Source: a virus (lineage: Duplodnaviria > Heunggongvirae > Uroviricota > Caudoviricetes). From it: DNA of 27,387 bases. The first letter of the stretch is position 1, and each line of letters begins with the position of its first letter. The stretch is taken from IMG/VR virus record IMGVR_UViG_3300014890_000018, positions 1 to 27,387 of that record; one strand, written 5' to 3'. The position numbers and the translations under genes were made by a program. This document shows positions 1 through 27,387 of this stretch, piece by piece. Under the pieces are notes generated by a model. That model was not told the DNA's origin. It saw only the letters and a list, made by a program, of their open reading frames with translations, and did not search any database.

Positions 1-516
1 ATGAAATTTAAAAAATGTCTTCTGCCTGTGGCAATGTTAGCGTCATTCACTCTGGCAGGATGCCAGTCAAATGCTGATGATCATGCCGCCGATGTTTATC
101 AAACCGATCAACTGAATACCAAACAAGAAACTAAAACCGTTAATATTATTTCCATTCTTCCCGCAAAAGTTGCCGTAGACAACTCCCAAAATAAACGAAA
201 CGCACAAGCCTTCGGCGCGCTTATTGGTGCAGTCGCTGGCGGTGTTATTGGCCACAACGTCGGGTCTGGCAGCAATTCCGGAACGACGGCAGGTGCAGTT
301 GGCGGCGGAGCTGTTGGCGCGGCAGCGGGTTCTATGGTGAATGATAAAACCTTAGTGGAAGGTGTTTCTCTAACGTATAAGGAAGGCACCAAAGTGTATA
401 CCTCCACCCAGGTGGGTAAAGAGTGCCAGTTTACGACAGGTTTAGCCGTTGTTATTACCACGACGTATAACGAAACGCGTATTCAGCCAAATACCAAATG
501 TCCTGAAAAGAGCTAA
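1..516 (+). CDS. Glycine-zipper (SlyB/Pcp/OsmB-like) outer-membrane lipoprotein
   Basis: N-terminal signal peptide with lipobox LAGC (MKFKKCLLPVAMLASFTLAGC); Gly/Ala-rich zipper GALIGAVAGGVIGHNVGSG...GAVGGGAVGAAAG typical of the glycine-zipper lipoprotein family; ATG at position 1. Confidence 0.6.
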   Translation: MKFKKCLLPVAMLASFTLAGCQSNADDHAADVYQTDQLNTKQETKTVNIISILPAKVAVDNSQNKRNAQAFGALIGAVAGGVIGHNVGSGSNSGTTAGAVGGGAVGAAAGSMVNDKTLVEGVSLTYKEGTKVYTSTQVGKECQFTTGLAVVITTTYNETRIQPNTKCPEKS

Positions 517-531
517 TGATCAGGAGGAGTC

Positions 532-1071
532 ATGAAGAAAGTTTTTCTTTGCGCCATCTTAGCCTCCTTAAGCTATCCGGCTATCGCCTCATCATTGCAG
601 GATCAACTCTCTGCTGTCGCAGAAGCGGAACAGCAAGGTAAAAATGAAGAGCAAAGGCAGCATGACGAATGGGTCGCGGAGCGCAACAGGGAAATCCAGC
701 AAGAGAAGCAACGTCGCGCAAACGCCCAGGCCGCCGCTAACAAAAGAGCGGCAACGGCAGCGGCAAATAAGAAAGCTCGTCAGGATAAACTGGACGCCGA
801 AGCCTCTGCGGACAAAAAACGCGATCAAAGTTATGAAGATGAGCTACGCAGCTTAGAGATTCAGAAACAAAAACTGGCGCTGGCGAAAGAAGAAGCCCGC
901 GTTAAGCGAGAAAACGAATTTATCGATCAGGAACTGAAGCACAAAGCTGCGCAAACCGATGTGGTGCAATCTGAAGCTGACGCAAACAGGAATATGACTG
1001 AGGGCGGTCGAGATCTGATGAAAAGCGTGGGCAAAGCAGAAGAGAACAAATCGGACAGCTGGTTTAACTAA
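532..1071 (+). CDS. Secreted/periplasmic charged coiled-coil protein, function unknown
   Basis: RBS caggaggag 5-13 nt upstream of ATG; cleavable signal peptide MKKVFLCAILASLSYPAIASS; K/E/A/Q/R-rich low-complexity helical body; 15 bp downstream of the lipoprotein gene, so probably one operon. Confidence 0.55.
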   Translation: MKKVFLCAILASLSYPAIASSLQDQLSAVAEAEQQGKNEEQRQHDEWVAERNREIQQEKQRRANAQAAANKRAATAAANKKARQDKLDAEASADKKRDQSYEDELRSLEIQKQKLALAKEEARVKRENEFIDQELKHKAAQTDVVQSEADANRNMTEGGRDLMKSVGKAEENKSDSWFN

Positions 1072-1110
1072 GCGATGTCAGTAACTTCAAGCCTATGATT
1101 CGTGAGTATA

Positions 1111-1142
1111 AAAAACCCTCTGTAGTAACAGAGGGTTTTGTT
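1111..1142. terminator. Bidirectional rho-independent terminator
   Basis: Stem aaccctctg / cagagggtt (9 bp) with loop tagtaa, A-tract before and T-tract (ttttgtt) after; lies between the convergent plus-strand gene ending at 1071 and the minus-strand spanin gene ending at 1266. Confidence 0.7.
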
Positions 1143-1265
1143 CATTCATAGTGCAGGGTCAAATCATTCCCACTCAATTATTTACGGCATGCATAACCAA
1201 TTGACTGGTAACAACTTTCTGTAACCTGATTTTCACCGTACCGTTTTATATACCGTCACCGGAAA

Positions 1266-1763
1266 TCAGTGCCACGATTTTTGCTTCTTCAGTGAATCGT
1301 ATTGCTGCTCGCAGAATTCCCCCGCGATACGATACTTTTCAGCCTCAGCTGCTGTTGCGTTGTAAACTCGGTTGCTTTCTTCAAGCATGTCGGCGAGCAC
1401 ACCGATGACCTTGCTGGCTGGCGTGCCAGGGGGGAAAGATCCGGTATAGTGTTCGGCGAGCCGCCTGGTTTTGTCAAGCTCGGCGCGCATGCTGTCAGCA
1501 GCGGAATTAGCATACTCAGCATCAGCACGCTCCGCATCGATACGGGATTGTGCTTCACGTTCAATTTGTGTTTTCTCCTGCTCACGCTGTGACCTTAACT
1601 TATCATCAGCCTGTTTCTGATCTTCCTTCGCCTGCGCATACCCGGCATCGTACTGACGGATGCCGTGCACATTCCAGGCAACAACTCCTGATATGACCAG
1701 AACAGCAAGCACCGCCATGATAATCAACTGTTTCCGGTATGCTTTTACGAATGCCCAGATCAT
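1266..1763 (-). CDS. Rz-like inner-membrane spanin (i-spanin)
   Basis: N-terminal transmembrane anchor ([18 protein letters not shown]) followed by a charged coiled-coil periplasmic domain; last gene of the lysis cassette; ATG overlaps the endolysin stop (ATGA). Confidence 0.7.
1289..1537 (-). CDS. Rz1-like outer-membrane lipoprotein spanin (o-spanin), embedded in the +1 frame of the Rz-like gene
   Basis: Alternate-frame ORF wholly inside the Rz-like gene; signal peptide [17 protein letters not shown] with lipobox LTAC; Pro-rich mature part. Start uncertain: ATG at 1537, or ATG at 1522 which has an upstream GGAG. Confidence 0.5.
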   Translation of the reverse strand: MRSVLMLSMLIPLLTACAPSLTKPGGSPNTIPDLSPLARQPARSSVCSPTCLKKATEFTTQQQLRLKSIVSRGNSASSNTIH

Positions 1764-2389
1764 ACCGCCAGCACCTTACTGGCATTGATGTATCGCGCGC
1801 GCCGGTCGTCGATGCCGTTCCGGCCACCATTGATAATCAGAGTTACACGTGCAATATCGCCGGTATACTTCATGCATCCTTTGCTGGCAAAGAACCACGC
1901 CGCGCTACGAGCCGCGTATTCGTCCTGCGCCAGCAGTTCAGGACTCTCCAGCAGGTCAACCTTAAGACCGTTTCCACAGTCACGATAGTTATTCAAACCG
2001 GTAACCTGGATAAGCCCGCGCCCACGGTAGTTCCAGCCATCACCAGGGGCATTGTTCCCCATGCGTTTGCTGTACACCAGATTGGCAATCGCTCTCTGGC
2101 GCTCAAGTGGCAATGGTGGTTCGCCTGCACGTCGCCCCAATGCGTTGGCCTGTCCCTGAGTGAGACGCCCAGCCCGAACAAAGTTAGCCAGTCCGCTGAC
2201 GCTGTAGTTGAAATTCTCCTGCAACCGGGTGAAGCCTCCAGACTCATGCCCGACCTGAGCAATAAACATAGCCTGATCTTCTGGTTTGCTGATACCAAAC
2301 TCTTTCATCGCAGAAGTTATATGCGAGAACCAGCGTGCGGCCAGTGCCTCGCTGATACCAGCAGCTCGCTGGAATTGTTTAATCTCCAT
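1760..2389 (-). CDS. Endolysin, glycoside hydrolase family 19 (chitinase-like lysozyme)
   Basis: GH19 hallmarks read directly from the translation: [12 protein letters not shown] (catalytic Glu region), [32 protein letters not shown] 7 nt upstream of ATG. No N-terminal TM segment, so soluble and holin-dependent. Confidence 0.9.
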
Positions 2390-2687
2390 GTTTAGACCTC
2401 GTTATTTTGAAAATCTGAACGACGTTACCGCGAGTTTTAAGAACCGCAGCAAGCATGACAGCGTTGATAATGACCTCAGATAAATCCACAGCCATTGGCG
2501 TGCGTAACCAGATTGCATAGACGATACGAACAGGAATACTGGCCGCAGCAACAATAAGGAAATAAGCAAGCCACCCTCCCCATCTTCGGTGTTGTGAACC
2601 GTTACGCCGGAATGTGACAACACGAATTGCTATGCCAGTACAAATAAGTGCATTGGTGATAAGCAAAAAATACTCATGCGTTACCAT
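2379..2687 (-). CDS. Holin-like / lysis-regulating membrane protein (102 aa)
   Basis: Small protein with 2-3 hydrophobic helices ([42 protein letters not shown]) and charged C-terminus; directly upstream of the endolysin with overlapping ends; RBS GGGGAG. Confidence 0.6.
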
Positions 2688-3078
2688 CGCCTTTTCTCCC
2701 CGGTATTAACTCGCGTGGATTATCGGAGCGGTGATAGAGCCAGATGCCAATTCGCACTGCGACGATTGCTGACACGAATGCGCCGGCAGAGAAAACAATC
2801 CCTTTCTCGAAGGAATCCTGTGTGATGGTAGGGATCAGGCTGGCTATGCCGATAAGAATTGATGCTGCTGGTTTGTAAAAAAGAAGGCCGCAAAGAAAGC
2901 TGAGCATCGACAGGACTACCCGGCGGCGGATCGGATATTCGACAGCAGAGGTAACAAAAATCACAGCTCCAGCAAGGGAGCCTAAAGCCACCTCAGGAGG
3001 TGCTCCTGCTATAACCGCCGCCAGAGAACTCATGCTAAGCCACTGATTTAAAGACTCATTGGTTATCTGAACTGACAT
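2674..3078 (-). CDS. Holin-like membrane protein (134 aa from ATG at 3078)
   Basis: Multiple predicted TM helices (LSMSSLAAVIAGAPP, LAGAVIFVTSAV, LSMLSFLCGLLFY, ASILIGIASLI, GAFVSAIVAVRIGIWLY); first gene of the lysis cassette. The track start at 3087 is a GTG; ATG at 3078 preferred. Confidence 0.6.
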   Translation of the reverse strand: MSVQITNESLNQWLSMSSLAAVIAGAPPEVALGSLAGAVIFVTSAVEYPIRRRVVLSMLSFLCGLLFYKPAASILIGIASLIPTITQDSFEKGIVFSAGAFVSAIVAVRIGIWLYHRSDNPRELIPGRKGDGNA

Positions 3079-3193
3079 AAAAACCACCGTTTAATGTGCA
3101 TGAAGAACCACCTTAGTATGGGGTTCACCATGCATATTAAACCATATATGAATAGTTATTACCTCTACATCAATTAAATCACTATCATATAAA

Positions 3194-5779
3194 TTACATC
3201 TGGTTATTAATTTTCATTTCAATATTTTTAATGCGCTCAACCAATCCTCGCATAATGAAACGATCAAGTTCTTGATCTCGGAATTGCCACAAATCTCCTG
3301 CTTTCTTAACTAATTTTTTTTCACCAGTACTCACAGGAATAATGAATTTTTCACCATTTTGATCCGTAATTAACTCATCTTTAATGACATCTTCATATAC
3401 ATCATCCCATTTGTCATACCCTATAAATCCATAATCTCGCCAGTCCAGGCCCTCATCCTCTAAAACAGCAATAACTGCCTGAACAGTGGTGCCAGAGTGC
3501 AACCTTTTAGAATCATCATCAATCCATGTCCAGAAACCTAGCAGATCAGCCACTTTAATTGCTGCATTAATTTCAGATTTGGTGAATCCGCGAATCGGGT
3601 CTTTAAGACGCCCATCTGAACTTGACTGGGTTCCTCCGGCAAAATAACCAATGTTATATCGTAGTGATGCGCTACCTATATTTGAAGTGGCATCAGTTCC
3701 AGGAGTTATTCCTCCTGACGTTGCTATTTGCATTGCTGGAGTAGATCCAGACCCACCATGTCTGAACTGTAATTGACCTACACTGTTGTATTGTGTTCTC
3801 ATGAACCAAGATGTAGCATTGCCATTACTGAGCAGGCCAAGAATAGCATCAGAACCAGATGGAGCCGATACAGTGTACATTCCTGTCTTAGTGAGTGACG
3901 TCATGGTTTCTCCATCCTTGCTGACCAATAGTCTGTCGGAGCTTGCATCCATCATCACTTTCCATCCTGTAGACCCATCAGCAGCATTCTTCGTAAACTG
4001 AATTGATGCGTCACCAATATTCCCATCAGAGCCAAGAATTGCAACGGTATAACCGCCTGCTGGGTCTTTACCCACAACTCCAAATCTACCGTTTAGCGGA
4101 TCGCCTGAAACTATTATTTTTACAGGAATCACTCCGGCAAAATTGTCATTAAATATCTGAGAAATATAATTCATGCGCATGCCATAAAAACTAACGCCTC
4201 TCTTTACATTCTCAGAACCAATAAAAGTCGGAATATCTGAATTTGTAATACCATAAGGTGATTGCTCTACCACACCACCATAAAACTGGATGTTGGATGC
4301 GTGATCAAATTCTAATGCATGATTAGCTCTGGTTCTAAACTCACAGCCATAAAAGTAATGCCCATTTATTTCAGCGGATGTCGCATTAACATCACCATCT
4401 ATATAAAGGCATCGCCATGTGTTTGCGCTAGAGTAATAAGAAACAAGCTCTTCATGAGACATTGATGCACGACTGTGGTGATCAAGGGTATAAATACCAC
4501 ATTTATCTACTCTAGTTCCGCTGAGACCATAACTTGCAGGCCCAGTGTTTGAACCAAGAATTGCTAAACCGACTCGCCCCATAGTTGACCCACCAGTAAT
4601 GGTATTGTAATCAGGGTCATCGTTTCCTTGCTTTGACTGAATTATTGTACCTGCTTTTGAAAAGTATCCGAATACACAAACATCCTCCTGAAGATTTCTT
4701 GCAGAGTCATCGTAATAAACCCCACACTCATAATCTGCACGTTGGTCTTCATCAGGTTTTGTGTGATTACCGATGGAATCATAACAAATCATGTCTTGAA
4801 CCACGGCAATGCCTTTAAGGACAGATCCACTTGAACCATATTCTGGAGAAAGAACTCTCACGCAATATCGAACACTTGCGAAATGATCGTCTCTGTTATC
4901 TGTAGTAGCTATCTTTGTTCCTGCTCCAGAAAATATAAACGTAGCACCAGGCATATTTTCTTTTCTACCTTCAGCAAGAAAGAATTTGTCATCATCAGTA
5001 CCAAATCCAAGAACAGGAGAACCATTACCAATGAATCGAAAATCACCAGGTATTTCTATACCATCAGAGAATCGATAAACCCCATCAGGAACAAAAAAAG
5101 TTTTCTTTCCAGATGCAAGCAAAGCCTGCCACTGCGTTAAGTTGTCCGTTTTATAGTCACCTTTTAATCCAAAATCGGTTATGCTGACTGTATCTCGCAT
5201 CTTATCCTGGAACGTTCGATATATCGCACCAGAACCATACTGAATAAACCAACCAAAACCACCAACAACTCCGGCGATTGCAGCATCAACATAATTACGC
5301 ATTGAGCGATTATTTACAGCATCCTGCTCAAGTGATGGATCTGCAAGGTTAGAAATTCTGTTTTGCTTTGCATCGTAATATTTTGCAAGCAAAGATGGTT
5401 TCATCAATGCACGTCTGAACCACCCAAAACATTGCTGGATCAGCATCGTCAGGTAGTCAAAAGCATCTTCATGCACTTCGGGGAAAAATTTTCCCTGATT
5501 GCGAAGGTCTGTCTCCTGCACTACATCAAGCACACGATCTATCGTAATTCGCCATCCAGCAGCAAGCGGCGACGGAAGAACAACAGAACCGCCACTATAA
5601 GTGCCCGCCCCAGTTACCGTATAACCGGTATCCAGAACCAATTCTGTTACGTTCCCGTTCAGGTCAGACACCTGAACAACCAGGTCGGATTTTTTGAAAA
5701 TACGGAAGGTATACGGAAATGATGTCGTAGCGCCGTTACCGGTGTATTCGTTGTGGTCAACTTCGGTTGAGACCGTCAT
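3194..5779 (-). CDS. Tailspike / tail fibre: conserved N-terminal anchor, low-GC central domain (probable glycan depolymerase), C-terminal intramolecular chaperone (peptidase S74-like)
   Basis: 861 aa. N-terminus (MTVSTEVDHNEYTGNGATTSFPYTF...) matches the conserved N-terminal domain of podovirus tail fibres/spikes. C-terminal ~135 aa follow a SSDGRLKD motif, the S-D-x-R-x-K autocleavage signature of S74 chaperone domains. RBS GGAG 7 nt upstream. Strong AT-shift over roughly 3.2-5.5 kb versus the 5' end. Confidence 0.85.
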   Translation of the reverse strand: MTVSTEVDHNEYTGNGATTSFPYTFRIFKKSDLVVQVSDLNGNVTELVLDTGYTVTGAGTYSGGSVVLPSPLAAGWRITIDRVLDVVQETDLRNQGKFFPEVHEDAFDYLTMLIQQCFGWFRRALMKPSLLAKYYDAKQNRISNLADPSLEQDAVNNRSMRNYVDAAIAGVVGGFGWFIQYGSGAIYRTFQDKMRDTVSITDFGLKGDYKTDNLTQWQALLASGKKTFFVPDGVYRFSDGIEIPGDFRFIGNGSPVLGFGTDDDKFFLAEGRKENMPGATFIFSGAGTKIATTDNRDDHFASVRYCVRVLSPEYGSSGSVLKGIAVVQDMICYDSIGNHTKPDEDQRADYECGVYYDDSARNLQEDVCVFGYFSKAGTIIQSKQGNDDPDYNTITGGSTMGRVGLAILGSNTGPASYGLSGTRVDKCGIYTLDHHSRASMSHEELVSYYSSANTWRCLYIDGDVNATSAEINGHYFYGCEFRTRANHALEFDHASNIQFYGGVVEQSPYGITNSDIPTFIGSENVKRGVSFYGMRMNYISQIFNDNFAGVIPVKIIVSGDPLNGRFGVVGKDPAGGYTVAILGSDGNIGDASIQFTKNAADGSTGWKVMMDASSDRLLVSKDGETMTSLTKTGMYTVSAPSGSDAILGLLSNGNATSWFMRTQYNSVGQLQFRHGGSGSTPAMQIATSGGITPGTDATSNIGSASLRYNIGYFAGGTQSSSDGRLKDPIRGFTKSEINAAIKVADLLGFWTWIDDDSKRLHSGTTVQAVIAVLEDEGLDWRDYGFIGYDKWDDVYEDVIKDELITDQNGEKFIIPVSTGEKKLVKKAGDLWQFRDQELDRFIMRGLVERIKNIEMKINNQM

Positions 5780-5832
5780 GTTAAATCTCCAGATAGTCGC
5801 AGCACCCGTTGCGCCGCATATCTGGTTATTCT

Positions 5833-5896
5833 ATTACCTGAAAAACCACATATGGATAGATAACCCATAAATACGAAAAGATATTACCTTTCAGGT
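5833..5896. promoter_or_regulatory. Divergent regulatory region A (between the tailspike and the SOS-regulated ORF) carrying the same two motifs as region B
   Basis: AACCACATATG at 5844-5854 and ATTACCTTTCAGGT at 5883-5896, same order and orientation as in region B (spacing 28 vs 40 bp). Confidence 0.5.
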
Positions 5897-5935
5897 GATT
5901 TGCAAAACGTGCTGGATAGCAAACAAATTATTTGA

Positions 5936-5955
5936 TACTGTATATTTATACAGTT
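5936..5955 (+). promoter_or_regulatory. LexA (SOS) box, 18/20 match to consensus
   Basis: TACTGTATATTTATACAGTT versus consensus TACTGTATATATATACAGTA; CTGT-N8-ACAG core intact; lies 20 bp upstream of the ATG at 5975, in the divergent region between the tailspike and the small plus-strand ORF. Confidence 0.75.
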
Positions 5956-5974
5956 ATTGCATGGAGAAGATAAG

Positions 5975-6232
5975 ATGCAGCAGTATCACTATCCACTGGA
6001 AGACGGATTTACCGAAAGGATTCACACGCCGGGAGGCGTCAGGTCACTGGTGGAGGGATCGCACTTGATGAAATTACTCCGGGATCTCGATAAGGATGGA
6101 TTTAATGTCGATGGCCCACTTGCCGAACTGACTGCACTGATTAACTACGTCACCAGCTCACAGATGTCTATGCAGGATCTGCAAACACATCTCGACTATT
6201 GTGCCGAACAATTACGAAAGCAAACCACATAA
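5975..6232 (+). CDS. SOS-regulated small protein (85 aa), function unknown; candidate antirepressor or SOS-induced accessory protein
   Basis: ATG at 5975 with GGAG 8 nt upstream (the track start at 5957 is a TTG); LexA box just upstream; opposite orientation to all flanking structural genes. No motif I recognise. Confidence 0.55.
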   Translation: MQQYHYPLEDGFTERIHTPGGVRSLVEGSHLMKLLRDLDKDGFNVDGPLAELTALINYVTSSQMSMQDLQTHLDYCAEQLRKQTT

Positions 6233-6254
6233 AGAAAAGGCCGCGAAAGCGGCC
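6231..6254 (-). terminator. Rho-independent terminator for the minus-strand secreted-protein gene; hairpin also abuts the stop codon of the plus-strand small ORF
   Basis: Perfect stem ggccgc / gcggcc with GNRA-type loop gaaa at 6239-6254; on the minus strand it is followed by TTTTCTTT (6238-6231). On the plus strand no U-tract follows. Confidence 0.65.
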
Positions 6255-6255
6255 T

Positions 6256-6267
6256 GTGACATGTCAC
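6256..6267. repeat. 12-bp perfect palindrome GTGACATGTCAC, copy 1 of 3
   Basis: Exact string; identical copies at 23979-23990 and 26244-26255; each sits beside an intrinsic-terminator hairpin at a junction between gene modules. Confidence 0.8.
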
Positions 6268-6268
6268 G

Positions 6269-6829
6269 CTACATTGATATATGATTCATAAAGTAGCTTA
6301 GAGATTTACTTCCCAGAAAAGAAATTTCTTTTCCTGGATATGTCGCAATAATTGAGCATGACTTATCCCCGTTAGAGGTAACAAATCCTGAATAACCTAC
6401 TTGTTCTTTACCATTTTGTTGCTTGGCTAAAAAGTAGAGGTAGCTTATCTTTTTGCCCTCTGGGTAAAACTCTGCCAAACCAGTATCGGTGATTGAATAT
6501 TTTATTCTCCCGCCTTGAGTAACGTTTTCCATCTCAAGTTTAGCTATGTCTTTTCTGTTGTATTCAGCATTGATTTTCCTTTCGAAATCAATGTTGTTTT
6601 CAAATGAGTAGGAAGCAACAGTCTGAATAGATGGGAACACGTTTATCTGGATGCCTCCACAGTCGGCACAGGTATAAAGGTATGAATCAGATGGAATCCC
6701 CATAAAAGAAAACTGAGTTACCTTAAATTTATCGCTATCTCCAAAGTATTGAAGTTCGCATTTAACATTTTGCCCTGCAAAAGAAAATGCAGACATTAAT
6801 ATTGAAACAAAAAATATAATTGCCTTCAT
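6269..6829 (-). CDS. AT-rich moron encoding a secreted (signal-peptide) protein of unknown function, 186 aa
   Basis: Signal peptide MKAIIFFVSILMSAFSFAG, no lipobox; four Cys in the mature part; markedly AT-rich versus the upstream virion genes; starts 2 nt after the stop of the 850-aa gene; followed by terminator and palindrome. Confidence 0.65.
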   Translation of the reverse strand: MKAIIFFVSILMSAFSFAGQNVKCELQYFGDSDKFKVTQFSFMGIPSDSYLYTCADCGGIQINVFPSIQTVASYSFENNIDFERKINAEYNRKDIAKLEMENVTQGGRIKYSITDTGLAEFYPEGKKISYLYFLAKQQNGKEQVGYSGFVTSNGDKSCSIIATYPGKEISFLGSKSLSYFMNHISM

Positions 6830-6831
6830 TA

Positions 6832-9384
6832 TTATTTACCTAGCATGAACTGCGATGGTGGGATCAGAAAGTCGTTCCCCTGCTCACGCTCAACACGGCG
6901 CTGATAACGCTCAAGAGAGCCTGGGTCAAGGGCATCTTGTATCCGGTTCAATATTAAACCATTCATCGCCGTACGAAGCCAGAACACGTTGAGGAATGGC
7001 GTATTGTCAAGTGCCGTGCGATACCAGTCACCCAAATCTGCATCCCCTCTCGTGGTCTGCTGGAGCAGCGTGATAATGCTGTCAGCGTTCGATGCTGCCG
7101 GCCCCATTAGCGACGTAACCGGCCCGGCCCCCATGCGGTTGACCTCGCCAAACATGAAGTCACCCAAGATGCCAAGACCGCCCCCCTGAGATGCGGCTGC
7201 GAGAAACGTCTTGGCATCTGCCGGGCGTGGTGTTTGCCCTTTCAGCATGAGTTTTGACTGCATGGAGATATAACCAAACATAGTCGCCCAGACAAAGAGG
7301 TTTGCAGCACCAAGGAAAGCCCCCTTCCCGTTACGCAGCAGCGCATTCGTCAGCGATCCGGTTTTCGACTCACCAAGCCCAGCAGGAATATAACCACGCC
7401 CGAATACTTCGCGTCCTAGTACGTTCTGCATGAAGCTTGCAGTGAACGATTTGTACTGACCAGCGAATCGTATTGCTTCCCCAGCCACCGTTCCTGGCAC
7501 CGTGCCCATCTTCATAAACGCCTGCGTGCGATCGCCAGGCTCTGACATGGCGATATTCAGGCGGTCAAGGATGTAGCCGCGCAACTGCCCTTCCAATTGA
7601 TCGCGTGCGTCAGCGATAGCGCGCTGCGTTGGCTTGATCCCCTTACTCTCTACATAACCGGCAATCACTTCGTCAGGCACGCCGCGGATGCCGCTGGTCG
7701 TCATGAACTTACGACCTTCGCTATCGGCCATGTCCATGTTGCGAAAAATTTCCCACTCACGTTCGCCAATACCGTGCAGATCCAGCACGCGTCGCAGGTC
7801 TTCCGGTAGCCTCGCATGAGGCTGGTCAGCATTCTTTGCAAGCCAGTTGGTTATCATCATGGCGTTACTGTTGCGACCGCTCTCGGTCCAGAAGTTCATG
7901 AGGTTGTACTTAAAGAAAAGCTGCTGCGCGCGACCAAGTTTTCCATTCAGCGTGTCATCACCAGATATGCGCCGGATGATTTCCTGCGTCATGGAGTCGG
8001 AATAAACTCCGATAGAGGAAAGGATCTCTTTCTGCTCCGCGCTGTTGTAACGCGTGAAGCGGCCTCTCATAGCACCAAGCAACGCCTGCATAAAATTCTG
8101 CCCTTGGTAGCGCATCTCGGTAGCGGCGATAGGCACGTCGTTAAACGATGAGATTACCGCGCCACCAAGCTGGCTCATACGCAACCAGCCGCGTACAGCC
8201 GCAGACGCATTGGCCCAGCCTACGCTGCCAGGAATATTTAGCGAGCCGTCAACCTGCGGCATTACGGTACGGTTAATGCGACGCACCTTCGTCATGTAGT
8301 CAGCCAACGCTGCCGGTCTTCCGGATTTGCTGATATCTTCAGCAATGGTGTCCGTCAGGTACTTAAACATGTTCTGTGGGTTAGTGCCCAGTACGCGCAT
8401 CATGCCCGTTGTGCGGGCAGCGCTGTTTAAGCCACCAAACAGCGCCTCTCGCAGGCTGCCGGTGCCGAATTGCTGGTTGTACTCGTGCCACGAGATACCA
8501 TCTTTGAAGTGCAAAATTCGCTCTTGGCTGGCGCGTTTAGCTGCGTTCGCCGATCCCTTAAAGCCATTCATCCAATCGGGCTTTTCAGATGTAAGATGCA
8601 CGCCGGAAGCCAGCCCGTTATAAATGTTACGCATGAACTGCTCGCGGTCAGCCACGCCGTCAAAAGTGCGTTCATCAAGGCGCGGGAGAATAGCATTTCG
8701 CCATGCTTCATAACCTGCGGCGCGGATCTTCATGATGTCGTGTGACTGGCGCACTATATAGCCCGGCTCTTTGCGTATCCATGCCCCGGCGCGGTTCTCA
8801 TCAATGCGCGCAGTTTCCTGCCATTTCATGATGATTTGTGCAGCGCTTACGGATTGCTTTGTCATACCGTCAGTTGACTGCCCGCGCCCTATGCGCCACA
8901 TTGCATCGGCAATTTCCCTGTCATTGCTGCCGCTGGCGATGAATTGCACCAGCCCGGCACGGTCAAAATCGTAGTTGATACCGGAATGATACTTGCCGCG
9001 CAGTTGCGCCACCTCCGAAGATACCGACCGGCGGGCGCCGGTACGCGCATCGTTGCGGCCAACCAGCATTGCTTCAAGCCCGATATCCGGGCGGTCTTTC
9101 CAGATAGTACGAAGCTCTCTAAGTCGTTGTGCGGCAATACGGGTGTTGATTGCCTTATTGCGAGACTCAATCTGTTTTGCCAGCATATCGGCATTGCTCA
9201 GTTCTTCCGCTGCGCGCATCGCGGCCTCTTCCAGAGACAGCGCCTCATTGGTCGCCAGAATTCGCCTAGTGGTGTCGTTCATGTCACGCACCAGCGACTC
9301 CATCTCATCGGAAGAAAGCTCGCGACCAGCGGCAGCATTTACACTGCGCTCGCACTGCGTCAAAAATTCGTTTGCTGCCATCAC
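6832..9384 (-). CDS. Internal virion / ejection protein (850 aa)
   Basis: Large ORF in the run of three large genes after the tail tubular genes, the position held by gp15/gp16-like core proteins in T7-like podoviruses; start overlaps the upstream gene stop. Confidence 0.65.
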   Translation of the reverse strand: MMAANEFLTQCERSVNAAAGRELSSDEMESLVRDMNDTTRRILATNEALSLEEAAMRAAEELSNADMLAKQIESRNKAINTRIAAQRLRELRTIWKDRPDIGLEAMLVGRNDARTGARRSVSSEVAQLRGKYHSGINYDFDRAGLVQFIASGSNDREIADAMWRIGRGQSTDGMTKQSVSAAQIIMKWQETARIDENRAGAWIRKEPGYIVRQSHDIMKIRAAGYEAWRNAILPRLDERTFDGVADREQFMRNIYNGLASGVHLTSEKPDWMNGFKGSANAAKRASQERILHFKDGISWHEYNQQFGTGSLREALFGGLNSAARTTGMMRVLGTNPQNMFKYLTDTIAEDISKSGRPAALADYMTKVRRINRTVMPQVDGSLNIPGSVGWANASAAVRGWLRMSQLGGAVISSFNDVPIAATEMRYQGQNFMQALLGAMRGRFTRYNSAEQKEILSSIGVYSDSMTQEIIRRISGDDTLNGKLGRAQQLFFKYNLMNFWTESGRNSNAMMITNWLAKNADQPHARLPEDLRRVLDLHGIGEREWEIFRNMDMADSEGRKFMTTSGIRGVPDEVIAGYVESKGIKPTQRAIADARDQLEGQLRGYILDRLNIAMSEPGDRTQAFMKMGTVPGTVAGEAIRFAGQYKSFTASFMQNVLGREVFGRGYIPAGLGESKTGSLTNALLRNGKGAFLGAANLFVWATMFGYISMQSKLMLKGQTPRPADAKTFLAAASQGGGLGILGDFMFGEVNRMGAGPVTSLMGPAASNADSIITLLQQTTRGDADLGDWYRTALDNTPFLNVFWLRTAMNGLILNRIQDALDPGSLERYQRRVEREQGNDFLIPPSQFMLGK

Positions 9385-11078
9385 ATCCCCCGGTTAATCA
9401 TACAGGCGGCAAATGCCCGGAAAGCGTTGCTCATGCTATTGTCGCTGGCGTCGGCACGAATATCATTGAGTTTCTGGCGCAACGTGGTCGCAAGATCAGG
9501 GTTATCGACAGCGATATCGTCAAGCAGGGCGTTACTCAGGTTGAGCTCGTTATCAAGGTCTGCAGCGGCAGCGGTAATTTCATGATCTGCCTTTTGCGTT
9601 TCTTGATAAACCCGATCGGCTGTTTCGCTTGCTGGGCGAGCCGTTTCATCAACCTGCCGTGCCGGGTTCTGTATGCGATGGATGGCGCGTTCACGCAGTG
9701 CCGATTTGTGCAGTTCATAGAAGGGCTCAACATCTGGGCTACGTCCTTCCATCATGTGTGCCAGCGCAGCGCGATACGCCTGCTGGTTCACGCTCCAGTC
9801 AGCATCCATGATGGCGCTTGCGGCAGTGCGAACTGCGCCAGCGACCGGCGACATCTGCATGCCGTCCAGGATCTGCTGCGCACGCTCGGAAATGGTGACT
9901 TTCAGGTCGTCGGGGATCTCGCCGCGGGAAATCTGAGACTGGCGCCAGCGCGCCTGCTCTGCTGTCGCGTTCTGCTCCAGCGATGTGTTGATCTCCTGAT
10001 TGCGTGCAGCGATGGCGTCTTTCTCGGCCTGAATCTCTTTCAGTGCCCTAGAGCGCGCATCCTTAAACTTCATCCGCTGCCCCTGATACTTTTTGGTGCG
10101 CTGCTGCAGCGTCGCATCAAGCGAGTCAGCATGACGTTGATTAGCCGCAAGCTCGGCACGCAGGTCGGCAACGTTACCGATCTGTCCGCTCTGTAACTCC
10201 TGCTGGCGCGCCATATAGTCAGGAACCACGTCGTCATAAGCCCGGCTGTATGCGTAGCTCTCCGCTTCACTGGAAATGGCCGCCGCCAGATCTGCGTTAG
10301 CGCCAACCTCAGGGATATTCACGCCCGCCGGAATGTTGTCAGGCGTTATCACCGGGGTTGGCTGCGCATCGCCAGAAAACGCCCGGGACTCTCCCGTTGC
10401 AGCATCGGGAACGCGACGCGGTCGCACGATATCGGCGATAAGGCCGCCGCCGGCATGCATTAGACCGCCAGCCATCGTGTTAAAGAAAGTACTTTCCAAC
10501 GCGTTGCTATAGGTGAAGTCGTCACCTTCCGCCGCCGCTGCCAGCCCGGTAAGCGGCACGGTCACCACCGCCTGCGCTGCCCCCATGCGTGCACCCGCAA
10601 CAAATCGCTCGCCAAATCGGCCAAGCACAGAAGCTGCCTTTGCTTCTCCAGCGAACGGAACCAGCGCCAGCGCCACGTTACCAGGATCTGCCATTGAACC
10701 AGCTAGGCTGGCTGCGAAATTAAGCGGCGTGGCTACCCACCCGCTCGGTGCCGACATCGCAATCTGCTGGCGTGCCAGAGAATCTTTGCGTTCGGCAATA
10801 ACATGATCGAGAAAAGCCTGCGTAACGCCAGAATCTGGCACGTTTATGCTCTTTACGCCGTACTGCTTCAGGAGCTCATCTGCGTCCTGCTTACTGATAA
10901 CTGTAGAGTTTGGGTCATTCGCCAGCGAGTCGACCTGCGCAAAGCGGTAGCCGGACATGACCGGCCCCTCTTCAAATCCCTGCTTAAGGGAAGAAAGCAG
11001 CGATTCGCCAAGCCCTGCTGGCGCGTTGCCAATTGGCTGGTTAATGCCCTGTCCCGGATCATCTGTGTAAATTGGCAT
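9381..11078 (-). CDS. Internal virion / ejection protein (565 aa)
   Basis: Position between the SLT-domain protein and the 850-aa protein; Gly/Ala-rich segments; translationally coupled to neighbours. Confidence 0.6.
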   Translation of the reverse strand: MPIYTDDPGQGINQPIGNAPAGLGESLLSSLKQGFEEGPVMSGYRFAQVDSLANDPNSTVISKQDADELLKQYGVKSINVPDSGVTQAFLDHVIAERKDSLARQQIAMSAPSGWVATPLNFAASLAGSMADPGNVALALVPFAGEAKAASVLGRFGERFVAGARMGAAQAVVTVPLTGLAAAAEGDDFTYSNALESTFFNTMAGGLMHAGGGLIADIVRPRRVPDAATGESRAFSGDAQPTPVITPDNIPAGVNIPEVGANADLAAAISSEAESYAYSRAYDDVVPDYMARQQELQSGQIGNVADLRAELAANQRHADSLDATLQQRTKKYQGQRMKFKDARSRALKEIQAEKDAIAARNQEINTSLEQNATAEQARWRQSQISRGEIPDDLKVTISERAQQILDGMQMSPVAGAVRTAASAIMDADWSVNQQAYRAALAHMMEGRSPDVEPFYELHKSALRERAIHRIQNPARQVDETARPASETADRVYQETQKADHEITAAAADLDNELNLSNALLDDIAVDNPDLATTLRQKLNDIRADASDNSMSNAFRAFAACMINRGM

Positions 11079-11079
11079 G

Positions 11080-13701
11080 TTATCGTCCTGATTGCTGGCC
11101 GTTCTGGAAAATGTTAATCAGGTTGTCGCGCTGACTTTCTGCGCTGTATTCCTTAGACTGTCCGGGAGTATATTTCACCGGAGTATCAATGAACTTGGTA
11201 ATGCGGTTCCATACTGATCGGTTGGTTGTTCCCAGTTTCGCCAGATCGTTGAACGTCACCGTAATCGGGTTGCCGTCGGCACCGTTGACGATCAGCCCGT
11301 TGAGCATCAGGGTAAGTCCTGTTTCGTCGCTGTTGGTAACCCACTGCGCATTATCACGAATGCGGGAGATACTCTGCTCACGGTTGACCTCATCAGGTAG
11401 CCTTGGGTCACCAATAAGCGGCATAATCTGATCTGCTGACAGGTTTTTCAGATACGCATTGGCACCATCGTTAACATCACGAATATCTATCCCTGCACGC
11501 TTAGGTAGCCGCCAAGTGCCATTGGTCTGGTACTGCTCGCCGAGGATGTCCTGATACGCCTGTTTTGCTGCATCAGACGCCGACATTCCGCGCTGCATGT
11601 TGATGTAAGTAAGTCGTTTTCCCTGCTCGTTGAAGTTATTCCACACGGCAGTGCCACCAGGCTGAACAACCATCGTGCCAGCAAAATCTTTCGATTGGTC
11701 ATTCCATGACGAGTCGGCGCTATCCGCGTCGGTTTTCTCAAGACTGCCGCGTAAGTCAGCAGTTTTAACGCTACGGTTTTGCCAGAGCGCATTTGCCGCG
11801 CGCGGGTTCTCGGTAGCCATGACAACCTGCAACGCAGGATAAGCGCTCTTCTGAACCTGCTGCATCACCTGATCCGAGTATTTGCCGAACGACTGCGCCA
11901 CCGACTGAATGGCCTTTACGCTAGATTCCTGCGTGTTGTCAATACGCTGCAGTACGTCGTTGACCATGGACTCCGGTAAAACTTTTTTGCTCATTATCCC
12001 CAGGCGGTCTTTTTCAGACTGTATGCGGGAAACTAGGTATTCACCAGATGAAGGGTCATTGAGGTACTGCTGGAATGCAGCCTGCACAACCGGAGAGTTT
12101 TGTTGCAGCCATGCCCCCGGATCCGCTTCCCGCGCCTTCAGTACCTGCCCAAGCTTGACCTTTGCCGATGCATAAAGCTCTGCTTTGTATTTAAAGTCAG
12201 GGTCGTTTTCCTGCGGTGCCATTGCCTGCACGGCGGCGGTACCCTGCTGGACGTTGCCCTGCATAATGGTCTGATAAACAGGTTGTAGCGTCATTGCCTG
12301 CTGGTATTGCTGGAAGGTTTTTTCCATCTGCAGGCGCTCGGCAGGCGCTGCCTGAAGCGGCATAACGGCGGCCCATTCGTGCGCTGAAATAGGCGTCACC
12401 TGCTTACCGGCCTCAATTTTGGATAGGTCGTCCTGCATTCGACTCTGTAGCGCAACGCGACCGGCTGAAGCCTGCATGTCGTACATGCCAGCAACCTTGC
12501 TCATCATCTGCGACTTTTTGTCCGGACTCATGGCGTTCCAGAATGGCTGTGCGATGAGGTTTTCCATCGTCGCAGATCCAGGAATAGCTCCAGCACTGCC
12601 AGTTACTTTTGCCACATAATTGCGCGTCTCGTCGTATGGGATAGCTGCGGCAAACTGGGCGTTACTGACTTCGCCTGTGCGCGGATCGCCAATCTGTTTA
12701 ATCCAGCCGTCAACCTTTCCTGGGCCAGCGTTATAGGCAGCTACTGCCAGAACCGGGTTATTGTCGTATTTCTTCATCTGCGCGCCGAAATAAGCTTGCC
12801 CCAAGCGGGCATTATAGCGCGGGTCATTCAACCATTTATCTCGGTCCCACGGCACGCCAGCAAGGCGGGCAGCTTCGGGGCCAGTATCTTCCGTCACCTG
12901 CGCTACGCCAACAGCGCCTTTTGGCGACACCAGAGGCGTTCCGTCCTTTCCGTACTGATTTCCGCCACTCTCCTGCCAGATTATTGCAGAGAATAACTGC
13001 GCCTCACTCGGTGTATCGGTTACCTCAATCTTGCCGTTCGGACCCATCATCTGTTGATACATCGGCACATACCACGCCTCCGCCGCACCGTTCGCGGCAT
13101 TCTCGCGCCACGAAACCCAGTTCTGTTCGATCTCTTCCTGACTCTGGCCGTGGGCTTCGCCGTAAGCGATGATGCTATGATATGCCTTCAATCCTGCCTG
13201 GTTTGCCATTGTCGGGTTACGGAACTGCATCGATAGGTTTTTTAGTGTCGCATCCTGCATATCCGCCTCATACTGGCGAACCTGTCCTATCTCGTGCCGC
13301 CCGGCCTGCGTAGTGAACTGAATACGCTGCTGCTGTGCCTGCCGCATGAAAGCATTACGAGCCTGTTCATCCGGCAGCGACATAGCCAGTTGCTCGACCT
13401 GGGCATCAAACTGCTGCGTATACTCCTGACCTTTTCCAATAGCATTTTTCCCTTTCAGGTTAAGCAAACCTGTTTCAGGGTTATTCAGCAGATCGCTGCT
13501 TATCTGGCTTAAGCTAAGAGAAGCCTCCTGAGCCATAGCAACATTCGCACGCTGTTTTGCCTGCGCAATAATACCTGCATATTGCTCTGCAACATCGCCA
13601 AGTACATCACCGACATTTGGTGTCTGAAACGATGAGAATCCCTGCGTCGAAATCCCTCTGCTTTGAACCTGACGGCCCGATGTTGTTGGTACAACTGGCA
13701 T
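11080..13701 (-). CDS. Internal virion protein with lytic transglycosylase (SLT) domain (873 aa)
   Basis: SLT signature read from the translation: AIIWQESGGNQYG ... GAVGVAQV ... AAYNAGPGKVDGW (catalytic Glu-Ser and AYNAGPG motifs), roughly nt 12700-13010; equivalent to the peptidoglycan-cutting ejection protein of T7-like phages. Confidence 0.8.
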   Translation of the reverse strand: MPVVPTTSGRQVQSRGISTQGFSSFQTPNVGDVLGDVAEQYAGIIAQAKQRANVAMAQEASLSLSQISSDLLNNPETGLLNLKGKNAIGKGQEYTQQFDAQVEQLAMSLPDEQARNAFMRQAQQQRIQFTTQAGRHEIGQVRQYEADMQDATLKNLSMQFRNPTMANQAGLKAYHSIIAYGEAHGQSQEEIEQNWVSWRENAANGAAEAWYVPMYQQMMGPNGKIEVTDTPSEAQLFSAIIWQESGGNQYGKDGTPLVSPKGAVGVAQVTEDTGPEAARLAGVPWDRDKWLNDPRYNARLGQAYFGAQMKKYDNNPVLAVAAYNAGPGKVDGWIKQIGDPRTGEVSNAQFAAAIPYDETRNYVAKVTGSAGAIPGSATMENLIAQPFWNAMSPDKKSQMMSKVAGMYDMQASAGRVALQSRMQDDLSKIEAGKQVTPISAHEWAAVMPLQAAPAERLQMEKTFQQYQQAMTLQPVYQTIMQGNVQQGTAAVQAMAPQENDPDFKYKAELYASAKVKLGQVLKAREADPGAWLQQNSPVVQAAFQQYLNDPSSGEYLVSRIQSEKDRLGIMSKKVLPESMVNDVLQRIDNTQESSVKAIQSVAQSFGKYSDQVMQQVQKSAYPALQVVMATENPRAANALWQNRSVKTADLRGSLEKTDADSADSSWNDQSKDFAGTMVVQPGGTAVWNNFNEQGKRLTYINMQRGMSASDAAKQAYQDILGEQYQTNGTWRLPKRAGIDIRDVNDGANAYLKNLSADQIMPLIGDPRLPDEVNREQSISRIRDNAQWVTNSDETGLTLMLNGLIVNGADGNPITVTFNDLAKLGTTNRSVWNRITKFIDTPVKYTPGQSKEYSAESQRDNLINIFQNGQQSGR

Positions 13702-13713
13702 CTTATTATCCCC

Positions 13714-14253
13714 TTATCGACCGGTTGGAGTGCCAACAGCAGCAGAAATCGGCGCAGCTTTCTGAGAGAACGGGCTCCACGTTCCGCCGCCCATCTGGTA
13801 TGCACCGTATGCTTTTAGTGGTGCCGTTAACAAAGTGCTGGTCATCGATGATTTAGCAGCCGACTGAGCAGCAGCCCCCTGTGCCTGAGCATTCATTCCC
13901 TGAACCTGATACCCATATGCCTCACGCTGAGCATTATTCACTGTCGTTAACGCATCAAGAGTGCCGAACTGAGCATTATCCGCAAAAACGTCAAGAGCTG
14001 TTCCGCTACTTAATTCCGCACCGGTAGCCCCCATAGTGGCCGCCGCAGTGCCTGAGCGTTGACGCATTTCACGACGACGCTGATCCGCTTCAATATTCCC
14101 ACGATTGATTGAATCCTGTGCCTGAGCTTCAGCAATTTCAGCATTCCGATCAGCTATGGCTGACTGGTATTTTGCCTGCTTGCTCTGGCTGTACATTGAC
14201 GCGGCTGTGGATGCCACTGTGACGGCAACCAAAGCGATGGCTGGGTTACACAT
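13714..14253 (-). CDS. Putative internal virion protein (gp14-like position), 179 aa
   Basis: N-terminal hydrophobic segment (PAIALVAVTVASTAASMY), Ala/Gln-rich body; sits between tail tubular B and the large internal proteins as gp14 does in T7-like phages. Positional inference only. Confidence 0.45.
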   Translation of the reverse strand: MCNPAIALVAVTVASTAASMYSQSKQAKYQSAIADRNAEIAEAQAQDSINRGNIEADQRRREMRQRSGTAAATMGATGAELSSGTALDVFADNAQFGTLDALTTVNNAQREAYGYQVQGMNAQAQGAAAQSAAKSSMTSTLLTAPLKAYGAYQMGGGTWSPFSQKAAPISAAVGTPTGR

Positions 14254-14717
14254 TATTTTCTCTCCATGTGAAATCTGTGGAAATTAAGACCAAGAGCACC
14301 ATAAGGCGCGGCTTCTTCAAGCCTGAATCCAAGCCAGTGCAACCATGCTTTGGCAACATGGTTTCGCTCGTCGACGTAGTTTTCCAGGCGCGGATAAACT
14401 GCCAACATCTGCTGCAATACAGGTCGGCAGTGGCGAAGAAATGTCTTCTGATATTTTTCAATACGGCTGGTTCCTACCAGCCAGGGCGTACCATTGCCAC
14501 CGATCATTGACGCCGGAGATACACCAAACATGGTTACCAGTTCTCCGTCCGCGAACCCTGACCAGGCCATAGTCGCAGTGCGAAGACCAACGCGCAGCGC
14601 ATCTTCGGTAGTCATCAGCGATACCGCATACAGTTCGTCAATATCAGCCTGACGAACATCCGGCAAAATCATCTGAAGATGCTCTTCGGTAGCGGGAATA
14701 ATTTGAACATCAATCAT
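14253..14717 (-). CDS. Hypothetical virion-module protein (154 aa)
   Basis: ORF translationally coupled (ATGA overlaps) between tail tubular B and the gp14-like gene; no motif recognised. Confidence 0.45.
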   Translation of the reverse strand: MIDVQIIPATEEHLQMILPDVRQADIDELYAVSLMTTEDALRVGLRTATMAWSGFADGELVTMFGVSPASMIGGNGTPWLVGTSRIEKYQKTFLRHCRPVLQQMLAVYPRLENYVDERNHVAKAWLHWLGFRLEEAAPYGALGLNFHRFHMERK

Positions 14718-17188
14718 CAGAATCCCCCAACGGTAAGGCGAGGAATAACGGCAAGAACAGACAGCGGCAACGGGTCAAGCTGACGGATTTTTACACGCCC
14801 GTTTTTGCCCCAGTTACTGTCCAGTTTCACTTCTACTTTTCCGGTAGCATCATCAACAGGATCATCGTAGAACTCGAATTCACGCTGTGGATATTCGTAC
14901 CATTTACCGCCGGGCGTAGTCGCCCAGATGCCGCGACTGGCATTCACAACCAGAGTAACGGAGGGGATCACCTGTTTTTTGTCCAGCAGCGTTTCCTGTC
15001 CGTTAATGTTGATATCCAGTGTTTCGAATTCAGCAGTTATTGGCAGGCCGATGTGCACTACAGCCCCCGGAGATTCCAGCGTGACGGCACCTCCGGAAAC
15101 CACTTTCTGTGGTTCCACGTTCGCATCAGAGAGAATGTTTACGGCCTGGCCTTCAAGATGAGACAGGCCTCCAAATGTCCGGCGCGCCATCTGCCAGTTC
15201 GTGGTGGCCACACTCCTGAGGGATGGCGGGACGTTCCTGTTAGCACGAACCACTACAGCGGTATTGCTAGTTACAGAAATAATGTCGCAACGTAATTCTT
15301 TTGACACTTCATCGCCAGTATCAGGATCAGTTCCGGTATAAGGGAACTGTAGTTGCGCGCCGACATCACTACTGGTGAAGTACGCACCACCAGAAACACT
15401 GATTGTATATTCCGCACGGTAATCCCATTCACCAGAACCAACAGTGATGGTCATCGTTCTGTCAGACGTATTTCTTCCATCATAGCTAAGGCCAGAATCA
15501 ACAAAGAAAGCATCTTCATCGCTGATAAATAAACGGCTGGACAGCCGCTCGATGTATCTCACTGTTTGCCCGTTAACGGTTCGGTTAACGACGAAATACA
15601 CCGCATCTTCATTTCCTTCGCTGATACTGCATGTGCTTTCATATTTTCCGGTACTGGACTGTGGTGCCCATGCAAAAACCTGTTGATCACGCAAATAGGT
15701 CATCACCAGTAATTTACCGTCATCACGAATGCAGAAGGCGCTGGAGTAAGGGACAATAGAGAAGCACCAGTCAACGATGCTGTGCTTCTGAAAAAGATGA
15801 TTAGCAAGGATGGTCAGGTCGTTCCCCTGATAGCCGTCAACATCGAATGAGTAGGCCAGATCACGGACAACACTGCCTTTCTCCTGGACGAACAGAGCAA
15901 TATTCGCCACAGCAATTGGTGGGACGTTGCTTGAGCCATTTGATCCCTGAGAGCTGAATGCAAATGATGATGGGGTTAACACTTTGTTCTGGTCGCCGGT
16001 GATGACGTACTCACCTCCGGAAGTCAGCGCCACCAGAGAGCCAACATCAATCAGGTGACGGATCTCATTAACCTGACGCCCGGCATAGGTGTAGATAATT
16101 CTGTCGTCATCCTGCGTAGGATTGCTTTTGCCAAAATCCTTATAATCCCCGGTACGGCTGGCCCAGATAGTCTGAGGGAACGCAGTCGATGCGGCGAAGT
16201 AAAGACGCTGTTGATAATAAACAACAGTGCCAGGATAACCATTAACACTGTTCCAGGCATATTTAGCCCATTTATAGCTGGCATTATCCTCGCCAACGAC
16301 CTGCGAAGGGATATAGGAAATCACCTCAGCAGTTGCAGTAGTGCCATTTACAGCAGTTATACGGGCAATGCCAAAACCACTGTGCAGATACTCCCACTCA
16401 ATGCCAGTATCATCATCACCGGAGCCGCCCCAGCCATCCCATGATGTGCCTTCTGTATGAGAAGGGCGCAAAGTGCCTGTTTTGCCTGCTGTAACGGAGC
16501 GATAGTAGTTACTGTCTGCACGGCGAATATCGCCAATCGACGTACTCTTGCTGGTTTCCCATACCGGTACTGAATCCACTGCTGGCTGTTCCAGATAGAA
16601 CAATTTGCCTACCTGCTCCGCGCCAAAAATAGAGGCGCTTGCCGTTAACGTAATTGTCCCGGTGCTGGCGCTGGCATAAACCGTCACTGACTCGTCAATA
16701 TTGATATCTTCAAATGGCCCGTTCTTCGTTACCACATCAACCAGTTGCCAGTTGTCATGCGCATAACGTCGCAACTCTTTCGGCGGGTATGCCGGATGAA
16801 CCAGCGTAAGCACGTCTGCGCTTTGCGTGAATTTAATTAGGAACAGATCGGCTTCAGTATATGGCGTGGCGATTTCATAAATAACATTACTGCTGTTCAG
16901 CACCAACGCACCATCTTTGATAACGCGCATGTACTGGTGTCCGAACTCCAGAGCATAAGTCTGAACCGTCGAGAACTGGAACGGGATCAGGCGGCATTTC
17001 CGATTTGGGTATTTGGCGGCACCGACAAAACGCGTACCAGGTCGATTCTCAACGCCGCCATACTGCCGCACGATAAAGTTATCGCACTTGCGCAATGCCA
17101 CCTGGTACTTCGCCATGTCGATACGTCCGTACAACGACGGTCCAATCTCACCACCGGCAAAGCTGGGCTGGATCCAACTGATAGCCAT
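14717..17188 (-). CDS. Tail tubular protein B-like (nozzle), 823 aa
   Basis: Size and position match T7 gp12-type proteins; N-terminus (MAISWIQPSFAGGEIGPSLYGR...) recalls the gp12 family from memory; ATGA overlap with the upstream gene. Confidence 0.65.
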   Translation of the reverse strand: MAISWIQPSFAGGEIGPSLYGRIDMAKYQVALRKCDNFIVRQYGGVENRPGTRFVGAAKYPNRKCRLIPFQFSTVQTYALEFGHQYMRVIKDGALVLNSSNVIYEIATPYTEADLFLIKFTQSADVLTLVHPAYPPKELRRYAHDNWQLVDVVTKNGPFEDINIDESVTVYASASTGTITLTASASIFGAEQVGKLFYLEQPAVDSVPVWETSKSTSIGDIRRADSNYYRSVTAGKTGTLRPSHTEGTSWDGWGGSGDDDTGIEWEYLHSGFGIARITAVNGTTATAEVISYIPSQVVGEDNASYKWAKYAWNSVNGYPGTVVYYQQRLYFAASTAFPQTIWASRTGDYKDFGKSNPTQDDDRIIYTYAGRQVNEIRHLIDVGSLVALTSGGEYVITGDQNKVLTPSSFAFSSQGSNGSSNVPPIAVANIALFVQEKGSVVRDLAYSFDVDGYQGNDLTILANHLFQKHSIVDWCFSIVPYSSAFCIRDDGKLLVMTYLRDQQVFAWAPQSSTGKYESTCSISEGNEDAVYFVVNRTVNGQTVRYIERLSSRLFISDEDAFFVDSGLSYDGRNTSDRTMTITVGSGEWDYRAEYTISVSGGAYFTSSDVGAQLQFPYTGTDPDTGDEVSKELRCDIISVTSNTAVVVRANRNVPPSLRSVATTNWQMARRTFGGLSHLEGQAVNILSDANVEPQKVVSGGAVTLESPGAVVHIGLPITAEFETLDININGQETLLDKKQVIPSVTLVVNASRGIWATTPGGKWYEYPQREFEFYDDPVDDATGKVEVKLDSNWGKNGRVKIRQLDPLPLSVLAVIPRLTVGGF

Positions 17189-17796
17189 CAGGACAACCTC
17201 GCAATGGTAAACTCATCAACCGGTGGCTGTGGTTCCTGTGATTCATTCTGGCTATGCGAGCCAGCACTAAGAATCACGCGATTGTACATATTGAGGGCAA
17301 ACGTACCGAGGTCTGCATTCCCAGTCAGCGCCATGTTAATAGCTGCCGCAAGACGCCAGGCCAACGCCTCCATAAAAATGGCATCAAACATGTTCACATC
17401 TGTAACGCGAGAGACATACTTGAGCCATGCCTGAGGCTGGTCTGTGTAGATCAACTTTCCTGTTCCGTTGGTGTCTGCACCAACTTCGTACTGAACGCGC
17501 ATTGCTGCTGTTGGATTGCGTACACCAGGAAGCATAATTTCAGTAATGCGCAGACAATCTGACGGGTACTGGTACGCATATTCCCAGTCAGGCGGTGGAT
17601 TGCTCGTATCTGCAAGCGCCACGCGTTTGGTAGCAAAGTTCCAGTCAAAATCAGAAAGCACAGCATCACGGCAGGCCTCAAAGTGCAGCGAACATTCCCC
17701 CGCTTCCTTGCTGGCTTCCGTCAGGCTGTTAATGCTGCGGCTGTTGCCAATATTGGACAGCGCACGATTACAGATCTCTACTACAGAGGCCATCAC
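17188..17796 (-). CDS. Tail tubular protein A-like (adaptor), 202 aa
   Basis: Size and position (immediately upstream of tubular B) as T7 gp11; start overlaps the preceding small gene. Confidence 0.55.
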   Translation of the reverse strand: MMASVVEICNRALSNIGNSRSINSLTEASKEAGECSLHFEACRDAVLSDFDWNFATKRVALADTSNPPPDWEYAYQYPSDCLRITEIMLPGVRNPTAAMRVQYEVGADTNGTGKLIYTDQPQAWLKYVSRVTDVNMFDAIFMEALAWRLAAAINMALTGNADLGTFALNMYNRVILSAGSHSQNESQEPQPPVDEFTIARLS

Positions 17797-18122
17797 TCAC
17801 CTCCGTTACCGTACAGAGTTTCAGCCGCTGATTTTTCTACATCCCCGGAAACAGGAGCGATCGCCATATCAGTGATCTGCAGATCGGCGCTGCGATTAAC
17901 GCCATCGTCAGTTTCTCTGGCAGACAGGCCTCGAATAACAGCCTTTGCAGTTATCATCACTTCTGTTCCGACGCCCTGAGGTTGCGCCTTCAGCTTATTC
18001 AATGTGTCGTTATTAAGAGTGATGCACAGCCCCCACGGGTATTCATCGCGAGTTCTGGTTTCTCCGCTCTCATCCTGGTAGCTGTCAGTGCCGGTTTTGA
18101 GGTTTACGAGTTCCATATACAC
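17793..18122 (-). CDS. Hypothetical small head/neck-module protein (109 aa)
   Basis: ORF between the small head proteins and tail tubular A; stop overlaps the tubular A start. Confidence 0.45.
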   Translation of the reverse strand: MYMELVNLKTGTDSYQDESGETRTRDEYPWGLCITLNNDTLNKLKAQPQGVGTEVMITAKAVIRGLSARETDDGVNRSADLQITDMAIAPVSGDVEKSAAETLYGNGGE

Positions 18123-18132
18123 TCCTGCAATA

Positions 18133-18150
18133 AAGGGGCCGAAGCCCCTT
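18133..18150 (-). promoter_or_regulatory. Intercistronic stem-loop (UUCG tetraloop on the minus-strand transcript); candidate mRNA-stabilising element or partial terminator
   Basis: 7-bp stem aaggggc / gcccctt with loop ttcg on the minus strand, between the 114-aa gene (ends 18167) and the next gene (starts 18122); no strong U-tract. Confidence 0.5.
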
Positions 18151-18166
18151 GTCTGATTCGCGAGGC

Positions 18167-18511
18167 TTACACGCCCAGTTCTTTACGCTTATCTGCGATC
18201 TTCTCGCGGAGCGTTTCGGCTTTGGCGTTATGGTGTGGCTTCTCGTTAAAGAGCAATTCGTACTCTTCACGGAGCTTATCCAGTTCACCATCATCTGACA
18301 CATCATTGATGATTTTGGTGCTGGTTGCTGCCATAGACACCTTTCCTGCTACCTTTGCTTTTGCCTGTCTGGCTGCATCGTTAACAGGTTCCAGTGCGCT
18401 ACCAGGCTCACCTTCGTATTCGATTTCTGCCCCCTCCGGCCACAGAGTGTTATGGATATGAGAGAGGCGCAGAACGCGGTATCTTGGTTTCTCACCTGAC
18501 ATCGATATCAC
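18167..18511 (-). CDS. Small head protein (114 aa), possible capsid decoration/staple protein
   Basis: About 12 kDa ORF two genes after the major capsid gene; charged C-terminus; followed by a stable hairpin. Decoration role is a guess from size and position. Confidence 0.45.
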   Translation of the reverse strand: MISMSGEKPRYRVLRLSHIHNTLWPEGAEIEYEGEPGSALEPVNDAARQAKAKVAGKVSMAATSTKIINDVSDDGELDKLREEYELLFNEKPHHNAKAETLREKIADKRKELGV

Positions 18512-18512
18512 C

Positions 18513-18950
18513 TTAACCAGTTACTTTTGAGCGGATCGGATACGGCGTATTGGCATCAACATCCAGACTGATACCCGCAGTGAATTTGCCGGCCGTTAGT
18601 GGGCCAGTTGCGACGGAGTAGTTAACACGCAGATATCGCTGAACACCGGCTGGCACCTTTGCAGAAACAACTCGCTTACCTGCTGTCAGGGTGGCCTTTG
18701 CCAACGCACCACTATCATAAATAGTGGTCCAAGAGCTGTTATTCTCACTCGTCTGCAACTGGATGTTTACAGTTGCCTCACCACTTGCCGTGGCGGCTTC
18801 GTTAACCAGCACCCAAAACTCAAGCGGGTAACCCACACCGATATCTCGACGGTTTCCATCAATTGGACCGAGATCGATTACGTCAGTAGAAGCCGCGGTA
18901 TTCGTAACCGCCTGAGCTTCGGAGAACATCAACAGTTTGTCGGTGATCAT
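18513..18950 (-). CDS. Hypothetical head-module protein (145 aa), possibly Ig-like/decoration
   Basis: ORF immediately downstream of the major capsid gene with its own RBS; Thr/Ser/Ala-rich beta-type sequence. Confidence 0.45.
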   Translation of the reverse strand: MITDKLLMFSEAQAVTNTAASTDVIDLGPIDGNRRDIGVGYPLEFWVLVNEAATASGEATVNIQLQTSENNSSWTTIYDSGALAKATLTAGKRVVSAKVPAGVQRYLRVNYSVATGPLTAGKFTAGISLDVDANTPYPIRSKVTG

Positions 18951-18965
18951 CTTCTTTCTCCATTA

Positions 18966-18985
18966 GTGGGTCTGTTACGACCCAC
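18966..18985 (-). promoter_or_regulatory. Stem-loop just after the major capsid gene; candidate attenuator or stability element
   Basis: Stem gtgggtc / gacccac (7 bp), 6-nt loop, in the 51-bp gap between the capsid stop (19002) and the next start (18950); same position as the T-phi terminator after T7 gene 10. Confidence 0.45.
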
Positions 18986-19001
18986 AGGTTAATAACAGGC
19001 G

Positions 19002-19994
19002 TTACACCACGCGGGCTTCTGTTTCCAGAAGCGCATCAGTTTCACGGATTGGTACACCACGGAATGAAGTCCACCACTCGCCTTCTGTCTCTTTTACGCT
19101 GATCGCCAGAGATGTTTTCTCCAGAGATTGCAGATCAAGAGCCTGGCCTACAGTGCGGTTCATGTAGAACACCGGGCGACCCATGCCACGGTTTGGAATG
19201 CGATGCAGTGCTTTAACCATCAACTTCGCAATATTTGCGGCAGAGGAAGGTTCTGAAAGATTGCTGACATCGATGTTTGCAATGCGAACAACATAACGCC
19301 AGTCACGCAGAGCAAGTCCGTTGTCCCATTTGTAATGGGTACGGTAGCCTTCGTACTTGCCGCCATTAGCATCTTCCAGTGTCACCTGGCCTTTATCTTC
19401 CATCTGGATGCCAGCCTTCTGCCCTTTCGGGAAGATGCCATGCACGGTGTTTTCGCCCCACACCACTAACCAGATTGAGGTGTTATCTGTACCCGTGCCA
19501 CCAGCATCAATGATGTTCTGAGCATTACCCGCAGACAGGCTGGAATAGCGGGAGGACAGTCCCATAAACTGCTGAGGGTTAACGCTGGAATCACCATAAA
19601 ACAACGTCTGCGCCATCTGCTGATTCATCGCTTCAATAAATGCGCGGTCTTCAGACAGGCGGAATTCGGCGGTATTACCGTTCAGATCAGCCAGTGACTT
19701 ATCGACTTCAGCATAGGTTTCCAGCATTCCAACGTAATCGGTGACCTGCACTGTGGTTGATTTGCTTGGCTGTACGCCATAGTTCAGCAAACGCCAGGTG
19801 GCTGAAGGTAAACCAGAACGAATGGTGGTTCGGTGTCCGGTAGGAAGGTTCCCTTCGACAAAAGGCATATCCTGAAGGATCGGGTTAGTTTGACCGAGAA
19901 GCTCGATAATCTTATCGACTTTCCCGTTTGGATCGACGCGCTTACCCCAGTCAGCCAGCGTTAGCGCAGTTAAGCCTTTAACAGCCATTGTCAT
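19002..19994 (-). CDS. Major capsid protein (330 aa)
   Basis: Directly downstream of the scaffold gene; strong RBS GAGAGGAA; size typical of HK97-fold podovirus coat proteins; followed by a hairpin. Confidence 0.8.
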   Translation of the reverse strand: MTMAVKGLTALTLADWGKRVDPNGKVDKIIELLGQTNPILQDMPFVEGNLPTGHRTTIRSGLPSATWRLLNYGVQPSKSTTVQVTDYVGMLETYAEVDKSLADLNGNTAEFRLSEDRAFIEAMNQQMAQTLFYGDSSVNPQQFMGLSSRYSSLSAGNAQNIIDAGGTGTDNTSIWLVVWGENTVHGIFPKGQKAGIQMEDKGQVTLEDANGGKYEGYRTHYKWDNGLALRDWRYVVRIANIDVSNLSEPSSAANIAKLMVKALHRIPNRGMGRPVFYMNRTVGQALDLQSLEKTSLAISVKETEGEWWTSFRGVPIRETDALLETEARVV

Positions 19995-20002
19995 TTCCTC
20001 TC

Positions 20003-20704
20003 TTATTTGCCATAGAGCACTTCGGCCGCACTACGCTGGCCTTCATTACCACCGGTGACCATGCCATCTTCAGACATCGCCTTTCCGATTTTCACGAACG
20101 TTTTGACCAGATCAGGGTGATTACCCAGCCCGGTGGTGTTCAGATATTCTTTGAGTTCAGGCGTCCCGAACTGGTCAAGCGCACGCTGTGCGGCGCTAAG
20201 GTTAGAAATCAATTTGTCGCCACCGATTTCTTTGTCAGCTTTTACATCCGCAGCCCACTGCTCGGTTGTTTTCTGCCAGGCTTCTGCCTGGCGCTGCTGC
20301 ACACCTGCCAGAATCTTCGGATAAGCATCAACCAGCTTTTGCGCTTGCTCGTTGGTCAGGTTAAGTTCTCGCGCCACCGGCTCGAATTCCTTCAACGCTT
20401 CTGTATCCAGCTCTACGCCTTCGGCAGCCTGAAACTCGTACTTCTCCGGCGCACCCTCCGGTTTATCGCCGTCCTTTTTTTCACCCTGCTTATCGCTTTC
20501 AGGCTTTTTGTCATCAGCAGGTTTATCGCCATCAGCAACAGGTTGTGTCTTATCACCTTCCTGTTGTGATGGATCACCAACTGGAGCAGGGTTATCACCT
20601 GCAGGCGCTGACGGTTCTGACGCAGCCGGAGCTGCTCCACCATCGACTTGTTGCTCATTGCAAAGACGGCGATACAGCAAACGCTCAAATAAATTCATGA
20701 TCAC
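20003..20704 (-). CDS. Scaffolding protein (233 aa)
   Basis: Highly acidic, Pro/Asp/Lys-rich low-complexity N-terminal half (…GDKTQPVADGDKPADDKKPESDKQGEKKDGDKPEGAPEK…) with helical C-terminal half; sits between portal and capsid. Confidence 0.7.
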   Translation of the reverse strand: MIMNLFERLLYRRLCNEQQVDGGAAPAASEPSAPAGDNPAPVGDPSQQEGDKTQPVADGDKPADDKKPESDKQGEKKDGDKPEGAPEKYEFQAAEGVELDTEALKEFEPVARELNLTNEQAQKLVDAYPKILAGVQQRQAEAWQKTTEQWAADVKADKEIGGDKLISNLSAAQRALDQFGTPELKEYLNTTGLGNHPDLVKTFVKIGKAMSEDGMVTGGNEGQRSAAEVLYGK

Positions 20705-20997
20705 TCCTGTTCACTGGCCTCTTTGGCCATCTTCAAATACTGTTCAGGGCAATGCGCCATAACGCGCTGAAACAGTTCCAGCGCCAGATTGCGTTGCCCC
20801 TCATTAAATGCCATTGCCATAGCGTCCATCGGTGAGATAGCGGAAAACACACGGCCTTTCTCCAGCACCGACCAGACAACGCGACGCCCCTGTTCACTGC
20901 TCATGACAAAGCGAATGTCATCAATTTCACGCTGTGCCATGTCACGTTGCTTACGGGCGTTTTCTTCTTTCATTTGATCGTCTTCGTAATCTGTCAT
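20701..20997 (-). CDS. Hypothetical small protein between portal and scaffold (98 aa)
   Basis: Translationally coupled at both ends (overlaps the portal stop and the scaffold start); acidic. Confidence 0.5.
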   Translation of the reverse strand: MTDYEDDQMKEENARKQRDMAQREIDDIRFVMSSEQGRRVVWSVLEKGRVFSAISPMDAMAMAFNEGQRNLALELFQRVMAHCPEQYLKMAKEASEQE

Positions 20998-22673
20998 TGT
21001 GATTGCCCACCCTGACCACTAACTGCATTCGCCATAGCTGACAAAACACTCGGATCCGAAGTTTTAGCTTCGCTTAGCGTCTTGGCACCCTGTGCCGCCG
21101 CCATCCCCATCGCCATCATTTGTTGCTGCTGTTGTTGCTGTGCCCGTTGCTGGCGAGCCTGCTCAACCTGTTCCTGCGGAACAATGACGGTTGGAGACAC
21201 TCCGGACATATCAGCGAATGCATCGATCGCCTGATCAACGTTGAGTTTGTCGAGAGCTTCTGGTTTCGCTTGCGCAAGTTGACCAATGAAGTTAACCGTG
21301 GACGCCAGACTGGACAGGCCGATAGACTTCTGCGCCTGAGCCATGACGGAAATGTATTCGACCTTCAGGGGCATGCCTTCCATCGCGTCAGGCGGTGGCG
21401 GCAGCATGTTTTTACGCACCATCATCGAGAAAGCGCGGTCAATGAGAGGATTAAGACATTCGTCGTTCAGACGCTCCAGAACCGGCCCCAACATCAGAAG
21501 TTTTTCTTCTTTCATTTCGATCACTGCTTCAACAGGCATCGAGCGGGTATTGATGTTGTGCAACATCATGAACAGATCGACAAAGTAGGCGCTGTTAATG
21601 ATTTGGCGAGTGTCCTGAATGTCTGCTACCAGATCTGCTGTACTGGGGTTAACCAGATAAGCAGGCCTGAAACCATCCTGACCAGTAATCTGATCGATAT
21701 ACGTGATGTCGCCAGGAAGAAGGGATGCGCGCTGATTCTTGAGGGAAGTCGGAGCAACCATCGGCGGATTGGTGGCTTTATCAATCAACTGCGACTTACG
21801 CTTCTGGAGAAGCTGCAATGCCTTAACAGGTCCAAGCGCCAGCATACCCGGGCATGATGATCCATAAACATCTTCGCCGTTAACTTCCCAGCGCGGAGCC
21901 ATAATTGGAAACTCATCGAATCCGGACTCACGCAACAACTTGTCGTTATCGCCGCCAACCTCGTAATAAACCGATTTGAATGGCTTGTTCTTGCTATCCA
22001 GCTTCGATGTATCGCGGTCAATGTTCGGGTAAACCGAATGCATCACTTCAATCCACTTCTCGTAGGTGCCGCTTTCCCACATGCTTTTTACGGATTCGCT
22101 GACGTTATTTAGCCCGAACTCCTGAACAAGCTGACGAACAGTCATAGAGAACTTGCGAAAACAGGTGTCCACACTGCCACGAGGTGAGTTAGCCAGGTAG
22201 TAACTGCCTATAGGGAATGGCATTGTGCGAATGATGTCCTCGTCATCATCCAGCACCGCCATTGCACCAGTGCTGTATGTGCCGAGGCTTCCGTATAACT
22301 GCGGCAGCGACTGATAGAGATTCGACTTATTGAACATATCGTTCATGCGGTTCTGCACCGCCTCAAGCCACAACTTAACAGGGCCATAATCCATCATTTC
22401 AGGATCTGGCGTAGCCAGGCGAAACCACGGACGCGCGGGGCTTGTGATGCCTGACATCATGCCGCTGGCGAGAGTGCGCGCCGCCATAGTCCCGGTCGAA
22501 TCAATAATGCGTGTATTGCGTCGATCGTTACGGTTGACCTCAGAAGTCAGAAAGCGGGAACCACGCGGGTTGATGTAATCACTCAACTCGCGCCAGTGCG
22601 GCTCGAACGACTGACGCTCGCTTTCAAGTTGTGCGAACTGTTTGTTCAATCGCTCTTTAGTTGTTTCCGCCAT
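20994..22673 (-). CDS. Portal (head-to-tail connector) protein, T7-type (559 aa)
   Basis: Size and position downstream of the terminase genes; Gln-rich C-terminal tail (QQRAQQQQQQQMMAMGMAAAQ); RBS GGAG 8 nt upstream. Confidence 0.85.
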   Translation of the reverse strand: MAETTKERLNKQFAQLESERQSFEPHWRELSDYINPRGSRFLTSEVNRNDRRNTRIIDSTGTMAARTLASGMMSGITSPARPWFRLATPDPEMMDYGPVKLWLEAVQNRMNDMFNKSNLYQSLPQLYGSLGTYSTGAMAVLDDDEDIIRTMPFPIGSYYLANSPRGSVDTCFRKFSMTVRQLVQEFGLNNVSESVKSMWESGTYEKWIEVMHSVYPNIDRDTSKLDSKNKPFKSVYYEVGGDNDKLLRESGFDEFPIMAPRWEVNGEDVYGSSCPGMLALGPVKALQLLQKRKSQLIDKATNPPMVAPTSLKNQRASLLPGDITYIDQITGQDGFRPAYLVNPSTADLVADIQDTRQIINSAYFVDLFMMLHNINTRSMPVEAVIEMKEEKLLMLGPVLERLNDECLNPLIDRAFSMMVRKNMLPPPPDAMEGMPLKVEYISVMAQAQKSIGLSSLASTVNFIGQLAQAKPEALDKLNVDQAIDAFADMSGVSPTVIVPQEQVEQARQQRAQQQQQQQMMAMGMAAAQGAKTLSEAKTSDPSVLSAMANAVSGQGGQSQ

Positions 22674-22687
22674 TTCAATGACTCCGG

Positions 22688-22894
22688 TTACTGACCAAGT
22701 AGCGTTTTACCGCTGGTATTAGCGGTTGATGTGTCGCCCTGAGAACCGGTAAGCAGCGTAGAACTACGACCAGCAGCAGCGCGACGACGACGTGTTTCTT
22801 CGTCGCGGGCATCAACAACGGCGGCATCCTGCTCCTGTGGTGCTGCCTGAACTTCTGGTGTTGCAGGCACTGATGGTGAGCTACCCATGCACAT
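22688..22894 (-). CDS. Possible small ORF upstream of portal (68 aa), low-complexity
   Basis: ATG preceded by the same 11-nt translation-initiation sequence as the portal gene (GGAGTCATTGA + 1 nt + ATG); its stop overlaps the portal RBS. Protein is low-complexity, so coding status is uncertain. Confidence 0.35.
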   Translation of the reverse strand: MCMGSSPSVPATPEVQAAPQEQDAAVVDARDEETRRRRAAAGRSSTLLTGSQGDTSTANTSGKTLLGQ

Positions 22895-22922
22895 ATCAAT
22901 GACTCCGTACGCAATTAAATTA

Positions 22923-22998
22923 TTACCAATTTAACCACATATGATTTATTTATCGTAGATAGTTGACATTTAACGCACAAATTATTACCTTTCAGGTA
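22923..22998. promoter_or_regulatory. Divergent regulatory region B (between the portal unit and the tRNA cassette) carrying the shared motifs AACCACATATG and ATTACCTTTCAGGT
   Basis: AACCACATATG at 22934-22944; ATTACCTTTCAGGT at 22985-22998 containing the inverted repeat TACCT-TTC-AGGTA; TTGACA at 22964-22969 on the plus strand; minus strand reads TTGTGC-N17-TACGAT (promoter-like). Confidence 0.5.
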
Positions 22999-23049
22999 AG
23001 CAAAGAGTTCATTCCGGTTATTAACCTGACTGGCTTGTCGTTAAATTGA

Positions 23050-23321
23050 ACAGGTGGAGTGAGCTTTTATTTTGAGCAGTACGGCGTATGGCACATGCGA
23101 CGATAGCGGTCTGGATACGTTTAAGGGGCACCCTCCCTTGCTCGGGCAAACGAACCAGGTAGCCGGAATGTGCAAGTCGAGCGGTTTTATTCCGCGCACG
23201 GGGATTCACCATCCCGGCGATTCGGTGTGACGCCTCGGAAGAGACGAGGGTACAACGATGAGAGCATTTATGGAGCCGCGACAAAGTGTGGCGCCTTAAC
23301 AGGCTAAGTGCTCTCAGCGTT
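23050..23321 (+). ncRNA. Candidate structured non-coding RNA or long tRNA leader upstream of tRNA-Arg
   Basis: About 270 bp of GC-rich sequence with several local hairpins (gcgg-ttttatt-ccgc; cggg-N9-cccg; cctcg-gaagaga-cgagg) and no convincing ORF on either strand; sits between a promoter-like region and the tRNA. Confidence 0.3.
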
Positions 23322-23398
23322 GTGGCATTAGCTCAGCTGGACAGAGCAACCGCCTTCTAAGCGGTTGGTCGCAGGTTCGAATCCTGCATGCCACGCCA
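23322..23398 (+). tRNA. tRNA-Arg (anticodon UCU, reads AGA), phage-encoded
   Basis: 77-nt cloverleaf read by hand: acceptor GTGGCAT/ATGCCAC, D-stem GCTC/GAGC, anticodon stem ACCGC/GCGGT with loop CTTCTAA (anticodon TCT), T-stem GCAGG/CCTGC with loop TTCGAAT, discriminator G, encoded CCA. Resembles the enterobacterial argU tRNA but differs in the stems. Confidence 0.9.
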
Positions 23399-23441
23399 GA
23401 ATCACGCCTAAGGACCGTGATGCCAGAAGTTCCAGGGGCTT

Positions 23442-23483
23442 GGCGGTGATGGTTTCCCTTGAAGGACTATCACCGCCCTTTTT
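23442..23483 (+). terminator. Rho-independent terminator after the tRNA
   Basis: 9-bp stem ggcggtgat / atcaccgcc with an 18-nt loop, followed by cTTTTT. Confidence 0.5.
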
Positions 23484-23561
23484 ACAGCAGGACGCCATTG
23501 CGATGACTTCATGCTGTAAACCAGTACAGCCACGGAAGGCATAACTCATTGCTTCCAGTTC

Positions 23562-23584
23562 GCCCGGTTCGCCGGGCATTTTTT
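23562..23584 (+). terminator. Strong rho-independent terminator (UUCG tetraloop) immediately upstream of the 125-aa ORF
   Basis: Stem gcccgg / ccgggc, loop ttcg, then aTTTTTT; only 12 nt before the ATG at 23597. Confidence 0.65.
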
Positions 23585-23596
23585 AAAGGTGAGATT

Positions 23597-23974
23597 ATGA
23601 ACGACCAGCAAATCGAAAAAGAAATCGTTGAGAAAGGCAAAACGGCACCGCGAATCACCCCGCAGCACATCGAAGACGTGATTATTAGTGAGCACTATTT
23701 CACGGCTGCAGAAGGGGTTCATGGCGCTAATGAGCTTTTAAAACCGCATGAAAGCCCAATTGACTATTACCAGGAAGCGCACCCTGCTGAGTCACTTCTG
23801 ACCTTCTGCGTTCTGGTGCTGCGCAACGGATTTACTGTAACCGGAGAAAGCGCCTGTGCAAGCCCGGAAAACTTTGATGCAGAAATTGGTCGGAAGATTG
23901 CCCGGCAGAATGCTGTAAACAAAATCTGGATGCTTGAAGGTTACTTGCTGAAGCAGAAGTTAAGCGAGCAATAA
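23597..23974 (+). CDS. Hypothetical protein (125 aa) in the tRNA cassette, function unknown
   Basis: ATG at 23597 with RBS AAAGGTGAG 4-12 nt upstream (the track ORF starts earlier at 23549); plus strand, antisense to the structural operon; followed by palindrome and terminator. Confidence 0.6.
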   Translation: MNDQQIEKEIVEKGKTAPRITPQHIEDVIISEHYFTAAEGVHGANELLKPHESPIDYYQEAHPAESLLTFCVLVLRNGFTVTGESACASPENFDAEIGRKIARQNAVNKIWMLEGYLLKQKLSEQ

Positions 23975-23978
23975 CACC

Positions 23979-23990
23979 GTGACATGTCAC
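23979..23990. repeat. 12-bp perfect palindrome GTGACATGTCAC, copy 2 of 3
   Basis: Exact string 5 nt after the stop of the 125-aa ORF and 4 nt before a terminator hairpin; between the convergent 125-aa ORF and TerL. Confidence 0.8.
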
Positions 23991-23994
23991 AAAC

Positions 23995-24021
23995 AGCCAG
24001 CCTATGAGCTGGCTTTGTTTT
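23995..24021 (+). terminator. Rho-independent terminator ending the plus-strand tRNA/ORF cassette
   Basis: Stem agccagc / gctggct with loop ctatga, followed by ttgtttt. Confidence 0.55.
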
Positions 24022-24064
24022 ATCCTCATCAGAGGATATCAACGACATTATCCCCACCAGCGGA

Positions 24065-25540
24065 TTAAGCATAAGGGTCATAATCCGTTATGGCCCTTCC
24101 CTGCTGGCTTTGCTGTCCTGGTATATTTATGCGTTTCGAGACCGGGAAAGCAAACGTCAGCAGTAGCGCATCGCCTTTACCCGGAGAACGCCCAAGCCGC
24201 TCCTTGATATCTTCCTTCGGTTCGATAACGACTTTACCGTCCACTCGAACTTTGTACTCTGCCGCCGACAGGTCGTCTGCAGTTTCCTGGTCATCCAGCA
24301 TGCCGCCGAGCCTCAGCCATGTCTTGCATGAGTTGAACATCTCCCCACGCTTGTTAAGCATCTGCGGGTCAGTGGACGCACCGCCGAACGGAACAAGTTG
24401 CCATGTACGTCCCCAGCCATCACCGATTGACTTCAAACCGGTTCCGTAACCGAAGTCGATGAACACTGCGTCAGCCTGGTACTGGTCTTCAAAGTCAGCG
24501 ATACGCTTCGCCATAATCAGATCGTCAGTGGTCTTGTTGCCAGTCCATAGCACCTTACTGTGCAGCCCCTGCCGCAGGTATATCACAGCGTCATCAACGC
24601 CGGAGTATGCCGGGTCAACGCCGATTATCACCGGAGCATGTGCAACCTGCGCAGCGGTTACCACCCGTTTCATTGCCTCGTCAGTAAGGCCGGTAGGGAT
24701 AAACTGTAATTCAGATGCATCAGGGAATATGCCGCGCACACGGATTTTAACGAAGTCGCTGTCTTCCCCGTAGTCATCAACCCATTTCTGCAACTGCTGT
24801 TTGTTAGTGCCTTCCACCGTCCGGCTGTCAATCTGCGCAGTTTTCCAGCGGTGTTTATATTTGCGGAAACATTCGCGGAAACGCCCGGTGTTACGTGTAG
24901 GGTTTCCGAACGCCACCCAGATAATCTCAGTGTCTTCGTCCGTAAGCGCACCCTCAGCAACTTCCCACACCAGATCCGCAATGTTCGACGCTTCATCGAA
25001 TACCACGATGATGCGTTTGCGCTCGTTGTGTAGTCCGGCGAATGCCTCAGTGTTGTGCTCAGACCAGGGTATTGCGTCAGCTCGCCACCGCTTGTCGTGC
25101 CCAGGGTCATTGCTGTACATCGCGGTAGCGGTACAGGTAAACCAGTCTTTCGTGATAGCAAGGTTCGACCACTTGATAATTTCCGGCCAGGTCTTCGTTC
25201 GTAGCTGGTTGTCGGTGTTGGCGGTCACCACGACCTTACAATCCTCGCAAGTGGACATGCCCCAGTTGATCAGCATTGAGATGAATGCGGATTTACCAAT
25301 ACCGTGACCAGAAGCACGTGCCAGCATAAGCGGCTGATATCGCGTCTCTGGATTCTGCAGGTGATCACGTATCTCTCGGAACGCATCGGCCTGCCACTGA
25401 CGTGGACCGGTGGCATGTGCCAGTTCAGTACCCTCTTCCCCCCACGGGAACGCATAGAGGGCATAGCCAAGCGGATCGTGAGTGAACCCTGCAATATCCT
25501 CGATTAACTGCTCTTCAGGAGATAACGCTGTATCTGTCAC
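24065..25540 (-). CDS. Terminase large subunit (491 aa)
   Basis: Walker A-type motif ARASGHGIGKSAF near the N-terminus, acidic nuclease-type C-terminal half, ATGA-type overlap with the TerS stop. Confidence 0.9.
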   Translation of the reverse strand: MTDTALSPEEQLIEDIAGFTHDPLGYALYAFPWGEEGTELAHATGPRQWQADAFREIRDHLQNPETRYQPLMLARASGHGIGKSAFISMLINWGMSTCEDCKVVVTANTDNQLRTKTWPEIIKWSNLAITKDWFTCTATAMYSNDPGHDKRWRADAIPWSEHNTEAFAGLHNERKRIIVVFDEASNIADLVWEVAEGALTDEDTEIIWVAFGNPTRNTGRFRECFRKYKHRWKTAQIDSRTVEGTNKQQLQKWVDDYGEDSDFVKIRVRGIFPDASELQFIPTGLTDEAMKRVVTAAQVAHAPVIIGVDPAYSGVDDAVIYLRQGLHSKVLWTGNKTTDDLIMAKRIADFEDQYQADAVFIDFGYGTGLKSIGDGWGRTWQLVPFGGASTDPQMLNKRGEMFNSCKTWLRLGGMLDDQETADDLSAAEYKVRVDGKVVIEPKEDIKERLGRSPGKGDALLLTFAFPVSKRINIPGQQSQQGRAITDYDPYA

Positions 25541-26133
25541 TGATTGCCATCCTGACGTTCTTTCAGTCTCTTCCTGGCTGCCGCTATGCGATCAGCAATT
25601 GTCACATTCACATTAACATCCAGGCGTTCTTTGAATGCGTTGACGTCGACGTGCTTACCAATCAGTTCGAGGTTCTTCACCTTGTCAGGCCATTTAATTT
25701 TTTTGAGGATTGTCTCTATCGAATCCTCGTTCATGTTCATGATGGTCGATGACAGATCAAAGCCACTAAGCGTAGTGCGCCAGATTTTCGGCCACTCGCG
25801 GATTGGCTTAAGGCTCCCATCGTCGTTGAGGATGTCGATCACGTCCATCTGGTCGATCTCCACCAGGCGCATGAGAACGTAATCAGCACTGACGCGCATT
25901 CGTTTGTTGCGCTCCTCCATCAACTCGGCAATCCGTTTTTGAATGCGTTCATCGCGCATCATGACACTGGCTTTAACTGCCGCTGTATTTGGGGAGAATC
26001 CTGCGTTAATCGCTGCCTGAGTCTGGTTTTCAGGCGTTTTGATGTATGACTGGCAATAAGCCTCCTGCATTGCTGTTAGTGGCTTAAATTGCGTTGATTT
26101 GCGTTTATAGGTTTTAGGTTCAGCAGGCATCAT
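25537..26133 (-). CDS. Terminase small subunit (about 198 aa from ATG at 26133)
   Basis: N-terminal helix-turn-helix segment AMQEAYCQSYIKTPENQTQAAINAGFSPNTAAVKASVMM is typical of small-terminase DNA-binding domains; directly upstream of and overlapping TerL. The track start at 26211 is a TTG inside the upstream terminator/repeat region; ATG at 26133 (or 26130) preferred. Confidence 0.8.
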   Translation of the reverse strand: MMPAEPKTYKRKSTQFKPLTAMQEAYCQSYIKTPENQTQAAINAGFSPNTAAVKASVMMRDERIQKRIAELMEERNKRMRVSADYVLMRLVEIDQMDVIDILNDDGSLKPIREWPKIWRTTLSGFDLSSTIMNMNEDSIETILKKIKWPDKVKNLELIGKHVDVNAFKERLDVNVNVTIADRIAAARKRLKERQDGNQ

Positions 26134-26140
26134 AACCACC

Positions 26141-26169
26141 GTGGTAATAGTTACCGTTGTGGTAATAGT
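26141..26169. repeat. Two direct repeats of GTGGTAATAGT, 18 bp apart, just upstream of the TerS start
   Basis: Exact 11-mers at 26141-26151 and 26159-26169, between a minus-strand terminator and the TerS ATG. Confidence 0.7.
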
Positions 26170-26175
26170 ACCATG

Positions 26176-26202
26176 CAAAATAAAGCCGCCATAGTTGGCG
26201 GC
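26176..26202 (-). terminator. Rho-independent terminator on the minus strand, upstream of the terminase genes
   Basis: Perfect 7-bp stem gccgcca / tggcggc with 4-nt loop at 26185-26202, followed on the minus strand by TTTATTTTG. Confidence 0.6.
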
Positions 26203-26243
26203 AGTATTCAAAACACATCAAATTCATCATGCATAATATACTC

Positions 26244-26255
26244 GTGACATGTCAC
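26244..26255. repeat. 12-bp perfect palindrome GTGACATGTCAC, copy 3 of 3
   Basis: Exact string overlapping the stop codon of the 112-aa gene and about 40 bp from the terminator hairpin upstream of TerS. Confidence 0.8.
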
Positions 26256-26590
26256 ACTATTAATTTCGTTTCATGCCAGCCTTTAGTCACCCAGCATTGC
26301 GAGTCACCATTACACGGGCATGAATTAACTGGCACTCTCTCGCCGCACTTACCGCAACGTTTTCTGCTGATCGATTTTATACGCCCGCGCACGCGTGCAT
26401 CATCCTGGCGGATCAGTAACGCTATATACTCACCAAATTCGTAAGGCGCACGCCCGGGGCGACGCGCGGCACAGTTACGCTCCAGCATTTCAATTTCCTG
26501 AGCATCAAGCACAATCTCCAGTTTACGCACACCAGATGCAGCTTGTCTGGCTCTCTGAGCGGCTTTGCGCTCTGCTGCTGATTTAGCCAT
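26252..26590 (-). CDS. Hypothetical small protein with C-terminal Cys-rich (zinc-ribbon-like) motif, 112 aa
   Basis: ATG at 26590 (the track start at 26593 is a TTG); basic N-terminal helical region; C-terminal CGKCGERVPVNSCPCNGDSQC cluster; overlaps the upstream ASCH-like gene. Confidence 0.5.
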   Translation of the reverse strand: MAKSAAERKAAQRARQAASGVRKLEIVLDAQEIEMLERNCAARRPGRAPYEFGEYIALLIRQDDARVRGRIKSISRKRCGKCGERVPVNSCPCNGDSQCWVTKGWHETKLIV

Positions 26591-26864
26591 CAATATTTAC
26601 CTTTATCGCGAACACCTTTACCGGTTTATCTCCGAAGTGCGGATGTGTGATTGTCTTGATTTCATATCCGTCATACGGGACGTCAATTCTGCGGCTGGAA
26701 TCGTCGCGCTTCGGATATCCCTTTGTGATAATCAGGCGGTCATGCTTACGGTTAACGAGGCGCTTTTTCCAGTAGTCATTAACAAGGCGATACTCTTCCG
26801 TTTTCTCTCCGCGAATCATGGCATCGAAGTATTCACCTTTGACGGCAAGTTGCAGGTTAGCCAC
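26583..26864 (-). CDS. ASCH-domain-like protein (93 aa from GTG at 26864)
   Basis: Contains GEKTEEYR, matching the GxKxxExR signature of ASCH domains; the track start at 26948 is a TTG far upstream; the GTG at 26864 has RBS AAGGGG 6 nt upstream. Confidence 0.5.
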   Translation of the reverse strand: MANLQLAVKGEYFDAMIRGEKTEEYRLVNDYWKKRLVNRKHDRLIITKGYPKRDDSSRRIDVPYDGYEIKTITHPHFGDKPVKVFAIKVNIDG

Positions 26865-27387
26865 GGTTAACCCCTTGCTGTGTGGCGTCGAGTAATAAAT
26901 CCCACAACCGCTGAGAGCAATTTCCGCATGTACAGCGTTGACCCACAACGTTTATCGCGTTGCTGATTTCCGGCGTTACCTGTTTAGGAACCATAACCCA
27001 ACCATCCGGAGTTACCGGAGAGTTGCCATCCAGCGCGTTCAACTTGTAAGCCTGGCTTACAAGTTGGCTACCCTGAAGCATAGCGGCACGGCAGGCGTTC
27101 CAGCCTCTCACCTCTGCAATAGCGGCAACAGCATCAACCGCGTACATGCTAAGAGGATTAGGCATTGGTTTTTCTTCCGGTACTACTGGCGATGGCTGTT
27201 TAGCTTCTAAATCAGCAATTCTGTCAACTACGGCATCTACTGCATCTGAAAAACTGAAACAGTTACTCCATTCCGGCCTGTTCCCGGTTGCTGCAAAATA
27301 CATATCAGCTAAAGCATACTCAGCATGGTCACGCTCGTTGATGAGTTGCTCTTCGCTTTTCTCCAGTTCAGCAATACGCTTGCTCCC
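26857..27387 (-). CDS. Hypothetical phage protein; reading frame is open to the window edge (ATG at 27303 or start beyond the window)
   Basis: Track ORF 26857-27303, but the same frame has no stop between 27304 and 27387, so the true start is undetermined. CxC/CxxC cysteines near the C-terminus. Confidence 0.4.
   Translation of the reverse strand, partial: GSKRIAELEKSEEQLINERDHAEYALADMYFAATGNRPEWSNCFSFSDAVDAVVDRIADLEAKQPSPVVPEEKPMPNPLSMYAVDAVAAIAEVRGWNACRAAMLQGSQLVSQAYKLNALDGNSPVTPDGWVMVPKQVTPEISNAINVVGQRCTCGNCSQRLWDLLLDATQQGVNRG

What the first reader, a model, noticed from the sequence alone, without database searches (positions are those of the whole stretch)
23050..23321. Unexplained structured GC-rich non-coding stretch upstream of the tRNA
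The stretch has no credible ORF; the only long ORF is an antisense, very basic 87-aa artefact. It contains several perfect short hairpins. It could be a phage sRNA, a long tRNA precursor leader, or a remnant of a host tRNA locus or attachment site captured with the tRNA.
Basis: inference. Interest (0 to 1): 0.45.

Follow-up and report, generated by a model that had tools for sequence, protein, structure and literature searches.

The report
New structured phage early-leader RNA
The stretch is the core of an unannotated, strongly conserved folded RNA that lambda-like, P1-like and epsilon15-like temperate phages of enterobacteria place in their repressor-controlled early transcripts, most likely so that RNA polymerase can read through the terminators that follow.

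Summary
Window 23077-23322 (+ strand) is non-coding and folds into a conserved multi-helix RNA. It has stem I, P2, P4 with a pseudoknot, P5 and a long P6 hairpin that ends on base 1 of tRNA-Arg(UCU).

Folding energy alone is not significant; the evidence is covariation. In two independent sequence sets, 96-97% of pairs are kept, against 30-45% in slid controls.

No Rfam family matches. The family occurs in about 20% of complete E. coli genomes, always unannotated, and in phages of three unrelated types:
- epsilon15/phiV10-like phages, which is the window;
- P1-like phages, inside the ban operon;
- N-less lambdoid phages, including cdtI, mEp460 and Stx2a/Stx2c phages.

In the lambdoid phages it is the first thing transcribed from pL and is followed by strong terminators. 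In all three types the promoter is controlled by the prophage repressor.

My best guess (about 0.4) is a cis-acting RNA that modifies RNA polymerase for terminator read-through, working like HK022 put. It is not a put member: covariance models of the two families do not detect each other.

The main rival (about 0.25) is a stable early RNA released by RNase P at the adjoining tRNA or tRNA-like module.

The parts
22963..22999 (+). Putative promoter (TTGACA 22963-22968, 17-nt spacer, TACCTT 22986-22991) overlapped by the operator-like inverted repeat TTACCTTTCAGGTAA (22985-22999).
   Evidence: Read from the sequence. The same TTACC-N5-GGTAA motif occurs in the repressor/cro-like intergenic region of the 99%-identical phage phiV10. 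The epsilon15 record annotates a repressor site in the equivalent region. The consensus promoter scan did not call it, so the promoter is inferred.
23000..23076 (+). Lineage-specific 5' leader, including the hairpin at 23014-23033.
   Evidence: Conserved only among epsilon15-like phages. It lies outside the family covariance-model match.
23077..23251 (+). Conserved core of the RNA family, matched end to end by covariance model R2.
   Evidence: 145.3 bits, E = 2.9e-42.
23082..23102 (+). Stem I: CGGCGUAU / AUGCGACG with the invariant loop GGCAC.
   Evidence: Pair 10-22 of alignment A2 is A-U in 17 sequences and G-C in 16, with none unpaired. The U-G pair 11-21 is invariant.
23105..23176 (+). P2 domain. 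It comprises invariant AGCGGUC, the basal helix UCUGG/CCAGG (23110-23114 with 23155-23159), a variable distal hairpin with an apical CUUG motif, and the invariant junction GGUAGCCGGAAUGUGCAAG (23158-23176).
   Evidence: Basal pairs covary: C-G to U-A in 7 sequences and G-C to A-U in 2. CUUG is present in 43 of 63 distinct P2 segments, against 9 expected.
23181..23195 (+). P3, a variable hairpin (GCGG-UUUUAUU-CCGC in the window).
   Evidence: Seen in the sequence. Its length and sequence are not conserved across the family, so it was left out of the model.
23201..23227 (+). P4 hairpin GGGA-UUCACCA-UCCC (23201-23215) and pseudoknot: loop CACC pairs with GGUG (23224-23227).
   Evidence: P4 has 3 of 4 pairs with changes on both sides. 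The pseudoknot is 100% paired, and 3 sequences switch C-G to A-U (AACC:GGUU).
23233..23249 (+). P5 hairpin CCUCG-GAAGAGA-CGAGG with a conserved GAAGAG loop.
   Evidence: 3 of 5 pairs change on both sides.
23253..23322 (+). P6, a long hairpin (CAACGAUGAGAGCA ... UGCUCUCAGCGUUG) with a variable tip. Its last G is base 1 of the tRNA.
   Evidence: All 20 distinct variants tested form 15-16 bp between their own arms. The mean is -19.4 kcal/mol, against -13.2 when arms from different variants are mixed.
23322..23398 (+). tRNA-Arg(UCU). It occupies the slot that holds a tRNA-like cloverleaf module in lambdoid copies.
   Evidence: ARAGORN and Rfam.
23401..23421 (+). Conserved hairpin AUCACG-CCUAAGGAC-CGUGAU after the tRNA.
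   Evidence: Present after the tRNA or tRNA-like module in many epsilon15-like and lambdoid loci.
23442..23483 (+). Intrinsic terminator 1 (GGCGGUGAUGG...CUAUCACCGCC followed by CUUUUU).
   Evidence: Terminator scan. The GGCGG..CCGCC plus U-tract hairpin is conserved in related loci.
23562..23584 (+). Intrinsic terminator 2 (GCCCGG-UUCG-CCGGGC followed by AUUUUUU), immediately before the ORF.
   Evidence: Terminator scan.
23597..23974 (+). 125-aa ORF of the N4 Gp49 / Sf6 gene 66 family. It is the only protein gene of this + strand unit and is followed by a terminator at 23995-24021.
   Evidence: Pfam PF13876, E = 6e-36. Terminator.

Best explanation
The element is a cis-acting leader RNA of repressor-controlled early transcripts.

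Proposed mechanism: as it emerges from RNA polymerase it folds into stem I, P2, P4 with its pseudoknot, and P5, with many invariant junction bases. It then stays bound to the polymerase that made it and makes that polymerase resistant to pausing and termination. Transcription can then pass the tRNA or tRNA-like module and the intrinsic terminators that follow, and reach the downstream early genes. It would work like HK022 put RNA or Bacillus EAR, without an N-type protein.

Shown here:
- the conserved fold and its strand;
- the position in early transcription units under repressor control;
- the terminators downstream;
- the lack of an N gene in the lambdoid carriers.

Inferred:
- binding to RNA polymerase and antitermination itself;
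- the exact promoter and transcription start.
For: 1. **Same niche as putL or nutL-N.**
   - In cdtI, mEp460, Stx2a/Stx2c and many uncultured lambdoid phages, the element starts about 110-160 nt after the stop codon of a CI-type repressor (HTH plus S24 peptidase).
   - It lies just after that gene's own terminator and the TTGC-N7-GCAA operator repeats, so it is the first RNA made from pL.

2. **Terminators stand between it and the genes.**
   - In mEp460 a 13-bp hairpin plus U-tract and a 25-bp hairpin precede the first early-left ORF. This stretch folds with z = -4.35.
   - In the window two intrinsic terminators (23442-23483 and 23562-23584) and no promoter-like site precede the only ORF.
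   - 85 of 95 distinct loci have at least one terminator-like site before the first same-strand ORF (a lenient finder).

3. **The carriers have no N.**
   - mEp460 has Q but no N. Its first early-left product is acidic and not N-like.
   - Six diverse carriers show no N-type family.
   - The literature says SfII/SfIV/SfV-type phages lack N (PMC3851460). It also says phage LLS, which has the same yfdQ-type early-left genes, has no N and 'may' use a put-like RNA, with none identified (PMC12315714).

4. **Repressor control in all three phage types.** The lambdoid copies sit at pL. The P1 copy is in the ban operon, downstream of the C1 operators at Pban. The window copy follows a promoter overlapped by the phiV10 immunity-type operator.

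5. **Only the core is constant; what follows varies.** It can be a tRNA, a tRNA-like module, an ORF start (L067) or ban (P1). That is expected if the target is the polymerase rather than a particular downstream sequence.

6. **Partial resemblance to put.**
   - The lower part of stem I has nearly the same sequence (ACGGCG...AUGCGUCG).
   - The order GC-GG-[hairpin]-GC-(N)-AAUG parallels put residues G43 to U65, including G45 and A64, whose mutation inactivates put.
   - A composite motif written from both families hits 131 element sites, 57 put sites and nothing else in 5.4 Mb (post hoc).

7. **One copy per genome has a likely precedent.** The HK639 stretch I read annotates only a putL-like site.
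Against: - There is no experiment and no transcript data of any kind.
- Covariance models of put and of the element do not detect each other, even with filters off.
- The core (about 175 nt, or 245 with P6) is much larger than put (about 70 nt).
- In P1 no convincing terminator lies between the element and ban, and the element sits 2.3 kb from Pban.
- In the window the unit is short: one small ORF.
- The terminator after the tRNA or tRNA-like module is itself conserved and travels with the block. That would also fit a self-contained RNA gene.
- ST64B has the same P6, tRNA-like module and terminator but a different 5' domain.
- epsilon15 has lost most of the element, so it is dispensable there.
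- The enrichment of terminators over control DNA is modest with my finder: 5.3 against 3.2 per kb.
Confidence: 0.4

Rival explanations
1. A stable early non-coding RNA that acts in trans, for example in host takeover, anti-defence or as the RNA part of a ribonucleoprotein. The unit would be an RNA gene with its own promoter and terminator. RNase P would cut at the 5' side of the adjoining tRNA or tRNA-like cloverleaf and release core plus P6 as a discrete species of about 245 nt. Precedents (from my own knowledge) are MALAT1-mascRNA processing, and the P1 c4 RNA precursor and T4 species 1/2 RNAs among phage tRNA-linked RNAs.
For: - P6 ends exactly on tRNA base 1.
- Where there is no tRNA, the same slot holds a cloverleaf-like module. 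It is closed by GUUGUGGUG/CACCACAAC and has D-like and T-like arms, some with canonical GGUUCGAUUCC T-loops.
- A conserved hairpin and a conserved terminator follow in both epsilon15-like and lambdoid loci.
- The many invariant unpaired bases and the pseudoknot are typical of RNAs with a ligand, a protein partner or catalytic activity.
- Other large phage RNAs, GOLLD and ROOL, are also associated with tRNAs (own knowledge).
Against: - In P1 and in locus L067 the core runs straight into a protein gene, with no processing module and no terminator. This suggests a cis role.
- In lambdoid phages a terminated RNA gene placed between the only early-left promoter and its operon would block early genes unless something allows read-through.
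- No stable transcript has been shown.
Confidence: 0.25
2. A conditional attenuator, riboswitch-like or sensing a tRNA or protein. The core would bind a metabolite, alarmone or factor and thereby set how much transcription passes the downstream terminators. This would tie early phage gene expression to host physiology.
For: - It sits in a 5' leader.
- It has aptamer-like architecture with invariant junctions and a pseudoknot.
- Terminators lie downstream.
- GUUG is shared between P6 (CAAC/GUUG) and the next helix (GUUGUGG/CCACAAC), so alternative pairing is conceivable.
Against: - The distance and the content between core and terminator vary from 0 to more than 300 nt.
- I found no conserved mutually exclusive pairing between the core and a terminator.
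- The P1 and L067 copies lack a terminator.
- Rfam riboswitch models do not match.
Confidence: 0.1
3. Merely a long 5' leader or processing scaffold of the phage tRNA-Arg precursor, with no function beyond tRNA maturation or expression.
For: It lies directly upstream of the tRNA and would be co-transcribed with it in the window and in 28 other loci.
Against: - The same RNA is conserved at about 80% identity, with covariation, in lambdoid phages that have no tRNA there.
- In P1 it lies downstream of a tRNA.
- It is more conserved than whatever follows it.
Confidence: 0.07
4. Not a functional RNA: a remnant of a host tRNA locus or attachment site, a protein-coding gene on either strand, or a chance structure.
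For: - Antisense ORFs over it have been annotated as hypothetical proteins in mEp460.
- Its folding energy is unremarkable.
Against: - Covariation on the + strand, with invariant U-G pairs.
- Frame-breaking length variation between invariant blocks.
- Presence in only about 20% of E. coli genomes, in prophages and plasmids.
- attP lies elsewhere.
Confidence: 0.03

Closest known systems
HK022 / HK639 put RNAs (cis-acting antiterminator RNAs of N-less lambdoid phages)
   Same: - Same genomic niche: just downstream of pL in lambdoid phages that lack N, and ahead of terminators.
- The RNA is on the sense strand.
- The HK639 stretch I read annotates only a putL-like site, so a single copy may have a precedent.
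- The lower part of stem I has nearly the same sequence.
- A similar GC-GG-[hairpin]-GC..AAUG arrangement is present.
   Different: - put is about 70 nt with two stem-loops. This core is about 175 nt (245 with P6), with at least five helices and a different pseudoknot.
- Covariance models of the two families do not cross-detect.
- It also occurs in P1-like and epsilon15-like phages.
- Activity on RNA polymerase is untested.
EAR (eps-associated RNA of Bacillales), a processive antiterminator RNA inside an operon
   Same: It is a structured RNA of more than 100 nt with a pseudoknot that can sit inside an operon, as the P1 copy does. It is thought to let polymerase read through distal terminators (own knowledge).
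   Different: There is no sequence or model similarity; nothing in Rfam matched. The hosts and gene contexts are different.
Lambda nutL plus N protein
   Same: It occupies the same position in the pL leader, and the need to pass early terminators is the same. The P5 hairpin with its GAAGAG(A) loop loosely recalls boxB (GAAGA loop; own knowledge).
   Different: The carriers have no N gene and I saw no boxA. The element is far more elaborate than a nut site.
GOLLD and ROOL large phage-associated RNAs
   Same: These are large, ornate, conserved RNAs of temperate phages. They are often next to tRNA genes or even contain them, and their function is unknown (own knowledge; 10.1101/2024.12.08.627333 turned up).
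   Different: Neither Rfam model matches. This element is smaller, is restricted to Enterobacteriaceae and Erwiniaceae, and occupies a defined promoter-proximal position.
RNase P-dependent release of an RNA by a downstream tRNA-like structure (MALAT1-mascRNA; P1/P7 c4 RNA precursor; T4 species 1/2 RNAs)
   Same: A structured RNA lies directly upstream of a tRNA or a tRNA-like cloverleaf.
   Different: Processing has not been shown here, and some copies (P1, L067) have no such module.

Membership tests
HK022-type put antiterminator RNA | Sequence and secondary structure of the family: two stem-loops, about 70 nt, conserved GAACGGCGCG...AAACCAUGCGUCGG...GGCGGG...CGGCAAU. | tested here: not met
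   - Covariance model R1 was built from 15 put sequences. It scores HK022 putL at 97 bits, HK639 putL at 86 bits and HK022 putR at 52 bits.
- It gives no match with E up to 10 at the element in the window, mEp460, P1, Tyrion or the Stx2a phage, with filters off.
- The element model R2 gives no match at E up to 5 to the put sites in the HK022 and HK639 stretches searched.
- Only partial motif similarity remains.
HK022-type put antiterminator RNA | Located in the promoter-proximal leader of an early operon of a lambdoid phage that lacks N, upstream of terminators. | tested here: met
   This holds for the lambdoid homologues. The window copy is in a different phage type, but it also lies behind a promoter with a repressor operator and ahead of two terminators.
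HK022-type put antiterminator RNA | Acts in cis on RNA polymerase through the beta' zinc-binding domain and suppresses pausing and termination. | not testable with these tools
   This needs in vitro transcription, reporter assays and rpoC mutants.
Any Rfam 15 family (including tRNA leaders, riboswitches, ribozymes, GOLLD, ROOL, c4, 6S, tmRNA) | A match to the family covariance model at or near its gathering score. | tested here: not met
   - At gathering thresholds the only hit in the whole window is the tRNA.
- The permissive search of 22850-23650 (E up to 10) gives nothing inside 23050-23321.
Riboswitch / transcription attenuator | An aptamer directly coupled to an expression platform, with mutually exclusive terminator and antiterminator pairing. 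| tested here: inconclusive
   - The architecture is aptamer-like.
- What follows the core is variable and no conserved competing helix with a terminator was found.
- Ligand binding cannot be tested here.
Simple tRNA 5' leader | Present only as the upstream part of a tRNA precursor, with no conservation independent of the tRNA. | tested here: not met
   The element is conserved in loci with no tRNA (L002, L003, L007, L008) and downstream of a tRNA in P1.
attP or captured host tRNA locus | Identity to a chromosomal tRNA locus or attB, and proximity to the integrase. | tested here: not met
   - Only 1064 of 5426 complete E. coli genomes have it, and 276 of the 1241 places are on plasmids.
- In phiV10-type phages attP is beside int and attB is in guaA.
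- In phiV10 the integrase gene lies about 24 kb from the element.
Protein-coding gene (sense or antisense) | A conserved reading frame. | tested here: not met
   The lengths of the segments between invariant blocks fall in all three mod-3 classes: 16/11/6 and 15/11/7.

The most novel reading that the evidence does not exclude
A third, much larger class of protein-independent antiterminator RNA. Temperate phages as different as lambda-like phages (including Stx2a/Stx2c converting phages), P1 and epsilon15/phiV10 would use it to program host RNA polymerase at the start of lytic development. It would be built as a modular RNA whose 3' slot accepts either a real tRNA or a tRNA-like cloverleaf. This would explain how the large group of N-less lambdoid phages express their early-left operon.
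Probability: 0.35. Interest if true: 0.85.

Novelty: new variant of a known kind. Interest (0 to 1): 0.72.

Why it matters
E. coli phages are the best-studied viruses there are. Yet this RNA is present in P1, in Stx2-converting phages and in about a fifth of complete E. coli genomes. It has no Rfam family and no annotation in any record I looked at, and several records annotate spurious ORFs over it.

If it is an antiterminator, three things follow:
- It answers an open question stated in the literature: how lambdoid phages without N, and without a recognisable put, get past their early terminators.
- It adds a structurally new RNA that reprograms RNA polymerase.
- It gives a handle on early gene expression of Stx2a/Stx2c phages.

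If instead it is a released stable RNA, it is an enterobacterial counterpart of the enigmatic tRNA-associated phage RNAs such as GOLLD and ROOL, in a genetically tractable host.

Tried and rejected
- **Rfam.** Neither gathering nor permissive thresholds gave anything but the tRNA. A weak RyhB-like hit at 23531-23585 (E = 3.4) is just a hairpin plus terminator 2.
- **Folding energy as evidence.** It is not significant on either strand, so I dropped it in favour of covariation.
- **RNAalifold on the MAFFT alignment.** It preferred a long-range helix pairing the invariant GCACAU with the invariant AUGUGC. I rejected this as the primary fold. The perfect G-C to A-U covariation at columns 10 and 22 supports the local stem I. 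The invariant pair of segments may still form a pseudoknot or an alternative structure; this cannot be tested by covariation.
- **put membership.** Rejected by reciprocal covariance-model searches.
- **boxA/boxB reading of P5 and P6.** The boxA-like UGCUCU in P6 is base-paired and is not kept in covarying variants.
- **CsrA-sponge idea.** GGA motifs are not enriched. This was a count by eye, not a tool result.
- **N-like first gene.** Rejected.
- **A second copy at pR.** mEp460 has none.
- **ST64B as a carrier.** It lacks the core.
- **ARAGORN on the lambdoid tRNA-like module.** It calls nothing down to 80% of the default thresholds. The two calls at 70% are unconvincing intron-containing models.
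- **RNAalifold on P6 arms joined by an artificial loop.** It predicted no pairs because of register shifts, so I replaced it with per-sequence folding.
- **My terminator finder.** It is lenient, with 3.2 hits per kb in control DNA. The terminator count is only weak support.
- **Literature searches.** Searches for this RNA under several descriptions found nothing.
Full report
**Where the window comes from**

The window is a phage or prophage of the genus Uetakevirus (epsilon15/phiV10-like). Bases 22900-23600 are 99.3% identical to phiV10 and to O157 typing phages 9 and 10.

The finding lies in a small + strand island. On either side are late genes on the - strand: a 68-aa gene and the portal gene (20994-22894) on one side, and the large terminase gene (24065-25540) on the other.

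The island contains, in order:
- an AT-rich putative promoter region;
- the element;
- tRNA-Arg(UCU) at 23322-23398;
- a hairpin;
- two intrinsic terminators;
- a 125-aa ORF of the Gp49/Sf6 gene 66 family;
- a third terminator.

**Checking the observation**

The description is accurate.
- The only long ORF is the antisense 87-aa one.
- Several perfect short hairpins are present.
- G+C is moderately raised: 55.5% against 50.4% for the window.

Minimum free energy is not significantly lower than in shuffled sequence on either strand. Rfam has no match at gathering or permissive thresholds. On these criteria alone the stretch would be unremarkable.

**Relatives**

A sensitive BLAST of 23040-23325 found 86 phage records. 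The epsilon15-like phages were expected. The others were not:
- About 245 nt are roughly 83% identical in lambdoid phages: cdtI, mEp460, 2H10, Ayreon and Stx2c-converting phages. Stx2a-converting phages and 1720a-02 match over about 190 nt at roughly 80%.
- About 165 nt are roughly 80% identical in P1, P7, D6, SJ46 and RCS47.

In complete E. coli genomes, 1064 of 5426 carry the element. There are 965 places on chromosomes and 276 on plasmids. None of the 40 records listed has a feature annotated under the match.

A degenerate pattern from the most conserved 5' block retrieved more than 120 IMG/VR contigs holding 94 distinct variants. A second pattern found full-length copies in 23 contigs of GTDB species genomes. 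All but one are from Enterobacteriaceae or Erwiniaceae, including Citrobacter, Klebsiella, Kosakonia, Enterobacter, Kluyvera, Buttiauxella and Erwinia. The exception is a 1.75-kb contig labelled as a Bacillota metagenome bin.

**Structure**

An alignment of 33 representatives less than 88% identical to one another shows invariant single-stranded blocks separated by helices that vary in sequence and length. In window coordinates the model is:
- **Stem I**, 23082-23102, with the invariant loop GGCAC.
- **Invariant block** AGCGGUC.
- **P2**: basal helix 23110-23114 with 23155-23159, and a variable tip.
- **Invariant junction** GGUAGCCGGAAUGUGCAAG, 23158-23176.
- **P3**: a variable hairpin.
- **P4**, 23201-23215, with the conserved loop YUCACCA.
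- **Pseudoknot** between the loop's CACC and GGUG at 23224-23227.
- **P5**, 23233-23249, with a GAAGAG loop.

Pair counts on this model are as follows:

| Measure | Observed | Partners slid by 1-3 columns |
|---|---|---|
| Cells paired | 96.5% | 31-45% |
| Pairs changed on both sides | 14 | 3-6 |
| Cells changed on both sides | 86 | 3-15 |

None of 500 shuffles reaches the observed values on four of the five measures; for further pair types, 35 do.

Further support:
- A covariance model built from this alignment (R2) matches the window at 23077-23251 with 145 bits.
- On 21 distinct genomic copies outside the seed, the same structure is 97.4% paired, with 13 pairs changed on both sides.
- The pseudoknot is supported by one covarying position, CACC:GGUG becoming AACC:GGUU, in 3 sequences.
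- Two U-G pairs are invariant and several more are frequent. This fixes the + strand as the RNA strand.
- Spacing between invariant blocks varies in all mod-3 classes, so no protein frame is conserved.

P6 (23253-23322) is a long hairpin with a variable tip. Each of 20 distinct variants forms 15-16 bp with its own partner arm. The mean is -19.4 kcal/mol, against -13.2 for arms swapped between variants.

RNAalifold proposed a different fold for the 5' part. It paired two invariant segments, GCACAU and AUGUGC. The perfect covariation within stem I argues for the local hairpin. The invariant segments may form an additional tertiary or alternative pairing.

**Context**

*Lambdoid phages.* The element follows the CI-type repressor gene on the same strand. 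Reading the mEp460 sequence gives this order:
- the cI stop codon;
- cI's own terminator;
- two TTGC-N7-GCAA repeats like those in the cI-cro intergenic region, which I read as oL/pL;
- the element about 40 nt later;
- about 320 nt of highly structured RNA (z = -4.35), containing a 13-bp hairpin plus U-tract and a 25-bp hairpin;
- only then the first early-left ORF.

The same layout recurs with very different element variants in a dozen uncultured lambdoid contigs. There a repressor-sized gene ends roughly 110-400 nt upstream of the element (most often about 110-160 nt), with divergent genes beyond it.

*Absence of N.*
- mEp460 has Q but no N and only this one copy.
- Its first early-left protein is acidic and not N-like.
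- No N-type family was found in six other carriers.
- Published genome papers state that SfII/SfIV/SfV-type phages lack N (PMC3851460).
- They also state that phage LLS, with the same yfdQ-type early-left genes, has no N and 'may' use put-like RNA, without identifying one (PMC12315714).

*P1.* The element lies in the ban operon, which starts at the C1-controlled promoters P1ban/P2ban. It begins 15 nt after tRNA-Ile and ends about 100 nt before ban.

*The window.* The putative promoter (TTGACA, 17 nt, TACCTT) is overlapped by TTACCTTTCAGGTAA. This is the same inverted-repeat motif found in the repressor/cro-like intergenic region of phiV10. The epsilon15 record annotates a repressor site in the homologous region.

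In all three phage types, therefore, the RNA belongs to an early transcript that is switched on when the prophage repressor is removed.

**Comparison with put**

HK022 putL and putR were located in the genome. Their numbering was checked against the cryo-EM paper (PMC9782041).

The lower five pairs of stem I have the same sequence as in many element copies, including the G-U pair, and the 3' strand of stem I is the same. The window itself has a G-A mismatch at that position. After stem I both RNAs show GC-GG-[hairpin]-(1-2 nt)-GC-(0-3 nt)-AAUG. In put this stretch holds G45 and A64, whose mutation inactivates the RNA.

I wrote a composite motif from both families. It matches 131 element sites, 57 put sites and nothing else in 5.4 Mb, and nothing in shuffled data. 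Because it was written after seeing both families, it is only suggestive.

Objectively, the families are distinct:
- A put covariance model built from 15 diverse put RNAs finds HK022 putL, HK022 putR and HK639 putL. It does not find the element at E up to 10 with filters off.
- The element model does not find put.

I therefore do not file the element under put. I do propose that it works like put.

**The unit is larger than the finding**

After P6, the bases GUUGUGG(UG) pair with (CA)CCACAAC 100-190 nt downstream. Together they close a cloverleaf-like module with a D-like hairpin, a long central arm and a T-like hairpin that abuts the 3' strand. Some variants have canonical GGUUCGAUUCC T-loops.

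In the window and in 28 other loci, a genuine tRNA-Arg(UCU) occupies exactly this slot. A conserved hairpin (window 23401-23421) and a conserved GGCGG..CCGCC plus U-tract terminator (23442-23483) follow in both epsilon15-like and lambdoid loci.

Other arrangements also occur:
- ST64B shares P6, the tRNA-like module and the terminator, but has a different 5' domain.
- P1 proper has only the core.
- Some lambdoid phages replace P6 with another structured module.
- epsilon15 retains only the first 55 nt or so. This looks like a deletion between the near-identical loop sequences of P2 and of the terminator.

The RNA is thus modular, and the core is the unit that defines the family.

**Weighing the explanations**

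A cis-acting effect on the transcribing polymerase best fits four facts taken together:
- Only the core is constant.
- It is always co-oriented with, and upstream of, whatever follows: a tRNA, a tRNA-like module, terminators, or directly an ORF.
- It sits where N-less lambdoid phages must solve the terminator problem.
- It partly resembles put.

I give this about 0.4.

The main rival, at about 0.25, is a discrete early RNA released by RNase P. It fits the tRNA or tRNA-like neighbour and the conserved terminator. It fits poorly with P1 and L067, and with the position between pL and its operon.

The remaining alternatives rank lower, for the reasons given in their entries: a conditional attenuator, a mere tRNA leader, and a non-functional remnant.

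Nothing here shows a transcript, a processing event or an effect on termination. Those steps are inferred.

**Verdict**

It is a widespread, unannotated, covariation-supported RNA family of temperate enterobacterial phages, and it comes with a testable mechanistic hypothesis.

Noticed in passing
window 23322-23483; L002 2733-2932; loci: The slot after P6 holds either a real tRNA-Arg(UCU) or a cloverleaf-like tRNA mimic. The mimic is closed by GUUGUGGUG/CACCACAAC and has D-like and T-like arms; some variants have canonical T-loops. A conserved hairpin and a conserved terminator follow, so a noncoding block of about 400-500 nt is shared by epsilon15-like and lambdoid phages.
   Followed up: partly
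L005 2040-2131 (epsilon15): epsilon15 itself keeps only stem I and the start of P2, and lacks the tRNA. The junction falls in UUCCCUUGAUGCU, a sequence that related phages carry both in the P2 loop and in the loop of terminator 1. This suggests a deletion of about 370 nt by recombination between the two loops.
   Followed up: partly
L280 7239-8053, minus strand (ST64B): The 815-nt gap between cI and the first early-left gene of ST64B has no element core and no put. It contains a different structured 5' domain of about 330 nt, followed by the same P6, tRNA-like module and terminator. This may be another unrecognised leader RNA class.
   Followed up: partly
loci L035, L036, L062, L072, L095, L254, L256: In some lambdoid copies P6 is replaced by another conserved structured module: AUCAGCCAUUCACGCUAAGCAUC...GUGCUUAGCGGGACUGGAAGAGUUACCACUUGGAGACGGUCC.
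   Followed up: no
window 22923-22936 and 22985-22999: An operator-like TTACC-N5-GGTAA and a half-site lie in the divergent promoter region between the portal operon and the RNA unit. They match the motif in the phiV10 immunity region. The prophage repressor may therefore act directly at this late-region locus.
   Followed up: partly
window 23110-23159 and 23442-23477: The apical loop of P2 carries CUUG in 43 of 63 distinct variants, against about 9 expected. CUUG is complementary to the invariant CAAG of the junction. The loop of terminator 1 carries the same UCCCUUG motif. Either a tertiary contact or a shared binding partner is possible.
   Followed up: partly
window 23021-23284 (-) and 23328-23579 (-); mEp460_036/037; cdtI orf40; PhiV10p04: ORFs annotated as hypothetical proteins in public records lie antisense to the RNA, the tRNA or the terminators. 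They are probably annotation artefacts.
   Followed up: partly
window 12811-12885 (+): The put covariance model gives a weak match here (13.7 bits, E = 0.09). It lies within a long ORF on the opposite strand and has several unpaired positions, so it is most likely chance.
   Followed up: no
window 23322-23398: In the near-identity search, 64 Synechococcus phage records matched part of the 701-nt query. I presume this is the tRNA-Arg gene alone; I did not check.
   Followed up: no
L004 769-870 (P1): The P1 ban operon that carries the element also begins with a dicF-like region and two other tRNAs. Much of this early operon is therefore non-coding RNA.
   Followed up: no

What the first reader, a model, noticed from the sequence alone, without database searches (positions are those of the whole stretch)
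23442..23610. Two intrinsic terminators in tandem ending 12 nt before an RBS and ORF
The terminator at 23562-23584 (perfect GC stem, UUCG loop, T6) ends 12 nt before the ATG at 23597, leaving no room for a promoter. Expression of the 125-aa ORF therefore seems to need terminator read-through, which suggests conditional expression by antitermination or attenuation, or that the hairpin acts as a stabilising structure for a processed transcript.
Basis: seen in the sequence. Interest (0 to 1): 0.45.

Follow-up and report, generated by a model that had tools for sequence, protein, structure and literature searches.

The report
Terminators before a phage sponge gene
The two hairpins are real, conserved transcription terminators that end a prophage tRNA/non-coding-RNA gene, and the promoterless gene right behind them is a swappable anti-immunity "sponge" gene that apparently gets transcribed only by polymerases that run through those terminators.

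Summary
T1 is 23442-23477 plus T5. T2 is 23562-23577 (GC stem, UUCG loop) plus A-T6. The ATG follows 12 nt later and the ORF is 125 aa.

The window is an epsilon15/phiV10-like prophage. The finding lies in a plus-strand island between terL and the portal operon. T1 directly follows a tRNA-Arg(UCU) gene, which is embedded in a conserved structured RNA.

Both hairpins keep pairing through compensatory changes in 80 distinct relatives. T2 is present in every lineage; T1 is lineage-specific. Sequence identity between phages ends exactly at T2's T-run.

Behind a shared T2-Shine-Dalgarno platform sit at least nine unrelated genes. They include three families of immune-signal sponges: Acb4/PF13876 (this window), Tad2-like, and Acb2/Tad1-like. 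In a quarter of relatives the cargo brings its own operator-bearing promoter, inserted right after T2.

No promoter, competing fold or SD sequestration was found between the tRNA and the ATG. The only conserved promoter is TTGACA-17-TACCTT (22963-22991), overlapped by an operator-like palindrome.

Best reading: the cargo is expressed by passive read-through from an early promoter that I infer to be repressor-controlled. Regulated antitermination is not supported but not excluded. There are no transcript data.

The parts
22963..22999 (+). Candidate island promoter: -35 TTGACA 22963-22968, 17-nt spacer, -10 TACCTT 22986-22991, overlapped by the palindrome TTACCTTTCAGGTAA at 22985-22999 (operator-like)
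   Evidence: The architecture TTGACN-17(16)-TACC(T/C)T, with the -10 inside the palindrome, is present in 106 of 106 loci that carry the palindrome upstream of the RNA core. The palindrome occurs 5 times in the window (0.5 expected) and 14 times in phiV10 (0.7 expected), including two copies between the repressor and cro-like genes. It scores below the strict promoter-scan threshold. Its function is inferred.
23000..23321 (+). Conserved structured leader RNA. It has a 5' hairpin (about 23003-23070), a core at 23083-23268, and a variable insert closed by GAGAGCA 23260-23266 / UGCUCUC 23309-23315
   Evidence: It is 100% identical in four E. coli phages. The core is found in prophages of at least 10 enterobacterial genera. 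RNAalifold on 16 diverse copies gives 34 pairs, 7 with compensatory changes. No Rfam 15 family matches.
23322..23398 (+). tRNA-Arg, anticodon UCU
   Evidence: ARAGORN. Rfam tRNA 71.7 bits, E = 4.6e-14. Annotated as tRNA-Arg in related phage and E. coli records.
23401..23421 (+). Conserved trailer hairpin H0 (AUCACG / CGUGAU, 9-nt loop)
   Evidence: Paired in 99.6% of cells in 80 sequences, with one compensatory G-C to A-U change. Also kept in distant genera.
23442..23483 (+). T1: intrinsic terminator, stem-loop 23442-23477 plus C-T5
   Evidence: -22.8 kcal/mol, z = -4.4. Compensatory A-U/G-C swap 42:36. Loop inverted with the stem kept in L066. Lineage-specific: absent in Kluyvera, Scandinavium and Pseudescherichia relatives.
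23484..23561 (+). Conserved T1-T2 spacer. Its first part forms the inverted repeat UUUACAGCA 23481-23489 / UGCUGUAAA 23512-23520
   Evidence: Nearly invariant across E. coli, Salmonella and Klebsiella types, though the loci were selected on a 16-mer inside it. Hairpin predicted by RNAalifold with one covarying pair. No promoter-like site. The repeat is unique in the phage. Function unknown.
23562..23584 (+). T2: intrinsic terminator, GCCCGG-UUCG-CCGGGC plus A-U6
   Evidence: Paired in 99.4% of cells, with two pairs showing compensatory changes. Loop inverted with the stem kept in L048. Present in all 7 Uetakevirus-like genome loci from other genera. Unique in the phage, so not a dispersed repeat. 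It marks the exact point where identity between phages ends.
23585..23596 (+). Shared translation-initiation platform: AAAGGTGAGATT with the Shine-Dalgarno AGGTGA at 23587-23592
   Evidence: The same AAGGTGA follows T2 in 84 loci, in front of at least nine unrelated ORFs. The SD is predicted accessible.
23597..23974 (+). Cargo ORF, 125 aa: Acb4-family (PF13876, N4 gp49 / Sf6 gp66) candidate cyclic-nucleotide sponge
   Evidence: Pfam PF13876, E = 6.3e-36, 123 bits against a cut-off of 27. Matches SPO1 Acb4 chain 9e4w_A, E = 0.005, residues 68-110. PF13876 is the Acb4 family according to PMC11722364. RefSeq calls it 'Gp49 family protein'.
23979..24021 (+). Unit end: palindrome GTGACATGTCAC 23979-23990, then T3 hairpin 23995-24014 and UUGUUUU
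   Evidence: -12.8 kcal/mol. Conservation between phages resumes here. The same palindrome-plus-terminator composite ends two other units in the window, at 6256 and 26244. phiV10 annotates the hairpin as a rho-independent terminator.

Best explanation
The finding is the 3' part of a plus-strand early transcription unit. The unit lies antisense between the terL and portal operons of an epsilon15/phiV10-like prophage.

The unit is: promoter TTGACA-17-TACCTT with an overlapping operator-like palindrome; a roughly 320-nt conserved structured leader; tRNA-Arg(UCU); hairpin H0; T1; a conserved spacer; T2; the Shine-Dalgarno; a swappable cargo gene (here an Acb4-family sponge); and a palindrome plus T3.

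T2, together with the lineage-specific T1, is a genuine intrinsic terminator. Its primary job is to make the 3' end of the RNA products.

In this variant the cargo gene has a ribosome-binding site but no promoter. It is transcribed only by the fraction of polymerases from the upstream promoter that pass T1 and T2 by ordinary, incomplete termination. The terminators therefore act as fixed attenuators that set the cargo:RNA ratio. They are not a switch.

The conditional step is at the promoter, which is probably repressed in the lysogen and released on infection or induction. T3 stops what remains before it runs antisense into terL.

Shown: the anatomy, the conservation and covariation of the hairpins, the exact cassette boundary at T2's T-run, the absence of a recognisable promoter or competing fold, the conserved upstream promoter architecture, and the identity of the cargo families.

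Inferred: that the promoter fires, that the palindrome binds the repressor, the extent of read-through, and the timing.
For: 1. Hairpins followed by U-runs that are conserved with compensatory changes. T2 is found in all lineages and genera examined.
2. Identity among four E. coli phages is 100% up to the T-run of T2, collapses immediately after it, and resumes at T3.
3. 84 loci have T2 + AAGGTGA + ATG in front of at least nine unrelated ORFs. So the SD belongs to the conserved scaffold and would be useless if T2 were absolute.
4. 28 loci carry cargo with its own sigma-70-like promoter (for example ATGACC-17-TATAAT) inserted right after the T-run. This shows what a promoter looks like here and that class A lacks one.
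5. In L104 and L068 an extra SD-ORF-terminator cassette sits right after T1's U-run. Promoterless cassettes behind terminators are therefore the rule in this island.
6. No promoter-like site lies on the plus strand between 22000 and 24400. TTGACN-17-TACCTT is conserved in 106 of 106 loci. Covarying helices begin just downstream of it, which places the transcription start there.
7. There is no structure competing with T2, and the SD is accessible.
8. The phage's own logic is terminator, then a new operator-bearing candidate promoter. In phiV10 palindromes lie just downstream of four of the annotated terminators (at 33078, 35038, 32040 and 26781). This argues against a genome-wide antitermination cascade.
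Against: - No transcript data exist for any member (literature searches found none). Read-through, promoter activity and timing are all unmeasured.
- The -10 hexamer TACCTT matches consensus at only 3 of 6 positions.
- Sponge proteins act stoichiometrically and would seem to need high expression. That sits uneasily with two terminators in front.
- T2 looks efficient: an all-GC stem, a UUCG loop and U6-7. Its T-run is kept at 7 in most promoterless loci.
- The long conserved RNA between promoter and terminators could be an antitermination element. I could not test this.
Confidence: 0.55

Rival explanations
1. Regulated or processive antitermination. Polymerases that start at the island promoter are made terminator-resistant, either by the conserved leader RNA acting in cis (as HK022 put does) or by a phage or host factor. 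T1 and T2 would then stop only other transcripts, and the cargo would be fully expressed in lytic growth.
For: A roughly 320-nt conserved, covarying RNA lies directly between promoter and terminators in every relative. Sponge genes plausibly need strong early expression. T2 is kept intact even where the cargo depends on passing it. UGCUCUUU, just 5' of the tRNA slot in many relatives, resembles the start of rrn boxA (the resemblance is recalled from my own knowledge).
Against: T3 must still terminate the same polymerases, otherwise they run antisense into terL and terS. A quarter of relatives give the cargo its own promoter right after T2, which would be unnecessary if upstream polymerases ignored T2. 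Elsewhere the phage appears to re-initiate after terminators rather than reading through. No boxB/nut-like hairpin was recognised and no Rfam antitermination family matches. The boxA-like string is the 3' strand of a conserved helix (GAGAGCA/UGCUCUC).
Confidence: 0.15
2. An unrecognised promoter lies in the T1-T2 spacer, perhaps activator-dependent and using the 23481-23520 inverted repeat. T2 would then be a 5'-UTR element, either an attenuator or a 5' stem-loop protecting the mRNA from RNase E.
For: The first 40 nt of the spacer are more conserved than a passive spacer needs to be. They form a 9-bp inverted repeat with TTTACA on both strands. A hairpin close to the 5' end is a known mRNA stabiliser (own knowledge; ompA 5' UTR).
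Against: The scan found no promoter-like site. The only -10-like hexamer near T2 (CATAAC, 23540-23545) is not conserved in the Salmonella or Klebsiella types. The repeat occurs nowhere else in the phage. Kluyvera, Scandinavium and Pseudescherichia relatives lack T1 and the repeat altogether, yet keep T2, and two of the three (L138, L139) also keep the SD + cargo arrangement; in L129 the cargo has its own promoter. The repeat therefore cannot be the general source of cargo transcription.
Confidence: 0.12
3. Processing model. Read-through transcripts are cut (RNase P or E at the tRNA, RNase E in the spacer), and the T2 hairpin ends up at or near the 5' end of the released cargo mRNA and stabilises it. 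This is an add-on to read-through rather than an alternative to it.
For: A tRNA or tRNA-like module is always present upstream and would recruit RNase P and 3' processing. T2 is kept at the same distance from the SD in all promoterless loci.
Against: No data exist. T2's U-run is conserved, which is needed for termination but not for a 5' cap-like hairpin. The loci with their own promoter keep T2 although their mRNAs start downstream of it.
Confidence: 0.1
4. T2 is an effective full stop and the ORF is essentially silent cargo that merely sits in a recombination hot spot.
For: T2 has canonical terminator features. An empty-slot variant with an 8-codon ORF exists.
Against: The ORFs are intact in almost all of the 84 loci and belong to families with demonstrated anti-defence activity. 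The shared SD is conserved and accessible. The Acb4-like gene shows localised hypervariability, which is typical of a gene under selection.
Confidence: 0.05

Closest known systems
Stx phage 933W late region (pR' - tR' - tRNA genes ileZ/argN/argO - stxAB)
   Same: A temperate enterobacterial phage in which an accessory, host-directed gene lies downstream of phage tRNA genes (including tRNA-Arg) and of an intrinsic terminator. The gene is expressed mainly in lytic growth from an upstream phage promoter. This description is from my own knowledge.
   Different: In 933W the terminator is overcome by the Q antiterminator loaded at qut, and the unit is co-oriented with the late genes. Here no Q/qut-like element was found, the unit is antisense to the late genes, the cargo is a swappable cassette, and passive leak is the favoured mechanism.
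Phage morons (lambda, HK97: promoter - gene - terminator cassettes between conserved genes)
   Same: An extra gene, variable between otherwise near-identical phages, sits between two conserved morphogenesis genes and ends with its own terminator.
   Different: The defining autonomous promoter is absent in the window's variant. It is present only in the 28 'class B' relatives. Here the expression platform (terminator + SD) belongs to the resident scaffold, not to the incoming gene.
Anti-defence gene clusters and hot spots (SPO1 host-takeover region with Tad2 and Acb4; T4 acb1/acb2; anti-CRISPR loci; P2/P4 hot spots)
   Same: A single genomic position holds alternative counter-defence genes. Acb4-, Tad2- and Acb2/Tad1-family sponges occupy the same slot in different relatives. 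Acb4 function is described in PMC11722364.
   Different: The slot lies in the middle of the packaging/head module of a temperate podovirus. It is transcribed antisense, is coupled to a tRNA/ncRNA gene, and sits behind that gene's terminator. My literature searches found no description of this locus.
Tandem terminators of stable-RNA operons (rrnB T1-T2) and tRNA-mRNA co-transcription (thrU-tyrU-glyT-thrT-tufB)
   Same: Two intrinsic terminators in series follow a stable-RNA gene, and a protein gene shares a transcript with tRNA. This description is from my own knowledge.
   Different: In rrnB nothing is expressed beyond T2. In the tufB operon no terminator separates the tRNAs from tufB. Here a translated gene starts 12 nt after the second terminator.
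Large phage-associated, tRNA-linked structured RNAs (GOLLD, ROOL)
   Same: A long, conserved, covarying non-coding RNA in prophages, physically linked to a tRNA, with variable inserts. The GOLLD/ROOL properties are from my own knowledge.
   Different: No match to either Rfam model, or to any other, even at E up to 5. The element is much smaller (about 0.4-0.6 kb with modules) and restricted so far to Enterobacteriaceae. The relation is by analogy only.

Membership tests
Intrinsic (Rho-independent) terminator | G+C-rich stem-loop immediately followed by a run of U | tested here: met
   T1: 14 pairs, then C-U5. T2: 6 G-C pairs, UUCG loop, then A-U6.
Intrinsic (Rho-independent) terminator | Structure rather than sequence is conserved (compensatory changes), and the U-run is conserved | tested here: met
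   T2 99.4% paired with 2 covarying pairs; T1 has an A-U/G-C swap. Loop inversions keep the stems. T-run length is 5-10, mode 7.
Intrinsic (Rho-independent) terminator | Lies at the 3' end of a transcription unit, in the sense orientation | tested here: met
   43 nt (T1) and 163 nt (T2) downstream of tRNA-Arg on the same strand. On the minus strand neither hairpin is followed by a U-run.
Intrinsic (Rho-independent) terminator | Measured RNA 3' ends or termination efficiency | not testable with these tools
   No Term-seq or in vitro data were found. A d'Aubenton-Carafa-type score failed calibration on known terminators and was discarded.
Attenuator / riboswitch-type conditional terminator | A mutually exclusive antiterminator fold overlapping the terminator's 5' arm | tested here: not met
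   The RNAalifold consensus of 80 sequences shows T2 and T1 as isolated hairpins. The centroid fold of 23479-23600 likewise.
Attenuator / riboswitch-type conditional terminator | A leader peptide or ligand-binding aptamer directly upstream | tested here: not met
   No Rfam cis-regulatory family matches at E up to 5. The only upstream in-frame start (TTG 23549) has no SD.
Processive antitermination (lambda N/nut, Q/qut, HK022 put) | A nut (boxA + boxB hairpin) or qut site, or put-type twin stem-loops, just downstream of the promoter | tested here: inconclusive
   No boxB-like hairpin was recognised by eye. A structured leader RNA exists but has no demonstrated relation to put. No put model is available in the tools.
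Processive antitermination (lambda N/nut, Q/qut, HK022 put) | Downstream terminators of the same unit are all bypassed | not testable with these tools
   This needs transcript mapping. Indirect argument against: T3 closes the unit, and some relatives add a promoter after T2.
Phage moron | Gene present in some and absent or replaced in other closely related phages, between conserved genes | tested here: met
   at least nine ORF families and an empty-slot variant between terL and the portal operon.
Phage moron | Own promoter upstream of the gene | tested here: not met
   In the window only 12 nt separate the T-run from the ATG, and no promoter-like site was found. Met only in the 28 class-B relatives.
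Phage moron | Own terminator downstream | tested here: met
   T3 at 23995-24014 + UUGUUUU.
Acb4 family (Pfam PF13876, Phage_gp49_66) | Significant match to the family profile over its whole length | tested here: met
   E = 6.3e-36, 123.2 bits (cut-off 27), profile positions 1-82 of 82. SPO1 Acb4 chain 9e4w_A, E = 0.005. The family is defined as Acb4 in PMC11722364.
Acb4 family (Pfam PF13876, Phage_gp49_66) | Tetramer that sequesters cyclic oligonucleotides and rescues the phage from CBASS | not testable with these tools
   I made no structure prediction. Binding and phage-challenge assays are needed.
Repressor-controlled early promoter | Sigma-70 promoter whose -10/+1 region is overlapped by the operator that also lies between the repressor and cro genes | tested here: inconclusive
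   The sequence architecture is conserved in 106 of 106 loci. The same palindrome occurs at phiV10 32727 and 32775, between gp40 and gp41. Binding and promoter activity were not tested.

The most novel reading that the evidence does not exclude
The terminators are the end of a previously undescribed family of modular phage RNAs. The RNA has a roughly 190-nt conserved, covarying core, a variable insert, and a swappable module closed by an acceptor-like stem. That module is a true tRNA-Arg(UCU) here. In relatives it is an 86-203-nt tRNA-like RNA, one of which contains a look-alike of 16S rRNA positions 237-283. The RNA is hard-wired to a slot for immune-signal sponge genes.

On this reading the whole unit is a combined RNA-plus-protein counter-defence island switched on from one promoter that I infer to be repressor-controlled. 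The RNA modules would act as replacements or decoys for host RNAs attacked by defence nucleases, or as processing or antitermination signals for the cargo. The promoterless genes in the slot with no known family would be candidate new anti-defence proteins.
Probability: 0.25. Interest if true: 0.8.

Novelty: new variant of a known kind. Interest (0 to 1): 0.5.

Why it matters
The finding turns an odd-looking terminator-RBS junction into a testable expression platform. A conserved terminator plus Shine-Dalgarno sits behind a phage RNA gene, and at least nine different genes have been slotted behind it, including three known families of immune-signal sponges (Acb4, Tad2, Acb2/Tad1).

If read-through is how they are made, terminator leakiness sets the dose of counter-defence proteins. 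The roughly six gene families in the same slot that match no family of known function become strong candidates for new anti-defence functions.

Some part of the island region matches DNA in about 15% of complete E. coli genomes (795 of 5426; 155 of them cover at least 80% of the 771-base query). It occurs in many enterobacterial genera, so experiments are easy to set up with phiV10, SPN1S or natural lysogens.

The upstream conserved RNA with exchangeable tRNA-like modules is not in Rfam. It deserves study in its own right.

Tried and rejected
1. Promoter between the tRNA and the ATG. The sigma-70 scan found nothing. My inspection for extended -10, sigma-54 (GG-N10-GC) and TTTACA/TTGCGA-based candidates found none with a usable -10, and none conserved across the three sequence types.
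2. An alternative promoter TTGAAC-16-TATTTT (23047-23074) for the RNA. Rejected because a covarying 5' hairpin starts upstream of it and the segment is absent in the Salmonella type.
3. Attenuation by a competing fold or leader peptide. Not found.
4. An anti-SD pairing seen in one MFE fold (23541-23550 with 23588-23598). Rejected because the SD is more open in native sequences than with shuffled upstream sequence, across 63 junctions.
5. The spacer inverted repeat as a recurring regulator site. It is unique in the phage. My first pattern used the wrong spacing.
6. T1 or T2 as dispersed REP-like repeats. Each is a single copy.
7. A terminator-strength score of the d'Aubenton-Carafa type. It gave nonsense for rrnB T1, so I did not use it.
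8. Weaker T2 in promoterless loci. There is only a small shift in T-run length, not corrected for phylogeny, so it is weak evidence.
9. The minus-strand ORF 23328-23579 (PhiV10p04 in phiV10). It overlaps the tRNA and both terminators and is not annotated in other records, so I regard it as spurious.
10. Rfam identity for the leader and modules. None reached threshold. The only hints were a 16S fragment look-alike and a sub-threshold Methylophilales-1 match, and I found no paper on the latter.
11. PADLOC on the unknown cargo families. Only non-specific coiled-coil hits.
12. Literature on transcription of epsilon15/phiV10-like phages or on this locus. Nothing found.
Full report
OBSERVATION

- T1 is a 36-nt stem-loop at 23442-23477 (14 pairs counting G-U, 8-nt loop), followed by C and five T (23479-23483).
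- T2 is GCCCGG-TTCG-CCGGGC at 23562-23577, followed by A and six T (23579-23584).
- AGGTGA lies at 23587-23592. The ATG is at 23597, 12 nt after the last T.
- The ORF runs to 23974 and encodes 125 aa.

Folded alone, T1 has -22.8 kcal/mol (z = -4.4 against dinucleotide shuffles) and T2 has -12.7 kcal/mol (z = -2.6).

The simple terminator pattern is not enriched in this part of the window: 9 sites against 7.3 +/- 2.8 expected. The case for reality therefore rests on comparison with relatives, described below.

The window is a prophage of the epsilon15/phiV10 group (genus Uetakevirus).
- The large minus-strand ORFs are the small terminase subunit (PF03592), the large terminase and the portal (PF12236).
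- The 1.6 kb around the finding is 96-97% identical to phiV10 and to O157 typing phages 9 and 10.
- Part of the region is found in 795 of 5426 complete E. coli genomes. RefSeq annotates it 'Gp49 family protein | tRNA-Arg | terminase'.

The finding lies in a plus-strand island inserted antisense between terL (24065-25540, minus) and the small ORF + portal operon (22894 downwards, minus).

A tRNA-Arg gene with anticodon UCU lies 43 nt upstream of T1, at 23322-23398 (ARAGORN; Rfam tRNA 71.7 bits). T1 and T2 are therefore the terminators of an RNA gene. A third terminator, T3 (23995-24014 + TTGTTTT), closes the ORF.

The ORF matches Pfam PF13876 (N4 gp49 / Sf6 gp66) with E = 6e-36. It also matches the solved SPO1 Acb4 chain 9e4w. 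PF13876 has been defined as the Acb4 family of anti-CBASS cyclic-nucleotide sponges, with 1,331 members (PMC11722364).

COMPARATIVE ANATOMY

Alignment with phiV10, typing phage 9 and TL-2011b shows 100% identity from the portal side up to the T-run of T2. Identity collapses at the very next base; TL-2011b has an unrelated ORF there. Identity returns at T3. Salmonella SPN9TCW and a Klebsiella phage have the same layout with other ORFs.

I scanned IMG/VR for a 16-mer of the T1-T2 spacer. This returned 120 stretches, of which about 117 are true homologues. After T2 they fall into two classes.

Class A (84 loci, including the window). The T-run is followed directly by AAGGTGA and an ATG. Behind this shared platform are at least nine unrelated ORF families:
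- PF13876 (Acb4-like);
- PF11195 (Tad2-like, in three sizes);
- PF24729 (Acb2/Tad1 hairpin domain);
- several PHROG families of unknown function;
- one 'empty' variant with an 8-codon ORF.

Class B (28 loci). The T-run is followed by a good sigma-70-type promoter (for example ATGACC-17-TATAAT or GTGACT-17-TAAGAT) and then a larger gene.

In L104 and L068 a further SD-ORF-terminator cassette sits immediately after T1's U-run. Promoterless cassettes placed directly behind a terminator are thus a recurrent design of this island, not an accident of one genome.

ARE THE HAIRPINS TERMINATORS?

In 80 distinct sequences (alignment A2):
- T2 is paired in 99.4% of cells. Two of its six pairs change on both sides (G-C to A-U and G-C to C-G, 12 sequences each).
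- T1 keeps its upper eight pairs with an A-U/G-C swap (42:36).
- The overall covariation score is 0.144 against 0.086 in shuffles (0 of 500 reach it), and all slid controls are lower.
- Two natural loop inversions (T2 in L048, T1 in L066) preserve the stems.

The T-run after T2 is 5-10 long, with a mode of 7. On the minus strand neither hairpin is followed by a U-run, so both are unidirectional. Neither is a dispersed repeat.

I scanned one genome per species for the conserved upstream RNA core. It was found in prophages of Kosakonia, Phytobacter, Kluyvera, Klebsiella, Citrobacter, Ca. Erwinia dacicola, Pseudocitrobacter, Enterobacter, Scandinavium and Pseudescherichia. All seven loci with the Uetakevirus-type layout have T2 followed by the cargo slot. 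Three of them (Kluyvera, Scandinavium, Pseudescherichia) lack T1 and the first half of the spacer. T2 is therefore the terminator shared by all these lineages, and T1 is present only in some of them.

WHERE DOES TRANSCRIPTION COME FROM?

No promoter-like site is reported on the plus strand between 22000 and 24400. I found no conserved -10 in the spacer by eye.

Upstream of the RNA there is TTGACA (22963-22968), a 17-nt spacer, and TACCTT (22986-22991). The -10 hexamer is embedded in the palindrome TTACCTTTCAGGTAA (22985-22999). This exact architecture, TTGACN-17(16)-TACCTT inside TTACC-N5-GGTAA, is present in 106 of 106 loci that have the palindrome. Helices that covary begin a few bases downstream of it. 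This places the start of the RNA there.

The palindrome is strongly over-represented: 5 copies in the window against 0.5 expected, and 14 in phiV10 against 0.7 expected. In phiV10:
- two copies lie between the repressor gene (gp40) and the cro-like gene (gp41);
- others lie just downstream of four annotated terminators (at 33078, 35038, 32040 and 26781) and upstream of terS;
- the class-B cargo promoters contain it too.

I infer that it is the repressor operator. I also infer that this phage is organised as a series of terminator-bounded units that each re-initiate from an operator-controlled promoter. On that inference the island is silent in the lysogen and early in lytic growth. Binding and promoter activity are not shown.

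MECHANISM

The most economical explanation is as follows. The island promoter drives the leader RNA and the tRNA. T1 and T2 form the 3' ends of these RNAs. The polymerases that escape them transcribe the cargo gene, which is translated from the scaffold's own accessible SD. T3 then ends the unit before terL is transcribed antisense.

Arguments for passive leak rather than a switch:
- There is no fold competing with T2.
- There is no leader peptide.
- There is no SD sequestration: P(unpaired) is 0.45 in native sequence against 0.33 with shuffled upstream sequence, in 63 junctions.
- T3 must still work on the same polymerases.
- Some relatives add a promoter after T2.
- The phage re-initiates after terminators elsewhere.

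Arguments that leave room for antitermination:
- A conserved structured RNA lies just after the promoter.
- Sponge proteins are likely to be needed in quantity.
- T2 looks efficient and is conserved even where the cargo depends on passing it.

No transcriptome, Term-seq or promoter study of this phage group was found. The extent of read-through is therefore unknown.

COMPARISON WITH WHAT IS KNOWN

- It works like the tRNA-stx region of Stx phage 933W, where an accessory gene lies behind phage tRNAs and a terminator and is expressed in lytic growth. It lacks a recognisable Q/qut system.
- It resembles a moron but fails the defining 'own promoter' feature in this variant.
- It is an anti-defence hot spot comparable to those known in other phages. 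It differs in sitting in the packaging/head module of a temperate podovirus, in being antisense, and in lying behind an RNA gene's terminator.
- Tandem terminators after stable-RNA genes are classical (rrnB T1-T2), but nothing is translated 12 nt beyond them there.

I therefore class the finding as a new variant of known kinds. It is not a new principle.

SIDE FINDING

The roughly 320 nt between promoter and tRNA are a conserved structured RNA. On 16 diverse copies the consensus fold has 34 pairs, 7 of them compensatory. It has no Rfam family.

After the core comes a variable insert closed by GAGAGCA/UGCUCUC. After that comes a module slot closed by an acceptor-like stem (GUUGUGG.../...CCACAAC). 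The window has a true tRNA-Arg in this slot. About 36 viral loci and most other genera have 86-203-nt tRNA-like modules that ARAGORN does not call. Some have a canonical T-arm and CCA. One contains a look-alike of 16S rRNA positions 237-283 (Rfam E = 2e-5).

This RNA, physically coupled to the sponge slot, is the most novel thing in the neighbourhood. It is the basis of the 'novel case'.

VERDICT

The feature is real and conserved, moderately interesting in itself, and more interesting for the island it belongs to.

Noticed in passing
window 23000-23321 (+), core 23083-23268: A conserved structured RNA with no Rfam family lies between the island promoter and the tRNA. Its core is found in prophages of at least 10 enterobacterial genera. 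The consensus fold of 16 copies has 34 pairs, 7 with compensatory changes.
   Followed up: partly
window 23316-23400; loci L020, L021, L053, L057, L076, L077, L100 and others: The tRNA position is itself a variable slot closed by an acceptor-like stem (GUUGUGG/CCACAAC). It holds tRNA-Arg(UCU) here and 86-203-nt tRNA-like modules elsewhere. Some modules have a canonical T-arm + CCA. One has a 16S rRNA 237-283 look-alike (E = 2e-5). One has a sub-threshold full-length match to Methylophilales-1 RNA.
   Followed up: partly
window 22985-22999, 26133-26147, 26151-26165, 5884-5898; phiV10 (L126), 14 sites: The palindrome TTACC-N5-GGTAA is 10- to 20-fold over-represented. It sits at the starts of transcription units, including between the repressor and cro-like genes of phiV10. 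It is probably the repressor operator controlling many promoters directly.
   Followed up: partly
window 23979-23990, 6256-6267, 26244-26255: The exact 12-bp palindrome GTGACATGTCAC lies just 5' (in the direction of transcription) of a terminator hairpin at three unit ends. It is retained behind 79 of 84 promoterless cargo genes and absent behind most class-B cargo. Function unknown.
   Followed up: partly
window 22933-22943, 5844-5854, 3140-3150 (and phiV10 20920, 24736, 33132): A second recurrent motif, AACCA(C/T)AT(A/G)TGG(TT), lies 8-50 nt downstream of several operator palindromes in the late-gene direction. It may be part of the late or rightward promoters.
   Followed up: no
window 3194-5779 (-): The 861-aa ORF uses AGA for 14 of its 40 arginines. 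The other nine large ORFs tallied use 0-4 each. The phage tRNA-Arg(UCU) may mainly serve this gene. My reading of the ORF as tailspike-like was not tested.
   Followed up: partly
window 23597-23974; loci: The Acb4-like proteins share a nearly invariant C-terminal 60 residues and N-terminal 25 residues. Residues about 25-65 are hypervariable in sequence and length between otherwise near-identical phages. This suggests diversifying selection or segment swapping.
   Followed up: no
window 23452-23466 and 23120-23140; loci L039, L056, L122: The loop of T1 and the variable hairpin of the leader share a UUCCCUUG motif. Three relatives have deletions that recombined between these two copies, removing the tRNA.
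   Followed up: no
window 23328-23579 (-): The 83-aa minus-strand ORF annotated as PhiV10p04 in phiV10 and as F365_gp24 in TL-2011b overlaps the tRNA gene and both terminators. It is very likely a mis-annotation.
   Followed up: yes
locus L058 3929-4154: A group II intron (domains 1-4, 186 bits) is present in one related viral contig, outside the island.
   Followed up: no

What the first reader, a model, noticed from the sequence alone, without database searches (positions are those of the whole stretch)
23597..23974. 125-aa ORF of unknown function encoded antisense to the morphogenesis operon
It has a good RBS and a clean ORF, is oriented against the structural genes, and is flanked by a terminator and a palindrome. 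I could not assign a family from the sequence. A lysogeny-expressed accessory function such as superinfection exclusion, anti-defence or a regulator is plausible but unproven.
Basis: inference. Interest (0 to 1): 0.45.

Follow-up and report, generated by a model that had tools for sequence, protein, structure and literature searches.

The report
Known anti-CBASS sponge gene (Acb4)
The 125-codon gene is real and belongs to Acb4, a published family of small phage proteins that soak up the bacterium's cyclic-nucleotide alarm signals, so it is a known kind of anti-defence gene and not a mystery ORF.

Summary
The ORF at 23597..23974 (+) is present as described. It has a Shine-Dalgarno site, runs opposite to terL and portal, and is flanked by terminator-like hairpins and a 12-bp palindrome. 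It is a real gene: against Sf6 gene 66 the C-terminal core keeps 58 of 59 residues despite 17 synonymous codon changes.

The window is a phiV10/epsilon15-like temperate podophage. The gene sits in a swappable cargo slot between tRNA-Arg and terL. In other E. coli prophages that slot holds a Tad2-like sponge, an uncharacterised 139-140-aa family, or nothing.

Verdict: already known, low interest. Lysogenic expression is untested.

Open points:
- the promoter and timing of expression
- the exact ligands
- a hypervariable insert (residues 38-66)
- a palindrome that occurs three times in the window

The parts
23597..23974 (+). acb4 homolog, 125 aa plus stop. Member of the Phage_gp49_66 / Acb4 family.
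23586..23593 (+). Shine-Dalgarno-like AAGGTGAG
   Evidence: Read from the sequence. Conserved in phiV10 and, with one substitution (AAGGTGTG), in the cargo-less phage phiv142-3.
23708..23794 (+). Codons 38-66: a hypervariable insert between beta1 and beta2
   Evidence: Column entropy is mostly 2-3.6 bits here, against about 0 in the core. At least 37 unrelated insert types occur among 112 close homologs. Within this insert type identity is 93.5%. DNA identity to Sf6 in this stretch is about 40%, against 88-93% in the flanking parts.
23795..23971 (+). Codons 67-125: conserved core (beta2, beta3, the loop carrying ENFD, and the long C-terminal helix)
   Evidence: Nearly invariant columns. This is the stretch that aligns to SPO1 Acb4 residues 37-85.
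23562..23584 (+). Terminator-like hairpin plus T6 just upstream of the RBS. It forms the left edge of the cargo slot.
   Evidence: -12.7 kcal/mol. Conserved whatever the cargo.
23442..23483 (+). 14-bp hairpin plus T-run downstream of the tRNA
   Evidence: -22.8 kcal/mol, z = -3.1.
23322..23398 (+). tRNA-Arg (anticodon TCT), on the same strand as the ORF
   Evidence: ARAGORN. Rfam RF00005, 71.7 bits.
23979..23990 (.). Perfect 12-bp palindrome GTGACATGTCAC. It forms the right edge of the cargo slot.
   Evidence: Two further exact copies lie at 6256-6267 and 26244-26255. Also present in phiV10 and other relatives.
23995..24022 (+). Intrinsic-terminator-like hairpin plus TTTGTTTT after the ORF. 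An A-tract on its 5' side means it may work in both directions.
   Evidence: Annotated as a putative rho-independent terminator in phiV10.
22963..22991 (+). Best candidate promoter on the + strand, TTGACA-17-TACCTT, upstream of the tRNA. Weak evidence.
   Evidence: My own relaxed scan. It falls below the threshold of the standard scan.
24065..25540 (-). Terminase large subunit, convergent with the ORF (context)
   Evidence: phrog_2 and phrog_5902. Homolog of phiV10 p02.
20994..22673 (-). Portal protein (context)
   Evidence: Pfam PF12236 E = 6.7e-187.

Best explanation
The ORF encodes an Acb4-family viral sponge. By analogy with SPO1 Acb4, the small protein should assemble into a homotetramer. 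Pockets at the protomer interfaces would bind cyclic dinucleotides made by host CBASS-type defence: 3'3'-cGAMP, and probably c-di-AMP-type signals as in other Gram-negative members. Sequestering the signal keeps the CBASS effector off and lets the phage replicate.

The gene is an accessory cargo in a swappable slot of a phiV10/epsilon15-like temperate podophage. The slot lies between tRNA-Arg and terL, and the gene is transcribed opposite to the structural genes.

Shown here: family membership, fold, purifying selection, and the slot architecture. Inferred: tetramer formation, ligand binding, the anti-CBASS effect, and when the gene is expressed.
For: Sequence and family:
- Pfam PF13876, 123 bits, E = 6.3e-36.
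- Chang et al. define PF13876 as the Acb4 family. All eight purified homologs bound 3'3'-cGAMP, and those from Gram-negative hosts also bound 3'3'-cAA.
- The window protein is identical to A0A7Z7YMF8 in their Table S3. phiV10, Sf6, epsilon15 and N4 homologs are listed there too.
- 46% identity, E = 1e-30, to N4 Acb4. In the literature N4 Acb4 is necessary and sufficient to trigger the sponge-sensing Panoptes system.
- phmmer against PDB gives 9E4W Acb4 at E = 0.005. BLASTP to SPO1 Acb4 gives E = 6e-9. An independent profile-profile comparison gives probability 96%, E = 3.6e-9, in the same register.

Structure:
- AlphaFold2 model with pLDDT 86.5 and the order helix, beta, insert, beta, beta, long helix.
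- The top 13 Foldseek PDB hits are all 9E4W, then the E-value jumps to 0.12.
- The stacking and hydrophobic ligand contacts F48, F62 and I66 of SPO1 Acb4 are kept as F79, F93 and I97.

Context:
- In other E. coli prophages the same slot carries a Tad2-like anti-Thoeris sponge.
Against: - No binding or phage-challenge data exist for this protein. I could not find out which eight homologs were assayed.
- The polar ligand contacts of SPO1 Acb4 (K36, E49, Y57, T70, K81) are replaced by L67, T80, A88, I101 and M112. The ligand spectrum therefore cannot be read from the sequence.
- Only a monomer could be modelled, so tetramer formation is assumed.
- No sigma-70-type promoter lies next to the ORF, and two terminator-like hairpins lie between the tRNA and the RBS. 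Whether and when the gene is expressed is unknown.
- Whether the host carries CBASS is not known from this window.
Confidence: 0.85

Rival explanations
1. Same fold and same sponge principle, but the main target is not a CBASS cyclic dinucleotide. It could be, for example, a cyclic trinucleotide, a Thoeris gcADPR-type signal, or a type III CRISPR cyclic oligoadenylate. The enterobacterial insert would re-shape the pocket.
For: Five polar ligand contacts of SPO1 Acb4 are not conserved. A 29-residue insert replaces the beta1-beta2 turn that carries guanine-contacting K36 in SPO1 Acb4. The insert differs completely between alleles. The same slot can hold a Tad2-like sponge.
Against: All eight diverse homologs tested by Chang et al. 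bound 3'3'-cGAMP. N4 Acb4, which has an insert at the same place and is 46% identical, acts on cyclic dinucleotide signalling. The hydrophobic base-stacking residues are kept.
Confidence: 0.08
2. A lysogeny-expressed moron that benefits the host or excludes other phages.
For: The ORF runs opposite to the late operon and has its own downstream terminator. The phage is temperate: phiV10 relatives encode integrase and repressor.
Against: The family is an anti-defence sponge family. The protein has no membrane segment or DNA-binding domain, and Pfam gives only PF13876. No promoter of its own was detected. PADLOC defence models give no hit.
Confidence: 0.04
3. A dsRBD-like RNA-binding protein that acts on host or phage RNA, for example in translation or RNase III pathways, and not on nucleotide signals.
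Confidence: 0.03

Closest known systems
Bacillus phage SPO1 Acb4 (PDB 9E4W), founding member of the family
   Different: Only 38% identity over 48 residues. The window protein is 29 residues longer, with a conserved N-terminal helix and a 29-residue insert in place of the SPO1 beta1-beta2 turn. The polar contacts K36, E49, Y57, T70 and K81 are not conserved. SPO1 is a virulent Gram-positive phage.
Escherichia phage N4 Acb4 (gp48/gp49, UniProt A0MZD7)
   Same: 46% identity over 107 residues, E = 1e-30. It has an insert at the same position. It shares T (in place of E49) and C (in place of V56) at pocket positions. It acts in an E. coli host. In the literature it triggers Panoptes, consistent with binding of 2'3'-c-di-AMP.
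   Different: N4 lacks the first 18 residues of the window protein and has a Cys-rich C-terminal tail. N4 is a virulent phage, and its gene sits in an anti-signalling hot spot near the replication genes.
Shigella phage Sf6 gene 66, phiV10 p03 and epsilon15 homologs (uncharacterised orthologs listed as Acb4 homologs)
   Same: 79% identity to Sf6 gp66, with an identical C-terminal core. phiV10 p03 occupies exactly the same slot between tRNA-Arg and terL.
   Different: The insert (residues 38-66) is unrelated in all three. In Sf6 and Huey the gene lies after the lysis genes, on the same strand as the late genes.
Tad2 (PF11195), an anti-Thoeris sponge
   Same: A small homo-oligomeric phage sponge. 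A Tad2-like gene occupies the identical slot, with the same flanks, in the E. coli ECSC054 prophage. Tad2 and Acb4 are often fused in other phages.
   Different: Unrelated fold, and a different ligand class (gcADPR).

Membership tests
Acb4 / Pfam PF13876 (Phage_gp49_66) | Scores above the Pfam gathering threshold over the whole domain | tested here: met
   123.2 bits against a cutoff of 27, E = 6.3e-36, profile positions 1-82 of 82.
Acb4 / Pfam PF13876 (Phage_gp49_66) | Listed in the published catalogue of Acb4 homologs | tested here: met
   Identical in sequence to A0A7Z7YMF8 in Chang et al. Table S3.
Acb4 / Pfam PF13876 (Phage_gp49_66) | Protomer fold: N-terminal helices, three antiparallel beta-strands, long C-terminal helical part, as in 9E4W | tested here: met
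   [not shown]
Acb4 / Pfam PF13876 (Phage_gp49_66) | Homotetrameric pinwheel assembly | not testable with these tools
   Only single-chain prediction is available. The paper reports high-confidence tetramer models for all eight homologs it examined.
Acb4 / Pfam PF13876 (Phage_gp49_66) | Ligand-pocket residues of SPO1 Acb4 (K36, F48, E49, V56, Y57, F62, N63, I66, T70, K81) | tested here: inconclusive
   F48, F62 and I66 are identical. V56 becomes C and N63 becomes D. The five polar contacts are replaced. The pattern is closer to N4 Acb4, which has T and C at the same positions.
Acb4 / Pfam PF13876 (Phage_gp49_66) | Binds 3'3'-cGAMP and inhibits CBASS | not testable with these tools
   Needs biochemistry or a phage challenge.
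Acb4 / Pfam PF13876 (Phage_gp49_66) | Encoded by a phage or prophage | tested here: met
   The window is a phiV10/TL-2011b-like Uetakevirus segment.
Classical moron (promoter, gene and terminator inserted in a late operon) | Own promoter immediately upstream and a terminator downstream | tested here: inconclusive
   The downstream terminator is present. No sigma-70-type promoter lies between the tRNA and the ORF. The best candidate is upstream of the tRNA.

The most novel reading that the evidence does not exclude
Two leads go beyond the known family.

(1) The tRNA-Arg/terL slot of Uetakevirus-like prophages is an anti-defence hot spot, occupied most often by sponge genes. It is present in about 507 of 5426 complete E. 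coli genomes. Its second commonest cargo, the uncharacterised 139-140-aa phrog_4846 family, would then be a new anti-defence protein.

(2) The insert at residues 38-66 of enterobacterial Acb4 replaces the beta1-beta2 turn that carries the guanine-contacting K36 in SPO1 Acb4. It exists as dozens of unrelated types, each conserved within itself. It could set ligand specificity, or let the sponge avoid the decoy signals of guard systems such as Panoptes and Panoptoo.
Probability: 0.3. Interest if true: 0.55.

Novelty: already known. Interest (0 to 1): 0.15.

Why it matters
The window's phage carries a recognised counter-defence gene. That matters for annotation, because databases still label it "Gp49 family" or "hypothetical". 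It also matters for predicting which CBASS-armed or Panoptes/Panoptoo-armed hosts the phage can infect. The finding adds nothing new about Acb4 itself. What may be worth follow-up is the slot architecture, the alternative cargos and the hypervariable insert.

Tried and rejected
- Promoter scans. The standard sigma-70 scan of 22600-24400 found none. A relaxed scan found only TTGACA-17-TACCTT upstream of the tRNA and nothing between the tRNA and the ORF.
- Rfam, E-value mode, on 22700-24200: only the tRNA.
- PADLOC defence models: no hit for the ORF or for the alternative cargos, apart from one marginal hit I regard as meaningless.
- Searching with SPO1 Acb4 for bridging homologs returned only five SPO1-like proteins.
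- The first hhalign run was circular, because alignment A2 contained the SPO1 sequences. I discarded it and repeated the comparison with separate alignments.
- I could not find out which eight homologs Chang et al. assayed.
- The vB_EcoP_ZX5 paper has nothing on transcription of this region.
- Pfam gave nothing for the 113-aa regulator, the 186-aa ORF or the right-end ORFs.
- A diversity-generating retroelement as the source of insert variation was considered and rejected. The types differ in length and are unrelated in sequence, which is not the pattern of adenine-directed substitutions.

Full report
**Observation**

It starts with ATG at 23597, ends with TAA at 23972-23974, and encodes 125 aa. 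AAGGTGAG at 23586-23593 is a good Shine-Dalgarno site. The ORF is on the + strand, while TerS, TerL, the portal and all other structural genes are on the - strand.

Upstream lie tRNA-Arg(TCT) at 23322-23398 on the same strand and two terminator-like hairpins, at 23442-23483 and 23562-23584. The second ends 2 nt before the Shine-Dalgarno-like AAGGTGAG. Downstream lie the perfect palindrome GTGACATGTCAC (23979-23990) and a hairpin plus TTTGTTTT (23995-24022).

ORF length alone proves nothing in this window. Coding is nevertheless certain:
- Pfam E = 6.3e-36.
- Against Sf6 gene 66 the core is 88% identical in DNA but 58 of 59 identical in protein, with 17 synonymous codon differences.

**Where the window comes from**

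It is a segment of a phiV10/TL-2011b-like temperate podophage (genus Uetakevirus, the epsilon15 group). It runs from the lysis cassette and tailspike through the tail, capsid and portal genes to the terminase and a small regulator. The ORF corresponds to PhiV10p03, annotated "similar to gene 66 protein from Sf6". RefSeq calls the E. coli prophage copies "Gp49 family protein".

**What it is**

The protein matches Pfam PF13876 (Phage_gp49_66) end to end. Chang et al. (bioRxiv 10.1101/2024.12.30.630793) found anti-CBASS 4 (Acb4) of Bacillus phage SPO1. They solved its tetrameric structure with 3'3'-cGAMP and identified PF13876, with 1,331 members, as the Acb4 family. All eight homologs they purified bound 3'3'-cGAMP. 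None bound c-di-GMP. Those from Gram-negative hosts also bound 3'3'-c-di-AMP.

Their Table S3 lists the phiV10, Sf6, epsilon15 and N4 proteins. It also lists UniProt A0A7Z7YMF8, whose sequence is identical to the window protein.

Direct comparisons agree:

| Comparison | Result |
|---|---|
| Sf6 gp66 | 79% identity |
| N4 Acb4 | 46% identity, E = 1e-30 |
| SPO1 Acb4 | 38% identity over 48 residues, E = 6e-9 |
| phmmer against PDB | 9E4W at E = 0.005 |
| Profile-profile, SPO1 clade kept separate | probability 96%, E = 3.6e-9, same register |

**How it most likely works**

By homology, the protein forms a homotetramer whose inter-protomer pockets sequester cyclic dinucleotide alarm signals, so that the CBASS effector is not activated.

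Shown here: membership, fold, selection and phage context. Inferred: oligomer formation, ligand binding and the in vivo effect.

Mapping the SPO1 contact residues onto the window protein gives a mixed picture:
- The stacking and hydrophobic contacts are kept: F48, F62 and I66 correspond to F79, F93 and I97.
- The five polar contacts are replaced: K36, E49, Y57, T70 and K81 correspond to L67, T80, A88, I101 and M112.
- N4 Acb4 shares the T and C substitutions.

This fits the relaxed base specificity reported for Gram-negative members, which bind cGAMP plus cAA. It does not allow a firm ligand call. In the literature N4 Acb4 is necessary and sufficient to trigger Panoptes, a guard system that senses sponges through loss of 2'3'-c-di-AMP. 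SPO1 Acb4 triggers Panoptoo. Carrying this gene may therefore also be a liability on hosts with such guards.

**Genomic setting**

The gene lies in a sharply bounded cargo slot. Alignment with phiV10 and phiv142-3 shows near-identical DNA up to the RBS and again from the palindrome onward. phiv142-3 has only an 8-codon remnant between them. phiV10 has a different allele, whose 5' half is only about 60% identical in DNA while its 3' half is 95% identical.

A query made of the two flanks alone matches 507 of 5426 complete E. coli genomes. In 308 of them both flanks lie close together. In a spread sample of those places the cargo was:

| Cargo in the slot | Rows in the sample |
|---|---|
| "Gp49 family protein" (Acb4) | about 19 |
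| 139-aa hypothetical protein (E. coli P4 type) | about 12 |
| Tad2-like protein (E. coli ECSC054; PF11195 E = 3e-24, PDB Tad2 hits near 1e-14) | 1 |
| 61-aa fragment related to that family | 2 |
| Nothing | 2 |

A related 140-aa protein, 68% identical to the 139-aa one and matching the same PHROG family (phrog_4846), fills the slot in E. coli AR_0085, where only the left flank matched. Phage EC.W1-9 carries a 201-aa protein I judge by eye to be membrane/coiled-coil, and SPN1S carries a 64-aa ORF.

A slot that holds either Acb4 or Tad2 behaves as an anti-defence hot spot, which independently supports the functional assignment. The Acb4 gene itself matches in 752 of 5426 E. coli genomes, in several phage types. 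In Sf6 and Huey it lies after the lysis genes, on the late strand.

**Expression**

I found no sigma-70-type promoter between the tRNA and the ORF. The best + strand candidate, TTGACA-17-TACCTT at 22963-22991, lies upstream of the tRNA, and two terminator-like hairpins intervene. Timing is therefore open: lysogenic, early lytic, or dependent on read-through.

**The hypervariable insert**

Among 112 close homologs, columns 41-66 mostly have 2-3.6 bits of entropy, while 67-122 are nearly invariant. At least 37 unrelated insert types of 16-33 residues occur. Within the window's insert type, found in E. coli, Salmonella and Cronobacter, the insert is 93.5% conserved. That equals the core (93.6%) and exceeds the N-terminal helix (84.8%).

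Against Sf6, the N-terminal part is 93% and the core 88% identical in DNA, but the insert only about 40%. The inserts therefore look like discrete, selected cassettes, not a drifting linker.

The insert replaces the beta1-beta2 turn, which in SPO1 Acb4 carries K36, a guanine contact. A role in ligand specificity, or in avoiding guard decoys, is possible but untested. The Acb4 paper mentions only "additional extensions".

**Comparison and novelty**

The protein is a catalogued member of a characterised family. Its nearest experimentally studied relative is N4 Acb4, and the structural reference is SPO1 Acb4. The gene is already known, so interest in the finding as stated is low.

**Other observations**

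The palindrome GTGACATGTCAC occurs exactly three times in the window: at 6256, 23979 and 26244. In phiV10, shuffles give an expectation of about 0.02 for GTGACNNGTCAC. Each copy follows a stop codon and precedes a terminator hairpin by 0-45 nt.

The copy at 26244 lies in the spacer of a promoter-like TTAATA-17-TATATT on the - strand. That promoter sits between the 113-aa regulator gene and terS and is followed by a terminator. The arrangement is reminiscent of lambda Q, PR' and tR'. I did not resolve its function.

Noticed in passing
window 6256-6267, 23979-23990, 26244-26255: The perfect 12-bp palindrome GTGACATGTCAC occurs three times. Each copy lies just after a stop codon and 0-45 nt before an intrinsic-terminator hairpin, at module boundaries: the end of the long structural operon, the end of acb4, and the end of the 113-aa regulator gene. 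It is conserved in phiV10, SPN1S and E. coli prophages. It may be a protein-binding site or a recombination boundary.
   Followed up: partly
window 26176-26263 (- strand): A promoter-like TTAATA-17-TATATT has the palindrome in its spacer. About 30 nt downstream lies the hairpin GCCGCCAACTATGGCGGC plus TTTATTTT. The whole unit sits between the 113-aa 'transcriptional regulator' (phrog_536) and terS. The layout resembles lambda Q/PR'/tR'. It also suggests that the TTG start listed for TerS at 26211 is too far upstream.
   Followed up: partly
L010:798-1094 (E. coli ECSC054, WP_113419321.1): A Tad2-like anti-Thoeris sponge (PF11195 E = 3e-24, PDB Tad2 hits near 1e-14) occupies exactly the same slot between tRNA-Arg and terL.
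   Followed up: yes
[not shown]
   Followed up: partly
L004:2757-3362 (phage EC.W1-9); L003:2916-3110 (SPN1S): Other cargos in the same slot: a 201-aa protein that by eye has hydrophobic segments and a coiled-coil-like tail (phrog_4780), and a 64-aa ORF annotated 'protease'.
   Followed up: partly
window 23328-23579 (- strand): An 83-aa ORF, annotated as CDS PhiV10p04 in phiV10 and as a CDS in EC.W1-9, overlaps the tRNA-Arg gene and both hairpins on the opposite strand. It is probably a spurious gene call. In the phiv142-3 record the tRNA is annotated on the opposite strand to the ARAGORN and Rfam calls.
   Followed up: no
protein P0097 (196 aa): A close homolog carries PF21825 (Sequestin) fused to PF13876. 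This is the Sequestin-Acb4 fusion type described in the literature.
   Followed up: no
L009:1504-1884 (phage Huey): The Sf6-type homolog is annotated 'anti-CRISPR protein' in this record. That label is not supported by the family's known function.
   Followed up: no
window 22895-23321: About 430 bp of non-coding sequence upstream of the tRNA is conserved as far as Salmonella and Klebsiella Uetakevirus-like phages (75-83% identity). It includes a 19-nt inverted repeat at 23252-23270 / 23305-23323. There is no Rfam match.
   Followed up: no
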